DNA from: Alphaproteobacteria bacterium
GTDB lineage: Bacteria; Pseudomonadota; Alphaproteobacteria; HIMB59; GCA-002718135
NCBI GenBank assembly: GCA_045560915.1
Contig: JBJKYT010000050.1
Coordinates: 9,926 to 73,925, forward strand
Length of the DNA: 64,000 bases
Reading direction: 5' to 3'
The translations under genes and the position numbers were made by a program. Each line of letters starts with the position of its first letter. The first letter of the stretch is position 1. The notes under the pieces were generated by a model, which saw only the letters and a program-made list of their open reading frames with translations, did not search any database and was not told where the DNA came from. Below, in pieces: positions 1 through 64,000 of the stretch.

Positions 1-2
1 AT

Positions 3-461
3 AAAAAATATACTAATATAGCCTCAATAGAGATGTTTGAGGCAGTTGGAAAAAAATATTGGAAAGTTTTTTTTAATATTCTTAAAGAATCTCTTAGTGA
101 AGAAGGTTCTGCAGCACTTCAAATTATTACAATTAAAGATGAAAAAGCAGAATTTTATCAAAATAATCCTGATTTTATTCAACAATATATTTTTCCTGGA
201 GGAGTTCTTCCCTCAAAGAAACAATTAAAAGATATTAATTTTCAATTAGGATTAAATATCAATGAAATACACAATTTTAGTAACTCTTATGTTCAAACTT
301 TAAATATTTGGAATAATAAATTTCAAAATTCATGGCCTCAAATAGCTTCTCAAGGATTTAAAGATAAATTTAAAAAAATGTGGGAATATTATTTTTCTTA
401 TTGTGAAGTTGGATTTACAGAAGGAACAACTGATGTATCACATTTTATAATAACAAAATAA
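3..461 (+). CDS. cfa: Cyclopropane-fatty-acyl-phospholipid synthase-like SAM-dependent methyltransferase, C-terminal part (5' end lies outside the window)
   Basis: Frame 3 is open from nt 3 with no upstream stop. The translation ...SIEMFEAVGKKYW.., FIQQYIFPGGVLPS and WEYYFSYCEVGF matches the C-terminal half of the CFA-synthase family. Confidence 0.75.
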   Translation, partial: KKYTNIASIEMFEAVGKKYWKVFFNILKESLSEEGSAALQIITIKDEKAEFYQNNPDFIQQYIFPGGVLPSKKQLKDINFQLGLNINEIHNFSNSYVQTLNIWNNKFQNSWPQIASQGFKDKFKKMWEYYFSYCEVGFTEGTTDVSHFIITK

Positions 462-468
462 TCTAGAA

Positions 469-1011
469 TTATAAAGTTACTGTTTCAGTTTTTTTTCTTG
501 ATCTATTAAGAGATTTTTCTAATTCTTCATAAGTACATAGACCTATATCCATAGGACTTTTAGATTCTAATACTGCTTCTCTATAGGTTCCATTTCTAAT
601 GGCTTCAACTGTGTTCTTTGTGGAACCGGTTAGTTTAGCTATTTGAGAACTACTTAACTCATTAGGATATCTTTTAATGAGCCAAAGAATAGCATAAGGT
701 TTTTCTTGTCTCAAAGAAATAGGGGTATATTTAGTATCTTTTTTTCTAGGTGGTAGTTCATCTATTGTTTTTGAGCTTATAAGAACTAAACTGGCTTCAG
801 GATCATTTTCACATCTATTAATTTCCTCTTTAGTTAATTGATTATTATCAATAGGATCATAGCCTTGCATACCATTTGCTACATCTCCATCAGCAATACC
901 TTGAACTTCTAGTTCATGTAATCCACAAAAGTTTGCAATTTGAAGAAAAGATAATCCAGTATTTTCTATCAACCATATGGCAGTTGCTTTTGGCATAAGA
1001 GGTAAAGTCAT
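469..1011 (-). CDS. DUF1013-family protein (TrcR-like alphaproteobacterial cell-cycle regulator family)
   Basis: 180-aa ORF. The N-terminus MTLPLMPKATAIWLIENTGLSFLQIANFCGLHELEVQGIADGDVA is the hallmark conserved block of alphaproteobacterial DUF1013 proteins. Confidence 0.8.
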   Translation of the reverse strand: MTLPLMPKATAIWLIENTGLSFLQIANFCGLHELEVQGIADGDVANGMQGYDPIDNNQLTKEEINRCENDPEASLVLISSKTIDELPPRKKDTKYTPISLRQEKPYAILWLIKRYPNELSSSQIAKLTGSTKNTVEAIRNGTYREAVLESKSPMDIGLCTYEELEKSLNRSRKKTETVTL

Positions 1012-1082
1012 AATTAGGTCTATAAATTAAAAAATATTTAATACAAACACAAACCTAATAAATATATATAAATTTATTAATT

Positions 1083-1265
1083 ATGAGTAATTTTATTGAA
1101 TTTGATGAAAATACCAAAGCTATAAAGTCTATTAGTCTTGAAGATTTTAGCGTTGAAGATTTAGAGGAATATATTCTAAATTTGGTTAATGAACAGGAAA
1201 GAGCAAAAGAAGAAATAAAAAAAAGGTTAAAAACTAAAGAAGAAGCACAAAAATTTTTTAAATAA
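1083..1265 (+). CDS. DUF1192-like small coiled-coil protein
   Basis: 60-aa ORF divergent from the DUF1013 gene. The motif LSVEDLEEYI..L..E..R...EI.KR resembles alphaproteobacterial DUF1192. Confidence 0.6.
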   Translation: MSNFIEFDENTKAIKSISLEDFSVEDLEEYILNLVNEQERAKEEIKKRLKTKEEAQKFFK

Positions 1266-1269
1266 AAAA

Positions 1270-1497
1270 TTATTTGCCTATTTTAATATTTTTAAATCTT
1301 TTTTCAAATCTAGCCACTTGCCCTTCAGAGTCGTTGATGTTTGCTTTACCGCCAGTCCAAGCAGGATGGGTCTTTGGATCAATTTCTAGTTTAAGAGTAT
1401 CTGAAGCCTTACCCCAAGTAGAACGAGTTTTAAATTTTGTTCCATCAGTCATTTCGACTTCAATTTCGTGATAATCTGGATGAATATTTTTTTTCAT
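1270..1497 (-). CDS. rpmE: 50S ribosomal protein L31
   Basis: 75 aa. [22 protein letters not shown] and HPAWTGG are canonical L31 blocks. Confidence 0.95.
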
Positions 1498-1523
1498 TTT
1501 CGGTCCTTATAACTAAAAATTAT

Positions 1524-2306
1524 TTAAAGTAAAGTTAGTTTGTTTTGCATTTCTTCATGAATATTCGTATTTGTTGCAAGTATATCTCTAGATTCTGTGC
1601 CCCACTCATCACCATTTGGAAGAGTAATTTTTCCCCCAGCTTCTCTAACTAATATTACTCCTGAGCAAACATCCCAAATATTAAGATCTCTCTCCCAAAA
1701 ACCATCAAGTTTTCCTGAAGCAACAAAAGCTAAATCTAAAGATGCAGTTCCAATTCTTCTTAAACCACATGAGTTTTTTGAAATTATATCTATTTCACCT
1801 AAATAATTTTCATGGGCATTATCTGCGTAAGGAATTCCAGTGCCTATTAAACAGTTAATCATTTGATGTCTTTTAGAAACTCTTAATCTTTTGCTGTTAC
1901 ACCAAGCACCTTTACCTTTAGATGCCCAATAGAATTCGTTAAGAATTGGATTAAGAATTATTCCATCAGTTATCTCACCATTAATAATTCTTCCTATTAC
2001 AATTGATACAAAAGGAATACCATGTATAAAATTAGTTGTTCCATCTATAGGGTCTATAACAATAGTTTCTTCATTACCTTTAATTATACCTGTTTCTTCA
2101 GTTATATAAGTTGCATTAGGATAATAATATTGAAGAGTTTCAAGCAATATTTTTTCTGATTTAAGATCAGCATTAGTAACAAAATCTGATATTTTTTTTG
2201 ATTGAATTTGAAGATTTTCAATTTCTCCAAAATCACGCTTTAAATATTTACTTGCTTTTATAGCAGCTTTTTCAAAAATATTTATTATAGGAGGTTGATT
2301 TATCAT
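1524..2306 (-). CDS. suhB: Inositol monophosphatase family protein (SuhB-like)
   Basis: 260 aa. Contains the IMPase motifs ITEETG, VIDPIDGTTNFIHG and WDVCSG. Confidence 0.9.
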   Translation of the reverse strand: MINQPPIINIFEKAAIKASKYLKRDFGEIENLQIQSKKISDFVTNADLKSEKILLETLQYYYPNATYITEETGIIKGNEETIVIDPIDGTTNFIHGIPFVSIVIGRIINGEITDGIILNPILNEFYWASKGKGAWCNSKRLRVSKRHQMINCLIGTGIPYADNAHENYLGEIDIISKNSCGLRRIGTASLDLAFVASGKLDGFWERDLNIWDVCSGVILVREAGGKITLPNGDEWGTESRDILATNTNIHEEMQNKLTLL

Positions 2307-2307
2307 T

Positions 2308-2877
2308 CTAGGATTTTGATTTTTCTATATAATCAGAGCTTGTAGTACTAACAACTATTTCATCACCAACTTCTATAAAAGGTGGAACAGAAGTTTTGAT
2401 ACCTCTTTCTAAAGTTGCAGGTTTATATGAAGAAGCTGCAGTTTGTCCTTTAACGACTGCATCTGCTTCTATCACTTTTAAATTTACATGTTCAGGTAAT
2501 ATTATTGCAACTGGAATGGAATCATACATCTGCAATGTAATTTCTTGATTTTCTATTAAAAATTTTGATTGATCTTCACTTATTATATCTCCACCTATTT
2601 CAATTTGTTCATAATTTTTTGTGTTCATAAAATAAAATTTGTTTTCATCAAAATAAAGGTATTGATATTTTTTTTCATCTAGAATAACTCTTTCAACACT
2701 TTCAGATGAACGAAATCTTTCATTAGTTTTTGTCCCTTCTTTTAAAGCTTTCATTTCAACTTGAAGATAGGCTCCTCCTTTTCCTGGTTGAGTATGCTGA
2801 GTTTTTGTTACTCTCCAAAGTTTATTATTAACTTCTAATATATTTCCAATTTTTATTTGATTTCCTTCGATTTTCAT
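2308..2877 (-). CDS. efp: Elongation factor P
   Basis: 189 aa. KPGKGGA-type loop (HTQPGKGGAYLQVEMK) and OB-fold pattern. Only 1 nt separates it from suhB. Confidence 0.93.
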   Translation of the reverse strand: MKIEGNQIKIGNILEVNNKLWRVTKTQHTQPGKGGAYLQVEMKALKEGTKTNERFRSSESVERVILDEKKYQYLYFDENKFYFMNTKNYEQIEIGGDIISEDQSKFLIENQEITLQMYDSIPVAIILPEHVNLKVIEADAVVKGQTAASSYKPATLERGIKTSVPPFIEVGDEIVVSTTSSDYIEKSKS

Positions 2878-2929
2878 TTTTTCCTCTTTTATGAACTGAA
2901 TTTTATTATTTTTTATTAATATTTTAAAA

Positions 2930-3304
2930 TTATATTTTAGATTTCAGTGGATCTACTACACTAAATTGAGGATTTATTAAAACTTTATTTAATTTTGCTA
3001 TTTCTTTTATCTTACAAATATTTTCTTTTGACGTTTCAATTTTAATATAGTCTATTCCTTTTTCAACTAAACTTATAAATAAACCATAATTTTTTTTTAC
3101 ATCTACATATAATTTATAATTTTTAAGTTTTTTTTGAGTATTTAACATAACATCTAATGAATTTAGCCATTCTACGCCTAAATCACTTATTAATTTATTA
3201 TTTATAAATAATACTGGTTTGATATTTTTGTTATTACAAGTTTTTATAATTTCTGCAGTATGATTATAGTTAGTAAAAGAAAAACAATAATTTTTTAATT
3301 TCAC
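2930..3304 (-). CDS. Hypothetical protein, 124 aa, directly abutting the stop codon of gap
   Basis: The ORF start at 3304 abuts the gap stop at 3305. I recognised no family motif. Confidence 0.5.
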   Translation of the reverse strand: MKLKNYCFSFTNYNHTAEIIKTCNNKNIKPVLFINNKLISDLGVEWLNSLDVMLNTQKKLKNYKLYVDVKKNYGLFISLVEKGIDYIKIETSKENICKIKEIAKLNKVLINPQFSVVDPLKSKI

Positions 3305-4312
3305 TTATAAAAATTTTTTTAGACTTATTAAAGTATCTATCATTCTATTTGAAAAACCCCATTCGTTATCATACCAAGATAAAACTCGACAAAATTTATC
3401 TCTAACGACTTGTGTTTGGGTTAAATCGAAAATTGAACTACTTGGATTGTGATTAAAGTCTATTGAAACAAGAGGCAGATTATTCACTGTTAAAATCCCT
3501 TTAAGATTTTTTGTTTTCGAAGCTTTTATCATAGAATGATTTATAAGATCTACTGAAGCCTTTTTTTTACTTGAAAATGTGAAGTCAATTAGAGAAACAT
3601 TGGGAGTAGGAATCCTAATTGCTGTTCCATCAAGTTTTCCTTTTAATTTTGGTAAAACTAAACTTAGAGCTTTAGCAGCTCCTGTAGAAGTTGGTATCAT
3701 TGAACTAGTTGCTGTTCTGGCTCTTCTCAAATCACTATGAGTTTGATCTAAGGTTCTTTGATCTCCAGTAAAGCTATGAACAGTAGTCATAAAACCAGCT
3801 TCTATACCTAATACTTTATCTAAAACCATAGCCACAGGTGCTAAACAATTTGTGGTACAAGAACCATTTGAGATAATATTGTGTTTCTTGTTTAAGATAT
3901 TGTTATTTACTCCTTGAACAATTGTTGCATCTACGTCCTTAGCAGGAGCGGAAATAATAACTTTTTTTGCACCAGCTATAATATGTGAGTGAGATTTTTC
4001 CTTAGAAGTAAAAACCCCGCTACATTCCAATACCACATCAACACCTAACTTTTTCCATGGTAATTTAGCTGGATCTCTTTCTGAGCAAAAAATAATATTT
4101 TTATCATTATATTTTATGCCTTTGTTGCTTTTATATAATTTTGTTTTTAATTCTCCGTGAGTACTATCAAAATTAACTAAATGGAGACTAGATTCTAATG
4201 AACCTAATTCATTTATAGCTACAATTTGCACATTTTTTAAATTTTTTTCAATTATAGCTCTAAAAACTAATTTACCAATTCTTCCAAATCCGTTAATCGC
4301 AACTTTTACCAT
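3305..4312 (-). CDS. gap: Glyceraldehyde-3-phosphate dehydrogenase
   Basis: 335 aa. NGFGRIGK NAD-binding motif, SCTTNCLAP active site and WYDNEWGFSNR C-terminus. Confidence 0.97.
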   Translation of the reverse strand: MVKVAINGFGRIGKLVFRAIIEKNLKNVQIVAINELGSLESSLHLVNFDSTHGELKTKLYKSNKGIKYNDKNIIFCSERDPAKLPWKKLGVDVVLECSGVFTSKEKSHSHIIAGAKKVIISAPAKDVDATIVQGVNNNILNKKHNIISNGSCTTNCLAPVAMVLDKVLGIEAGFMTTVHSFTGDQRTLDQTHSDLRRARTATSSMIPTSTGAAKALSLVLPKLKGKLDGTAIRIPTPNVSLIDFTFSSKKKASVDLINHSMIKASKTKNLKGILTVNNLPLVSIDFNHNPSSSIFDLTQTQVVRDKFCRVLSWYDNEWGFSNRMIDTLISLKKFL

Positions 4313-4313
4313 T

Positions 4314-6290
4314 TTATTTTATTCTTTCTTTAATTAGTTTAGTCAATGCTTTTGAAGTTATTTCAAAATGTTCAAATAATTCTTTATATGGACCGCTAGC
4401 TCCAAAAGACTTCATACCTATAAAGTTTTCATTTGAAACATATTTTTCCCATCCATTTACTGCCCCAGCTTCAATGGCAAATAGTAATTTATTTCCTAAA
4501 ATTTCCATTTTTTCTTTTTTACTCTTTTTATCAAAAATTTCCCAACTAGGAAAAGAAATAACCCTAATATTTATATTTTCACTAGATAAAATTTTTGAAC
4601 TTTCACATGCTATCTCTACTTCTGATCCAGTGGCTAAAATAGTTCCTTGGTAATTTTCAAAATCAATTATAGGGTATGCTCCACTTTCAACTATATTTAT
4701 ATCATTATTTGTTCTAAGCATTGGAAGATTTTGTCTAGTTAAGACAATTACACAGGGAGATTGTGATTCCAGAGCATATTGCCAAGCTTCAATAGTTTCA
4801 ATAATATCTGAAGGTCTAATAACTGTTAAATTAGGTATTGCTCTAAGTGAAGCTAAATGCTCCACAGGTTGATGTGTGGGACCATCTTCACCAAGACCTA
4901 TGGAATCATGAGTCATTATATAAATTATAGGTAAATTCATTAACGCAGCCAATCGAATAGAAGGTCTACAATAATCAGTAAAGACTAAAAAAGTACCACC
5001 ATATGGTCTTAAGCCCCCATGTAAAGCCAAACCATTCATTATGGCTGCCATACCGTGCTCTCTAATTCCATAATAGATATATGATCCTTTAAAATCATTT
5101 TTACTAATATGGGCCATATTTTTTGTCTTAGTATTATTAGATCCAGTTAAATCAGCTGACCCTCCTACTAAATTTTCTAGCTCAGATGAAAAAAATTCTA
5201 TTGCTGTCTCACTTGCTTTTCTTGAAGCGCAGTTGGTTTTTTCTTTAAAATGTTTATTTTTAAATACTTTTAATTTGTCAATTATTTCATCTGATAAATT
5301 CTTTGAAAAAAAATCTTTATATTTTTTTGAAGAAATTGTATTTGCATTTTTGTCCATCCAATTTTGTCTAATTGTTTTATTCTTTATGGAAAAACTTCTC
5401 CATTTTGAAAGCATATCATCTGGAATTTCAAAACTATCAAAATTCCAATCTAAGTTTTTTCTAGTTAATTTAATTTCATCTTCTCCTAGAGGGGAGCCAT
5501 GAGAAGAAGATTTAGATTCTTTATTAGGGGAACCAAAACCTATTTTTGTTTTACACGCTATGATAGTAGGTTTTTCATTTTTTTTTGCTTTAATAATAGC
5601 TCTAGAAATTTCTTCATGATTATGCCCATCTATACTTATAGTATTCCATCCATACGACTCATATCTTTTTATTGTATTGTCAGAATTACTAAGTTCAGTT
5701 GAACCATCAATTGAAATAGAATTGTCGTCAAAAAAAACAATTAATTTTGATAACCCTAAATGTCCTGCCAAACTAGAAGCCTCATGGCTCAGGCCTTCCA
5801 TTAAACATCCATCTCCTGCAAAAATATATGTATAATGATCAAATAAATCTTTCCCAAACCTATTTTGTAAAATTTTTTCAGCAAGAGAAAAACCTACACC
5901 GTTTGCTAATCCTTGAGATAAAGGACCTGTAGTTGTTTCAATTCCTGCTAGATCCCCATACTCTGGATGCCCAGCTGTTGGAGAGCCTAATTGTCGGAAG
6001 TTTTTTATATCATTTAAAGTTATGTCTTTATATCCTGTTAAATATAATAGAGCATATAGAAGCATTGATCCGTGACCATTTGAAATAATAAATCTATCTC
6101 GATCTATCCAATGCGGATCATCTGGATCAAATTTTAAATGCTCCTTAAATAGAACTGTAGCAATATCAGCCATACCCATAGGCATACCAGGATGCCCTGA
6201 TTTAGCTGCTTGAACCGCATCAATTGCAAGAAATCTAATGCAATTTGATAATTTTTCATTTTCTGATAAATTTTTAATATTAGAAGTCAA
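4314..6290 (-). CDS. tkt: Transketolase
   Basis: 658 aa. SGHPGMPMGMA, GDGCLMEG (TPP motif) and THDSIGLGEDGPTHQP blocks. Confidence 0.97.
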   Translation of the reverse strand: MTSNIKNLSENEKLSNCIRFLAIDAVQAAKSGHPGMPMGMADIATVLFKEHLKFDPDDPHWIDRDRFIISNGHGSMLLYALLYLTGYKDITLNDIKNFRQLGSPTAGHPEYGDLAGIETTTGPLSQGLANGVGFSLAEKILQNRFGKDLFDHYTYIFAGDGCLMEGLSHEASSLAGHLGLSKLIVFFDDNSISIDGSTELSNSDNTIKRYESYGWNTISIDGHNHEEISRAIIKAKKNEKPTIIACKTKIGFGSPNKESKSSSHGSPLGEDEIKLTRKNLDWNFDSFEIPDDMLSKWRSFSIKNKTIRQNWMDKNANTISSKKYKDFFSKNLSDEIIDKLKVFKNKHFKEKTNCASRKASETAIEFFSSELENLVGGSADLTGSNNTKTKNMAHISKNDFKGSYIYYGIREHGMAAIMNGLALHGGLRPYGGTFLVFTDYCRPSIRLAALMNLPIIYIMTHDSIGLGEDGPTHQPVEHLASLRAIPNLTVIRPSDIIETIEAWQYALESQSPCVIVLTRQNLPMLRTNNDINIVESGAYPIIDFENYQGTILATGSEVEIACESSKILSSENINIRVISFPSWEIFDKKSKKEKMEILGNKLLFAIEAGAVNGWEKYVSNENFIGMKSFGASGPYKELFEHFEITSKALTKLIKERIK

Positions 6291-6371
6291 TTTAGCCTGC
6301 TTTCTTAGCTTTTATACTAATTATTAATTTCAATAAAGTGACAATTTAAAAAAATAAAACTATAATTAGCT

Positions 6372-6575
6372 ATGGAGATAGAAAAAGAAATAAATGTTTT
6401 AAAAAAATCAATCAAAGAATTAGAGCAATTAGTTGAAGAATTGATTGCAAGTTTAGAAGCCCAAAAACTAAGAGTTTCCAATAAAGAAAAAATTATATCT
6501 CAATTAAAAGATGATATTAGAAGCAATATTGAAAAAATAGATGAAATAATTGAAGAATATCATGCCAATACTTAA
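6372..6575 (+). CDS. Small coiled-coil protein (DUF4164/ZapB-like) upstream of zapA
   Basis: 67-aa heptad-rich ORF in the position that alphaproteobacteria conserve immediately before zapA. Confidence 0.55.
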   Translation: MEIEKEINVLKKSIKELEQLVEELIASLEAQKLRVSNKEKIISQLKDDIRSNIEKIDEIIEEYHANT

Positions 6576-6936
6576 AACAGAAATTTTAGGATTAGAAATA
6601 GAAATCAGTTATGAAAAACAAGACTATGATAAATTAATTCATTTAATTGAAAAATTTAAAAAAAGATTGTCTCAATTTTCTAATGATGGAAGAGCGAGCT
6701 CTAATCAGATATTATTTCTTGCTGCATTAAAAACGGAAGATGAATTAGAGACTATGAAAAAACAAATTGATGTAGAGGCAAATAAAGAAATAATTTTATT
6801 AAAAAAAGAATTAGAAAAAATAAAATCTTCAAGTATTTCTAGTATTCAAGATAAAACTTCATCTATAATTGAAATTAAAGAAATAGAAAAAATAACAAGA
6901 TTAATTCAAGACAGAATAAAAGAATCAGTTAAATAA
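6562..6936 (+). CDS. zapA: Cell division protein ZapA-like
   Basis: MPILKTEILGLEIEISYEKQDYDKL... and ...ILFLAALKTEDEL fit the ZapA pattern. The ATG at 6562 is preferred over the TTG at 6550. Synteny with the 5-formyl-THF cyclo-ligase supports the call. Confidence 0.65.
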   Translation: MPILKTEILGLEIEISYEKQDYDKLIHLIEKFKKRLSQFSNDGRASSNQILFLAALKTEDELETMKKQIDVEANKEIILLKKELEKIKSSSISSIQDKTSSIIEIKEIEKITRLIQDRIKESVK

Positions 6937-7511
6937 TGAATCAGGATCTTGATCTTTTAAAAAAAATACAAAGAAAAGAACAATCTAAAAAGAGATTACT
7001 TATTGACACTTCTATTGTTTCAAATAACGCTTTTTATAATAAACTAACTAAAAATTATTGGTTTAATAGTAGCAAAATAGTAGCGAGTTTTTTATCAATC
7101 AAATCAGAAATTTCTACAGATGCCTTAAATCAATATTTATTAAGTTTAGGAAAAATTTTATGTTTACCTATAATAGAAAATAATAAAGAAATTCTTATAT
7201 TTAAAAGATATTGTATAGGTGATGAATTAAAAAAAGGGAAGTTTGGAGTAAGTGAGCCACTTAATTCTCAAACGTATTTACCCGATATAATTTTTGTTCC
7301 ATGTCTTGCTTTTGATGAAAATGGATTTAGGCTGGGTTATGGAGGAGGGTATTATGATAAATCAATTGCTAATTTATATTCAATAAAACATAAATTTATT
7401 AGTATTGGTGTAGCATATGAAGAGCAAAAAGTTAAAAATGTAGTACATGATAGTTTGGACCAAAAATTAAATTACATATTAACTGAAAAACAATTATATA
7501 ATATTTTATGA
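6936..7511 (+). CDS. 5-formyltetrahydrofolate cyclo-ligase
   Basis: 191 aa. The motifs VPCLAFDENGFRLGYGGGYYD and the C-terminal Q.l..i.TE are family signatures. The start overlaps the zapA stop (TAATG). Confidence 0.88.
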   Translation: MNQDLDLLKKIQRKEQSKKRLLIDTSIVSNNAFYNKLTKNYWFNSSKIVASFLSIKSEISTDALNQYLLSLGKILCLPIIENNKEILIFKRYCIGDELKKGKFGVSEPLNSQTYLPDIIFVPCLAFDENGFRLGYGGGYYDKSIANLYSIKHKFISIGVAYEEQKVKNVVHDSLDQKLNYILTEKQLYNIL

Positions 7512-8296
7512 AGATAATTTTTGTAGGCGATATAGTTGGTAAGTCTGGAAGAAACGCTATTGAAAAAAAGTTACCTATAATAATAAAAAAATTTAATCCT
7601 GATGTTATAATCGCAAATGGAGAAAATGCTGCATCGGGTTATGGCTTAACAAAAAAAATAGCTAATGAACTTTTTGAAATAGGAGTTGATGTTATTACTT
7701 TAGGCAATCATTCTTGGGATCAAAAAGAAATGTTATCATATATTGAAGAGTGTCCAAAAATAATTAGAGCCTTAAATTATCCTAATGGAGTTCCAGGACG
7801 GGGTGAATATAAAATAGAATTAGAGGATGGGAGAACAATAATTATTATTCAAGTTCTGTTGAGATTGTTTATGGGCTTATCTGTTGATGATCCTTTTTCA
7901 ATTATAGAAAAAAGATTAAAAAAAGAATTTTTAGGTTCTTCATGTAACGCAATCTTGATAGATATGCATGGAGAAACAACATCTGAAAAAAACGCTTTTG
8001 GTCATTTTGTTGATGGAAAGGTTTCAGCTGTTTTGGGTACCCATACTCATGTTCCAACTTCTGATGCTAGAATTTTAGATAATGGTACAGCATATCAAAC
8101 AGATGCTGGCATGACTGGTGATTACAACTCAGTCATTGGAATGGAAAAAGATAATCCCATTCATTTATTCACAAAAGGATATCGTTTAGATGGTCGTTTT
8201 GTTTGCGCCAATGGAGAAGGCAAATTATGTGGTTCATACATAGAAACTGATGATAAATCTGGATTAGCGTTAAAAATTGAAGCTTTTCAATTATAA
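7508..8296 (+). CDS. YmdB-like metallophosphoesterase (TIGR00282 family)
   Basis: 262 aa. Motifs MKIIFVGDIVG, ANGENAASG, TLGNHSWD, GTHTHVPT and DAGMTGD. Confidence 0.88.
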   Translation: MKIIFVGDIVGKSGRNAIEKKLPIIIKKFNPDVIIANGENAASGYGLTKKIANELFEIGVDVITLGNHSWDQKEMLSYIEECPKIIRALNYPNGVPGRGEYKIELEDGRTIIIIQVLLRLFMGLSVDDPFSIIEKRLKKEFLGSSCNAILIDMHGETTSEKNAFGHFVDGKVSAVLGTHTHVPTSDARILDNGTAYQTDAGMTGDYNSVIGMEKDNPIHLFTKGYRLDGRFVCANGEGKLCGSYIETDDKSGLALKIEAFQL

Positions 8297-8386
8297 TTTT
8301 GCACATATTGGACACAATATTAATATATTTAAATCAAGTAATTAAAATACTTTACTAATTACGAACTAAATATTTATATAAGAATT

Positions 8387-9133
8387 ATGGCAGGACATTC
8401 TAAATTTAAAAATATAATGCATAGGAAAGGCGCTCAAGATAAAAAGCGTGCTAAAACCTTTTCTAGGCTTGGCAAAGAAATTGCAGTAGCTGTAAAAACT
8501 GGCGGAGCCGATCCTGAAAGTAACATACGTCTGCGATCTGCTATCAATACTGCAAAAAATCTTAATATGCCTAAAGATAATATAGAAAGAGCTGTTAAAA
8601 AAGGTGAAGGAAATGATCCTGATTCAAATTATGAAGAAGTTAGATATGAAGGTTATGGCCCAGAAGGAACGGCAATAATAGTAGAAGCAATGACAAATAA
8701 TAAAAATAGAACAGCTGCAGAGATTAGATCAATATTTAGTAAATCTGGTGGCAATATGGGAGAGAGTGGAAGTGTAAGCTTTGGCTTTAAAAGATTAGGA
8801 GTTATTACTGTTGAAAAAAATTTAGCAACTGAAGAAGAAATTTTTGATTTTTCTATAGAAAACGGTTCAGAAGATTTAGAAGTAAATGAAGAGGATTATG
8901 TTATTTATTGTGAACAAACAATTCTACATATTTTAAATAATAAAATTGTTTCTAAATTTGGTTCAACAAAATCTGCAGACTTAATGTGGAAAAGCGATAC
9001 CTCGGTTGAAGTAGAAAAAGACTCTGCAGAAAAATTATTTAAGTTATTGAATGCACTTGAAGATAATGATGATGTTCAGGGCGTGTCTTCTAATTTTGAA
9101 GTAAGTGAAGAAACACTTGCTTCTTTAACATGA
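8387..9133 (+). CDS. yebC: YebC/PmpR-family DNA-binding transcriptional regulator
   Basis: 248 aa. MAGHSKFKNIMHRKGAQDKKRAK.F and YEGYGP blocks. Confidence 0.95.
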   Translation: MAGHSKFKNIMHRKGAQDKKRAKTFSRLGKEIAVAVKTGGADPESNIRLRSAINTAKNLNMPKDNIERAVKKGEGNDPDSNYEEVRYEGYGPEGTAIIVEAMTNNKNRTAAEIRSIFSKSGGNMGESGSVSFGFKRLGVITVEKNLATEEEIFDFSIENGSEDLEVNEEDYVIYCEQTILHILNNKIVSKFGSTKSADLMWKSDTSVEVEKDSAEKLFKLLNALEDNDDVQGVSSNFEVSEETLASLT

Positions 9134-9148
9134 TAAGAAAGGAATTTA

Positions 9149-9460
9149 ATGCCAGATAAAGCATGGAAAAAAAGAGAGAGAGATGTAGCTGGATATTTTA
9201 AAGGAATGAGAACCCCTTTAAGTGGAGGAAATGGGAAGGTAACAAGGGCAGATGTTATTCACGATAGTTTATTTATAGAATGTAAATTAAGAGCTAAGCA
9301 CACTGTAGTTTCTTTATGGGATGAAACAGCTAAATTAGCAAAAGAGGAGGGAAAAACGCCTGTTATAGCTTTGTGTGAAAAAAATAGACCAGGTTTCTGG
9401 GTTATGGTTCATAGTAGTGATTTAGATAAATTAGAAAAAATAAAAGGTGAAAAAAATTAA
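9149..9460 (+). CDS. Small putative PD-(D/E)xK nuclease, Hjc-like Holliday-junction-resolvase candidate
   Basis: 103 aa with an AAAGGA RBS 6-11 nt upstream. The residue pattern E10 (KRERD), SGG, D35 and E44-C-K46 (FIECK) mirrors the E..D..ExK catalytic arrangement of archaeal/phage Hjc. It occupies the ruvC slot between yebC and tolQ. Confidence 0.5.
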   Translation: MPDKAWKKRERDVAGYFKGMRTPLSGGNGKVTRADVIHDSLFIECKLRAKHTVVSLWDETAKLAKEEGKTPVIALCEKNRPGFWVMVHSSDLDKLEKIKGEKN

Positions 9461-9463
9461 TTT

Positions 9464-10183
9464 ATGGAAGAAGTTAACATCGCATCAGAAATAGCATCAG
9501 GTTCAGTAGACTTTTCTTTTTTCACACTTTTTTTAAGAGCTGACTGGGTTGTTAAATCAGTAATAATTGTTTTAATTTTATCTTCTATATATTCTTGGAA
9601 TATTATTGTTGGTAAAATTATTAGAATAAATAGATTAAAAAAATTAGATGAGGAATTTGATGAAATTTTTTGGTCTGGTAATTCTTTTCATGATTTATAC
9701 GAAACATTTAATTATAATCAGTCAGACCCTAAATCTAAAATATTTTGTTCAGCAATTGCAGAATGGAAAAAAACCAATGCAGATACAAAAAACCTTAAAC
9801 CTGAAGAATTAAATTCTTTAAAAGAGAGAATGTTAAGAACAATGCACGTTACATTTAATAAAGAATCTGAAAATATAGAAAAAAATCTAACCTTTTTAGC
9901 AACTGCAGGATCAACTGCTCCTTTTATTGGTCTTTTTGGTACGGTTTGGGGAATTATGAATAGCTTTCAATCGATAGCTATTGCACAAAACACAAATTTA
10001 GCTGTTGTTGCTCCAGGAATAGCTGAAGCTTTGTTTGCTACAGCTCTAGGTTTATTTGTCGCTATTCCTGCAGTAGTGGCTTACAACAAAATTTCTAGTG
10101 ACTTATCTAAATATTTTATATCATTAGAAACTTTCATAGATGAATTTACAACAATCTTTTTTCGTCAACTAGAAAATAAATAA
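9464..10183 (+). CDS. tolQ: Tol-Pal system protein TolQ
   Basis: 239 aa. MotA/TolQ/ExbB motif LATAGSTAPFIGLFGTVWGIM and three TM segments. Confidence 0.93.
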   Translation: MEEVNIASEIASGSVDFSFFTLFLRADWVVKSVIIVLILSSIYSWNIIVGKIIRINRLKKLDEEFDEIFWSGNSFHDLYETFNYNQSDPKSKIFCSAIAEWKKTNADTKNLKPEELNSLKERMLRTMHVTFNKESENIEKNLTFLATAGSTAPFIGLFGTVWGIMNSFQSIAIAQNTNLAVVAPGIAEALFATALGLFVAIPAVVAYNKISSDLSKYFISLETFIDEFTTIFFRQLENK

Positions 10184-10184
10184 T

Positions 10185-10613
10185 TTGCAAACATTTAATC
10201 AAAAAAATTCGAGAAGAACAAAAAGATATTCTCAAATGAGTGAAATTAATGTCACTCCATTTGTTGACGTTATGCTTGTATTACTAATAGTTTTTATGGT
10301 TACAGCGCCCTTACTAACTGTTGGCATTCCTGTGGATTTACCTAAAGTTAAAGCTGATGCATTAACAGATCAAAAAGATCCTATAGAAATTACAGTTAAG
10401 CTTGATGGTTTAATTTATTTAGGAGAATCAGAAGTAGAAATTGAAAATTTAATACCTAGACTTAATGCTATAACTGATCAAAATACAGAAGCTAGAATTT
10501 ATGTTAGAGGTGATAGAGTGGTTGCTTACGGAAGGGTAATGGAAATAATGTCAATAATAAATTCTGCAGGCTATATAAAGGTAGCTTTAGTTGCACAAAA
10601 TCCTAGTGATTAA
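10185..10613 (+). CDS. tolR: Tol-Pal system protein TolR
   Basis: Contains the SEINVTPFVDVMLVLLIVFMV ExbD/TolR signature. The start is either TTG 10185 or ATG 10233. Confidence 0.9.
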   Translation: MQTFNQKNSRRTKRYSQMSEINVTPFVDVMLVLLIVFMVTAPLLTVGIPVDLPKVKADALTDQKDPIEITVKLDGLIYLGESEVEIENLIPRLNAITDQNTEARIYVRGDRVVAYGRVMEIMSIINSAGYIKVALVAQNPSD

Positions 10614-10616
10614 TAA

Positions 10617-11648
10617 ATGAATCAGTTTGTTGAAAAATACAGCAAGGTTTTATATTTTTTTGAAAATGTCAGAAGCGATTATTTAGGATTTTCTTTTTCT
10701 TTTTTTTTACACTTTGCTATTTTGTTGTTTGCTATTGGTATTCCAAACTTTTTTGAACCAAAGCCTATATATATACCTACAATTATTCCAATAGAGATTA
10801 TAAATGTTTCAGAAACTACTTCTATACCCAAAGAAGTAAAAGATATTAAACCCTCAGAATCTAAACAGGTTCAAATAAAAGAAAAAAAATTTAATTCATC
10901 AGAAACTCAAGAAATTAAAAAAATCGAAATAAAAGATAAGCCAAAAGTTAAAAATATTGAAGATGAAAAAAACATTAATATTAAAGAAGATGTTGAGATA
11001 AAAGAAAAAAAAACAATACCTAACGAGATAATAAAAAAAAAGATAGAACTTGAGACAACTAATTTTGAGAGCTTGCCTACAGAGAAAATAAAACCAAAGC
11101 TAAAACCTAAAATTAAACCTAAAATTATAGAAGATAATACAAAAACAGATGTATCCATAGAAGCAAAACCAAAACCAAAACCAAAACCTGAATTTGATAT
11201 AGCATCCATGTTAAAAGATTTAAGAAATGAAAAAACTACTCCAAAAGTAGATAATATTAATGAAGAAGAAGAAAAAGATATAATTAAAAAAGAAACTCAA
11301 GAGGTTGTAGAAGAAAAGGGAGCAGAACTATCTATAAGTGAAATAGATCTTGTTTTACAACAACTATCAAGATGTTTCATTGCTCCGGCTGGAGCTGAAA
11401 TAAATAAATCAATGTATGTTAAAATTTCAGCTAAAATTCAACGAAATAGAAGGGTTTTGAAGAATTCTATTCGTATTGTTGACACAAATATATCTAAAAG
11501 TAGTACTGTATATGGACCTATTACAGAAAGCGCTATGAGAACTCTACTTAATCCAGATTGCATTCCATTAAAACTTCCTGAAAATAAATATGAATTATGG
11601 AAAAATTTAACCATGAAGTTTGATTATAGTATAATGAGAGGCAATTAA
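10617..11648 (+). CDS. tolA: TolA-like envelope-spanning protein
   Basis: N-terminal TM segment, a long K/E/P/I-rich low-complexity linker with KP repeats, a globular C-terminal domain, and the position between tolR and tolB. Confidence 0.8.
   Translation: MNQFVEKYSKVLYFFENVRSDYLGFSFSFFLHFAILLFAIGIPNFFEPKPIYIPTIIPIEIINVSETTSIPKEVKDIKPSESKQVQIKEKKFNSSETQEIKKIEIKDKPKVKNIEDEKNINIKEDVEIKEKKTIPNEIIKKKIELETTNFESLPTEKIKPKLKPKIKPKIIEDNTKTDVSIEAKPKPKPKPEFDIASMLKDLRNEKTTPKVDNINEEEEKDIIKKETQEVVEEKGAELSISEIDLVLQQLSRCFIAPAGAEINKSMYVKISAKIQRNRRVLKNSIRIVDTNISKSSTVYGPITESAMRTLLNPDCIPLKLPENKYELWKNLTMKFDYSIMRGN
11091..11189 (+). repeat. In-frame short tandem repeats encoding (K-P-K-x)n within the TolA linker
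   Basis: AAACCTAAAATT x2 at 11103-11126 and AAACCA/AAACCT x4 at 11166-11189, read directly from the sequence. Confidence 0.85.
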
Positions 11649-11650
11649 AA

Positions 11651-12970
11651 ATGCGAAAATTTTTATTTTTTTTCATTACGATTATCTTGTTTAATAACAA
11701 AGTTTTATCTTTGGATTTAACAATTACTCAAGGAAGTATTAAACCTACTCCAATAGCCATAAGTAACTTTTTTTCCTCTACTGACTCAACATTTAGGATA
11801 GGTAAAGATATTTCAATGGTTATTTCAGATAATTTAGAACGCTCTGGTTTGTTTTTACCAATAGATCAAAAAGCTTTTATACAAAGCTCTAAGTCTTTAG
11901 CTCAAGGTCCTAGATTTGAAGATTGGAAAGTAATTAAATCTCAGCATCTTGTATCTGGCAAGATTAATAAAAAAGGAGACAAAATATCAGTAGAGTTTAG
12001 ATTATATGATGTTTTTGCTCAAAAAGAATTAATAGGCAAAAAGTATGAAACAACAGAAAAAAATTGGAGAAGAGTTTCTCATATTATTTCTGATGCAATT
12101 TTTTCACGACTTACTGGTGACAGTGGGTATTTTGATACCCGTATTGTTTATGTAGCAGAAACTGGTCCAAAAGATAATAAACAAAAGAGACTAGCAATAA
12201 TGGATCAAGATCAAGCTAATCATCGTTTTTTAACAGATGGATCTTACTTAGTTTTAACTCCGCGATTTTCTCCAAACTCTCAAAAAATTACTTACATGTC
12301 TTATATAAAAAGAAATAATCCTAGAGTTTTTATATTTGATATTGAAACTGGGCGGCAAGAAATCGTAGGTGATTTTCCTGGAATGACATTTGCACCACGT
12401 TTTTCACCAGATGGAAAAAAAATAGTTATGTCATATGCCGATCCAAAAATTGGTAATTCTGAAATTTATATTTTAGATTTAGCAACAAGAATATCAAAAA
12501 GAATTACAAATAGTTCCGCAATAGATGTCTCTGCCAGTTTTTCTCCAGATGGAAAACAAATTGTTTTCAATTCTGATAGAAGCGGCAGAAGGCATCTATA
12601 TATTACTTCTTTAGATGGTAAAAAAATTAAACGAATAAGTAGAGAAGCTGGAAGTTACTATACGCCAGTTTGGTCTCCTAGAGGTGATTTTATAGCTTTT
12701 ACCAAACAAGAAGGAGGACAATTTTATATTGGTGTAATGGAAGTTGATGGATCAAATGAAAGAATGATTGCTAAATCATTTCATGTAGAGGGCCCTACAT
12801 GGTCCCCAAATGGAAGATATTTAATGTATTTCAAGGAAGAACGTACTGCCGAAGATGGAAGTGGAGGAGAGTCCAGCCTATATTCTATTGATTTAACTGG
12901 ATATAACGAGAGAAAAATTATTACCCCTTTAGGTGGCTCAGACCCAGCATGGTCACCATTATTACACTGA
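11651..12970 (+). CDS. tolB: Tol-Pal system beta-propeller protein TolB
   Basis: 439 aa with a signal peptide. Repeated FSPDGK / WSP.G propeller blades. Confidence 0.95.
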   Translation: MRKFLFFFITIILFNNKVLSLDLTITQGSIKPTPIAISNFFSSTDSTFRIGKDISMVISDNLERSGLFLPIDQKAFIQSSKSLAQGPRFEDWKVIKSQHLVSGKINKKGDKISVEFRLYDVFAQKELIGKKYETTEKNWRRVSHIISDAIFSRLTGDSGYFDTRIVYVAETGPKDNKQKRLAIMDQDQANHRFLTDGSYLVLTPRFSPNSQKITYMSYIKRNNPRVFIFDIETGRQEIVGDFPGMTFAPRFSPDGKKIVMSYADPKIGNSEIYILDLATRISKRITNSSAIDVSASFSPDGKQIVFNSDRSGRRHLYITSLDGKKIKRISREAGSYYTPVWSPRGDFIAFTKQEGGQFYIGVMEVDGSNERMIAKSFHVEGPTWSPNGRYLMYFKEERTAEDGSGGESSLYSIDLTGYNERKIITPLGGSDPAWSPLLH

Positions 12971-13077
12971 ATCTCAACCTTTTTTAAAAAAAAATATATG
13001 AATTATATAAAAAAATGCTATTAAATCTTAGATTTATTAGATATCAAAAAGCATAATAAGTATTAAGGGAGTTATTA

Positions 13078-13611
13078 ATGTTTTATAAGATTTTATTATC
13101 AATTTTTCTAGCAGCTTTTATATCTGCTTGTTCAACTACACCAAAAGATACAGCTGGAGCATCTGGTAGTGGTTCTTCAAGTTCTGATCCTGCTTCTGGT
13201 GATGCAGATATTCTTACTGATTTAGAAAATACAGAATTAGGTGGCCCAAATGTAGAGCCGGGTTCACAAGAGGATTTAGTAGTTAATGTTGGAGACAGAG
13301 TATTTTTTGGTTATGACAGTTCAGAATTGGATTCAGATGCAAAGGAATTACTTCAAGATCAAGTTGCATGGATTAAACAACATAATGCTTCAATTACAAT
13401 TGAAGGACATTGTGATGAGCGAGGAACTAGAGAATATAACTTAGCATTGGGTGAAAAAAGAGCTCAAGCTGTTAAAAATTATATGACAAGTTTGGGAATC
13501 TCATCTTCACAAATTTCAACAATTAGTTTTGGTAAAGAAAGACCAGCAGTAGTTGGATCAAATGACGGTGCTTGGAGCCAGAATAGAAGATCAGTTACTA
13601 CTGTCAATTAA
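13078..13611 (+). CDS. pal: Peptidoglycan-associated lipoprotein Pal (OmpA family)
   Basis: Lipobox FISAC. The OmpA-like domain has GHCDERGTREYNLALGEKRA and WSQNRR. Confidence 0.95.
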   Translation: MFYKILLSIFLAAFISACSTTPKDTAGASGSGSSSSDPASGDADILTDLENTELGGPNVEPGSQEDLVVNVGDRVFFGYDSSELDSDAKELLQDQVAWIKQHNASITIEGHCDERGTREYNLALGEKRAQAVKNYMTSLGISSSQISTISFGKERPAVVGSNDGAWSQNRRSVTTVN

Positions 13612-13631
13612 TTTAAGAACCTTAATACTAT

Positions 13632-13666
13632 AGGCGCTAATAAATAAAAAGTTAGCGCCTTATTTA
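13632..13666 (+). terminator. Rho-independent terminator-like hairpin after pal
   Basis: A 9-bp stem, AGGCGCTAA (13632-13640) pairing with TTAGCGCCT (13652-13660), followed by TATTT. It is the only GC-rich hairpin in this neighbourhood. Confidence 0.65.
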
Positions 13667-13694
13667 GAACTAATATTTAATTTAGTATTTGTTA

Positions 13695-14621
13695 ATGATT
13701 AAATATATAATTTTTTCTTTATTTCTATTTTTTTGCACTTTTAGTAATGCAGAAGATTCTTTGTTAACATTAAAACAACAATTAGATAGACTGCAAAGAG
13801 AAGTTAATGATTTATCTAAATCAGTCTTTACATCAAAAAGAGATAATTATGAGCAACAAGAAATAACGGATGATTCAACTAACGCAATAGATTTAACAGC
13901 TTTTGATTTAAGAATATACGATCTAGAAAAAGATATTAAAAAATTGAATAATAGTTTTGAGGAGTTAATTTTTCAAATTGATGATCTCAATCAATTATAT
14001 AAAGAGCTAAATATTGACCTATCTACACTTTCTTTAAAAATTGAAAATAGTATTAAAAAAAATAGTTTAGAAGAAGAAATTGATGAAAATAGTACTTTAG
14101 AAAATTCTGAAATAAAAGAAGAAAATACTTTAGGTTCTCTTGTTATTAATTCTGAAGATCTTTCTGAAAGTGAGAGCATTTCTTCAAATCAAAAAATAAA
14201 AAAGTCTGAAGATGATAGTCTTTCTAATTTAAGTCCAGAAGATCAATTTCAGCTAGCTTTTGATTTATTAAGAAACCAAAGATTTGAAGAAGCTAAAGAT
14301 TCGTTTTTGCTTTTCATTGATGAAAATACTGACAATACACTATCTGGAACTGCTCATTATTGGCTAGGCGAAATTTATTTACTTAAAAAAGAATATAGAG
14401 AAGCCGCACTAATACTTGCTGAGGGATATCAGAAATTTCCTCAAAGTATCAAAGCTCCTGATATGCTCTATAAATTATCTGAATCATTAATTTTGATTGA
14501 TAAAAAAAATGATGCTTGCTCTACTTTAATAAAATTAGATAAAGAATATCCAGATAATAAATTAAAATCAAAAGTTGCTAAAAAGGTCTCTGAATTAAAT
14601 TGCGCTATTTCTTCTGAATGA
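13695..14621 (+). CDS. cpoB: Tol-Pal system protein CpoB/YbgF (TPR)
   Basis: Signal peptide, N-terminal coiled coil, and a C-terminal TPR region (HYWLGEIYLLKKEYREAA, KAPDMLYKL). ATG 13695 is preferred over TTG 13689. Confidence 0.85.
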   Translation: MIKYIIFSLFLFFCTFSNAEDSLLTLKQQLDRLQREVNDLSKSVFTSKRDNYEQQEITDDSTNAIDLTAFDLRIYDLEKDIKKLNNSFEELIFQIDDLNQLYKELNIDLSTLSLKIENSIKKNSLEEEIDENSTLENSEIKEENTLGSLVINSEDLSESESISSNQKIKKSEDDSLSNLSPEDQFQLAFDLLRNQRFEEAKDSFLLFIDENTDNTLSGTAHYWLGEIYLLKKEYREAALILAEGYQKFPQSIKAPDMLYKLSESLILIDKKNDACSTLIKLDKEYPDNKLKSKVAKKVSELNCAISSE

Positions 14622-15577
14622 AGATTCTACAAAACTCTTTCAATCAATATTTAAATAAAAATTATTTTTTTGAAAAAAAACCTAATATTGCTGTAGCAGT
14701 ATCTGGAGGTCCTGATAGCATGTGCTTAATTCATTTATTAAATAATTGGATAAATTTAAATAGAGGAAACTTAGTTGCTTTAATTATTGATCATCAATTA
14801 AGAAAAGAATCAAAAAAAGAATCACATTTGATAAAAAATTATTTATTGAAAAATAAGATTTCTACAAAAATTATAAAGATTAATAAAAAATTAGTAATTA
14901 AAAAAAATATGAAAGAAGCAAGAGAAAATAGATATGACAAGTTAATAAAATATTGTAATCGTAAAAACATCTTTCATCTATTTTTAGCACATCATTATGA
15001 TGACAATATAGAAACTTTTTTAATTCGTAAATTATCTGGTAGTAATTTTGAAGGCCTAAGAGGAATGCAGTATAAAAATGTTAATAATTCTATTCAAATA
15101 TTAAGACCTTTATTATTTAATACTAAAAAAGAAATTTTAGAATTTAATTTAAAAAATAAAATTTATTATCTTAATGATCCTAGTAACTTAAATATTAAAT
15201 ATACTCGAGTCGCTATAAGAAACTTTTTGAATAAAAATAAAATTCTTCATAAAAAAATAAAAAAAGATTTTGAAAAAATAGAAAAAAATTATCCTATTTA
15301 TATACAAATGGTTTATGAAATTTTTAATAAAATAATTATTAAAATAAATAATAAAAATATATTAATTGAATCTGACAGATTTTTTGAACACAATAAAGAA
15401 ATTCAAGTTAAGATAGTTGAAATAATTTATAAATTTTTAATGCCAAAAAGAGAATCAATTCGATCTATAAAAATTTATAATTTATTAGAAAATTTATTAT
15501 CAAAGAAAATTGTAAAGGCTAATTTAGGTGGTATTGATATCAAAAAGGATGATTTTTCGATTAATTTTGGCCTTTAG
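14618..15577 (+). CDS. tilS: tRNA(Ile)-lysidine synthase
   Basis: PP-loop motif AVSGGPDS, plus HHYDDNIETFLIR. Overlaps cpoB by 4 nt. Confidence 0.9.
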   Translation: MKILQNSFNQYLNKNYFFEKKPNIAVAVSGGPDSMCLIHLLNNWINLNRGNLVALIIDHQLRKESKKESHLIKNYLLKNKISTKIIKINKKLVIKKNMKEARENRYDKLIKYCNRKNIFHLFLAHHYDDNIETFLIRKLSGSNFEGLRGMQYKNVNNSIQILRPLLFNTKKEILEFNLKNKIYYLNDPSNLNIKYTRVAIRNFLNKNKILHKKIKKDFEKIEKNYPIYIQMVYEIFNKIIIKINNKNILIESDRFFEHNKEIQVKIVEIIYKFLMPKRESIRSIKIYNLLENLLSKKIVKANLGGIDIKKDDFSINFGL

Positions 15578-15645
15578 AGTAAGATAATTAATATTTAGCT
15601 ATTGTGTTTTTTTAATTAATTCCTATTTATATATAACTATTAAAA

Positions 15646-17552
15646 ATGAAAAATTTCAGTAAAAATATAATACTTTGGATCATTATTGGATTGCTTTTAG
15701 TTGCTCTTTTCAATCTTTTTCAAGGTACGTCCTCCAACAGAAATGCATCAAATATCTCATTTTCTGATTTTATTGTAGCTGTAGAGTCAGGTAATGTTTC
15801 AGAAGTAAATATTAGAGGAAACAATGTTGAAGGTTATTTTGAGGATGGAAGGCCATTCACCACACCACATATTCTCCTAATTATCCTGATATGGTTGAGA
15901 AATTAAATTCAAGTGGAGTTAAAATTACAGCTGAACCGTCAGATAGAGCAATGCATCCAATTTTAAGCATCTTATTATCTTGGTTTCCAATGTTATTGTT
16001 AATTGGTGTTTGGATTTTTTTTATGCGTCAAATGCAAGGTGGTGGTGGAAAAGCGATGGGTTTTGGTAAATCTAAAGCTAAACTTTTAAATGAAGCAGTT
16101 GGTAAAGTAACCTTTGATGACGTCGCAGGCATAGATGAAGCAAAACAAGAATTGGAAGAAGTTGTTGAATTTTTAAAAGATCCTAAAAAATTTTCTAGAT
16201 TAGGTGGAAAGATTCCTACAGGGGCCTTGTTAGTTGGTCCTCCTGGAACAGGAAAAACATTACTTGCTAGAGCAATAGCAGGTGAAGCAAATGTTCCTTT
16301 CTTTTCTATATCTGGTTCTGACTTCGTGGAAATGTTTGTAGGTGTTGGAGCTAGCCGTGTTAGAGATATGTTTGAACAAGGTAAAAAGAATTCACCATGC
16401 ATTATATTTATTGACGAAATAGATGCTGTAGGCCGTCATAGAGGAGCAGGTCTAGGAGGCGGTAATGATGAAAGAGAACAAACATTAAATCAATTATTGG
16501 TTGAAATGGATGGTTTTGAAGCCAATGCAGGAGTTATTATAATAGCTGCAACAAACAGACCAGATGTTTTAGACCCTGCTTTATTACGCCCAGGAAGATT
16601 TGATAGACAAATAACAGTTTCAAATCCTGATATTATTGGAAGAGATAAAATTTTGAAAGTTCATATTAAGAAGATTAAAGTTTCTCCAAAATTTGATTCC
16701 AAAATAATAGCAAGAGGCACTCCTGGTTTTTCTGGAGCAGATTTAGCAAATTTAGTAAATGAAGCAGCATTACTTGCTTCTAGAAAAAACAAAAGACTAG
16801 TAACTTTAGAAGATTTTGAAAGTGCGAAAGATAAAGTAATGATGGGAGCAGAAAGAAGATCTATGGTTATGACAGAAGAAGAAAAAAAATTAACTGCATA
16901 TCATGAAGCTGGGCATGCTATTGCTACAATTCATTCACCTGCCTCAGATCCAATTCATAAGGCAACAATTATACCTAGGGGACGTGCATTGGGTATGGTT
17001 ATGAGATTGCCTGAAAGAGATCAAGTTTCTATGAGAAAAGATCAGATGAAAGCACATTTGTTAATTGCTACTGGAGGCAGAATAGCTGAAGAGTTAATTT
17101 TCGGAAAAGACAAAATAACAAATGGTGCAGCAAGTGATATTCAAATGGTCACTAATCTAGCAAAACGAATGATAACTGAGTGGGGCATGAGTGAAAAACT
17201 AGGTCAATTAAGATATAATAATGACAGTGAAGAAGTTTTTTTAGGCCATTCTGTTGCTCAAAGTAAAAATAATTCTGATGCCACAGCAAAGATAATTGAT
17301 GATGAAATTAGATTTTTGGCTGATGAAGCAGAATCTAATTGTCGTAAACTAATCCAAGATAATATTGAAGAACTTCATATTATTGCTAAGGGATTATTAG
17401 AATATGAGACCTTAACAGGAGATGAAATAAAAGATTTGATTAAAGGAATTAAACCAAATAGAGATGACTTTGATAATGATATTACTCCTAGTCCTACTGT
17501 ATCAACCTCCGTTCCTAAATCAGGAAATACCATTAGACCTCAGACAAATTAA
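15646..17552 (+). pseudogene. ftsH: ATP-dependent zinc metalloprotease FtsH, reading frame broken as sequenced (fragments 15646-15906 and 15891-17552)
   Basis: The N-terminal TM and periplasmic part lies in frame 1. The rest lies in frame 0 and carries Walker A GPPGTGKT, the SRH and HEAGH. The frame change maps to the tandem CACCA-CACCA-CA at 15858-15869. Total length is 1907 nt, which is 2 mod 3. Confidence 0.93.
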
Positions 17553-17596
17553 TTTAAATTTCTTCCAAATCTCTTAAATATTAAATAGAAGATATT

Positions 17597-18948
17597 GTGA
17601 AAAAAATTTTTGGCACAGATGGAATACGTTGTATAGTTAATCAAGAGCCAATGACAGCTGAAACCTGTTTAAAGATAGCAAAGACCACAGGATATTTTTT
17701 AGCAACTAATAAAAAACAAAAGAAAAAAGTTCTTATTTCAAAAGATACTAGATTATCAGGATATTTGTTTGAACCTTTGCTTACTGCAGGTTTTATTTCT
17801 ATGGGCATGGATGTAATTCTTTTAGGGCCTTTACCCACTCCTGCATTACCATATTTAATTAAAACTCTACGAGCTGATATGGGTGTAATGATAACAGCTT
17901 CACATAATACTTATGAGTATAATGGATTAAAGTTTTTTGATTCTTCGGGATCAAAAATCCTTAGAACTCTTGAAAGAAAAATAGAGTCTATAGTTTTCAA
18001 TAATACTAAATATAAAAAAATAATTAATTTAAGCTATGAATCAGGTAAGGCATTTAGATTAGAAAACGCACATTTAGAGTATTCGAAGTACTTAAAATCA
18101 ACAATCAATAAATCAATAAAAATTAAGAAATTAAAAATAGTTTTAGATTGTGCTAATGGAGCTACATATAATATTGCTCCTAATTTATTAATTGATTTAG
18201 GATGTAAAGTTATAATCATAAATGATAAGCCAAATGGTAAGAATATAAATCTAAATTGTGGTGCTGTTGATACTAAAAAACTATCAAAAAAAGTTTTATT
18301 AGCTAAAGCCGATATTGGTTTTGCTTTTGATGGCGATGGAGATAGATTAATTGTTGTGGATGAAAAAGGTAATGAAATTGATGGAGATAATATTATTGCA
18401 CTATTTGCTAGAAATTTGCTAAATTCAAAAAAACTTAAAAAAAATACAGTAGTAACAACTGTAATGTCAAATTTAGGTTTTGAAATTTATTTGAAAGAAA
18501 AATTAGGAGTAAAATTAATTAGAGAAAATGTTGGAGATATAAATGTTATTACTAATATGAAAAAAAATTCTTATAATTTGGGTGGAGAGCAATCAGGTCA
18601 TATTATACTTGGCCAATATATGAACACCGGTGATGCAATACTAGCTGCTATAAAAGTAATTGAGTTACTATTTAAAAGCAATACAAAAGCTAGTAATTTG
18701 TTTAATCTTTTTAAAAAATTTCCTCAAAATAAAAGAAACATAAAATTAAATACTGAGCTCTCTAAATTACAACGAAATAAAATTAAAAATATTTCACTTC
18801 AATATGTAAAAAAAATATAAAAATTTGAGATTTTTAATTAGAAAATCAGGTACTGAACCATTAATTAGAATATTAGTTGAAGGCAGAGAAAAATTTATAG
18901 TAAATAAAATTACAACTAAGTTAATAAAAGAATTGAAAGAGATTATTA

Positions 18949-18959
<11 letters not shown>
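17597..18959 (+). pseudogene. glmM: Phosphoglucosamine mutase GlmM, C-terminal 46 codons shifted to another frame as sequenced
   Basis: GTG start, FGTDGIRC, active-site TASHN, and GDGDR. The conserved C-terminal RKSGTEPLIRILVEG block lies in the +1 frame after the A8 run at 18808-18815. Confidence 0.92.
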
Positions 18960-22187
<3,228 letters not shown>

Positions 22188-22219
22188 AAATTTGCTAATA
22201 ACATAAATATAGAAAAAAA

Positions 22220-23188
22220 TTAATATTTTGCTATTAATTTAAGTAAATTGTTAATATCATTAGGTAAATCCTCATTAAATTCTAAATATTTTCCAGTTTT
22301 TGGATGCGTAAAACCTAAATGATAAGCATGCAAGGCTTGCCTTTCAAAATTTTGTAATATTAAAAACTTATTGTATGTTTTTGGATCTTTAGCAAATTGA
22401 TTGATTTTATTTTTACCATAAATTTTATCTCCAACAATTGAAGAGTTAATAGATGTCATATGCACACGAATCTGGTGAGTTCTTCCAGTTTCTAATTTAC
22501 ATTCTATAAGGCTGGCGATTTTAAATGATTGGATTAATTTTATTTTAGTTTTAGAGAATTTTCCTTTTTTATTTTGGTTTAAAGACATTTTTTTTCGATT
22601 TATTTTATGTCTTTCTATATACCCTTCTATTGTTTGGTCTTTTGGAATTCCCCAAACAATTGCTTTATATTTTCTAGAAATAGTATGTTTTTTAAATTGC
22701 TCTGCTAAATTGAGATGTGACTTGTTATTTTTGGCAATAACTAATAATCCACTTGTTTCTTTATCTAGACGATGAATGATTCCAGGTCTATTTTTTTCAT
22801 TTATATCACTTAGATTTTCTTTATTATAATTTAGTAAGGCATTAACTAAAGTTCCATAATTATTTCCAGGAGCAGGATGAGTGACCATTCCCGATACTTT
22901 ATTAATGACCATTAATTCACTATCTTCATAAACAATATCTAAAGGTATGTTTTCTGCTTGAAATTTAGTATCATCCAAAATCTCTAATTGTAAAATAAAA
23001 TCTTCATTTTCTTTTACTTTATATGAAGCATCTTTAAATACTTCTCCATCTTTTATTATATTCCCTTTATTAATCAAAATTTTAATTTGAGATCTAGTTA
23101 AATCTGATAACTTAGCTAATGCTTGATCTAACCTTTGCAGGTTTTGTTCTTTATTTATTACTATTTTGCGCTTATAAAACTTTTCCAT
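22220..23188 (-). CDS. rluD: 23S rRNA pseudouridine synthase RluD family
   Basis: 322 aa. S4 domain, HRLDKETSGLLV catalytic motif and GRTHQIRVH. Confidence 0.92.
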   Translation of the reverse strand: MEKFYKRKIVINKEQNLQRLDQALAKLSDLTRSQIKILINKGNIIKDGEVFKDASYKVKENEDFILQLEILDDTKFQAENIPLDIVYEDSELMVINKVSGMVTHPAPGNNYGTLVNALLNYNKENLSDINEKNRPGIIHRLDKETSGLLVIAKNNKSHLNLAEQFKKHTISRKYKAIVWGIPKDQTIEGYIERHKINRKKMSLNQNKKGKFSKTKIKLIQSFKIASLIECKLETGRTHQIRVHMTSINSSIVGDKIYGKNKINQFAKDPKTYNKFLILQNFERQALHAYHLGFTHPKTGKYLEFNEDLPNDINNLLKLIAKY

Positions 23189-23474
23189 GTCAAAAAAAAT
23201 TATTTCAAGTATCGTTTTAATTTTAGGTTTATTAATAATAATAGCTTTTCTAGCTCTTCTTTATGGAATGTATTTGAAAATTTCAACTAATGGTCAAAAT
23301 ATATCTGATTCCTCAATTATTTTTTCATCAAATTTGGCAAAAGATGAGCATATTAAGAATATAGAAGTAATTGATAAAAAAAGACTACTTATTTTAATAG
23401 AAAAAAATAACCAAATAAGGGGTGTAATATACGATAGTGACCAAAACCAAATTATTAGAATTATTGAGAGATAA
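23187..23474 (+). CDS. Small single-pass membrane protein (DUF6476-like)
   Basis: 95 aa with an N-terminal TM segment followed by a beta-rich tail. Its start codon overlaps the rluD start on the other strand (CATG). Confidence 0.55.
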   Translation: MSKKIISSIVLILGLLIIIAFLALLYGMYLKISTNGQNISDSSIIFSSNLAKDEHIKNIEVIDKKRLLILIEKNNQIRGVIYDSDQNQIIRIIER

Positions 23475-23512
23475 ATGATTGATTATTTTTTTAAGAGAAT
23501 TAGAGTAGGATA

Positions 23513-23740
23513 ATGGTAAAAAAAGAAAAAAATACAACATTTGAGGAAAATCTTAAACAATTAGAAGATATTGTTGAGCAATTAGAATCAGGAGAAGTAG
23601 ATTTAGAAAAATCTGTTGAACTATATGAAAAAGGAATGATTTTAAAAAATCAATGTGAATCCAAGTTGAAGAGAATTGAAACTCAAATTAAAAAAATTAA
23701 GATTGAAAATAATCAGATAAAAAAAGAAGATTTTAAATAA
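23513..23740 (+). CDS. xseB: Exodeoxyribonuclease VII small subunit
   Basis: 75 aa. The FEENLKQLEDIVEQLESGEVDLEKSVELYEKG block is typical XseB. Confidence 0.92.
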   Translation: MVKKEKNTTFEENLKQLEDIVEQLESGEVDLEKSVELYEKGMILKNQCESKLKRIETQIKKIKIENNQIKKEDFK

Positions 23741-23755
23741 GACTTAAGTAATATT

Positions 23756-25672
23756 GTGGAATATAAATTTTTAAATCAAATTAACTTTCCAGATGATCTT
23801 CGTAAATTTAAAATAGATGAACTAAAAGATATAGCAAATGAATTGCGATTGAAAACTATAGATGCAGTTTCTAAAACCGGAGGTCATCTCGGGGCAGGTC
23901 TGGGTGTAATAGAATTGACAATAGCCTTACATTATATTTTTGATACTCCTAAAGATAAATTAATTTGGGATGTAGGTCATCAAGCTTATCCTCATAAAAT
24001 ATTAACTGGAAGAAAACAAAAAATTGAAACTTTGCGCCAAGAGGATGGTCTATATGGTTTTGTAAAAAGAAGTGAAAGTGAATATGATACTTTTGGAACA
24101 GCTCATAGTTCAACTTCAATTTCAGCAGGACTAGGTATTAAGATAGCTCAAGAATTAAAAAAAGACAATTCAAAAGTTATATGTGTAATAGGGGACGGCG
24201 CTTTAAGCGCAGGAATGGCCTATGAAGCATTAAATAATGCAGGTGCAATGAATAAAGAGTTAATTGTAATTTTAAATGATAATGAAATGTCTATTGATCA
24301 ACCTGTCGGTGCAATGAGTTCTTATCTTTCAAAACTTCTTTCTTCTAGATCTTATTCTAATGTAAGATCTTTAATCAAAAAACTATCAAGTAAATTTCCA
24401 GAGTCATTTCAAAAAACTTTACATAGAGCAGAAGAATTTTCTAAAGGATTTGTGTCAGGAGGAACATTATTTGAAGAATTAGGTTTTTTTTATTTAGGCC
24501 CAATAGATGGGCATAATTTTAATCATTTAATTCCTATAATGACAAATATAAAAAATAATAAAATTCATAAACCTATTTTTTTGCATGTAATCACAAAAAA
24601 AGGTAAAGGTTATAAGCCTGCAGAAGACTCTAGTGATAAGTTTCATGGAGTAAATAAATTTAATATTAAAACCGGTCATTCCTTATCGAGCAGTAATAAG
24701 CAAACATTTTCTGAAATATTTGGTAAAACTCTTGAAAACGAAGCCCTACAAGATGAAAAGATAGTAGGTATTACTGCTGCCATGGCTAGTGGTACAGGAC
24801 TAAATTCATTTAGTAAAAAATTTCCCCAAAGATTTTTTGATGTTGGTATTGCTGAACAACACGCCGTTACTATGGCGGCTGGACTAGCAACTGAAGGTTT
24901 TAAACCTTTTGTTGCAATATATTCAACATTTCTTCAACGTGCATACGATCAAATAGTACATGATGTAGCTATTCAAAAACTACCTGTTAGATTTGCCATT
25001 GATAGAGCTGGTCAAGTTGGTGCTGATGGACCCACTCATGCAGGTTCTTATGATATTTCTTTTTTAAATTCTTTGCCAAATTTTATTATAATGGCAGCAT
25101 CAGATGAAAATGAATTGATAAGAATGATAAAAACTTCATTGTTAATTAATGATAGACCCTCATCTTTTAGATTTCCAAGAGGTTCTGGATCAGGGATTAG
25201 TGAAGAACTTAATTTAAATCCTCTAGAAATTGGCAAAGGTAAGATAATCAAACAGGGCAATAAAATAGCAATCATAAATTTTGGAGCTAGACTTGAAGCT
25301 TGTAAAGAAGCAATAGATATTTTAAAAAACCAAAATGTATTTCCTACTTTAGTAGATGCTAGATTTGTAAAACCTTTAGATACAAATTTATTAAATCAAA
25401 TACTTGATAATCACGAATATATTGTCACAATTGAGGAAGGATCAATCGGAGGCTTTAGTTCTGCTATTTTAAATTATGTTCATAATTTAAAGGTTACTGC
25501 AACAAAATCAGTTATTAAGAATATTATTTTTCCTGATAAATTTGTTGAACATAATTCTCCTGAGAATCAATATAAAGCTATAGGAATGGATTCACATTCA
25601 ATAGTCAAAAAAGTTCTATCTTTTGATAATTCAGATATAATCCCTTTGCATAATTTTAAAAAGAATAATTAA
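23756..25672 (+). CDS. dxs: 1-deoxy-D-xylulose-5-phosphate synthase
   Basis: 638 aa with a GTG start. Motifs GGHLGAGLG, GDGALSAGMAYEALNNAG, DVGIAEQHAV and DGPTHAG. Confidence 0.96.
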   Translation: MEYKFLNQINFPDDLRKFKIDELKDIANELRLKTIDAVSKTGGHLGAGLGVIELTIALHYIFDTPKDKLIWDVGHQAYPHKILTGRKQKIETLRQEDGLYGFVKRSESEYDTFGTAHSSTSISAGLGIKIAQELKKDNSKVICVIGDGALSAGMAYEALNNAGAMNKELIVILNDNEMSIDQPVGAMSSYLSKLLSSRSYSNVRSLIKKLSSKFPESFQKTLHRAEEFSKGFVSGGTLFEELGFFYLGPIDGHNFNHLIPIMTNIKNNKIHKPIFLHVITKKGKGYKPAEDSSDKFHGVNKFNIKTGHSLSSSNKQTFSEIFGKTLENEALQDEKIVGITAAMASGTGLNSFSKKFPQRFFDVGIAEQHAVTMAAGLATEGFKPFVAIYSTFLQRAYDQIVHDVAIQKLPVRFAIDRAGQVGADGPTHAGSYDISFLNSLPNFIIMAASDENELIRMIKTSLLINDRPSSFRFPRGSGSGISEELNLNPLEIGKGKIIKQGNKIAIINFGARLEACKEAIDILKNQNVFPTLVDARFVKPLDTNLLNQILDNHEYIVTIEEGSIGGFSSAILNYVHNLKVTATKSVIKNIIFPDKFVEHNSPENQYKAIGMDSHSIVKKVLSFDNSDIIPLHNFKKNN

Positions 25673-25673
25673 T

Positions 25674-26412
25674 TTGAAAAAAAGAGCTGATTTACTTTTA
25701 GTTGAAAAAAAAATAGTTGCATCTCGTACAAAAGCACAAGCTGTAATTATGGCAGGTCAAATTTTTATAGGTGGAAAAAAAGTTCTTAAAAGTGGAGAGC
25801 TTTATAATATAGAATCTGATATTGAGTATAAGAGCTTACATCCTCAGTGGGTATCTAGGGGGGCATTGAAGATACTAAAAGCTTTAAATCATTTTCAAAT
25901 AAAGCCAGATGGATATATTTGCTTGGATATAGGCGCTTCTACGGGAGGCTTCTCAGATGTATTATTATCAAAAAATGCTAAGAAAATTTTTTGTGTAGAT
26001 GTTGGGATTAATCAATTACATGAAAAATTAGTGTCAAATCCAAAAATTATAAATATACAAAAAACAAATGCAAAATTATTAAATAATGAAATCATAACTG
26101 ATAAAGTTGATCTAATTGTTTGTGATGTTAGTTTTATAAGTATGAAAAAAGTTATAAAACCTTCTTTAAATTTCTTAAAAAATTATGGCATTATACTTGG
26201 TTTAATAAAACCTCAATTTGAGTCTTCAAAAAAAGAAATAAAGAAAGGTGGAGTAATTTTGGATTCAGATGTTCATAAAAGAATATGCGATAGTTTTTGT
26301 AGAATGGTTTACAATTGAATGTAATATGGATGTAATTGGATTGATAGAAAGTCCAATTAAAGGCCCAAAGGGAAATACAGAATTTTTAATTTGTGCAAGG
26401 AAAAAATTATAA
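25674..26412 (+). pseudogene. tlyA: TlyA-family rRNA 2'-O-methyltransferase, C-terminal 36 codons shifted as sequenced
   Basis: TTG start, S4 domain and the LDIGASTGGFSD SAM motif. The conserved tail ...GLIESPIKGPKGNTEFLI is in the +1 frame. The shift window is 26257-26318 and the T5 run at 26294-26298 is the most likely site. Confidence 0.88.
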
Positions 26413-27477
26413 ATATCTTAAGCAATGATCGGCTAATGTAGTAGCCATCATAGCTTCTCCAACTGGAACTGCTCTAATGCCAACACAAGGGTCATGTCTT
26501 CCTTTAGTAGAAATTTCTTTCTCTTTATAATTAACATCTATAGTTTTTCTTTTTGTTAGAATAGAACTAGTGGGCTTCACACAAAACCTAACTATTATAT
26601 CTTGTCCTGTAGAAATTCCTCCTAGTATACCTCCATTATTATTAGATAAAAAAAATGGTTTATTATTTTTTATTCTCATTTCATCAACATTTGAAACGCC
26701 GCTTTCATATACGCTATTAAACCCATTTCCTATTTCAACACCCTTTACTGCATTTATACTCATCATTGATTTTGCAAGATCAGCATCTAGTTTATCATAT
26801 ACAGGCTCACCTAGTCCAACAGGCATTCCTTTACATCTTAATTCAATAATTGCCCCTAAAGAAGAACCTTCTTTTCTGGCTTTAAGAATAAGTTTTTCCC
26901 ATTTTTCAATTATTTTTTCATCTGGAGAAAAAAAATCATTTTTTCCAATAAAATCTTCATTCCAGTTATCATAATCTATTTTAATTTCTCCAACTTGCAC
27001 TAAAGCTCCAATAATTTTAAATTCCTTTTTAATTTTGTTTTTAATTACTTTTCTAGCAATTGCACCTGCCGCTACTCGCATTGCAGTTTCTCTTGCACTA
27101 GATCTACCTCCTCCTCTGTAATCTCGAATGCCATATTTTGACCAATATGTGTAATCAGCATGTCCAGGTCTAAATGTATCTTTAATATCTGAATAATCTT
27201 TTGTTTTTTGATCTTCATTATTTATTAATAATGATATTGGATGACCTGTCGTCTTCCCCTCAAAGATACCAGAAAGAATCTCAACTTGATCACTTTCTTT
27301 TCTTTGAGTAGTAAACTTGGATTGACCTGGTCTTCTTTTATTTAAATAAATCTGAATATCTTCTTCAGATAATTCAATTTTAGATGGAACTCCATCAACC
27401 ACACATCCTATAGCTTTACCATGACTTTCTCCCCATGTATTGAAGTTAAATATTTTACCAGAAATATTAGACGACAT
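26407..27477 (-). CDS. aroC: Chorismate synthase
   Basis: 356 aa. Motifs [18 protein letters not shown] and RHDPCV. Confidence 0.97.
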
Positions 27478-28301
27478 TATTGATCCTTTTTAAATTCTGA
27501 TAAAAGATTAGAAATATTTTCAGTTTCATCTACTGCAACCATCCCCACTGTATGATAACCACAGTCTACATGTTGTATTTCTCCTGTAACTGCTCCTCCT
27601 AAATCACTTAAGAGATAGAGAGCAGCATTCCCTACATCTTCTTGACTAACATTTCTTTTTAAAGGAGCATTAAGCTCATTCCATTTTAGTATAAACCTAA
27701 AATCCCCAATTCCTGATGCGGCTAAGGTTTTAATAGGGCCAGCACTAATAGCATTAACTCTTATATTTTTTTCTCCCATATCTACTGCTAAATATCTAAC
27801 GCTTGCTTCTAAAGCAGCTTTTGCAACTCCCATAACATTGTAATGAGGCATTACTTGTTCTGACCCATAGTAAGTTAGAGTTAAAATAGAACCTCCTTTA
27901 TTCATTATAGGTTCAGCTAATTTACAGGCTTCGGTGAAAGAAAAACAAGAAATATGCATCGTTTGATTAAAATTTTCACTAGTCGTATTGTAATATTTTC
28001 CTCTTAATTCATCTTTATTTGAAAAACCAATACCATGAACAAGAAAATCTATATTTTGCCATTTTTCTTTTAATATTTTGAATGTTGATTGCATTGACGC
28101 AGTATCTGTAACATCACAAGGAATTATTATTGAAGAACCTACACTTTCAGCCAAAGGAGAGACTCTTTTTTTTAAAGCTTCACCTTGATAAGTAAAGGCA
28201 ACCTCAGCGCCTTCAGAAGCAATTTTCTTAGCAATCCCCCAAGCAATTGATCTATCATTAGCTACTCCCATAACTAACCCTTTTTTTCCCTTCATGATCA
28301 T
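27477..28301 (-). CDS. fabI: Enoyl-[acyl-carrier-protein] reductase (NADH) FabI
   Basis: 274 aa. SIAWGIAK and the [10 protein letters not shown] catalytic Tyr/Lys block. Overlaps the aroC start by 1 nt. Confidence 0.95.
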
Positions 28302-28368
28302 ATTTTTTTTCCCACTAAAATAAAATTCTTAATTATTTTATTAATATGAACTATATATACATAATATC

Positions 28369-28992
28369 TTGAGCCGTCTAAAAAATATGAAAGAAAAAAA
28401 ATTAATTATCAATTCATCTAATAATCCATTCAGTTTATTTAAAGAATGGTTTGACGAGGCTCAAAAAAATGAAATTAATGATGCTAATGCCATGAATTTA
28501 TCTACAATATCAAAATCCAACTTCCCTTCATCTAGAATGGTTTTATTAAAGGATTTTGATGATAGAGGCTTTGTATTTTATACAAATATAAAAAGTAAAA
28601 AAGGAAACGATATAATTAATAACCCTAATGTCTCTTTAAATTTTCATTGGAAATCTATTACTAAACAAGTGAGAATTGAGGGCAAAGCTATATCAGTCTC
28701 TGACAAAGAGGCAGATGAGTATTTTAATTCAAGACCTAAAGAAAGTAGAATAGGAGCATGGTCGTCGAATCAATCAAGTAAAATGAATAATAGAGAAGAT
28801 TTAATTGAAAAATATAACTTTTATAAAGAAAAATTTAAAGAAGATTCAATTCCTCGTCCTGATTATTGGAGTGGCTTTAGAGTAGTACCTAGACTAATTG
28901 AATTTTGGCAAGATATGCCTTTTCGTCTTCATGACAGATTGGAATTTATAAAAATTAATAATAAATGGGAAACAAAAAAATTATTCCCATAA
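28369..28992 (+). CDS. pdxH: Pyridoxamine 5'-phosphate oxidase
   Basis: Motifs RMVLLK.FD.RGFVFYTN, S.KG, WSGFR and IEFWQ....RLHDR. The start is TTG 28369 or ATG 28387. Confidence 0.93.
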   Translation: MSRLKNMKEKKLIINSSNNPFSLFKEWFDEAQKNEINDANAMNLSTISKSNFPSSRMVLLKDFDDRGFVFYTNIKSKKGNDIINNPNVSLNFHWKSITKQVRIEGKAISVSDKEADEYFNSRPKESRIGAWSSNQSSKMNNREDLIEKYNFYKEKFKEDSIPRPDYWSGFRVVPRLIEFWQDMPFRLHDRLEFIKINNKWETKKLFP

Positions 28993-28993
28993 A

Positions 28994-29440
28994 TTAATTA
29001 TCAGTCCATTTTTTAAGTAGCCGGGAGCTTGAGTTAGCTTTATTTTTACCACCTATTTCCCAAATAGTTTCAATATTATTTTTTTCACAATATTCTTTTT
29101 CAGGAGTTGTTTTTTGATTTCTATCTCCTCCATTAGCAAGCTTTATTGTGCTATTCGAATATTTTGCTTTTGCTTTTTTTATTCCATCAATACATGTAGT
29201 ATCAGAGTCATCAAAAGCTATAACTTCAATAACACCTTTAATAGACCCCATAATAATTCTACGTTCTTTAAAATTATGAAATTCTTTTCCTTTTTTTTTC
29301 CTTAACCATTCATCAGAATTTAATAAAACCACAACACCTCCATATTTAGAAGCTTCTTTAATTAATTTTATATGACCTTGATGAATAGGATCAAAACCAC
29401 CACTAACTAAAATAATATTCTTCATGTATCTTTTCTCCAC
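28994..29440 (-). CDS. Cytidylyltransferase-family nucleotidyltransferase (HxGH), substrate unknown
   Basis: 148 aa. GGFDPIHQGH (HxGH motif) and the C-terminal NSSSRLL (ISSTxIR-like). Overlaps the pyrE 3' end by 19 nt. Confidence 0.75.
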   Translation of the reverse strand: MEKRYMKNIILVSGGFDPIHQGHIKLIKEASKYGGVVVLLNSDEWLRKKKGKEFHNFKERRIIMGSIKGVIEVIAFDDSDTTCIDGIKKAKAKYSNSTIKLANGGDRNQKTTPEKEYCEKNNIETIWEIGGKNKANSSSRLLKKWTDN

Positions 29441-30066
29441 TTTTCAGGATTATATAAAAAATTTTCCAAACTTGTGATTTGTTTAGTAGAATATAATTCT
29501 TTTATTTTAATTATATTAATGACATCTTTCCATGTACAAAGTGAATGTAAATTTACTCGGTAGTTTGATAGAGATGATTTTTTAAAATCAAAAATATCAT
29601 AATAAAAAATGACAAATATATCAGTAATTTTAAGTTTTGCTTTTCTTATAGCTTCTATAAAAATTATTTTGCTTCCTCCATCTGTAGCTAAATCTTCAAT
29701 TAATATTGTTTTTTGTTTTTCTTTAAAATGACCTTCTATTTGTTGATTTTGACCAAATCCTTTTGGTTTTTTTCTAATATAGATCATTGGTTTTTTTAGT
29801 AATTGTGAAAAAAAGGCAGAATACGGAATTCCAGCAGTCTCACCACCAGCTAAAATATCAAAATCTAAATTATTTTCTTTAAAATATTCTATTCCATAAT
29901 TTATTATAGTTTGTCTCTCATTAACAAAAGATATTATTTTTCTGCAGTCAACATATACTGGGCTTTTCAATCCTGATGTAAGTGTAAAAGGATTATCAAA
30001 AGAAAATTTTACTGATTCTATATTTATTAAAATCTCTGCAACTTTTTCATTATATTTATTCTTCAT
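29422..30066 (-). CDS. pyrE: Orotate phosphoribosyltransferase
   Basis: 214 aa. PRPP-binding motif ILIEDLATDGGS, plus FTLTSGLKSPVYVD. Confidence 0.9.
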   Translation of the reverse strand: MKNKYNEKVAEILINIESVKFSFDNPFTLTSGLKSPVYVDCRKIISFVNERQTIINYGIEYFKENNLDFDILAGGETAGIPYSAFFSQLLKKPMIYIRKKPKGFGQNQQIEGHFKEKQKTILIEDLATDGGSKIIFIEAIRKAKLKITDIFVIFYYDIFDFKKSSLSNYRVNLHSLCTWKDVINIIKIKELYSTKQITSLENFLYNPEKWRKDT

Positions 30067-30068
30067 TT

Positions 30069-30542
30069 TTATGTAATTTGTGAAATGTGATCCTTTGAAA
30101 AGTTTCCTGGTACAATCATTACAGGTATGCGTAGTGTACTAATCTCTCTAGAAATTAAAGCATTTATAATAGGACCAGGGTTTTTTTCATTTTCATTAGT
30201 ATTTGCGGCTAATACCAAAACATTAATACCTTCTTCTTCTTCAATTAATTTTTTTAATTCAGAAATTATTTCTCCTTCTCTAGTATGTAAAACAGGCACT
30301 ATACCAGTTGCTTCTTTTACAATAGTTGCAGCTGTATTAAGAATTTTTTCAGCTTCTTCTCTAGCTTCATTTTTCATAATTTCAGAAATTCCTTGTGTTG
30401 TTAAAACATCTAAAGGTTCTATAAAAGTAGCAATAATAATTTTTCTTCCAGTTTTTTTTGATCTAGCACAGGCATATTCCAATGCGATATTCATCTCAGG
30501 TGAATTATCTGCAATAACTAATATATATCGATCGTCACTCAT
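30069..30542 (-). CDS. Universal stress protein family protein
   Basis: 157 aa. USP fold pattern (ILV..D.S......A..YA and a C-terminal PVMIVP). Confidence 0.75.
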   Translation of the reverse strand: MSDDRYILVIADNSPEMNIALEYACARSKKTGRKIIIATFIEPLDVLTTQGISEIMKNEAREEAEKILNTAATIVKEATGIVPVLHTREGEIISELKKLIEEEEGINVLVLAANTNENEKNPGPIINALISREISTLRIPVMIVPGNFSKDHISQIT

Positions 30543-30544
30543 TG

Positions 30545-31297
30545 TTATAACCTCCTAAAAACAGTTGCAGCAATCAAGCCACTTATTATAGCAAAAAAAA
30601 TAGATAAAAATCCATAAGTTGCAGGTTTTTCATAAGCAAATTTATAAACTTTTTCACCAATCCCAGATTTTTTTATGTTGATAACTCTATTTTGTTTATT
30701 TTGAATTATTTGATTTTTAACTTGATAAATAGTCACTTCATATTTTCCTGGTACAGAATTTGAAGGAAAAAATATACGAGTTTGAAATAATTTATTATCC
30801 ACATTTTGAAATTCATATTCTTTAAACAAATTTTCAGAAAATTTTAAATCAACTAAGTTTTTATTCCATTTTGCTAATTTTTTTTGGTCTATGAAATCTC
30901 TTTGTGTAATAGCATTTACTAAAAGTTCATTAAAATAAAGCTTTTCTTTAATAATCGACTCTTTGCTTAAAATATCTTCTACAGGTTTAGATGATGAAAT
31001 AAAAAAAAGTGAAGGTAAGTTTTTATATATAACTCTTTTGGTATTAAACCAAAAACCCAAAATCCTCTCTTTTTTTAAGACACTTGTATCTTTGTTAGGG
31101 CCTTTAATTGAAATTATGGTATCTTGATTTTTTTGTAAAATCCCGAATATAATTATTTCTTTTCCATTAAAATCAGTTTGTATTTGAATTTCTTTTTCAG
31201 ACAAATCAAAATAAGACTCCTCTGATAATACACTATTATTAATCAAGATAAAAAAAATGATAAAAGATAAATGTTTTTTTAAATAATTTTTTTTCAT
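30545..31297 (-). CDS. TIGR02186/Alph_Pro_TM family membrane protein
   Basis: 250 aa. Signal peptide, a large exported domain and a single C-terminal TM ending in RRL. It sits next to a TSUP/TauE gene, as is typical for this alpha-specific family. Confidence 0.65.
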   Translation of the reverse strand: MKKNYLKKHLSFIIFFILINNSVLSEESYFDLSEKEIQIQTDFNGKEIIIFGILQKNQDTIISIKGPNKDTSVLKKERILGFWFNTKRVIYKNLPSLFFISSSKPVEDILSKESIIKEKLYFNELLVNAITQRDFIDQKKLAKWNKNLVDLKFSENLFKEYEFQNVDNKLFQTRIFFPSNSVPGKYEVTIYQVKNQIIQNKQNRVINIKKSGIGEKVYKFAYEKPATYGFLSIFFAIISGLIAATVFRRL

Positions 31298-31303
31298 AAT
31301 AAA

Positions 31304-31696
31304 TTACAAATTGCTCATTTTTTTACTATTCATAATTTTTTCAACTACAATGACTAATAAAGCAAAAAAAGTAATGATTATTAATGTAGATGTTACAATA
31401 AATTCACTAATTATGAGATTTTGATATTGAGAAAGATAGTATGCTGGAGTTAAATATAAAAAAATACAAACAGCTATTCTTAAAAGAAGTAAGTTTTTAT
31501 AATTTTTAATAATATTATTATTATCAATTATCCAATATAAAATTTTAATTATCAATGCTATTATTGCAGAAAAAATTATTATTTTTTGAAAAAAAATTAT
31601 TTCATATTTTAAGATATAAATTGCAGTATAAATAAAAATCAATAATAAGACTAAAAGATCTAACCCTTTTGTTATCTTTTTTAAAAATTCTGTCAT
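31304..31696 (-). CDS. Hypothetical small integral membrane protein (about 4 TM)
   Basis: 130-aa highly hydrophobic ORF. Its start overlaps the upstream TSUP gene stop by 4 nt (ATGA). Confidence 0.55.
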   Translation of the reverse strand: MTEFLKKITKGLDLLVLLLIFIYTAIYILKYEIIFFQKIIIFSAIIALIIKILYWIIDNNNIIKNYKNLLLLRIAVCIFLYLTPAYYLSQYQNLIISEFIVTSTLIIITFFALLVIVVEKIMNSKKMSNL

Positions 31697-32607
31697 GACA
31701 ATTTTAAAGAAAACAAATTAGAAGGAGTCAGTGTAAGATCGGCAAAAATTTTTGCACATACAATTAATACTATTATTGCTAAAATACCTCTAAGATATTC
31801 AGCTTTTAATTTTGTTCCTATACTTGCTCCAATTTGTGCTCCAATTACACCTCCAATAATCATAAGGGCAGCAAGAACAATATCTACTGTTTGGTTCAGG
31901 TATGATTGAAAAAAAGTAGAGTTTGCTGTTACAAAAATTATTTGAAATAAAGAAGTGCCTACTACCACATTTGTTGACATCCCTAAAATATAAACCATTG
32001 CAGGGATCATAATAAAACCTCCACCAATACCCATCATGGCTGATAGTAACCCTACAAAGAAACCAATTATAATTGGGGGTATTGCACTGATATACAATTT
32101 TGAACGATGGAATCTTAATTTAAAAGGTAGTCCATGTATCCAAGAATGCTGATGTAATTTTGTTCTGATAGATGAGGTTGTTCTATATTTTGATATCGTT
32201 GTCCTAGCACTTTCAAATGCCATACTAAAACCTATAAAACCTAAAAAAATTAAAAAAAGCATTTGAATAACCATATCTATTTGTCCAAATCCTCTTAAAA
32301 GTTTAAATAGGTTTACTCCTACTGTTGATCCAACAACACCTCCAATTAATAAAAAAAAACCCATTTTAAAATCAACATTTTTTCTCCTCCAATGAGCCAC
32401 AACACCTGATACAGAAGAAGCTAAAACATGAGGAGCTTCAGTTCCAACTGCAACAGCTGGTGGAATTCCTAAAAAAATCAATAATGGAGTCATTAAAAAA
32501 CCACCCCCAACTCCAAATAATCCAGAAAGCCCTCCAACAACCATGCCAATAAAAATTATTAGCAGAATATTTATATTCATTTCAGCAATGGGAAGATAAA
32601 TTGACAC
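31693..32607 (-). CDS. TSUP/TauE-SafE family anion exporter
   Basis: 304 aa. Two DUF81 repeats with G-rich TM helices (GLFGVGGGFLMTPLL and MGIGGGFIMIPAM). Confidence 0.85.
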   Translation of the reverse strand: MSIYLPIAEMNINILLIIFIGMVVGGLSGLFGVGGGFLMTPLLIFLGIPPAVAVGTEAPHVLASSVSGVVAHWRRKNVDFKMGFFLLIGGVVGSTVGVNLFKLLRGFGQIDMVIQMLFLIFLGFIGFSMAFESARTTISKYRTTSSIRTKLHQHSWIHGLPFKLRFHRSKLYISAIPPIIIGFFVGLLSAMMGIGGGFIMIPAMVYILGMSTNVVVGTSLFQIIFVTANSTFFQSYLNQTVDIVLAALMIIGGVIGAQIGASIGTKLKAEYLRGILAIIVLIVCAKIFADLTLTPSNLFSLKLS

Positions 32608-32661
32608 TAAAAATACTATATTCTTATACTTTTGATTTTTCTATCTTTTTTGGTATTTTTT

Positions 32662-33282
32662 TTAAATAAATCTTTTTTCAATATCTTCAGCTTTATTTAT
32701 ATCTGTTGGAGTATTTATATTAAAAAAAGGGTCATAGCTTTTTTCATTAAATTCAATAAATTCTAGAGTGTGATTATTGGCCCATTCTAAAATTTTTCTT
32801 GTCCCAGACTCTAAATGTTCATTTAAGCTTGTTAACAAGCTAGTATGCCATGCTCCAATTATAGGATGAATTTTATCATTTGTTTTGGCTAAAATAATTT
32901 TAGAGTCATGATTAATTTTTTCTTTAAAACAAGAAACTAAATTTAAAGGAATAAAAGGAGTATCGCCAGGTAAAGTTAATAACCAATCTACTTCTGGCTT
33001 GTTTTTTTTCAACCATTGCATTCCAGCATGAATTCCAGCTAAAGGTCCTAGATAACCTTGCTTTACATCTTTGATGATTGGAAATTTATATTTTGATATT
33101 TCTGAGTCTTCAATATTAGAATTTACAATAATTTTATCAATTTGAGGCTGAATTCTTTCTAATATTATATCAAAAATTTTTTTGTTATTAATTTTTATAA
33201 GTGATTTAATTCCACCACCCAATCTGCTAGATTTACCACCTATCATAATTATAACCGCAATTTCACTATACAATTTATGCAT
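32662..33282 (-). CDS. mobA: Molybdenum cofactor guanylyltransferase MobA
   Basis: 206 aa. Motifs GGKSSRLGGG.K, GPLAGIHAG and LPGDTPF. Confidence 0.88.
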   Translation of the reverse strand: MHKLYSEIAVIIMIGGKSSRLGGGIKSLIKINNKKIFDIILERIQPQIDKIIVNSNIEDSEISKYKFPIIKDVKQGYLGPLAGIHAGMQWLKKNKPEVDWLLTLPGDTPFIPLNLVSCFKEKINHDSKIILAKTNDKIHPIIGAWHTSLLTSLNEHLESGTRKILEWANNHTLEFIEFNEKSYDPFFNINTPTDINKAEDIEKRFI

Positions 33283-34097
33283 TAATGTTTTAATCTTTTA
33301 TGACCTGATAATATTGTGTATCTTTTGCCTTTTGCCCTTCCAATTAAAGTAAGATTTGTTTTTTTTGCTATTTCTACTCCCCATGAAGTGAAACCTGATC
33401 GAGATATTAATATAGGAATTTTCATTTTAACTGTTTTTATAATCATTTCACTAGTGAGTCTCCCTGTAGTATAAAATATTTTATTTTCAGGATTGATATT
33501 ATTTAAAAACATATAACCTGAAATTTTATCAACTGCATTATGTCTACCTACATCTTCCATATAAATAATAGGTTTATTTTTATTAATAATTACACATCCA
33601 TGTACTGCTCCAGCTTCTAAATAAAGACTAGGTATCTGATTTATTTTTTTTGAAATTTCATAAATCCATTTATGTCTTATTATAATTTTAGATGTTATCT
33701 TTATTTTCTCAATTTCCTCATAGATATTTCCAAAAACTGTTCCTTGAGCGCAACCGCTAGTTATGATCTTTTTTTTTAATATTTTTTCATAATTAGTCTT
33801 TTTATTAGTTCTAACCACAATTAAATTAAGATCTTTATCAAAATCTATTGATCTAATTTTATCTTTTTCCCCTATCATATTTTGATTGAGCAAATATCCT
33901 ATAGCCAAATATATAGGGTGATCCAGGATACACATAAGAGTAACTATCTCTTGTTTATTAAGAAAAATTGTTAAGGCACCCTCTTTAATGATTTTTGTAC
34001 TAATGCTATTATTATCTTGATCTAAACCTTCAATTTTTTGTGTTAAAGAATCATTATGAATATTAGGAAATAATGAGTGTTTATTTTGCCGAGTCAT
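33282..34097 (-). CDS. fdhD: Formate dehydrogenase accessory sulfurtransferase FdhD
   Basis: 271 aa. EDVGRHNAVDK and SR.S.E...K blocks. The loop reads TSGCAQG where E. coli has GCGVCG. Confidence 0.88.
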   Translation of the reverse strand: MTRQNKHSLFPNIHNDSLTQKIEGLDQDNNSISTKIIKEGALTIFLNKQEIVTLMCILDHPIYLAIGYLLNQNMIGEKDKIRSIDFDKDLNLIVVRTNKKTNYEKILKKKIITSGCAQGTVFGNIYEEIEKIKITSKIIIRHKWIYEISKKINQIPSLYLEAGAVHGCVIINKNKPIIYMEDVGRHNAVDKISGYMFLNNINPENKIFYTTGRLTSEMIIKTVKMKIPILISRSGFTSWGVEIAKKTNLTLIGRAKGKRYTILSGHKRLKH

Positions 34098-34121
34098 ATT
34101 AATAAGTTAAATATAATATAA

Positions 34122-34811
34122 ATGAATATACTAGAAATTATTTTAAATGCTTTAAAATTAATAATTTTAATTGATCCAATTCTTTATGAAATTATTTATT
34201 TATCTCTAAAAGTTAGCCTCATAGCTCTTATTTTGTCTTCATTTATTGGTATTATTATAGGATACATATTTGCATTAAGAAACTTCTATTTTAAAAATTT
34301 TTTTTTAATTTTAATTAATTCATTTATGGGAATTCCACCTGTTGTAGTTGGCTTGATAGTATACTTTTTTATAGCATATGGAGGTCCATTAGGAATTTTT
34401 AAGTTATTGTACACGCCTACTGCTATGATTATGGCACAAATGATTATTATTTTTCCTATAGTGACTTCTCTTTCTCATGAAATTTTTAATCAAAATTGGT
34501 TAAAATATAAAGATCAAATTCGATCTTTAAACATGCCTTTTATTGGCACTTTAAAACTTTTAATATTTCATAGTTATTTTCTTTTAATTACTGTTTTGCT
34601 TTCAGCTTTTGGAAGAGCTATTTCTGAAGTTGGAGCAGTAATGATTGTTGGAGGAAATATTGATCATTATACTAGAGTAATGACTACTGCTATTTCTCTA
34701 GAAACTAGAATGGGCAATCTTGAATATGCTATGGCTTTAGGAATAGTTTTAATTTTTTTAACAATGATTATTTATTCTCTAGTATATATGTTTAATTTAA
34801 GAAAAAGATAA
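34122..34811 (+). CDS. ABC transporter permease, TupB-like (tungstate/molybdate-type oxyanion family); no adjacent binding protein or ATPase
   Basis: 229 aa with about 5-6 TM segments. EAA-like region GRAISEVGAVMIVGGNI..YTRVMTTAI.LET. Confidence 0.7.
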   Translation: MNILEIILNALKLIILIDPILYEIIYLSLKVSLIALILSSFIGIIIGYIFALRNFYFKNFFLILINSFMGIPPVVVGLIVYFFIAYGGPLGIFKLLYTPTAMIMAQMIIIFPIVTSLSHEIFNQNWLKYKDQIRSLNMPFIGTLKLLIFHSYFLLITVLLSAFGRAISEVGAVMIVGGNIDHYTRVMTTAISLETRMGNLEYAMALGIVLIFLTMIIYSLVYMFNLRKR

Positions 34812-34813
34812 AG

Positions 34814-35311
34814 ATGAAAGTTATTGGAATTATAGGTCTTAAAAATTCTGGCAAAACTTTTTTTGCCCAAAAAATTATTTCAGCTTTAACTTCTAGAGAA
34901 TTTGAGGTTGCTTCTATAAAGCATGCCCACGATGGCTTTGAAATTGACTATCCTCAAACAGATAGTTTTCTTCATCGTAAAGCGGGAGCAAAAGAAGTTA
35001 TAATTAGTTCTTCCAAGAGATGGGCAAAGATAACAGAAATCAAAAATAAAGATGAAAAAAAATTAAATGAACTTCTTAAAGAAGTCCAAAATGCTGATAT
35101 AGTTATTGTTGAAGGATATAAGAATGATATACATCCAAAAATTGAAATTATTAAAAATTCATCAGATAAATCTGCTTTTTTGTTTAATAAATTAAAAAAT
35201 ATTATTGCAGTTATCTCTGAACAAAAAATTGATTTATGTGAAAAAAAACAATTTAAAAAAAATGAAATAAATGAAATTATTGAATTTATTATAAATTATA
35301 ATGACAAATAA
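34814..35311 (+). CDS. mobB: Molybdopterin-guanine dinucleotide biosynthesis adaptor protein MobB
   Basis: 165 aa. P-loop GLKNSGKT, IKHAHDGFE and VIVEGYK. Confidence 0.88.
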   Translation: MKVIGIIGLKNSGKTFFAQKIISALTSREFEVASIKHAHDGFEIDYPQTDSFLHRKAGAKEVIISSSKRWAKITEIKNKDEKKLNELLKEVQNADIVIVEGYKNDIHPKIEIIKNSSDKSAFLFNKLKNIIAVISEQKIDLCEKKQFKKNEINEIIEFIINYNDK

Positions 35312-36521
35312 GAATCCCCTAACAAAAGATAAAATACTTAAACTATTAAAGAAAGATATAAAACTTAAATTAGGTTCAGAGTTAGTTGCTCTTGAAAAAT
35401 CTTTAAATAGATTTTTAGCTAAGGATTTAGTGAGTAAATTATATTTGCCACCATTTAATAATTCTGCAGTTGATGGGTATGCTTTATTAAAAAGTAATCT
35501 TAATAATAGTAATATTTTAATAAATAATAAAAGAATAGTAGCTGGTGACAAACAAAATATATATTTAAAAAAAAATACAGTATCTAGAATATTTACTGGT
35601 GCAAAAATGCCCTTAAATTCAAAAACTGTAGTTATGCAAGAAAATGTTAAATTATTTAATAACAAATTAAAAATTAATAAATTACCTAAATATGGTGAAA
35701 ATTGTCGTCTTAAGGGAGAGGATATTAAGAAGGGTCAAAAAATTTTAGAAAAAGGTGAAAAGATTAAAGTTAATAATATTAACCTCATAGCTGCTATTGG
35801 TAAAAAAAAGATCATTGTAAATAAAAAAATTAAAATTGGATATTACACCAGTGGTAATGAATTACAAAAACCAACTGAAAATTTAAAAGGTTCTGAAATA
35901 AATAATTCAAACTTTTATTCTTTGCATGCTTTATTAAATCAAGCCTATATAAAACAGAAGTTTTTAGGTAATTTAAAAGATAATAAAAAACTTGTTATAA
36001 GCAGCCTTTTAAAAAATACAAAAAAATTTGATATTATTATAACAACGGGAGGAGCTTCGGTAGGAGAAGAGGATCATTTGATTGATGCAGTTAATCAAAT
36101 TGGAAAAGTTTATTTTTGGAAAACTGCTATTAAACCAGGAAGGCCATTAGCTATAGGAAAGATAAATAAAACAATTATTATTTGTTTGCCTGGAAATCCT
36201 GTTTCAGTACATTTGTTATATGGCATGTTAATTAAGCCTTTAATTGAATATATATGTAGCGGAAAGTTAAATTTGCCTAAAAGCACAAAAGTAAAAGTTA
36301 ATTTTTCTATGAAAAAGAAAAATAAAAGATTGGAGTGGTTAAGGGTTATGGTTCAAAAAAATAAAGATGAACTAATTGTAAATAAATTTCCCAAACAAGG
36401 GTCAGGAATGATTTCTTCCATTGCTTATTCTGATGGTATTATTGAGATACCTGAGAAGGTTAGTTTTATTTCTAAGGGAGAATATTACTCATTTTACTCT
36501 TATGAAGATATATTTGATTAA
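35301..36521 (+). CDS. moeA: Molybdopterin molybdenumtransferase MoeA
   Basis: 406 aa. Motifs NSAVDGYA, TTGGASVGEEDH, KPGRPL and LPGNPVS. Confidence 0.92.
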   Translation: MTNKNPLTKDKILKLLKKDIKLKLGSELVALEKSLNRFLAKDLVSKLYLPPFNNSAVDGYALLKSNLNNSNILINNKRIVAGDKQNIYLKKNTVSRIFTGAKMPLNSKTVVMQENVKLFNNKLKINKLPKYGENCRLKGEDIKKGQKILEKGEKIKVNNINLIAAIGKKKIIVNKKIKIGYYTSGNELQKPTENLKGSEINNSNFYSLHALLNQAYIKQKFLGNLKDNKKLVISSLLKNTKKFDIIITTGGASVGEEDHLIDAVNQIGKVYFWKTAIKPGRPLAIGKINKTIIICLPGNPVSVHLLYGMLIKPLIEYICSGKLNLPKSTKVKVNFSMKKKNKRLEWLRVMVQKNKDELIVNKFPKQGSGMISSIAYSDGIIEIPEKVSFISKGEYYSFYSYEDIFD

Positions 36522-36522
36522 T

Positions 36523-36762
36523 CTAAATCTTAAATTTAATATATATTTTTGATTCACTTTTTATTATATCAATTAAAGAGTAATTTGACTGCTTGCAATA
36601 ATGTCTAAAATCTTCTTCAGCTAAAGGATCAGTGCATATGACTTTGACTATTGCTCCACCTGACAATGTTTGGCATAAATTTCTAGCTTTTAAAACTGGA
36701 ATAGGGCATTCAGTACCTGAAGTATCTAAGATTATTTCATTTTTTTCAACTTTATCTTTCAT
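36523..36762 (-). CDS. TusA/SirA-family sulfur-carrier protein
   Basis: 79 aa. The D.SG..CP.P.LK.R motif (DTSGTECPIPVLKAR) is the TusA active-site Cys-Pro signature. Confidence 0.82.
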   Translation of the reverse strand: MKDKVEKNEIILDTSGTECPIPVLKARNLCQTLSGGAIVKVICTDPLAEEDFRHYCKQSNYSLIDIIKSESKIYIKFKI

Positions 36763-36802
36763 AACTTTATGATAACGATATATAAATCTTAATAAAAATA
36801 TA

Positions 36803-38506
36803 ATGAATAAATTTATTTCACAAACTAATACAGCATTAAAAAAGAAAAAAAAACGCTGGACTACTAAAGGACGTCAAGTTGAAGATATTTTTTTAAATGA
36901 AGTTTCTAAATTATTATATGGAAAAGACTTAAAAAGAGATGAATTAATAGAATATTTACATATCATTCAAGATAATTTTGGTGTTTTGTATGACAAACAT
37001 CTTGTTGCATTAGCTTCACTCTTAAACATACCATATACAGAGGTATATGAAGTCGCTACATTTTATGCACATTTTAATATTGTAAAAAATACTGATAACT
37101 ATCATCCTATAAAAATTATAAGAGTATGTGAAAGTCTAACATGTGAACTATATGGGGCAAAAAAACTTCTTAAAGATTTAAAAGAAGTAGAAGATAAAAA
37201 TATTAAAGTTGTTCCTGGCCCCTGTATGGGAAGATGTGATGTGGCTCCAACAGTTTGTGTAGGCAAAAACTATGTTGATAATGCATCACTAAGCTCAGTT
37301 GCAGAAACTATTAAAAAAAATGATTTTGATGCAGTTATTCCAAAATATATTTCTTTAGAAGATTATAAAAAAAATGGTGGCTATAAAATATCAACCAAAA
37401 TCAGTGAGGGTAAAATAACAAATGAACAAATTATTGAATTTTTGAAAGATAGTGGATTGAAAGGTAAGGGGGGTGCAGGATTTCCAACAGGTATGAAATG
37501 GGAAATAGTTTCTAAGTATAGTGGTAAAAAATATGTTGCTGTAAATGGAGATGAAGGTGAGCCTGGAACATTTAAAGATAGATTTTATTTAGAAAAAGAT
37601 CCTCATAGATTTCTAGAAGGAGCACTGATTGCTTCATTGTTTATCAAAGCTTCAAATGTTTATATTTATATGAGAGATGAGTACCCTTCTGTGATAGAAA
37701 TTTTAAATAATGAAATTAAGAATTTAGAAAAAGAAAAAATAATTCCTGAAGGACATTTTATTTTAAGACGAGGAGCAGGAGCATATATATGTGGAGAAGA
37801 GTCAGCAATGATAGAGAGTATAGAAGGTAAAAGAGGTCTTCCAAGACACAGACCACCTTATGTAGCTGAAGTAGGCTTGTTTGGTTTTCCAACACTCACT
37901 AACAATCTTGAAACTCTGTTTTGGATTAGAGATATAATTGAAAGAGGATCAAAATGGTTTTCTGAGCAAGGTAAAGATGAAAAAAAAGGCTTTCACAGTT
38001 TTTCTGTATCTGGCAGAGTAAAAGAGCCTGGTGTAAAAGTTGCCCCAGCTGGAATTACAATTCAAGAGTTAATAGATAATTATTGTGGAGGTATGGCAGA
38101 TGATCATACATTTAAAGGATACCTTCCTGGAGGTGCGTCTGGAGGAATTTTACCTTCAGAAATGAATAATATTCCTTTAGATTATGGCTCTAAAGAATTA
38201 ACTGAAGCAGGATGTTTTTTGGGATCTGCAGCAATTGTAGTATTATCTGATAAGGATAGTATGAAAGATGTAGCGTTAAATTTATTAAAGTTTTTTGAAG
38301 AAGAAAGTTGTGGTCAATGCACACCATGTCGAGCCGGTACAGAAAAAACAGTAAAGCTAATGAAAGAAAAAATTTGGAATAAAGAAAAACTAGCTGATCT
38401 TTCGGAAGTAATGTCTCAAGCTTCTATTTGTGGTTTAGGTCAAGCAGCTACAAACCCACTTAATTCAGTTCTAAAATTTTTTTCAAAAGAGATAAGTTAT
38501 GAGTGA
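36803..38506 (+). CDS. fdsB: NAD-dependent formate dehydrogenase diaphorase subunit, fused FdsG-like (NuoE-type 2Fe-2S) and FdsB (NuoF-type FMN/NAD/4Fe-4S) domains
   Basis: 567 aa. The N-terminal part has VCESLTC...GPCMGRCDVAP. It continues with GGAGFPTGMKW, GDEGEPGTFKDR, YICGEESAMIESIEG and ESCGQCTPCR. Confidence 0.9.
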   Translation: MNKFISQTNTALKKKKKRWTTKGRQVEDIFLNEVSKLLYGKDLKRDELIEYLHIIQDNFGVLYDKHLVALASLLNIPYTEVYEVATFYAHFNIVKNTDNYHPIKIIRVCESLTCELYGAKKLLKDLKEVEDKNIKVVPGPCMGRCDVAPTVCVGKNYVDNASLSSVAETIKKNDFDAVIPKYISLEDYKKNGGYKISTKISEGKITNEQIIEFLKDSGLKGKGGAGFPTGMKWEIVSKYSGKKYVAVNGDEGEPGTFKDRFYLEKDPHRFLEGALIASLFIKASNVYIYMRDEYPSVIEILNNEIKNLEKEKIIPEGHFILRRGAGAYICGEESAMIESIEGKRGLPRHRPPYVAEVGLFGFPTLTNNLETLFWIRDIIERGSKWFSEQGKDEKKGFHSFSVSGRVKEPGVKVAPAGITIQELIDNYCGGMADDHTFKGYLPGGASGGILPSEMNNIPLDYGSKELTEAGCFLGSAAIVVLSDKDSMKDVALNLLKFFEEESCGQCTPCRAGTEKTVKLMKEKIWNKEKLADLSEVMSQASICGLGQAATNPLNSVLKFFSKEISYE

Positions 38507-41255
38507 TAACAAAATAAAATTTTATCTTGATAATAAAGAAGTTGAGGCAAACCAAGATGAAACAATATGGCAAGTAGCTAATAGACTTGGGAATGAAATT
38601 CCTCATTTATGTTATGCAAACAAACCTGGTTACAGAGCTGATGGAAACTGTAGAGCTTGCATGGTTGAAATTGAGGGAGAAAGAGTACTAGCAGCTTCAT
38701 GTATTAGAAAACCTTCGACTGATATGAAGGTTCAAACAGCATCAGATAAAGCAAAAAAATCTAGAGAACTAGTTTTTGAATTATTATTAGCAGATCAACC
38801 GGAAAGAGAAGTTGCACATGATAATAATTCAGATTTTTGGAATTGGATCGATAAAGTTGACCTAAAAGAAAATAGATTTCCAAAAAAAACACCTTGTCAG
38901 CCGGATAGTTCTCATCCTAGTATGGCAGTAAATTTAGATGCCTGTATTCAGTGTAATCTTTGTGTCCGTGCGTGTAGAGAGGTTCAGGTAAATGATGTTA
39001 TAGGTATGGCCTATAGAGGTGAAAATTCAAAAATTGTTTTTGATTTTGATGATCCTATGGGAGATAGTACATGTGTTGCTTGTGGTGAATGTGTGCAGGC
39101 TTGCCCAACTGGAGCCCTTATGCCTGCTAGTATCGTTGATACAAAAGGTGTAGGTCAAAACAAGATAGATAAAAAAACTGAAAGTGTTTGTCCTTATTGT
39201 GGTGTTGGATGTCAAATAGAATACAATGTTAAAGATAACGAAATTAAATATGTAAACGGGATTGATGGTCCAGCTAATAAAAATAGACTCTGTGTAAAAG
39301 GGAGATTTGGCTTTGATTATGTTAGTAATCCAGAGAGGCTAACTAAACCTCTAATAAGAATAAAGGGAAAGAAAAAAGATTTACATCCGAGTATTAACTT
39401 CTCCAATTTGCATGAGTATTTTAGGGAGGCTACATGGGATGAAGCATTAGATCATGCTGCAAATGGATTTCTCGAAATTAAAAAGAAAAGAAATGGTAAA
39501 AGTAATCTAGCAGGTTTTGGATCAGCTAAATGTTCAAATGAGGAAGCATATCTTTTTCAAAAACTTATTCGTACTGGTTTTAACACCAATAATGTAGATC
39601 ATTGCACACGTCTTTGTCATGCCTCATCTGTTGCCGCCTTGCTTGAAACTATTGGCTCAGGTGCTGTAACTGCTCCATTTTATGAGGTTGAACATTCAGA
39701 AGTTATAATTGTAATTGGTGCTAATCCAACTGAAAATCACCCTGTTGCTGCAACTTTTTTTAAAAATGCAGCCAAAAAAGGATCTAAACTAATTGTAATG
39801 GATCCAAGAGGTCATGCGTTAAAAAAACATGCAACTCATATGTTACAATTTAAACCAGGATCAGATGTTGCTCTTCTTAATTCCATAATGAATGTTATTA
39901 TTGAAGAAAATTTATTTAATGAAGAATATATTAAAAAACAAACATCAGGATTTGTAGAATTAAAGAAGCATTTGATGAATTATCCTCCAGAATTGATGGA
40001 AGAGCAAACCGGTATAAGTGCAGACATGATTAGAGAAGTTGCAAGACTATTTGCAAATACTGATAAGGGATTAATTTTTTGGGGAATGGGTGTATCACAA
40101 CATGTCCATGGCACTGATAATGCTAGATGTTTAATATCTCTAGCATTGATGACTGGAAATGTTGGTAGGAGAGGTTCAGGACTCCATCCGCTTAGAGGTC
40201 AAAATAATGTTCAAGGTGCCTCTGACGCTGGGTTAATACCGATGATGTATCCTGACTATCAGTTAGTAGAAAAAGATGAAAAAAAAGATTTTTTTGAAAA
40301 ATTTTGGAACACTTCCTTGGATGATAAAAAAGGTTTGACTGTTGTTGAAATTATGGATGCAATTCATGACAATACAATAAAGGGTATGTACATTCTTGGA
40401 GAAAATCCAGCAATGTCTGATCCAGATCTAAATCACGTAAGAGAAGCTCTTCAAATGTTAAAATATTTAGTAGTTCAGGATATTTTTTTAACAGAAACTG
40501 CAACGTATGCTGATGTAATTTTTCCTGCTTCAGCTTGGCCAGAAAAAAATGGAACTGTTACCAATACGAATAGACAAGTTCAAATGGGACGTAAAGCTCT
40601 TGAAGCGCCTGGTATGGCAAAAGAAGATTGGTGGATCACAAATGAATTAGGTAAAAGAATGGGATTAGGTTGGAGTTACACACATCCAAAAGAAATATAT
40701 GAGGAAATGGCCATGACTATGCCTTCACTAAATAATATTTCTTGGGATAGATTAGAGAAAGAAAATTCAGTTACTTATCCAAGTAAATCTCCAACAACTC
40801 CTGGTGACGAAATAGTATTTGGAGATAAATTTCCAAATGAAACCGGAAGAGGAAAATTTGTTCCTGCTAGTGTTACATCTCCTAATGAATTACCTGATAA
40901 AGAATTTGAAATGATCCTTACCACTGGAAGACAATTAGAGCATTGGCACACTGGATCTATGACAAGAAAAGCTTCTAATTTAGACGCTATTGAACCTGAA
41001 GCAACTGTTTCAATATCACCGAATGAAATTTTAAAGAATAATATGACGCCTGGGGATAAAATTAAAGTTTCAACTAGAAGGGGTGCTATCAATATAAGAG
41101 TAAGACAAGACAGGGCTATTCCTGAAGGAGTTATTTTTATCCCTTTTTGTTATAATGAAGCTGCAGCAAATTTATTAACTAATCCAGCCCTTGATCCTTA
41201 TGGTAAAATTCCTGAATTTAAATATTGCGCAGCTAAGATAGAAAAGTTAGATTAA
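38499..41255 (+). CDS. fdsA: NAD-dependent formate dehydrogenase catalytic (molybdopterin) subunit
   Basis: 918 aa. 2Fe-2S (CRACMVEIEG), two 4Fe-4S motifs (CIQCNLCVRAC and CVACGECVQACP), CPYCGVGC, a Mo-ligand region HCTRLCHASS with Cys, and no in-frame TGA. Confidence 0.95.
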   Translation: MSDNKIKFYLDNKEVEANQDETIWQVANRLGNEIPHLCYANKPGYRADGNCRACMVEIEGERVLAASCIRKPSTDMKVQTASDKAKKSRELVFELLLADQPEREVAHDNNSDFWNWIDKVDLKENRFPKKTPCQPDSSHPSMAVNLDACIQCNLCVRACREVQVNDVIGMAYRGENSKIVFDFDDPMGDSTCVACGECVQACPTGALMPASIVDTKGVGQNKIDKKTESVCPYCGVGCQIEYNVKDNEIKYVNGIDGPANKNRLCVKGRFGFDYVSNPERLTKPLIRIKGKKKDLHPSINFSNLHEYFREATWDEALDHAANGFLEIKKKRNGKSNLAGFGSAKCSNEEAYLFQKLIRTGFNTNNVDHCTRLCHASSVAALLETIGSGAVTAPFYEVEHSEVIIVIGANPTENHPVAATFFKNAAKKGSKLIVMDPRGHALKKHATHMLQFKPGSDVALLNSIMNVIIEENLFNEEYIKKQTSGFVELKKHLMNYPPELMEEQTGISADMIREVARLFANTDKGLIFWGMGVSQHVHGTDNARCLISLALMTGNVGRRGSGLHPLRGQNNVQGASDAGLIPMMYPDYQLVEKDEKKDFFEKFWNTSLDDKKGLTVVEIMDAIHDNTIKGMYILGENPAMSDPDLNHVREALQMLKYLVVQDIFLTETATYADVIFPASAWPEKNGTVTNTNRQVQMGRKALEAPGMAKEDWWITNELGKRMGLGWSYTHPKEIYEEMAMTMPSLNNISWDRLEKENSVTYPSKSPTTPGDEIVFGDKFPNETGRGKFVPASVTSPNELPDKEFEMILTTGRQLEHWHTGSMTRKASNLDAIEPEATVSISPNEILKNNMTPGDKIKVSTRRGAINIRVRQDRAIPEGVIFIPFCYNEAAANLLTNPALDPYGKIPEFKYCAAKIEKLD

Positions 41256-41259
41256 ATTT

Positions 41260-41379
41260 ATGAAAAAAATATTCATTTTAATTTTTTTAATTATTGTTCC
41301 AATTACAGGATGTTCAACATTTAGTGAAATTAATGAAAAAGCAAAAGGTGATGGAGTTCCTTACATTCCTGGAATTTAA
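41260..41379 (+). CDS. Putative 39-aa lipoprotein (below the ORF-track size cut-off)
   Basis: MKKIFILIFLIIVPITGCSTFSEINEKAKGDGVPYIPGI has a textbook signal peptide and an ITGC lipobox. It begins 4 nt after the fdsA stop. Confidence 0.5.
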   Translation: MKKIFILIFLIIVPITGCSTFSEINEKAKGDGVPYIPGI

Positions 41380-41430
41380 GATATAAATTACTTGTCGAAT
41401 TTTTAATTTAATTGTAAATGGCATCTTAGT

Positions 41431-41506
<76 letters not shown>

Positions 41507-42277
41507 CTAATAATTTTTTTTGTAATGTTCAAATAAAGCAATAGAGCATGCATTAGATACATTTAAACTATCTATTTTGAATTTTTTTTGAGATTTAATT
41601 CTTAATTCAATTAGTTCATCACAATCTTTTTTAGTTAAATTACGTAAACCCTTTCCTTCAGAACCAAAAACAAAAACACATTTTTTAGGTAAGTTAAATT
41701 CAAAATTTGTTTTACTTGAATTGCTATCAAAACCATAAATCCAAAAATCATTTTTTTTTAATTGATTTATTGCTCGAGATAGATTTACAACAGAAATATA
41801 GTTTGTTACTTCTAACGCTCCAGATGCAGCTTTTGCCATATTTCCTGTAATGTCGGGAGCATTATCTTTTGAGACTATAATTGTATCACAGTTGAATAGT
41901 GCACAAGATCTCATAATGGAACCAATATTAATAGGATCTGTTACTTGATCTAGAATTATGATTACATCTGATTGTTTATTTTTTGAATTAGAAATAATAT
42001 TTTGTAGACTGGGTTGTTCTATTTTTGAAGTTTTTAAAACAATTCCTTGATGATTTATTTCAGTACCGAACATCTTATTCATTTCGATATTTTGTAATTC
42101 TTTGATCTCAGGTATTAATTTGGTTGTTTGATGATCCAAAGTAGCCCTGTGATTTTTTGTAAAATATAACTTTTGATGCTTTCTATTAGTGTTTTTTATT
42201 GCTGCATAAACAGCATGTTTACCAAATATTTCGCAGAAAACCTTGTTTTTTAATTTTTTTTGTTTAATAAATTTCAT
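41507..42277 (-). CDS. SpoU/TrmH-family RNA 2'-O-methyltransferase (RlmB-like)
   Basis: 256 aa. Motifs LDQVTDPINIGSIMRS, FGSEGKGL and LNVSNA. Confidence 0.85.
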   Translation of the reverse strand: MKFIKQKKLKNKVFCEIFGKHAVYAAIKNTNRKHQKLYFTKNHRATLDHQTTKLIPEIKELQNIEMNKMFGTEINHQGIVLKTSKIEQPSLQNIISNSKNKQSDVIIILDQVTDPINIGSIMRSCALFNCDTIIVSKDNAPDITGNMAKAASGALEVTNYISVVNLSRAINQLKKNDFWIYGFDSNSSKTNFEFNLPKKCVFVFGSEGKGLRNLTKKDCDELIELRIKSQKKFKIDSLNVSNACSIALFEHYKKNY

Positions 42278-42405
42278 TAAATATAACCTATCTCAGATAT
42301 ACCCATTTATTACAATCTAGAACTATACAAATAAGTAAAATTTGTCTAAAAGGACCCCGCTTTTAAGAGTTTACAAAGTTTACGCAGGAGTGACGTTGTT
42401 TTAGA

Positions 42406-42432
42406 TTGACAATCATACTAAATACTTAGTAT
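42406..42432 (+). promoter_or_regulatory. Candidate sigma-70 promoter for the tRNA-Tyr/tRNA-Gly/tuf array
   Basis: TTGACA (42406-42411), a 15-nt spacer, then TAGTAT (42427-42432), about 20 nt upstream of tRNA-Tyr. The spacer is suboptimal and the AT-rich background makes chance matches likely. Confidence 0.3.
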
Positions 42433-42452
42433 GTGCCATCTTCTTCAAATTT

Positions 42453-42538
42453 GGAGGGGTGGTCGAGTGGTTAAAGGCAGCGGACTGTAAATCCGCCCGC
42501 GTGAGCGTACGTAGGTTCGAATCCTACCCCCTCCACCA
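42453..42538 (+). tRNA. tRNA-Tyr (anticodon GUA), class II long variable arm
   Basis: 86 nt. Acceptor GGAGGGG/CCCCTCC, anticodon loop CTGTAAA, T arm GTAGGTTCGAATCCTAC and an encoded CCA. Confidence 0.95.
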
Positions 42539-42581
42539 ATATGAGGGAATGGAAAAAGTGAGTGAGTGTGTCAGTTATAAA

Positions 42582-42655
42582 GCGGGTGTAGCTTAGTGGT
42601 AAAGCTCCAGCCTTCCAAGCTGGCTACGAGGGTTCGATTCCCTTCACCCGCTCCA
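42582..42655 (+). tRNA. tRNA-Gly (anticodon UCC)
   Basis: 74 nt. Acceptor GCGGGTG/CACCCGC, anticodon loop CTTCCAA, T-loop TTCGATT and an encoded CCA. Confidence 0.95.
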
Positions 42656-42683
42656 AAATGAAATTTTATACTGGGGTAAAAAA

Positions 42684-43874
42684 ATGGCTAAAGCAAAATT
42701 TGAAAGAACTAAACCACATTGCAACATCGGAACTGTTGGTCATGTGGATCATGGAAAAACTACTTTAACAGCTGCTATTACAAAAGTACTAGCTGAATCA
42801 GGCGGAGCAGAATTTACTGCTTATGATCAAATTGATAAAGCACCTGAAGAAAAAGAACGAGGCATTACAATTTCTACAGCTCATGTAGAATATGAAACTG
42901 AAAAAAGACATTATGCGCACGTGGATTGTCCTGGACATGCTGACTATGTAAAAAATATGATTACTGGTGCGGCGCAAATGGATGGCGGTATATTAGTTGT
43001 AAATGCTGCAGATGGTCCTATGCCACAAACAAGAGAACATATACTTTTAGCAAGACAGGTTGGTGTACCAGCTCTTGTTGTTTACATGAATAAAGTTGAC
43101 CAAGTTGATGACAAAGAATTAATCGATTTAGTTGAAATGGAAATTAGGGAACTTTTGACTTCATATGAATTTCCTGGTGATACTACCCCTATCATTAAAG
43201 GATCTGCTTTGGCTGCTGTTGAAGATAGAGATGAAGAAATTGGAAAAAATTCTATCATGGAGTTAATGAAAGCAGTTGATGAACATATACCACAACCTGA
43301 TAGACCCAAAGATAAACCTTTCTTAATGCCAGTTGAGGACGTTTTTTCAATATCTGGAAGAGGAACAGTTGTAACTGGACGTATTGAACAAGGAGTTGTT
43401 AAAGTTGGTGAAGAAATTGAAATACTAGGAATTAAAGAAGCTCAAAAAACTACTTGTACTGGTGTTGAGATGTTTAGAAAACTTCTTGATTCAGGTGAAG
43501 CTGGAGATAATGTAGGTGTATTATTAAGAGGAACCAAAAGAGAGGAAGTTGAAAGAGGCCAAGTTTTAGCTAAACCAGGCTCTATTAAACCTCATACAAA
43601 ATTTAAAGCTGAAGCTTATGTTCTTAAAAAAGAAGAGGGCGGAAGACATACTCCTTTCTTCTCTAATTATAGACCGCAGTTTTATTTTAGAACTACAGAT
43701 GTGACAGGAACTATTAAACTTCCTGAAGGTACTGAAATGGTTATGCCTGGAGATAATATTACCATGGAAGTAACGCTTTTATCTCCAATAGCAATGGATC
43801 AAGGATTAAAATTTGCTATTAGAGAAGGAGGCAAAACAGTAGGTGCTGGAGTAGTTGCTGAGATTATAGAATAA
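42684..43874 (+). CDS. tuf: Elongation factor Tu
   Basis: 396 aa. [18 protein letters not shown] and NKVD, with near-identity to canonical EF-Tu throughout. Confidence 0.99.
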
Positions 43875-43915
43875 ATTGTAAGAGACCGCTCTGCTTGTTT
43901 CTTGCAAACTCTAAT

Positions 43916-43991
43916 AGGAGTGTAGCTCAACTGGTAGAGCACCGGTCTCCAAAACCGGGGGCTGCGGGTTCAAGTCCTGCCACTCCTGCCA
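43916..43991 (+). tRNA. tRNA-Trp (anticodon CCA)
   Basis: 76 nt. Acceptor AGGAGTG/CACTCCT, anticodon loop CTCCAAA, T-loop TTCAAGT. It holds the conserved position between tuf and secE. Confidence 0.95.
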
Positions 43992-44006
43992 ATATATAGA
44001 GAGAAA

Positions 44007-44222
44007 ATGAATATAGAAAAGAAAAAAACATCACCAGCTCTTTTTGTAAGACAAGTAAGGCAAGAATTACAAAAAGTTACATGGGCAGGCAGAAGAGAAA
44101 CTTTTGTATCAGCTGCTATAGTAATTTTGTTAATTATACTTTTTTCTTTATTTTTTTTATTAACAGATCAAATTTGGTCTTTCTCTATAAAAAAAATAAT
44201 TCAAATAGGATCAGGTTTTTAG
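44007..44222 (+). CDS. secE: Preprotein translocase subunit SecE
   Basis: 71 aa. F..QV..ELKKV.W motif plus one TM segment. Synteny tRNA-Trp, secE, nusG. Confidence 0.92.
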   Translation: MNIEKKKTSPALFVRQVRQELQKVTWAGRRETFVSAAIVILLIILFSLFFLLTDQIWSFSIKKIIQIGSGF

Positions 44223-44756
44223 ATGAGTGACTGTAGGTGGTACGTATTGCATGCTTATTCAGGCTATGAGCAAAAAGTAGCTGACAGTATTGTAGATCAA
44301 GCAAGCAAGTTAGGAATATCAGAACATATTGAAGAAGTTTCAGTTCCAACTCAAAGCTTAGTAGAAGTAAAGAGAGGAGTTCGAATTAATTCAGAAAGAA
44401 AAATCTTTCCTGGATATATACTTATAAAAATGGCACTTAATGATGATACATGGCATATAATAAAGAATACTCCAAAACTAAGTGGCTTTTTAGGAAGTAA
44501 AGGAAAGCCTATTCCAATAAGTAATGCTGAAGCAAAAAGAATCTCTCAACAAGTTGTTGATGGAGTTGAAAAAACAAGACCAGCAGTTATGTATGATATA
44601 GGAGAGCAAGTTAAAGTTATAGATGGTCCGTTTGCATCTTTTAATGGTGAAATAGAACAAATAGATGAAGAAAAAGCTAGATTAAGAGTGGCAGTTTCTA
44701 TATTTGGAAGATCAACTCCAGTTGATCTTGAATATTCACAAGTAGAGAAAGTATAA
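44223..44756 (+). CDS. nusG: Transcription termination/antitermination protein NusG
   Basis: 177 aa. [11 protein letters not shown], the [12 protein letters not shown] domain, and a KOW domain ([16 protein letters not shown]). Confidence 0.97.
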
Positions 44757-44760
44757 TATT

Positions 44761-45189
44761 ATGGCAAAAGAAGTCTTAGGTCTAATTAAATTACAAATTC
44801 CTGCTGGTGGTGCAAATCCCTCACCTCCAGTTGGTCCAGCTTTGGGTCAACGAGGTCTAAATATTATGGATTTTTGTAAAGCTTTTAATGATAAAACTAA
44901 AGATGTGGAAAAAGGTGCGCCCATTCCTGTAATTATAACTGCTTATAAAGATCGATCTTTTGATTTTATAACTAAGTTACCACCAGTAAGTTATTATTTA
45001 AAAAAAGCTGCAAAAATAAAAAAAGGTAATTCTACACCAGGAAGAAGCTTGGTTGGTAAAGTAACAATGGCGGATGTTAAAAAAATAGCTACAGAAAAAA
45101 TGGCAGATCTTAATGCTGTTGATATAGATGGAGCAATGAATATGGTTAAAGGTTCAGCTGTCTCAATGGGTATGGAGGTAACTAAATAA
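44761..45189 (+). CDS. rplK: 50S ribosomal protein L11
   Basis: 142 aa. Motifs [31 protein letters not shown]. Confidence 0.98.
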
Positions 45190-45879
45190 ATGAATATTTC
45201 CAAAAACAGAAAAAATTTAATTGAAAAAATTGATTTAAATAAATCATATGAACCAATTGAAGCAATAAAGATATTAAAAGAAAATTCATATGTAAAATTT
45301 GAAGAAAGCTTAGAAATAGCAATCAATCTAAGAATTGATACTAATAAAACTGAACAAAATATTAGAGGAGTGGTTAATCTTCCAAAAGGTACTGGAAAAA
45401 ATATTAGAGTGGCTGTAATGGCAAAGGGTGACAAGGCAAAAGAATCTGCTGAAGCTGGTGCAGATATCGTTGGAGATGATGATTTAGTAGACTCTATTAA
45501 TGCAGGAAATATAGATTTTGATATATTAATTGCAACTCCTGATATGATGCCAACAATAGGAAAAGTTGCTAAAATTCTTGGCCCAAAAGGATTGATGCCT
45601 AATCCAAAATTAGGAACTGTAACTCAAGATTTAAAAACCGCTGTTGAAAACTCTAAAGCAGGTCAAATTCAATACAAAAATGATAAAGCTGGAATTGTTC
45701 ATGCTGGAATTGGAAAATTGAATTTTAGCGAAGAGGATTTATTAGAAAATTTAAAAACTTTTTATTCGTCAATTACAAAAAGTAAACCTGATGCAGTAAA
45801 AGGTTCATTTATTAAAAAGGTTTCCATAGCTTCAACTATGGGTTTTGGACTAGAAATTAACTCATCTCTTTTGCGTTAA
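45190..45879 (+). CDS. rplA: 50S ribosomal protein L1
   Basis: 229 aa. Motifs GVVNLPKGTGK, LGPKGLMPNPK.GTVT and IHAGIGK. Starts directly after the rplK stop. Confidence 0.97.
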   Translation: MNISKNRKNLIEKIDLNKSYEPIEAIKILKENSYVKFEESLEIAINLRIDTNKTEQNIRGVVNLPKGTGKNIRVAVMAKGDKAKESAEAGADIVGDDDLVDSINAGNIDFDILIATPDMMPTIGKVAKILGPKGLMPNPKLGTVTQDLKTAVENSKAGQIQYKNDKAGIVHAGIGKLNFSEEDLLENLKTFYSSITKSKPDAVKGSFIKKVSIASTMGFGLEINSSLLR

Positions 45880-46065
45880 TTCTAATTCAAATGACATCAT
45901 TGATTAATGGTGTCACCTGTCAAAGACTGTAGGTGCTATTTAGCTTAATATCCTGCATAGACTGAAGCAAGTCATTTGATTAGCTTCTTGACAGGTTATT
46001 ATTAATTTGGTGGTCAAATTGATAATAGCAAATTGAGGGTAACCTCACTGTGAACTGGAGTAAAA
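45880..46065 (+). promoter_or_regulatory. Probable ribosomal protein L10 (rplJL) leader / autoregulatory 5' UTR
   Basis: This 186-nt non-coding gap is the largest in the array. It has a long-range 9-bp helix, ACCTGTCAA (45915-45923) pairing with TTGACAGGT (45988-45996), and a 5' hairpin GACATCAT..ATGGTGTC. The position matches known L10-leader elements. No covariance model was run. Confidence 0.45.
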
Positions 46066-46593
46066 GTGAAACGTTCTGATAAAAATGATTTTGTACAAAA
46101 CTTAAAAGAAGATCTAAAAAATTCTTCTTCAGTAGTTGTAGCTCATTATGCAGGATTATCTGTTGCTGAAACAGATAACTTAAGAAAAGAAATGAGATCA
46201 AATGGTGCAAAATTTAAAGTTACTAAGAACAGATTAACTAAGATTGCTCTAACTGGAACTCCCTATGAGTCTATCGAAGACTTATTCACTGGACCAACTG
46301 CTATAGCTTATTCATCAGATCCTGTTGCACCTGCAAGAGTATCTGTTGAGTTTGAAAAAAAATTTGAAAATTTTAAAATTTTAGGTGGAAGTTATGAAGG
46401 TGAAAAAATAGATAATGCAAAAATTAATTTTTTAGCAACTCTGCCTTCGCTTGATCAAATAAGAGCTAAATTGCTTGGACTATTAAATGCCCCTGCTCAA
46501 AAAATAGCTTCTATAACTCAAGCGCCAGGAGGACAATTAGCTAGATTAATAAATGCTAAAAGTGAACAGTTAGAAAAATCTAATCAGGTATAA
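46066..46593 (+). CDS. rplJ: 50S ribosomal protein L10
   Basis: 175 aa with a GTG start. L10 pattern (VVVAHYAGLSVAE...LR......G...KV.KN.L) and the position before rplL. Confidence 0.93.
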   Translation: MKRSDKNDFVQNLKEDLKNSSSVVVAHYAGLSVAETDNLRKEMRSNGAKFKVTKNRLTKIALTGTPYESIEDLFTGPTAIAYSSDPVAPARVSVEFEKKFENFKILGGSYEGEKIDNAKINFLATLPSLDQIRAKLLGLLNAPAQKIASITQAPGGQLARLINAKSEQLEKSNQV

Positions 46594-46605
46594 AGGAGAA
46601 ATAAA

Positions 46606-46980
46606 ATGGCTGATTTAAATAAAATTGTAGATGATTTATCTGCCTTATCGGTAATAGAAGCTGCTGAATTAAGCAAACTTCTTGAAGAAAAATGGGGTGT
46701 TTCTGCAGCTGCCCCTGTTGCTGCTGCTGCTGCGCCCGCTGCTGGTGACGCAGCTCCTGCAGAAGAAAAATCTGAATTTGATATAGTTTTGTCTGAAGCT
46801 GGATCAAATAAGATTGCGGTAATTAAAGAAGTACGAACTATTACTGGTCTAGGATTAAAAGAAGCAAAAGATCTTGTTGAGGGGGCCCCTAAGCCTTTAA
46901 AGCAAGGTGTTGCAAAAGCTGAAGCAGAAGAAATTAAAAAATCTTTAGAAGCAGCTGGAGCAAAAGTAGAACTAAAATAA
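46606..46980 (+). CDS. rplL: 50S ribosomal protein L7/L12
   Basis: 124 aa. Ala/Pro hinge, with [23 protein letters not shown] and GAKVELK. Confidence 0.98.
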
Positions 46981-46987
46981 TTTTTAT

Positions 46988-47011
46988 AGCCCTCGAATAA
47001 GTTCGAGGGCT
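46988..47011 (+). terminator. Stem-loop between rplL and rpoB (attenuator/partial terminator candidate)
   Basis: Perfect 10-bp stem AGCCCTCGAA / TTCGAGGGCT with a TAAG loop and no strong U-tract after it. The position matches the known rplL-rpoB attenuator of other bacteria. Confidence 0.55.
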
Positions 47012-47037
47012 AATTATATTAATTGTAAGGAAAAATA

Positions 47038-55376
<8,339 letters not shown>

Positions 55377-55391
55377 TTGCTTTTTATTCTC

Positions 55392-55419
55392 TTGACTTAT
55401 TAGTCCCCTTATTAATAAA
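55392..55419 (+). promoter_or_regulatory. Candidate sigma-70 promoter upstream of rpsL
   Basis: TTGACT (55392-97), a 16-nt spacer, then AATAAA (55414-19), inside the 113-nt rpoC-rpsL gap. The -10 match is weak and the background is AT-rich. Confidence 0.25.
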
Positions 55420-55489
55420 TACGCGCTACTTTTTGTCAATGGTGGTGAAAAATTCATTTCAGACGCTTGACAGTAGGAGTTTGTACAGA

Positions 55490-55862
55490 ATGCCAACAAT
55501 AAATCAACTTGTACGCAAGGGCAGAGAAGTAGTAAAAAAAAGAAACAAAGTTCCAGCTTTGGAATCTTGCCCTCAAAAGAGAGGTGTTTGTACTAGAGTT
55601 TATACAACTACTCCTAAAAAAACCAAATTCTGCACTTAGAAAAGTAGCGAGAGTTAAACTTACAAATGGTCAAGAAGTTTCAGCTTATATTCCTGGAGAG
55701 GGTCATAATTTACAAGAGCATTCTGTAGTATTAATAAGAGGTGGAAGAGTTAAAGATTTACCTGGAGTAAGGTATCATATTTTAAGAGGCACTTTAGATA
55801 CACAAGGTGTCACTGTTCGTAAACAAAGACGTTCGTTATATGGCGCAAAGAGACCTAAATAA
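55490..55862 (+). pseudogene. rpsL: 30S ribosomal protein S12, frameshifted as sequenced
   Basis: [13 protein letters not shown]...TTTPKK in frame 2 continues as [11 protein letters not shown]...GVRYHI.RG in frame 0. The change lies at the A7 run 55616-55622. Removing 1 nt from the 373-nt span leaves 124 codons. Confidence 0.97.
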
Positions 55863-55867
55863 ATAAT

Positions 55868-56340
55868 ATGTCCAGAAGAAGAGCAGCAGTAAAAAGAAAA
55901 ATCTTACCCGATCATAAATTTAAAGATCTTGTTATTGCAAAGTTTATGAACAGAATTATGCTTGATGGTAAGAAATCTATTTCAGAAAAAATTGTGTATG
56001 GAGCTTTTGATATTCTATCAAAAAAAATAGATAAAGAACCACTTAAATTTTTTCATGAAGCTCTTGACAATGTTAAGCCTAATTTAGAGGTCAAGTCTAG
56101 AAGAGTTGGAGGGCGCCACATATCAAGTGCCAATGGAAGTTAGGCCTAGAAGAGCTCAAACTCTTGCCATGAAATGGATTGCAGACTGTGCAGTTAAAAG
56201 AAATGAAAAAAACAATGCGAGAGAGAGTTGCTGGAGAGATTTTTGATGCCTACAATAATAAAGGTAATGCAGTAAAAAAAAGAGAAGAGACTCATAAGAT
56301 GGCAGAGGCCAATAGAGCATTTTCTCATTTTAGATGGTAA
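55868..56340 (+). pseudogene. rpsG: 30S ribosomal protein S7, two frameshifts as sequenced
   Basis: ...EVKSRRVGG is followed by [11 protein letters not shown]...KRNEK and then TMRERVAGE...[13 protein letters not shown], each in a successive frame. The changes lie at G3 56111-13 and A7 56206-12. Confidence 0.96.
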
Positions 56341-56346
56341 AAAATT

Positions 56347-58425
56347 ATGAATAGAGCTCATCCATTAGAAAAATATCGAAATATTGGAATTATGGCTCAT
56401 ATAGATGCAGGAAAAACCACAACTACTGAAAGAATATTATACTACACTGGAAAATCTCATAAAATTGGAGAAGTGCATGATGGTGCAGCAACTATGGATT
56501 GGATGGAGCAGGAACAAGAAAGAGGTATTACGATTACATCTGCGGCAACTACCTGTTTTTGGAATGATCATAGAGTTAATATTATTGATACTCCTGGACA
56601 TGTAGATTTCACAATTGAAGTAGAAAGATCTCTTAAAGTTTTAGATGGTGCAGTTGCAGTATTTGATGGAGTTGCTGGCGTTGAGCCTCAATCAGAAACA
56701 GTATGGAGACAAGCTGATAAATACAATGTCCCTAGAATGTGTTTTATTAATAAACTTGATAGAACTGGTGCTAATTTTTTTATGTGTGTCGATATGATTC
56801 CAGATCGTTTAGGTTCTTATCCATTAGTTTTACAATTACCGATAGGCATTGAAAGTAATCTGAAGGGTGTCGTAGATTTGGTTTCCAATAATGCAATAAT
56901 ATGGCAAGATGAGAGTCTGGGTGCAAAGTTTGATATAGTAGAAATCCCAGATGATTTAAAAGATCAAGCTAAAGAGTATAGAGAAAAATTAATTGAAAAA
57001 GTTGTTGAAGAAGATGATACTATAATGGAAACTTATCTTGATGGAAAAGAACCAACTATAGAAGAATTAAAAAAATGTATAAGAGCAGGAACTATAAAAG
57101 GAAATTTTGTACCAGTACTAACTGGCTCAGCTTTTAAGAATAAGGGCGTACAACCACTTTTGGATGCAGTTATAGATTACATGCCATCACCTAAAGATGT
57201 TGAGAGTGTAAAAGGAGTTGATGTTAAAGATGAGGCAACAGAATTAACAAGAAAATGTGATGATGATGAACCTTTTAGCGCATTAGCATTTAAAATAATG
57301 ACAGATCCCTTTGTTGGTAGTTTGACATTCGCTAGAATTTATTCAGGAACAGTTTCTACTAAAGATAGTGTATTAAATTCAACAGGTGGCAAAAAAGAAA
57401 GTATTGGTAGAATGCTTTTAATGCATGCTAACAATAGAGAAGAGATTAAAGAAGCTGGAGCTGGTGATATAGTTGCTTTAGTTGGATTAAAAGATGTAAC
57501 AACTGGAGAAACTTTATGTGATCCTAATAAGCCTATAATTTTAGAAAAAATGGATTTTCCAGATCCCGTAATAGAAGTTGCAGTTGAGCCTAAAACAAAA
57601 GTAGATCATGAAAAAATGGGACAAGCATTGGCAAGGCTAGCTCAAGAAGATCCAAGTTTTAGGGTAAATACCGATGAAGAAAGTGGTCAAACAATTATTA
57701 AGGGAATGGGAGAATTACATTTAGAAATTCTTGTTGATAGAATGAAAAGAGAGTTTAAAGTTGAAGCAAATGTTGGAGCTCCTCAGGTAGCCTATAGAGA
57801 AACAATTTCTAAATCTTATGATGTTGATTATACTCACAAAAAACAATCAGGTGGAGCAGGACAATTTGCGAGAGTAAAAATGATCTTTGAGCCAGGAGAA
57901 CCTGGTAGTGGATATGAATTTGTTAACAAAATAAAAGGTGGAAATATTCCTACTGAATATATACCAGGAGTTCAAAAAGGTTTGTTAGCACAACAGCAGT
58001 CAGGTGTTATGGCTGGCTTTCCTTGTATAGATTTTAAAGCAACATTATATGATGGTAATTATCATGATGTTGACTCAAGTGTACTTGCTTTTGAAATTGC
58101 TTCAAGAGCTGCATTTAGAGAAGGTATCTCAAAAGCGGATCCCAAATTACTAGAGCCAATGATGAAAGTAGAAGTAGTAACTCCTGAAGAATATATGGGA
58201 GATGTTATTGGAGATTTAAATAGTAGAAGAGGCCAAGTTCAGGAAATGAATACCAGAGGAAATGCCAATGTTATAAATGCAATGGTACCTCTTGCTAATA
58301 TGTTTGGATATGTAAATAATTTAAGATCTCTTTCTCAAGGCAGAGCTAGTTACTCAATGCAATTTGATCATTATGAACAAGTTCCAACAGCTGTTGCTGA
58401 AGAAGTAAAGGCAAAGTTAGCGTAA
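56347..58425 (+). CDS. fusA: Elongation factor G
   Basis: 692 aa. Motifs [23 protein letters not shown] and NKLDR, with full-length colinearity. Confidence 0.99.
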
Positions 58426-58733
58426 TGGAATCACAAGATATTAGAATTAGATTAAGAGCTTTTGATAATAAGCTTTTGGATACTAGCGCAACTGATATAA
58501 TAAATACTGCTAAAAGAACAGGTGCTAAAGTTAGAGGACCCATTCCTCTCCCTACAAAAAAAGAAAAATTTACAGTTAATAAATCTCCACATGTTGACAA
58601 AAAAAGTCGTGACCAGTTTGAGATAAGAACTCATAACAGATTGCTGGATATAATTGATCCAACTCCACAAACAGTAGATGCTTTGATGAAACTAGATTTG
58701 TCAGCAGGCGTTGAAGTAGATATAAAAATATAA
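58425..58733 (+). CDS. rpsJ: 30S ribosomal protein S10
   Basis: 102 aa. IRIRL.AFD...LD, GPIPLPT and [12 protein letters not shown]. The start overlaps the fusA stop (TAATG). Confidence 0.98.
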
Positions 58734-58734
58734 C

Positions 58735-59379
58735 ATGAGAACAGGATTGATAGGTGTTAAAGTTGGTAATAGTTCTTTTTATAGCGAAGATGGTGTAGTA
58801 ACACCAATAACTCTAGTAAAAGTTGAAGAATGTATAGTATCAGCAATAAAGACAAAAGATAAAGATGGATATTTTGCTGTTCAGTTAGTTAGCATAGATA
58901 AAGCATCAAAAGATAGAAGAATTAATAAAGCACAAAAAAAATTATTTTCTAAAATTAATATTTCTCCAAAAAAAGTTGTAAAAGAGTTTAGGGTTATAGA
59001 AGAAAACCTCCTTGAATTAGGATCTTCTATTAAAGCAGATCATTTTAAAAAAAATCAAAAAATTGATGTTACAAGTATATCTATTGGAAAAGGTTTTGCA
59101 GGAGCTATGAAAAGACATAATTTTGGAGGACTTAGAGCCTCCCATGGTGTTTCAGTATCTCATAGATCTCATGGTTCAACTGGAAATTCTCAAGATCCTG
59201 GAAAAGTTTTTAAAGGAAAGAAAATGGCAGGTCATATGGGTAATACTCGTGTTACTAAGCAAAATTTAAAAATTGTAGATATTGATTTAAATAATAACTT
59301 GTTAGCTATTAAGGGATCTATTCCTGGTAAAAAAAATACTACCGTATTCATCAAAGATGCAATTAAAGGAAAGAATTAA
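58735..59379 (+). CDS. rplC: 50S ribosomal protein L3
   Basis: 214 aa. Motifs GKGFAG.MKRHNFGG and GHMG..RVT.QNL. Confidence 0.97.
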   Translation: MRTGLIGVKVGNSSFYSEDGVVTPITLVKVEECIVSAIKTKDKDGYFAVQLVSIDKASKDRRINKAQKKLFSKINISPKKVVKEFRVIEENLLELGSSIKADHFKKNQKIDVTSISIGKGFAGAMKRHNFGGLRASHGVSVSHRSHGSTGNSQDPGKVFKGKKMAGHMGNTRVTKQNLKIVDIDLNNNLLAIKGSIPGKKNTTVFIKDAIKGKN

Positions 59380-60002
59380 TGAAAAAGCAAGTAGTAGATT
59401 TATCAAATAAAAATATTTCAGAAATTGATATTCCTGAATCTATATTTGGAATAAAAGTATTTCCAGATTTAATTCATCAATATATTCGTTATCAAAATGC
59501 AAAATCTAGACAAGGTAGTCATAAAACAAAAACCAGATCAGAAATTAAAGGAAAGGCAAAAAAGCCTTTTGCTCAAAAAGGGACTGGTAATGCTCGTCAA
59601 GGAAGTTCTAAACCTCCTCATTATAGGGGTGGTGCTACTTCAATGGGTCCTCAAAATAGAGATCATTCTTTCTCCCTCAATAAAAAAGAAAAAACTTTAG
59701 CTTTAAAATGTGCTTTATCTAATAAATCAAAAAATGAAGAAATTATCTTTGTAGATTCCCTAGAGATAGCTGATCATAAAACTAAAAAACTTTTTAATAG
59801 TTTAAAAAAATTTAGTTTTAATTCTGCTTTATTTATTCATAGTGAGAAAAGTAATAATGAAAATTTTAAAAAAGCTTCTTCTAATATCCCTAAATTAGCA
59901 ATGCTTTCTGAAAAAGGTTTAAACGTTAGAGATCTAATGACTTTTGATAAAATTTTTATTGAAACAACAGCAATAGAACAGATAACAAAAAGATTAATAT
60001 GA
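59379..60002 (+). CDS. rplD: 50S ribosomal protein L4
   Basis: 207 aa. Motifs KTR.E..G..KKP..QKGTG.ARQGS...P..RGG. Confidence 0.96.
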   Translation: MKKQVVDLSNKNISEIDIPESIFGIKVFPDLIHQYIRYQNAKSRQGSHKTKTRSEIKGKAKKPFAQKGTGNARQGSSKPPHYRGGATSMGPQNRDHSFSLNKKEKTLALKCALSNKSKNEEIIFVDSLEIADHKTKKLFNSLKKFSFNSALFIHSEKSNNENFKKASSNIPKLAMLSEKGLNVRDLMTFDKIFIETTAIEQITKRLI

Positions 60003-60316
60003 AAAAAAACAATAAACAAATTAGTGATGAAAGAGCTCTAAGTATTATACTTAAGCCCTTGACTACTGAAAAATCTACAAATTTAAATCAATTTAATCAA
60101 TATTCTTTTTTAGTAAGTAAAGATTCTAACGCTGGTGAGATAAAAAATTCAATTGAAAAAATTTTTAAAGTAAAAGTTACAAAAGTTAATACTTTAATTT
60201 TAAGAGGTAAATTAAAAAGTTTTAAGGGAAGTTTGGGGTATAGAAAAGATCAGAAAAAAGCCATTATAACTTTAGCTGATGGTAATACAATAGATTCATC
60301 ATTGGAGATTAAATGA
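59999..60316 (+). CDS. rplW: 50S ribosomal protein L23
   Basis: 105 aa. P..TEKS, F.V...A.K..IK.A.E..F.VKV..VNT and the position between rplD and rplB. Confidence 0.95.
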
Positions 60317-61137
60317 CTTTAAAAATTTTAAAACCAACTACTCCTGGACAAAGAGGTACTGTGCTTGTTTCTAAAAGTCATTTGTGGAAAGGAGAGCCAC
60401 ATAAATCTCTGCTTAAACCTAAAAAATCTTCAGGAGGCAGGAATAATCAAGGGCGTATTACTTCTCGAAGAATGGGTGGAGGAGTTAAAAGAAAATATAG
60501 GTCAATAGATTTTAAAAGAAATAAATTTGATATGGTAGCTGAAGTAGTTCGTATAGAGTATGATCCAAATAGATCAGCTTTTATAAGTTTAATAAAATAT
60601 CAAGATGGAGAATTTAGATATATTTTATCTCCTCAAAATATTAAAATTGGAGATAAATTAATTTCTGGACAAAATGTAGAAATAAAAGAAGGTAATTGTT
60701 TGCCTTTAAAAAATATACCTGTCGGAACAAGTGTTCATAATATTGAGTTAAAGCCAGGAGCTGGAGGGCAATTATCTAGATCAGCTGGTTCTTCAGTACA
60801 AATTGTGTCTAAAGAAGATTTATATGTTCAGCTTAAACTAGTATCTGGAGAAATTAGATTAATAAATAAAAATTGTTTAGCTACAGTTGGTGTAGTTTCA
60901 AATCCAGATAATAAAAACAAAAAATTAGGAAAAGCTGGAAGAAATAGATACTTAGGACGTAGGCCAAAAGTAAGAGGAGTTGTTATGAATCCTGTTGATC
61001 ATCCTCATGGTGGAGGAGAAGGTAGAACTTCTGGAGGAAGACACCCTGTTACTCCTTGGGGGCAATCAACCAAAGGAAAAAAAACAAGAACTAATAAGAA
61101 GACCAATGTCTTCATTCTAAAAAGAAGGAAAAAATAA
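60313..61137 (+). CDS. rplB: 50S ribosomal protein L2
   Basis: 274 aa. Motifs [21 protein letters not shown] and the K-rich tail. Confidence 0.98.
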
Positions 61138-61415
61138 TGGCTAGATCTGTTTGGAAAGGACCTTTTGTAGATATGACTCTTATAAAAAAAGCTGAAAAAG
61201 TTTCTGAATCTGGTCGAAAAGAAGTTATTAAAACTTGGTCAAGAAGATCTACAATATTACCTCAATTCGTTGGTTTAACTTTTGGAGTCTACAATGGACA
61301 GAAATTTATACCTGTTTCAGTTTCTGAAAATATGGTTGGACATAAATTCGGTGAGTTTTCTCCTACTAGAACTTTCAAAGGGCATACAGCAGCAGATAAA
61401 AAGGCAGGTAATTAG
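61137..61415 (+). CDS. rpsS: 30S ribosomal protein S19
   Basis: 92 aa. Motifs [24 protein letters not shown] and [16 protein letters not shown]. Confidence 0.98.
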
Positions 61416-61417
61416 AA

Positions 61418-61786
61418 ATGGATAATAAGTTAACAGCATTTGCAAAAGATAATACTATTAGAGTTAGTAGTTTAAAGCTTGCTAATGTAGCTCGTTCAAT
61501 TGTTAATTTAAAAGCTTCAAAAGCAGTTAATCAACTGAAATTTTCTCAAAAAAGAATTTCAATCAATGTATTAAAAGTTCTAAATGCAGCAATAGCAAAT
61601 GCTGAAAATAATAAACAGTTAGATATAGATAATTTATTTGTCAAAGAAGCTTATGTTGGAAAAAGTTTATCAATGAAACGCTTTAGACCTCGCGCAAAAG
61701 GTAGAGCATCTTCAATACTTAAGCCTTTTAGTAAATTGACCATAGTAGTTGAAGAAAAAAATATGAAAGAAAAAGAGAGTAAATAA
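61418..61786 (+). CDS. rplV: 50S ribosomal protein L22
   Basis: 122 aa. The R.S..K...VAR.I.......A...L.F motif, then [10 protein letters not shown]. and the synteny. Confidence 0.95.
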
Positions 61787-61788
61787 CT

Positions 61789-62466
61789 ATGGGACAAAAA
61801 GTAAATCCAAATGGAATAAGATTAGGAATAAATAAAACTTGGTCATCTAGGTGGTTTTCTAAGTCAAATTATTCAAAACTATTGCATGAAGATTTAGAAA
61901 TTAGAAATTATGTTCAAAAAAAACTTAAATCAGCTAGTATATCTAAAATAACAATTGAACGAGCTGCAAAAAAATTAAGACTTACTATTTTTAGTTCTAA
62001 ACCAGGTATTATAATTGGAAAAAAAGGAGCTGATATTGAAAGTTTAAAGAACATGTTAACTAAAATGTCTAAATTGGAAGTTTTTATAGATATCAAAGAG
62101 GTCAGAAAGCCAGAAGTAGATGCTCAGCTTGTAGCAGATAATATTGCTACCCAACTTGAAAAAAGAATTTCTTTTCGAAGAGCTATGAAAAAAGCTGTTC
62201 AATCTTCAATGAGGTTAGGTGCAAAAGGAGTTAAAGTAGTTTGTAGTGGGAGACTTGGGGGAGCAGAAATTGCTAGAACAGAAAAATATGCTGAAGGAAG
62301 TGTTCCATTGCACACGCTGAGAAGTGATATTGATTATGCTACTTCTGAAGCAGAAACCACTTATGGTATTTGTGGAATTAAAGTATGGATCAACAAAGGT
62401 GAAATATTAAACAAAGATCCTTATGGAAGTGAAAAAAAACAAGTTGAACAAGGAAGTATAAGATAA
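61789..62466 (+). CDS. rpsC: 30S ribosomal protein S3
   Basis: 225 aa. Motifs [13 protein letters not shown], the KH domain and [11 protein letters not shown]. Confidence 0.98.
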
Positions 62467-62882
62467 TGAATATGCTATCCCCAAAAAAAACAAAATTTAG
62501 AAAACAATTCAAAGGTAGGATTCATGGTTCAGCAAAAGGTAATTTTGAATTAAATTATGGTAGTTATGGATTAAAAGCTTTAGAGCCTGAAAGAGTTACT
62601 TCTAGACAAATTGAATCTGCGCGTAAGGCTATAACAAGATATTTAAAAAGAGCTGGCAGAATGTGGATTAGAATATTTCCTGATGTACCAGTTTCAAAAA
62701 AACCTGCAGAAATCAGAATGGGAAAAGGAAAAGGTTCAACTGAATATTGGGCATGTCGTGTTAAGCCTGGTAGAATTATGTTTGAAGTTGATGGTGTTCC
62801 TATCAATGATGCCAAAAAAGCAATGTCTTTAGCTGCTGCTAAATTGCCTATTAAGTGTAAATTTGTAGAAAGGAATATTTAA
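62466..62882 (+). CDS. rplP: 50S ribosomal protein L16
   Basis: Motifs [16 protein letters not shown] and IRMGKGKG. The true start may be the ATG at 62472 rather than 62466. Confidence 0.97.
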
Positions 62883-63079
62883 TGAACGTAACTAATAAAA
62901 ATGAAGATATTAAAAAAATAAAATCTGAAATTAGTACATTAAAAAAATCTCTTTTGAATTTCAAATTTCAAAAATCATCAGGTCAATTAGAAAAGACTTC
63001 TGAAATCAGAAAGACTAAAAAAAGATTAGCTCGTTTAAAAACTGAAATAAATAAGTCAATTGGAGAATCAAATGCCTAA
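62882..63079 (+). CDS. rpmC: 50S ribosomal protein L29
   Basis: 65 aa, coiled and basic, with a LR.L..EL..L...LFNL.FQ-like pattern. Sits between rplP and rpsQ. Confidence 0.9.
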   Translation: MNVTNKNEDIKKIKSEISTLKKSLLNFKFQKSSGQLEKTSEIRKTKKRLARLKTEINKSIGESNA

Positions 63080-63317
63080 AAGATTACTTTCTGGAGTTAT
63101 AGTTTCTGCTCATAGTAAAACAATAGTTGTTGAAGTTACTAAAAGAGTTAGGCATAAACTTTATAAAAAAATTATTAAAAGAACAAAAAGATATCATGCT
63201 CATGATGAAAATAATGAACATAAAATTGGAGACAAGGTAACTATTCAAGAATCTAGACCAATATCAAAAATTAAATCTTGGATAATTCATGATCCAAAAT
63301 TGGAAGGCAGTAAATAA
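63072..63317 (+). CDS. rpsQ: 30S ribosomal protein S17
   Basis: MPKRLLSGVIVSAHSKTIVVEV...YKK...R.KRYHAHDE.N....GD.V.I.ESRPISK.K.W. ATG 63072 is preferred over the TTG at 63060 given in the ORF track. Confidence 0.95.
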   Translation: MPKRLLSGVIVSAHSKTIVVEVTKRVRHKLYKKIIKRTKRYHAHDENNEHKIGDKVTIQESRPISKIKSWIIHDPKLEGSK

Positions 63318-63686
63318 ATGATTCAAATGCAATCTCATTTATTTGTAGCTGATAATTCTGGAGCTAGAAAGATTCAATGTATAAAAGTTTTAGGAGGATC
63401 TAAAAGGAGATTTGCGTCTATTGGAGATATTGTTGTTGTATCAATAAAAGATGCTATTCCGCGAGGAAAAGTTAAAAAAGGTGAAGTTTTTAAAGCAGTA
63501 ATAGTCAGAACAAAAAAAGATTTTGGTAGACCTGATGGAACAAGTATAAGATTTGATAAAAATGCAGCAGTCTTACTTGATAAACAAGAAGAGCCAATTG
63601 CAACTAGAATATTTGGTCCAGTAACCAGAGAGTTAAGAACAAAAAAATTTATGAAAATAATTAGTTTGGCTCCTGAGGTATTATAA
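63318..63686 (+). CDS. rplN: 50S ribosomal protein L14
   Basis: 122 aa. Motifs MIQMQS.L.VADNSGA and IFGPV.RELR. Confidence 0.98.
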
Positions 63687-64000
63687 TGAGTAATAAAATC
63701 AAATTAAAAAAAGGAGATGAAGTAATAGTCTTGGTAGGTAAAGACAAAGGCAAGACTGGTAAAATTACTTTGATTCAACCTTTTTTAAATAAAGCTATAG
63801 TTTCAGGAATAAATAAAGTAAAAAAACATCAAAAGCCTGATAACAATCAAGCTGGAGGCATTGTTGAAAAAGAAATGCCTATTCAAATTTCTAATTTATC
63901 TTTTTATGACTCTGCTTCAAAAAAAGGTGTTAAACTTGGATATAAATTCAATAATAAAAATGAGAAAATACGAATAATTCGAAGTACAGGGAAAGAAATA
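63686..64000 (+). CDS. rplX: 50S ribosomal protein L24 (3' end runs off the window; no stop seen)
   Basis: [27 protein letters not shown] (KOW motif). The start overlaps the rplN stop (TAATG). 105 codons are open to the window edge. Confidence 0.93.
   Translation, partial: MSNKIKLKKGDEVIVLVGKDKGKTGKITLIQPFLNKAIVSGINKVKKHQKPDNNQAGGIVEKEMPIQISNLSFYDSASKKGVKLGYKFNNKNEKIRIIRSTGKEI

Follow-up and report, generated by a model that had tools for sequence, protein, structure and literature searches.

Resolving Holliday junctions is essential for recombinational repair and for chromosome segregation, and RuvABC is regarded as the standard bacterial solution. RusA, the resolvase of a cryptic prophage of E. 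coli, suppresses ruv mutants and can substitute for RuvABC. RuvC has also been replaced across an entire lineage (Firmicutes/Mollicutes) by RecU, which is a PD-(D/E)xK resolvase (PMC3403352). Almost all free-living bacteria have RuvAB (PMC3403352). The SAR11 isolates HTCC1062, HTCC7211, and HIMB114 contain YebC and lack RuvC, RecU, RuvA, and RuvB (PMC3403352 Table S1), so loss of RuvABC does occur in streamlined marine Alphaproteobacteria.

In about half of the bacteria that contain RuvC, yebC and ruvC are in one operon, and gene neighborhoods from STRING link RuvABC with YbgC, TolQ, TolR, and TolB (PMC3403352). In several Alphaproteobacteria, such as SAR116 IMCC1322 and Midichloria, ruvC is directly after yebC, while in Caulobacter the two genes are about 4 kb apart (PMC3403352 Table S1). 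A preliminary description of the locus that we consider here cited the order yebC-ruvC-ruvA-ruvB-ybgC-tolQ. This order is real: in metagenome locus L186, yebC, ruvC, ruvA, ruvB, ybgC (4HBT), tolQ, and tolR are contiguous, and all were confirmed with Pfam (E = 6.8e-48 for ruvC).

In the window (the whole 64-kb stretch of DNA that we analyzed), one 312-nt gene takes the place of the ~3.5-kb ruvC-ruvA-ruvB-ybgC segment. It is a 103-amino-acid ORF with an ATG start, at 9149..9460 on the + strand, between yebC and tolQ. In public records, this exact protein is annotated as a “hypothetical protein.” The surrounding features are:

8270..8348, + strand: candidate sigma-70 promoter-like matches in the ymdB-yebC spacer (consensus matches only)
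8387..9133, + strand: yebC, TACO1/YebC family (Pfam PF01709, E = 1.8e-51; PF20772, E = 7e-32)
9134..9148, + strand: 15-nt spacer 5' of the ORF start, with a Shine-Dalgarno-like AAGGAA that was read from the sequence
9149..9460, + strand: the 103-amino-acid ORF, a predicted phage-derived PD-(D/E)xK (Hjc-like) nuclease (phrog_2002 match and Hjc profile alignment)
9464..10183, + strand: tolQ (PF01618, MotA_ExbB, E = 3.7e-36)
10185..13611, + strand: the rest of the Tol-Pal cluster, namely tolR, a tolA-like gene, tolB, and pal (ExbD/TolR, TolB_N plus PD40, and OmpA domains)

Both the coordinates and the Pfam matches agree with the layout that had been described: the end of yebC and the start of the ORF are separated by 15 nt, and just 3 nt separate the stop of the ORF from the start of tolQ. 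(The YebC of the window is 42% identical to that of E. coli.) Upstream of yebC are zapA, 5-FTHF cyclo-ligase, and ymdB, and beyond pal are a TPR gene (cpoB-like), tilS, and ftsH. We found no terminator-like site between yebC and tolQ, and the ORF and tolQ form part of the same predicted operon. The promoter-like matches at 8270..8348, which are not enriched over shuffled sequences, are a candidate start for a yebC-ORF-tol transcript.

ruvA, ruvB, and ybgC are indeed absent between yebC and tolQ, as had been noticed; more broadly, we found no ruvC, ruvA, ruvB, or ybgC between those two genes or elsewhere in the 64-kb window. When we used the RuvA, RuvB, and RuvC proteins from the annotated E. 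coli locus as tblastn queries, the sole weak match to RuvB in the window was the AAA domain of ftsH. Motif scans of the window for recG, recA, radA, and yqgF had no matches either.

We think that the ORF probably encodes a junction endonuclease of the PD-(D/E)xK type that came from a phage, was domesticated, and took the place of RuvC in situ. That it replaced RuvC is what its position and its family, taken together, suggest.

The ORF protein matches phrog_2002, which is labelled “Holliday junction resolvase” (a label that is itself a prediction from homology, not an experimental result), with E = 1.4e-8; residues 3-95 align to positions 16-113 of the 130 in the profile. This profile is also matched by 74 of 84 relatives (best E = 7.8e-11). 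In an exhaustive HMMER search, the family came to about 1040 clusters when grouped at 50% identity. To quantify the conservation of each residue, we used an alignment of 84 members that are 38-86% identical to the window protein. E10, R21, G26, D35, and K46 are invariant in this alignment, and W6, K7, R11, A14, S25, E44, E67, K69, P71, and G82 are conserved in at least 90% of the sequences. The residues that had been singled out as a nuclease active site are all where they were said to be (E10 in KRERD, S25-G26-G27-N28-G29, D35, and E44-C45-K46 in FIECK), and the four putative catalytic ones hold up across the 84 sequences: E10, D35, and K46 never vary, and E44 is kept in at least 90% of them. 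The key codons, and the residues of Pyrococcus furiosus (Pfu) Hjc with which they pair, are:

9176..9178, + strand: codon for E10, the first acidic predicted catalytic residue, in helix 1 (invariant; pairs with Pfu Hjc E9)
9209..9226, + strand: codons for R21 to S25-G26, the R-x-x-x-S-G loop (R21 and G26 invariant, S25 at least 90%; pairs with R25-S-A-G-S of Hjc)
9251..9253, + strand: codon for D35, the predicted metal-binding Asp of the PD motif (invariant; pairs with Pfu Hjc D33)
9278..9286, + strand: codons for E44-C45-K46, the (D/E)xK motif, in strand 3 (pairs with Pfu Hjc E46-V-K48)

RuvC (PF02075) does not match the ORF protein at E up to 1, which bears out the statement that the ORF lacks the RuvC (RNase-H fold) motifs. 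The Pfam models for RecU and RusA match neither the ORF protein nor any of the 84 relatives at E up to 0.1. There was no match for the ORF protein in NCBIfam or among the defense models of PADLOC, and no useful match among the sequences in PDB, whether we searched with the single protein or with the profile of the family. PDDEXK_15 (PF24608, a putative PDDEXK endonuclease of phages) does not match the window protein and weakly matches 9 of the 84 relatives (best E = 0.0027). Another phage family, phrog_244, is labelled “RusA-like” and is matched by 16 of the 84 relatives. This is probably a functional label. We rejected the RusA reading, as there is no match to RusA from Pfam and the invariant E/D/ExK pattern is unlike RusA.

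By sequence, the closest characterized relatives of the ORF protein are the archaeal Hjc resolvases. The ORF protein scores 12.2 bits against Pfam's Hjc model (PF01870; E = 0.18), which is below the gathering cutoff of 21.1 bits, and only 1 of the 84 relatives reaches E = 0.028. We then compared the family to an alignment of Hjc proteins from Thermococcales together with the PDB sequences of the Archaeoglobus and Sulfolobus proteins. (The Pfu Hjc query is identical to PDB 1gef.) hhalign gave a score of 24.8 (P = 0.0018), with a reported probability of only 15%. This alignment pairs E10 with E9, R11 with R10, R21 with R25, D35 with D33, E44 with E46, and K46 with K48, and continues into a “PV” strand. 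As controls, 60 shuffles of the columns scored 11.5 ± 2.0 (maximum 16.6) and the reversed profile scored 10.2. The score against Hjc is about 6.6 standard deviations above the column-shuffled controls, so the similarity is real but remote. The hhalign results were weak when the comparison was to one Hjc sequence or to the Thermococcales proteins alone; adding the Archaeoglobus and Sulfolobus proteins put all four catalytic positions in register. The sequence had previously been read as an Hjc-like PD-(D/E)xK nuclease. The match to phrog_2002 and the residues in register speak for this, but the protein falls short of Pfam's cutoff for Hjc: it is a remote relative of PF01870 and does not belong to it.

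Predicted structures gave mixed evidence for an Hjc-like fold. A first AlphaFold model, from a shallow alignment, had a pLDDT of 73 and the order of elements that is seen in Hjc (alpha-beta-beta-beta-alpha-beta-beta-alpha). With this model, the suggested Foldseek comparison did find weak matches to two PD-(D/E)xK proteins, Hjc (1gef, 2wiw/2wj0) and tRNA-splicing endonuclease, with E values from 4e-3 to 8e-2. But a second model, from a deep alignment, had a pLDDT of 89.8 and only short strands according to DSSP, and it did not retrieve Hjc: Foldseek against PDB gave no significant match and no nuclease, and the best row for Hjc had E = 3.1. Against BFVD, this second model matched predicted phage proteins, some of which are named as Holliday junction resolvases, with TM scores of 0.6-0.77.

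We also asked how widely this arrangement is conserved. The window derives from a single-cell genome of the HIMB59/AEGEAN-169 clade. At the ORF it is 100% identical to a contig of 706 kb from AG-426-I04, a single-cell genome, and the related genomes are assemblies from the HIMB59/MarineAlpha5 (AEGEAN-169) clade. The ORF protein is encoded in 161 species-representative genomes. We fetched 80 loci from genomes of related species to examine synteny. The order ymdB-yebC-ORF is kept in all 80 loci, and in 79 of the 80 it continues into tolQ-tolR. The one exception (L019) breaks at the 3' end of the ORF and runs into an inverted copy of the window's 30047-24020, which is probably a chimera from single-cell amplification or an inversion. 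Within ±6 kb of the ORF, none of the 80 clade genomes has a ruvA, ruvB, or ruvC, and none has a potential partner gene (a methylase, immunity, or antitoxin gene). In this clade, the ORF is single-copy, syntenic, chromosomal, and outside any prophage.

The ORF is also under strong constraint. Across the fetched loci, identity ranges from 82-100% for the ORF protein, compared to 63-95% for YebC, 73-99% for TolQ (about 74% in most of the 80 loci), and 62-95% for YmdB. No other gene in the neighborhood evolves as slowly as the ORF, whose mean dN is the lowest, at 0.074, as against 0.10 for tolR, 0.17 for tolQ, 0.20 for yebC, and 0.24 for ymdB. The dN/dS of the ORF is 0.03-0.08 (around 0.05), with dS saturated. 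Its GC3 of 0.18 is host-like, so its acquisition must be old. Given its conservation, the constraint, and the host-like GC3, the ORF is a long-resident core gene of the clade and not a chance ORF; to judge from these comparisons, it is strongly constrained and looks as if it is expressed.

Outside of the clade, the relatives of the ORF are found in a very different setting. Every homologue that we inspected and that had informative flanking sequence (up to 80% identical) is in a phage or a prophage, either in a replication/recombination module or just upstream of the gene for the large terminase. The homologues in phage or prophage regions are 53-80% identical. In Pelagicoccus and in other prophage-like regions, the neighbors include DNA polymerase A, AAA_24, DUF669, helicase, Prim-Pol, and DnaB, as well as integrase, SSB, NinB, Thy1, and terminase genes. 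Phage contigs from IMG/VR encode homologues that are 79-80% identical, and their GC content is 0.39-0.42, versus 0.29 for the host. On the phage contig L097, the homologue has a small-terminase-like gene on one side and the large terminase on the other, and the portal gene comes after the latter. On podophage-like contigs of low GC content (0.33), the homologue is 75% identical and closely precedes the large terminase; genes for a T7-type head-tail connector and for the capsid are found downstream. Three other homologues (P0132, P0148, and P0135) are on contigs that span 1-3 kb, whose flanking sequence is hardly informative.

The boundary between replication and packaging genes is the usual site of phage resolvases or debranching nucleases. 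The terminase genes that adjoin several of the closest phage homologues would also fit a nuclease that is related to packaging.

In a neighbor-joining tree, the sequences from the hosts group into a single clade, nested among phage sequences. The simplest reading of this tree would be one ancient transfer from phage to host, followed by fixation. The suggestion that the gene came from a phage thus gains strong support, both from the contexts of its homologues and from the nesting of the host clade.

If the ORF is indeed a domesticated junction endonuclease, then events may have unfolded as follows. An ancestor of the HIMB59/AEGEAN-169 lineage would have captured a nuclease gene from a phage; this gene would have taken the place of the ruvC-ruvA-ruvB-ybgC block in the yebC-tolQ interval, and would have been under strong purifying selection since. 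The product would be a small DNA endonuclease that requires Mg2+, is specific for DNA structure, and belongs to the PD-(D/E)xK (restriction-endonuclease-like) superfamily. By analogy to Hjc, a homodimer would bind a four-way (Holliday) junction or another branched intermediate of recombination or replication. In each subunit, E10, D35, and E44 would hold a metal ion, and K46 would activate or position a water molecule, while R11, R21, and the S25-G26 loop would contact the DNA. The two subunits would nick opposite strands as a pair and leave ligatable duplexes. Because phage-type resolvases choose structure, not sequence, there would be no need for a RuvAB-driven search for a cognate sequence. 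The dimerization, the metal catalysis, the junction substrate, and the substitution for RuvC are all features that we infer from analogous enzymes. For the protein itself, the most likely activity, judging by its family and its conserved residues, is the cutting of junctions.

Three other explanations could account for a gene in this place, and they fit the conservation, the synteny, and the invariant residues less well. RuvABC, or else RuvAB and another resolvase, might be encoded elsewhere in HIMB59 genomes, which would make the ORF an auxiliary or back-up enzyme, much like RusA. The near universality of RuvAB in free-living bacteria (PMC3403352) favors this idea, and the DNA that we examined comprises 64 kb of the source genome and ±6 kb in 80 relatives. 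Also, the gene order around tol-pal varies among bacteria, as illustrated by the ~4 kb between yebC and ruvC in Caulobacter. Nevertheless, we consider a back-up role to be unlikely. In each of the clade genomes that we examined, the canonical site lacks the whole ruvC-ruvA-ruvB-ybgC block, which is most simply explained by one deletion. The SAR11 isolates manage without RuvA, RuvB, RuvC, or RecU (PMC3403352), and the lowest dN of the neighborhood is not expected for a dispensable back-up. We also scanned metagenome contigs with an AT-biased pattern for the Walker A motif of RuvB. Among the matches listed, there was no ruvB that could be assigned to the clade: most were from unrelated low-GC organisms, the identifiable candidates came from Dehalococcoidia and Flavobacteriaceae, and one was an abundant marine RuvB in a uvrA-ruvB-queA context. 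When we searched the literature and its supplements for ruv genes in HIMB59 or SAR11, we found nothing except for PMC3403352 Table S1, and we found no paper that links Hjc-like proteins to the HIMB59/AEGEAN-169 clade.

It is improbable, in our view, that the ORF is a domesticated phage nuclease whose role is something besides resolution, such as degrading phage or other foreign DNA, nucleotide salvage, or the processing of DNA ends, and that it sits in the slot of ruvC only because its insertion accompanied a deletion there. PD-(D/E)xK nucleases do have many substrates, and the functional label comes only from homology; furthermore, every relative from outside the clade whose context could be assigned is a phage gene, and several are directly upstream of the large terminase instead of in a recombination module. 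But phage resolvases, too, are typically found at the replication-packaging boundary, and the best match to a characterized family is to Hjc, with both catalytic and DNA-binding residues in register. A defense role would be surprising for a single-copy, syntenic gene that is more conserved than its housekeeping neighbors, and there was no match to PADLOC's defense models and no partner gene in 80 genomes. The remaining alternative is that the nuclease activity was lost and that the protein is now a DNA-binding factor, or a Tol-Pal or cell-division factor, that is co-transcribed with tolQRA-tolB-pal. The ORF is immediately upstream of tolQ, in the slot that ybgC has elsewhere, with a gap of 3 nt and no terminator. 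This explanation seems very improbable, as the catalytic residues are invariant or nearly so in host and phage homologues alike, the protein has no membrane or thioesterase feature, and where RuvABC is linked to tol in other bacteria, the two share a location but are not known to be coupled in function.

Overall, an in situ displacement of RuvC by a phage junction endonuclease remains our preferred explanation. A bolder version is that the HIMB59/AEGEAN-169 lineage has lost RuvA, RuvB, and RuvC entirely, and that this 103-amino-acid, phage-derived nuclease is its only processor of Holliday junctions, working without a branch-migration motor. We offer this version tentatively, and we lean somewhat against it. 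If it is true, then an abundant ocean lineage has a minimal resolvasome, and there is a general route by which a three-protein machine can give way to one phage gene. In any case, a phage gene that is fixed in an abundant marine lineage at exactly the site of ruvCAB would be an example of non-orthologous displacement in situ. It also gives a candidate function to a gene that hundreds of marine genomes and metagenome contigs list as a “hypothetical protein,” and it provides biochemists with a very small candidate enzyme for cutting junctions. Given the tables for SAR11 (PMC3403352), it raises anew the question of how recombination intermediates are processed in streamlined marine Alphaproteobacteria.

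How does this protein compare to the known resolvases? It is similar in size to Hjc (103 amino acids, versus about 120-140 for proteins such as 1gef), and both have the same order of residues, E...R...S-G...D...E-x-K, followed by a hydrophobic “PV” strand. They differ in that identity over the aligned columns is just ~23%, and Hjc is archaeal, while the family of the ORF is found in bacteria and phages. The proteins of phrog_2002, with homologues on phage contigs, are closer, as the profile matches nearly the full length of the ORF protein; but these are phage genes, whereas the gene in the window is chromosomal and is fixed across the clade (at the level of an order) between yebC and tolQ. 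RuvC occupies the same slot in other Proteobacteria, directly after yebC and upstream of tol-pal, and the predicted substrate is the same, but its RNase H-like fold is unrelated to the PD-(D/E)xK fold that is predicted for the ORF protein. Unlike ruvC, the ORF has no adjacent ruvA or ruvB, and its product would probably act independently of RuvAB and of the DNA sequence. RecU and RusA set a precedent for such an event, but RecU genes are far from ruvAB, while the ORF is in the slot of ruvC itself, and RusA's fold differs from that of the ORF protein. We place the ORF protein among the remote, Hjc-like PD-(D/E)xK resolvases that are predicted in phages, in this case probably domesticated in situ.

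Among homologues of the 103-amino-acid ORF between yebC and tolQ (a predicted phage-derived, Hjc-like PD-(D/E)xK nuclease), the closest phage proteins are 75-80% identical to it, and they are encoded directly upstream of a large terminase gene (phage contigs L097 and L231-L234). These contigs are marine and podophage-like, with a GC content of 0.33-0.39, and they might represent phages of HIMB59 or of other low-GC plankton. On one of them, the two genes overlap:

L097, 5130-6829: region in which the homologue of the ORF overlaps the start of the large terminase gene

Some relatives of the ORF contain an internal repeat. Behind a complete first domain, its C-terminal part, which starts at the ExK strand and spans ~60 residues, occurs again, and HMMER reports two matched stretches in each of these proteins:

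P0123, P0129, P0139, P0141, P0143, P0151 and others: family members of 150-180 amino acids with the C-terminal part repeated

The family's main match among the PHROG phage families is phrog_2002 ("Holliday junction resolvase"), but 16 of the 84 family members also match phrog_244, which is described as a "RusA-like Holliday junction resolvase." Notwithstanding these matches, the invariant residues of the family are PD-(D/E)xK-like, and none of the 84 members, including those 16, matches RusA from Pfam. The "RusA-like" label of phrog_244 seems to be functional, not based on the fold.

Two other genomes with the ORF need comment. L006 (NHJW02000023.1) is from a metagenome-assembled genome that is titled "Gammaproteobacteria bacterium TMED225." This label is probably wrong, because the locus contains ymdB-yebC-ORF-tolQ-tolR at identities that are typical of the HIMB59 clade. 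The other, L019 (2395-8397, from the single-cell genome AG-457-I08), matches the window until approximately residue 95 of the ORF, at window position 9446, and then runs into an inverted copy of window positions 30047-24020. Either a segment of ~20 kb has been inverted, with one of its ends where the ORF meets tolQ, or the contig is a chimera that arose during amplification.

Within the window, ftsH (15560-17552) has an apparent frameshift and is split into two parts:

Up to a stop near 15,880: N-terminal transmembrane/periplasmic part in one frame, reading "MKNFSKNIILWIIIGLLLVALF...GRPFTTP"
15891..17552: remainder of ftsH in a different frame, a 553-amino-acid ORF with AAA and Peptidase_M41 domains

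The frameshift is probably an error in the single-cell assembly, and ftsH is probably not a pseudogene.

Among the matches listed from a scan of metagenome contigs for RuvB motifs, an abundant marine RuvB (L158 and L237-L243), whose cluster comprises 214 sequences with a GC content of ~0.33, is encoded in the context uvrA-ruvB-queA-ispD-ispF. It neither supports nor excludes the presence of RuvB in the HIMB59 clade. In the SAR11 isolates HTCC1062, HTCC7211, and HIMB114, YebC is listed as present and RuvC, RecU, RuvA, and RuvB as absent (PMC3403352, Table S1).
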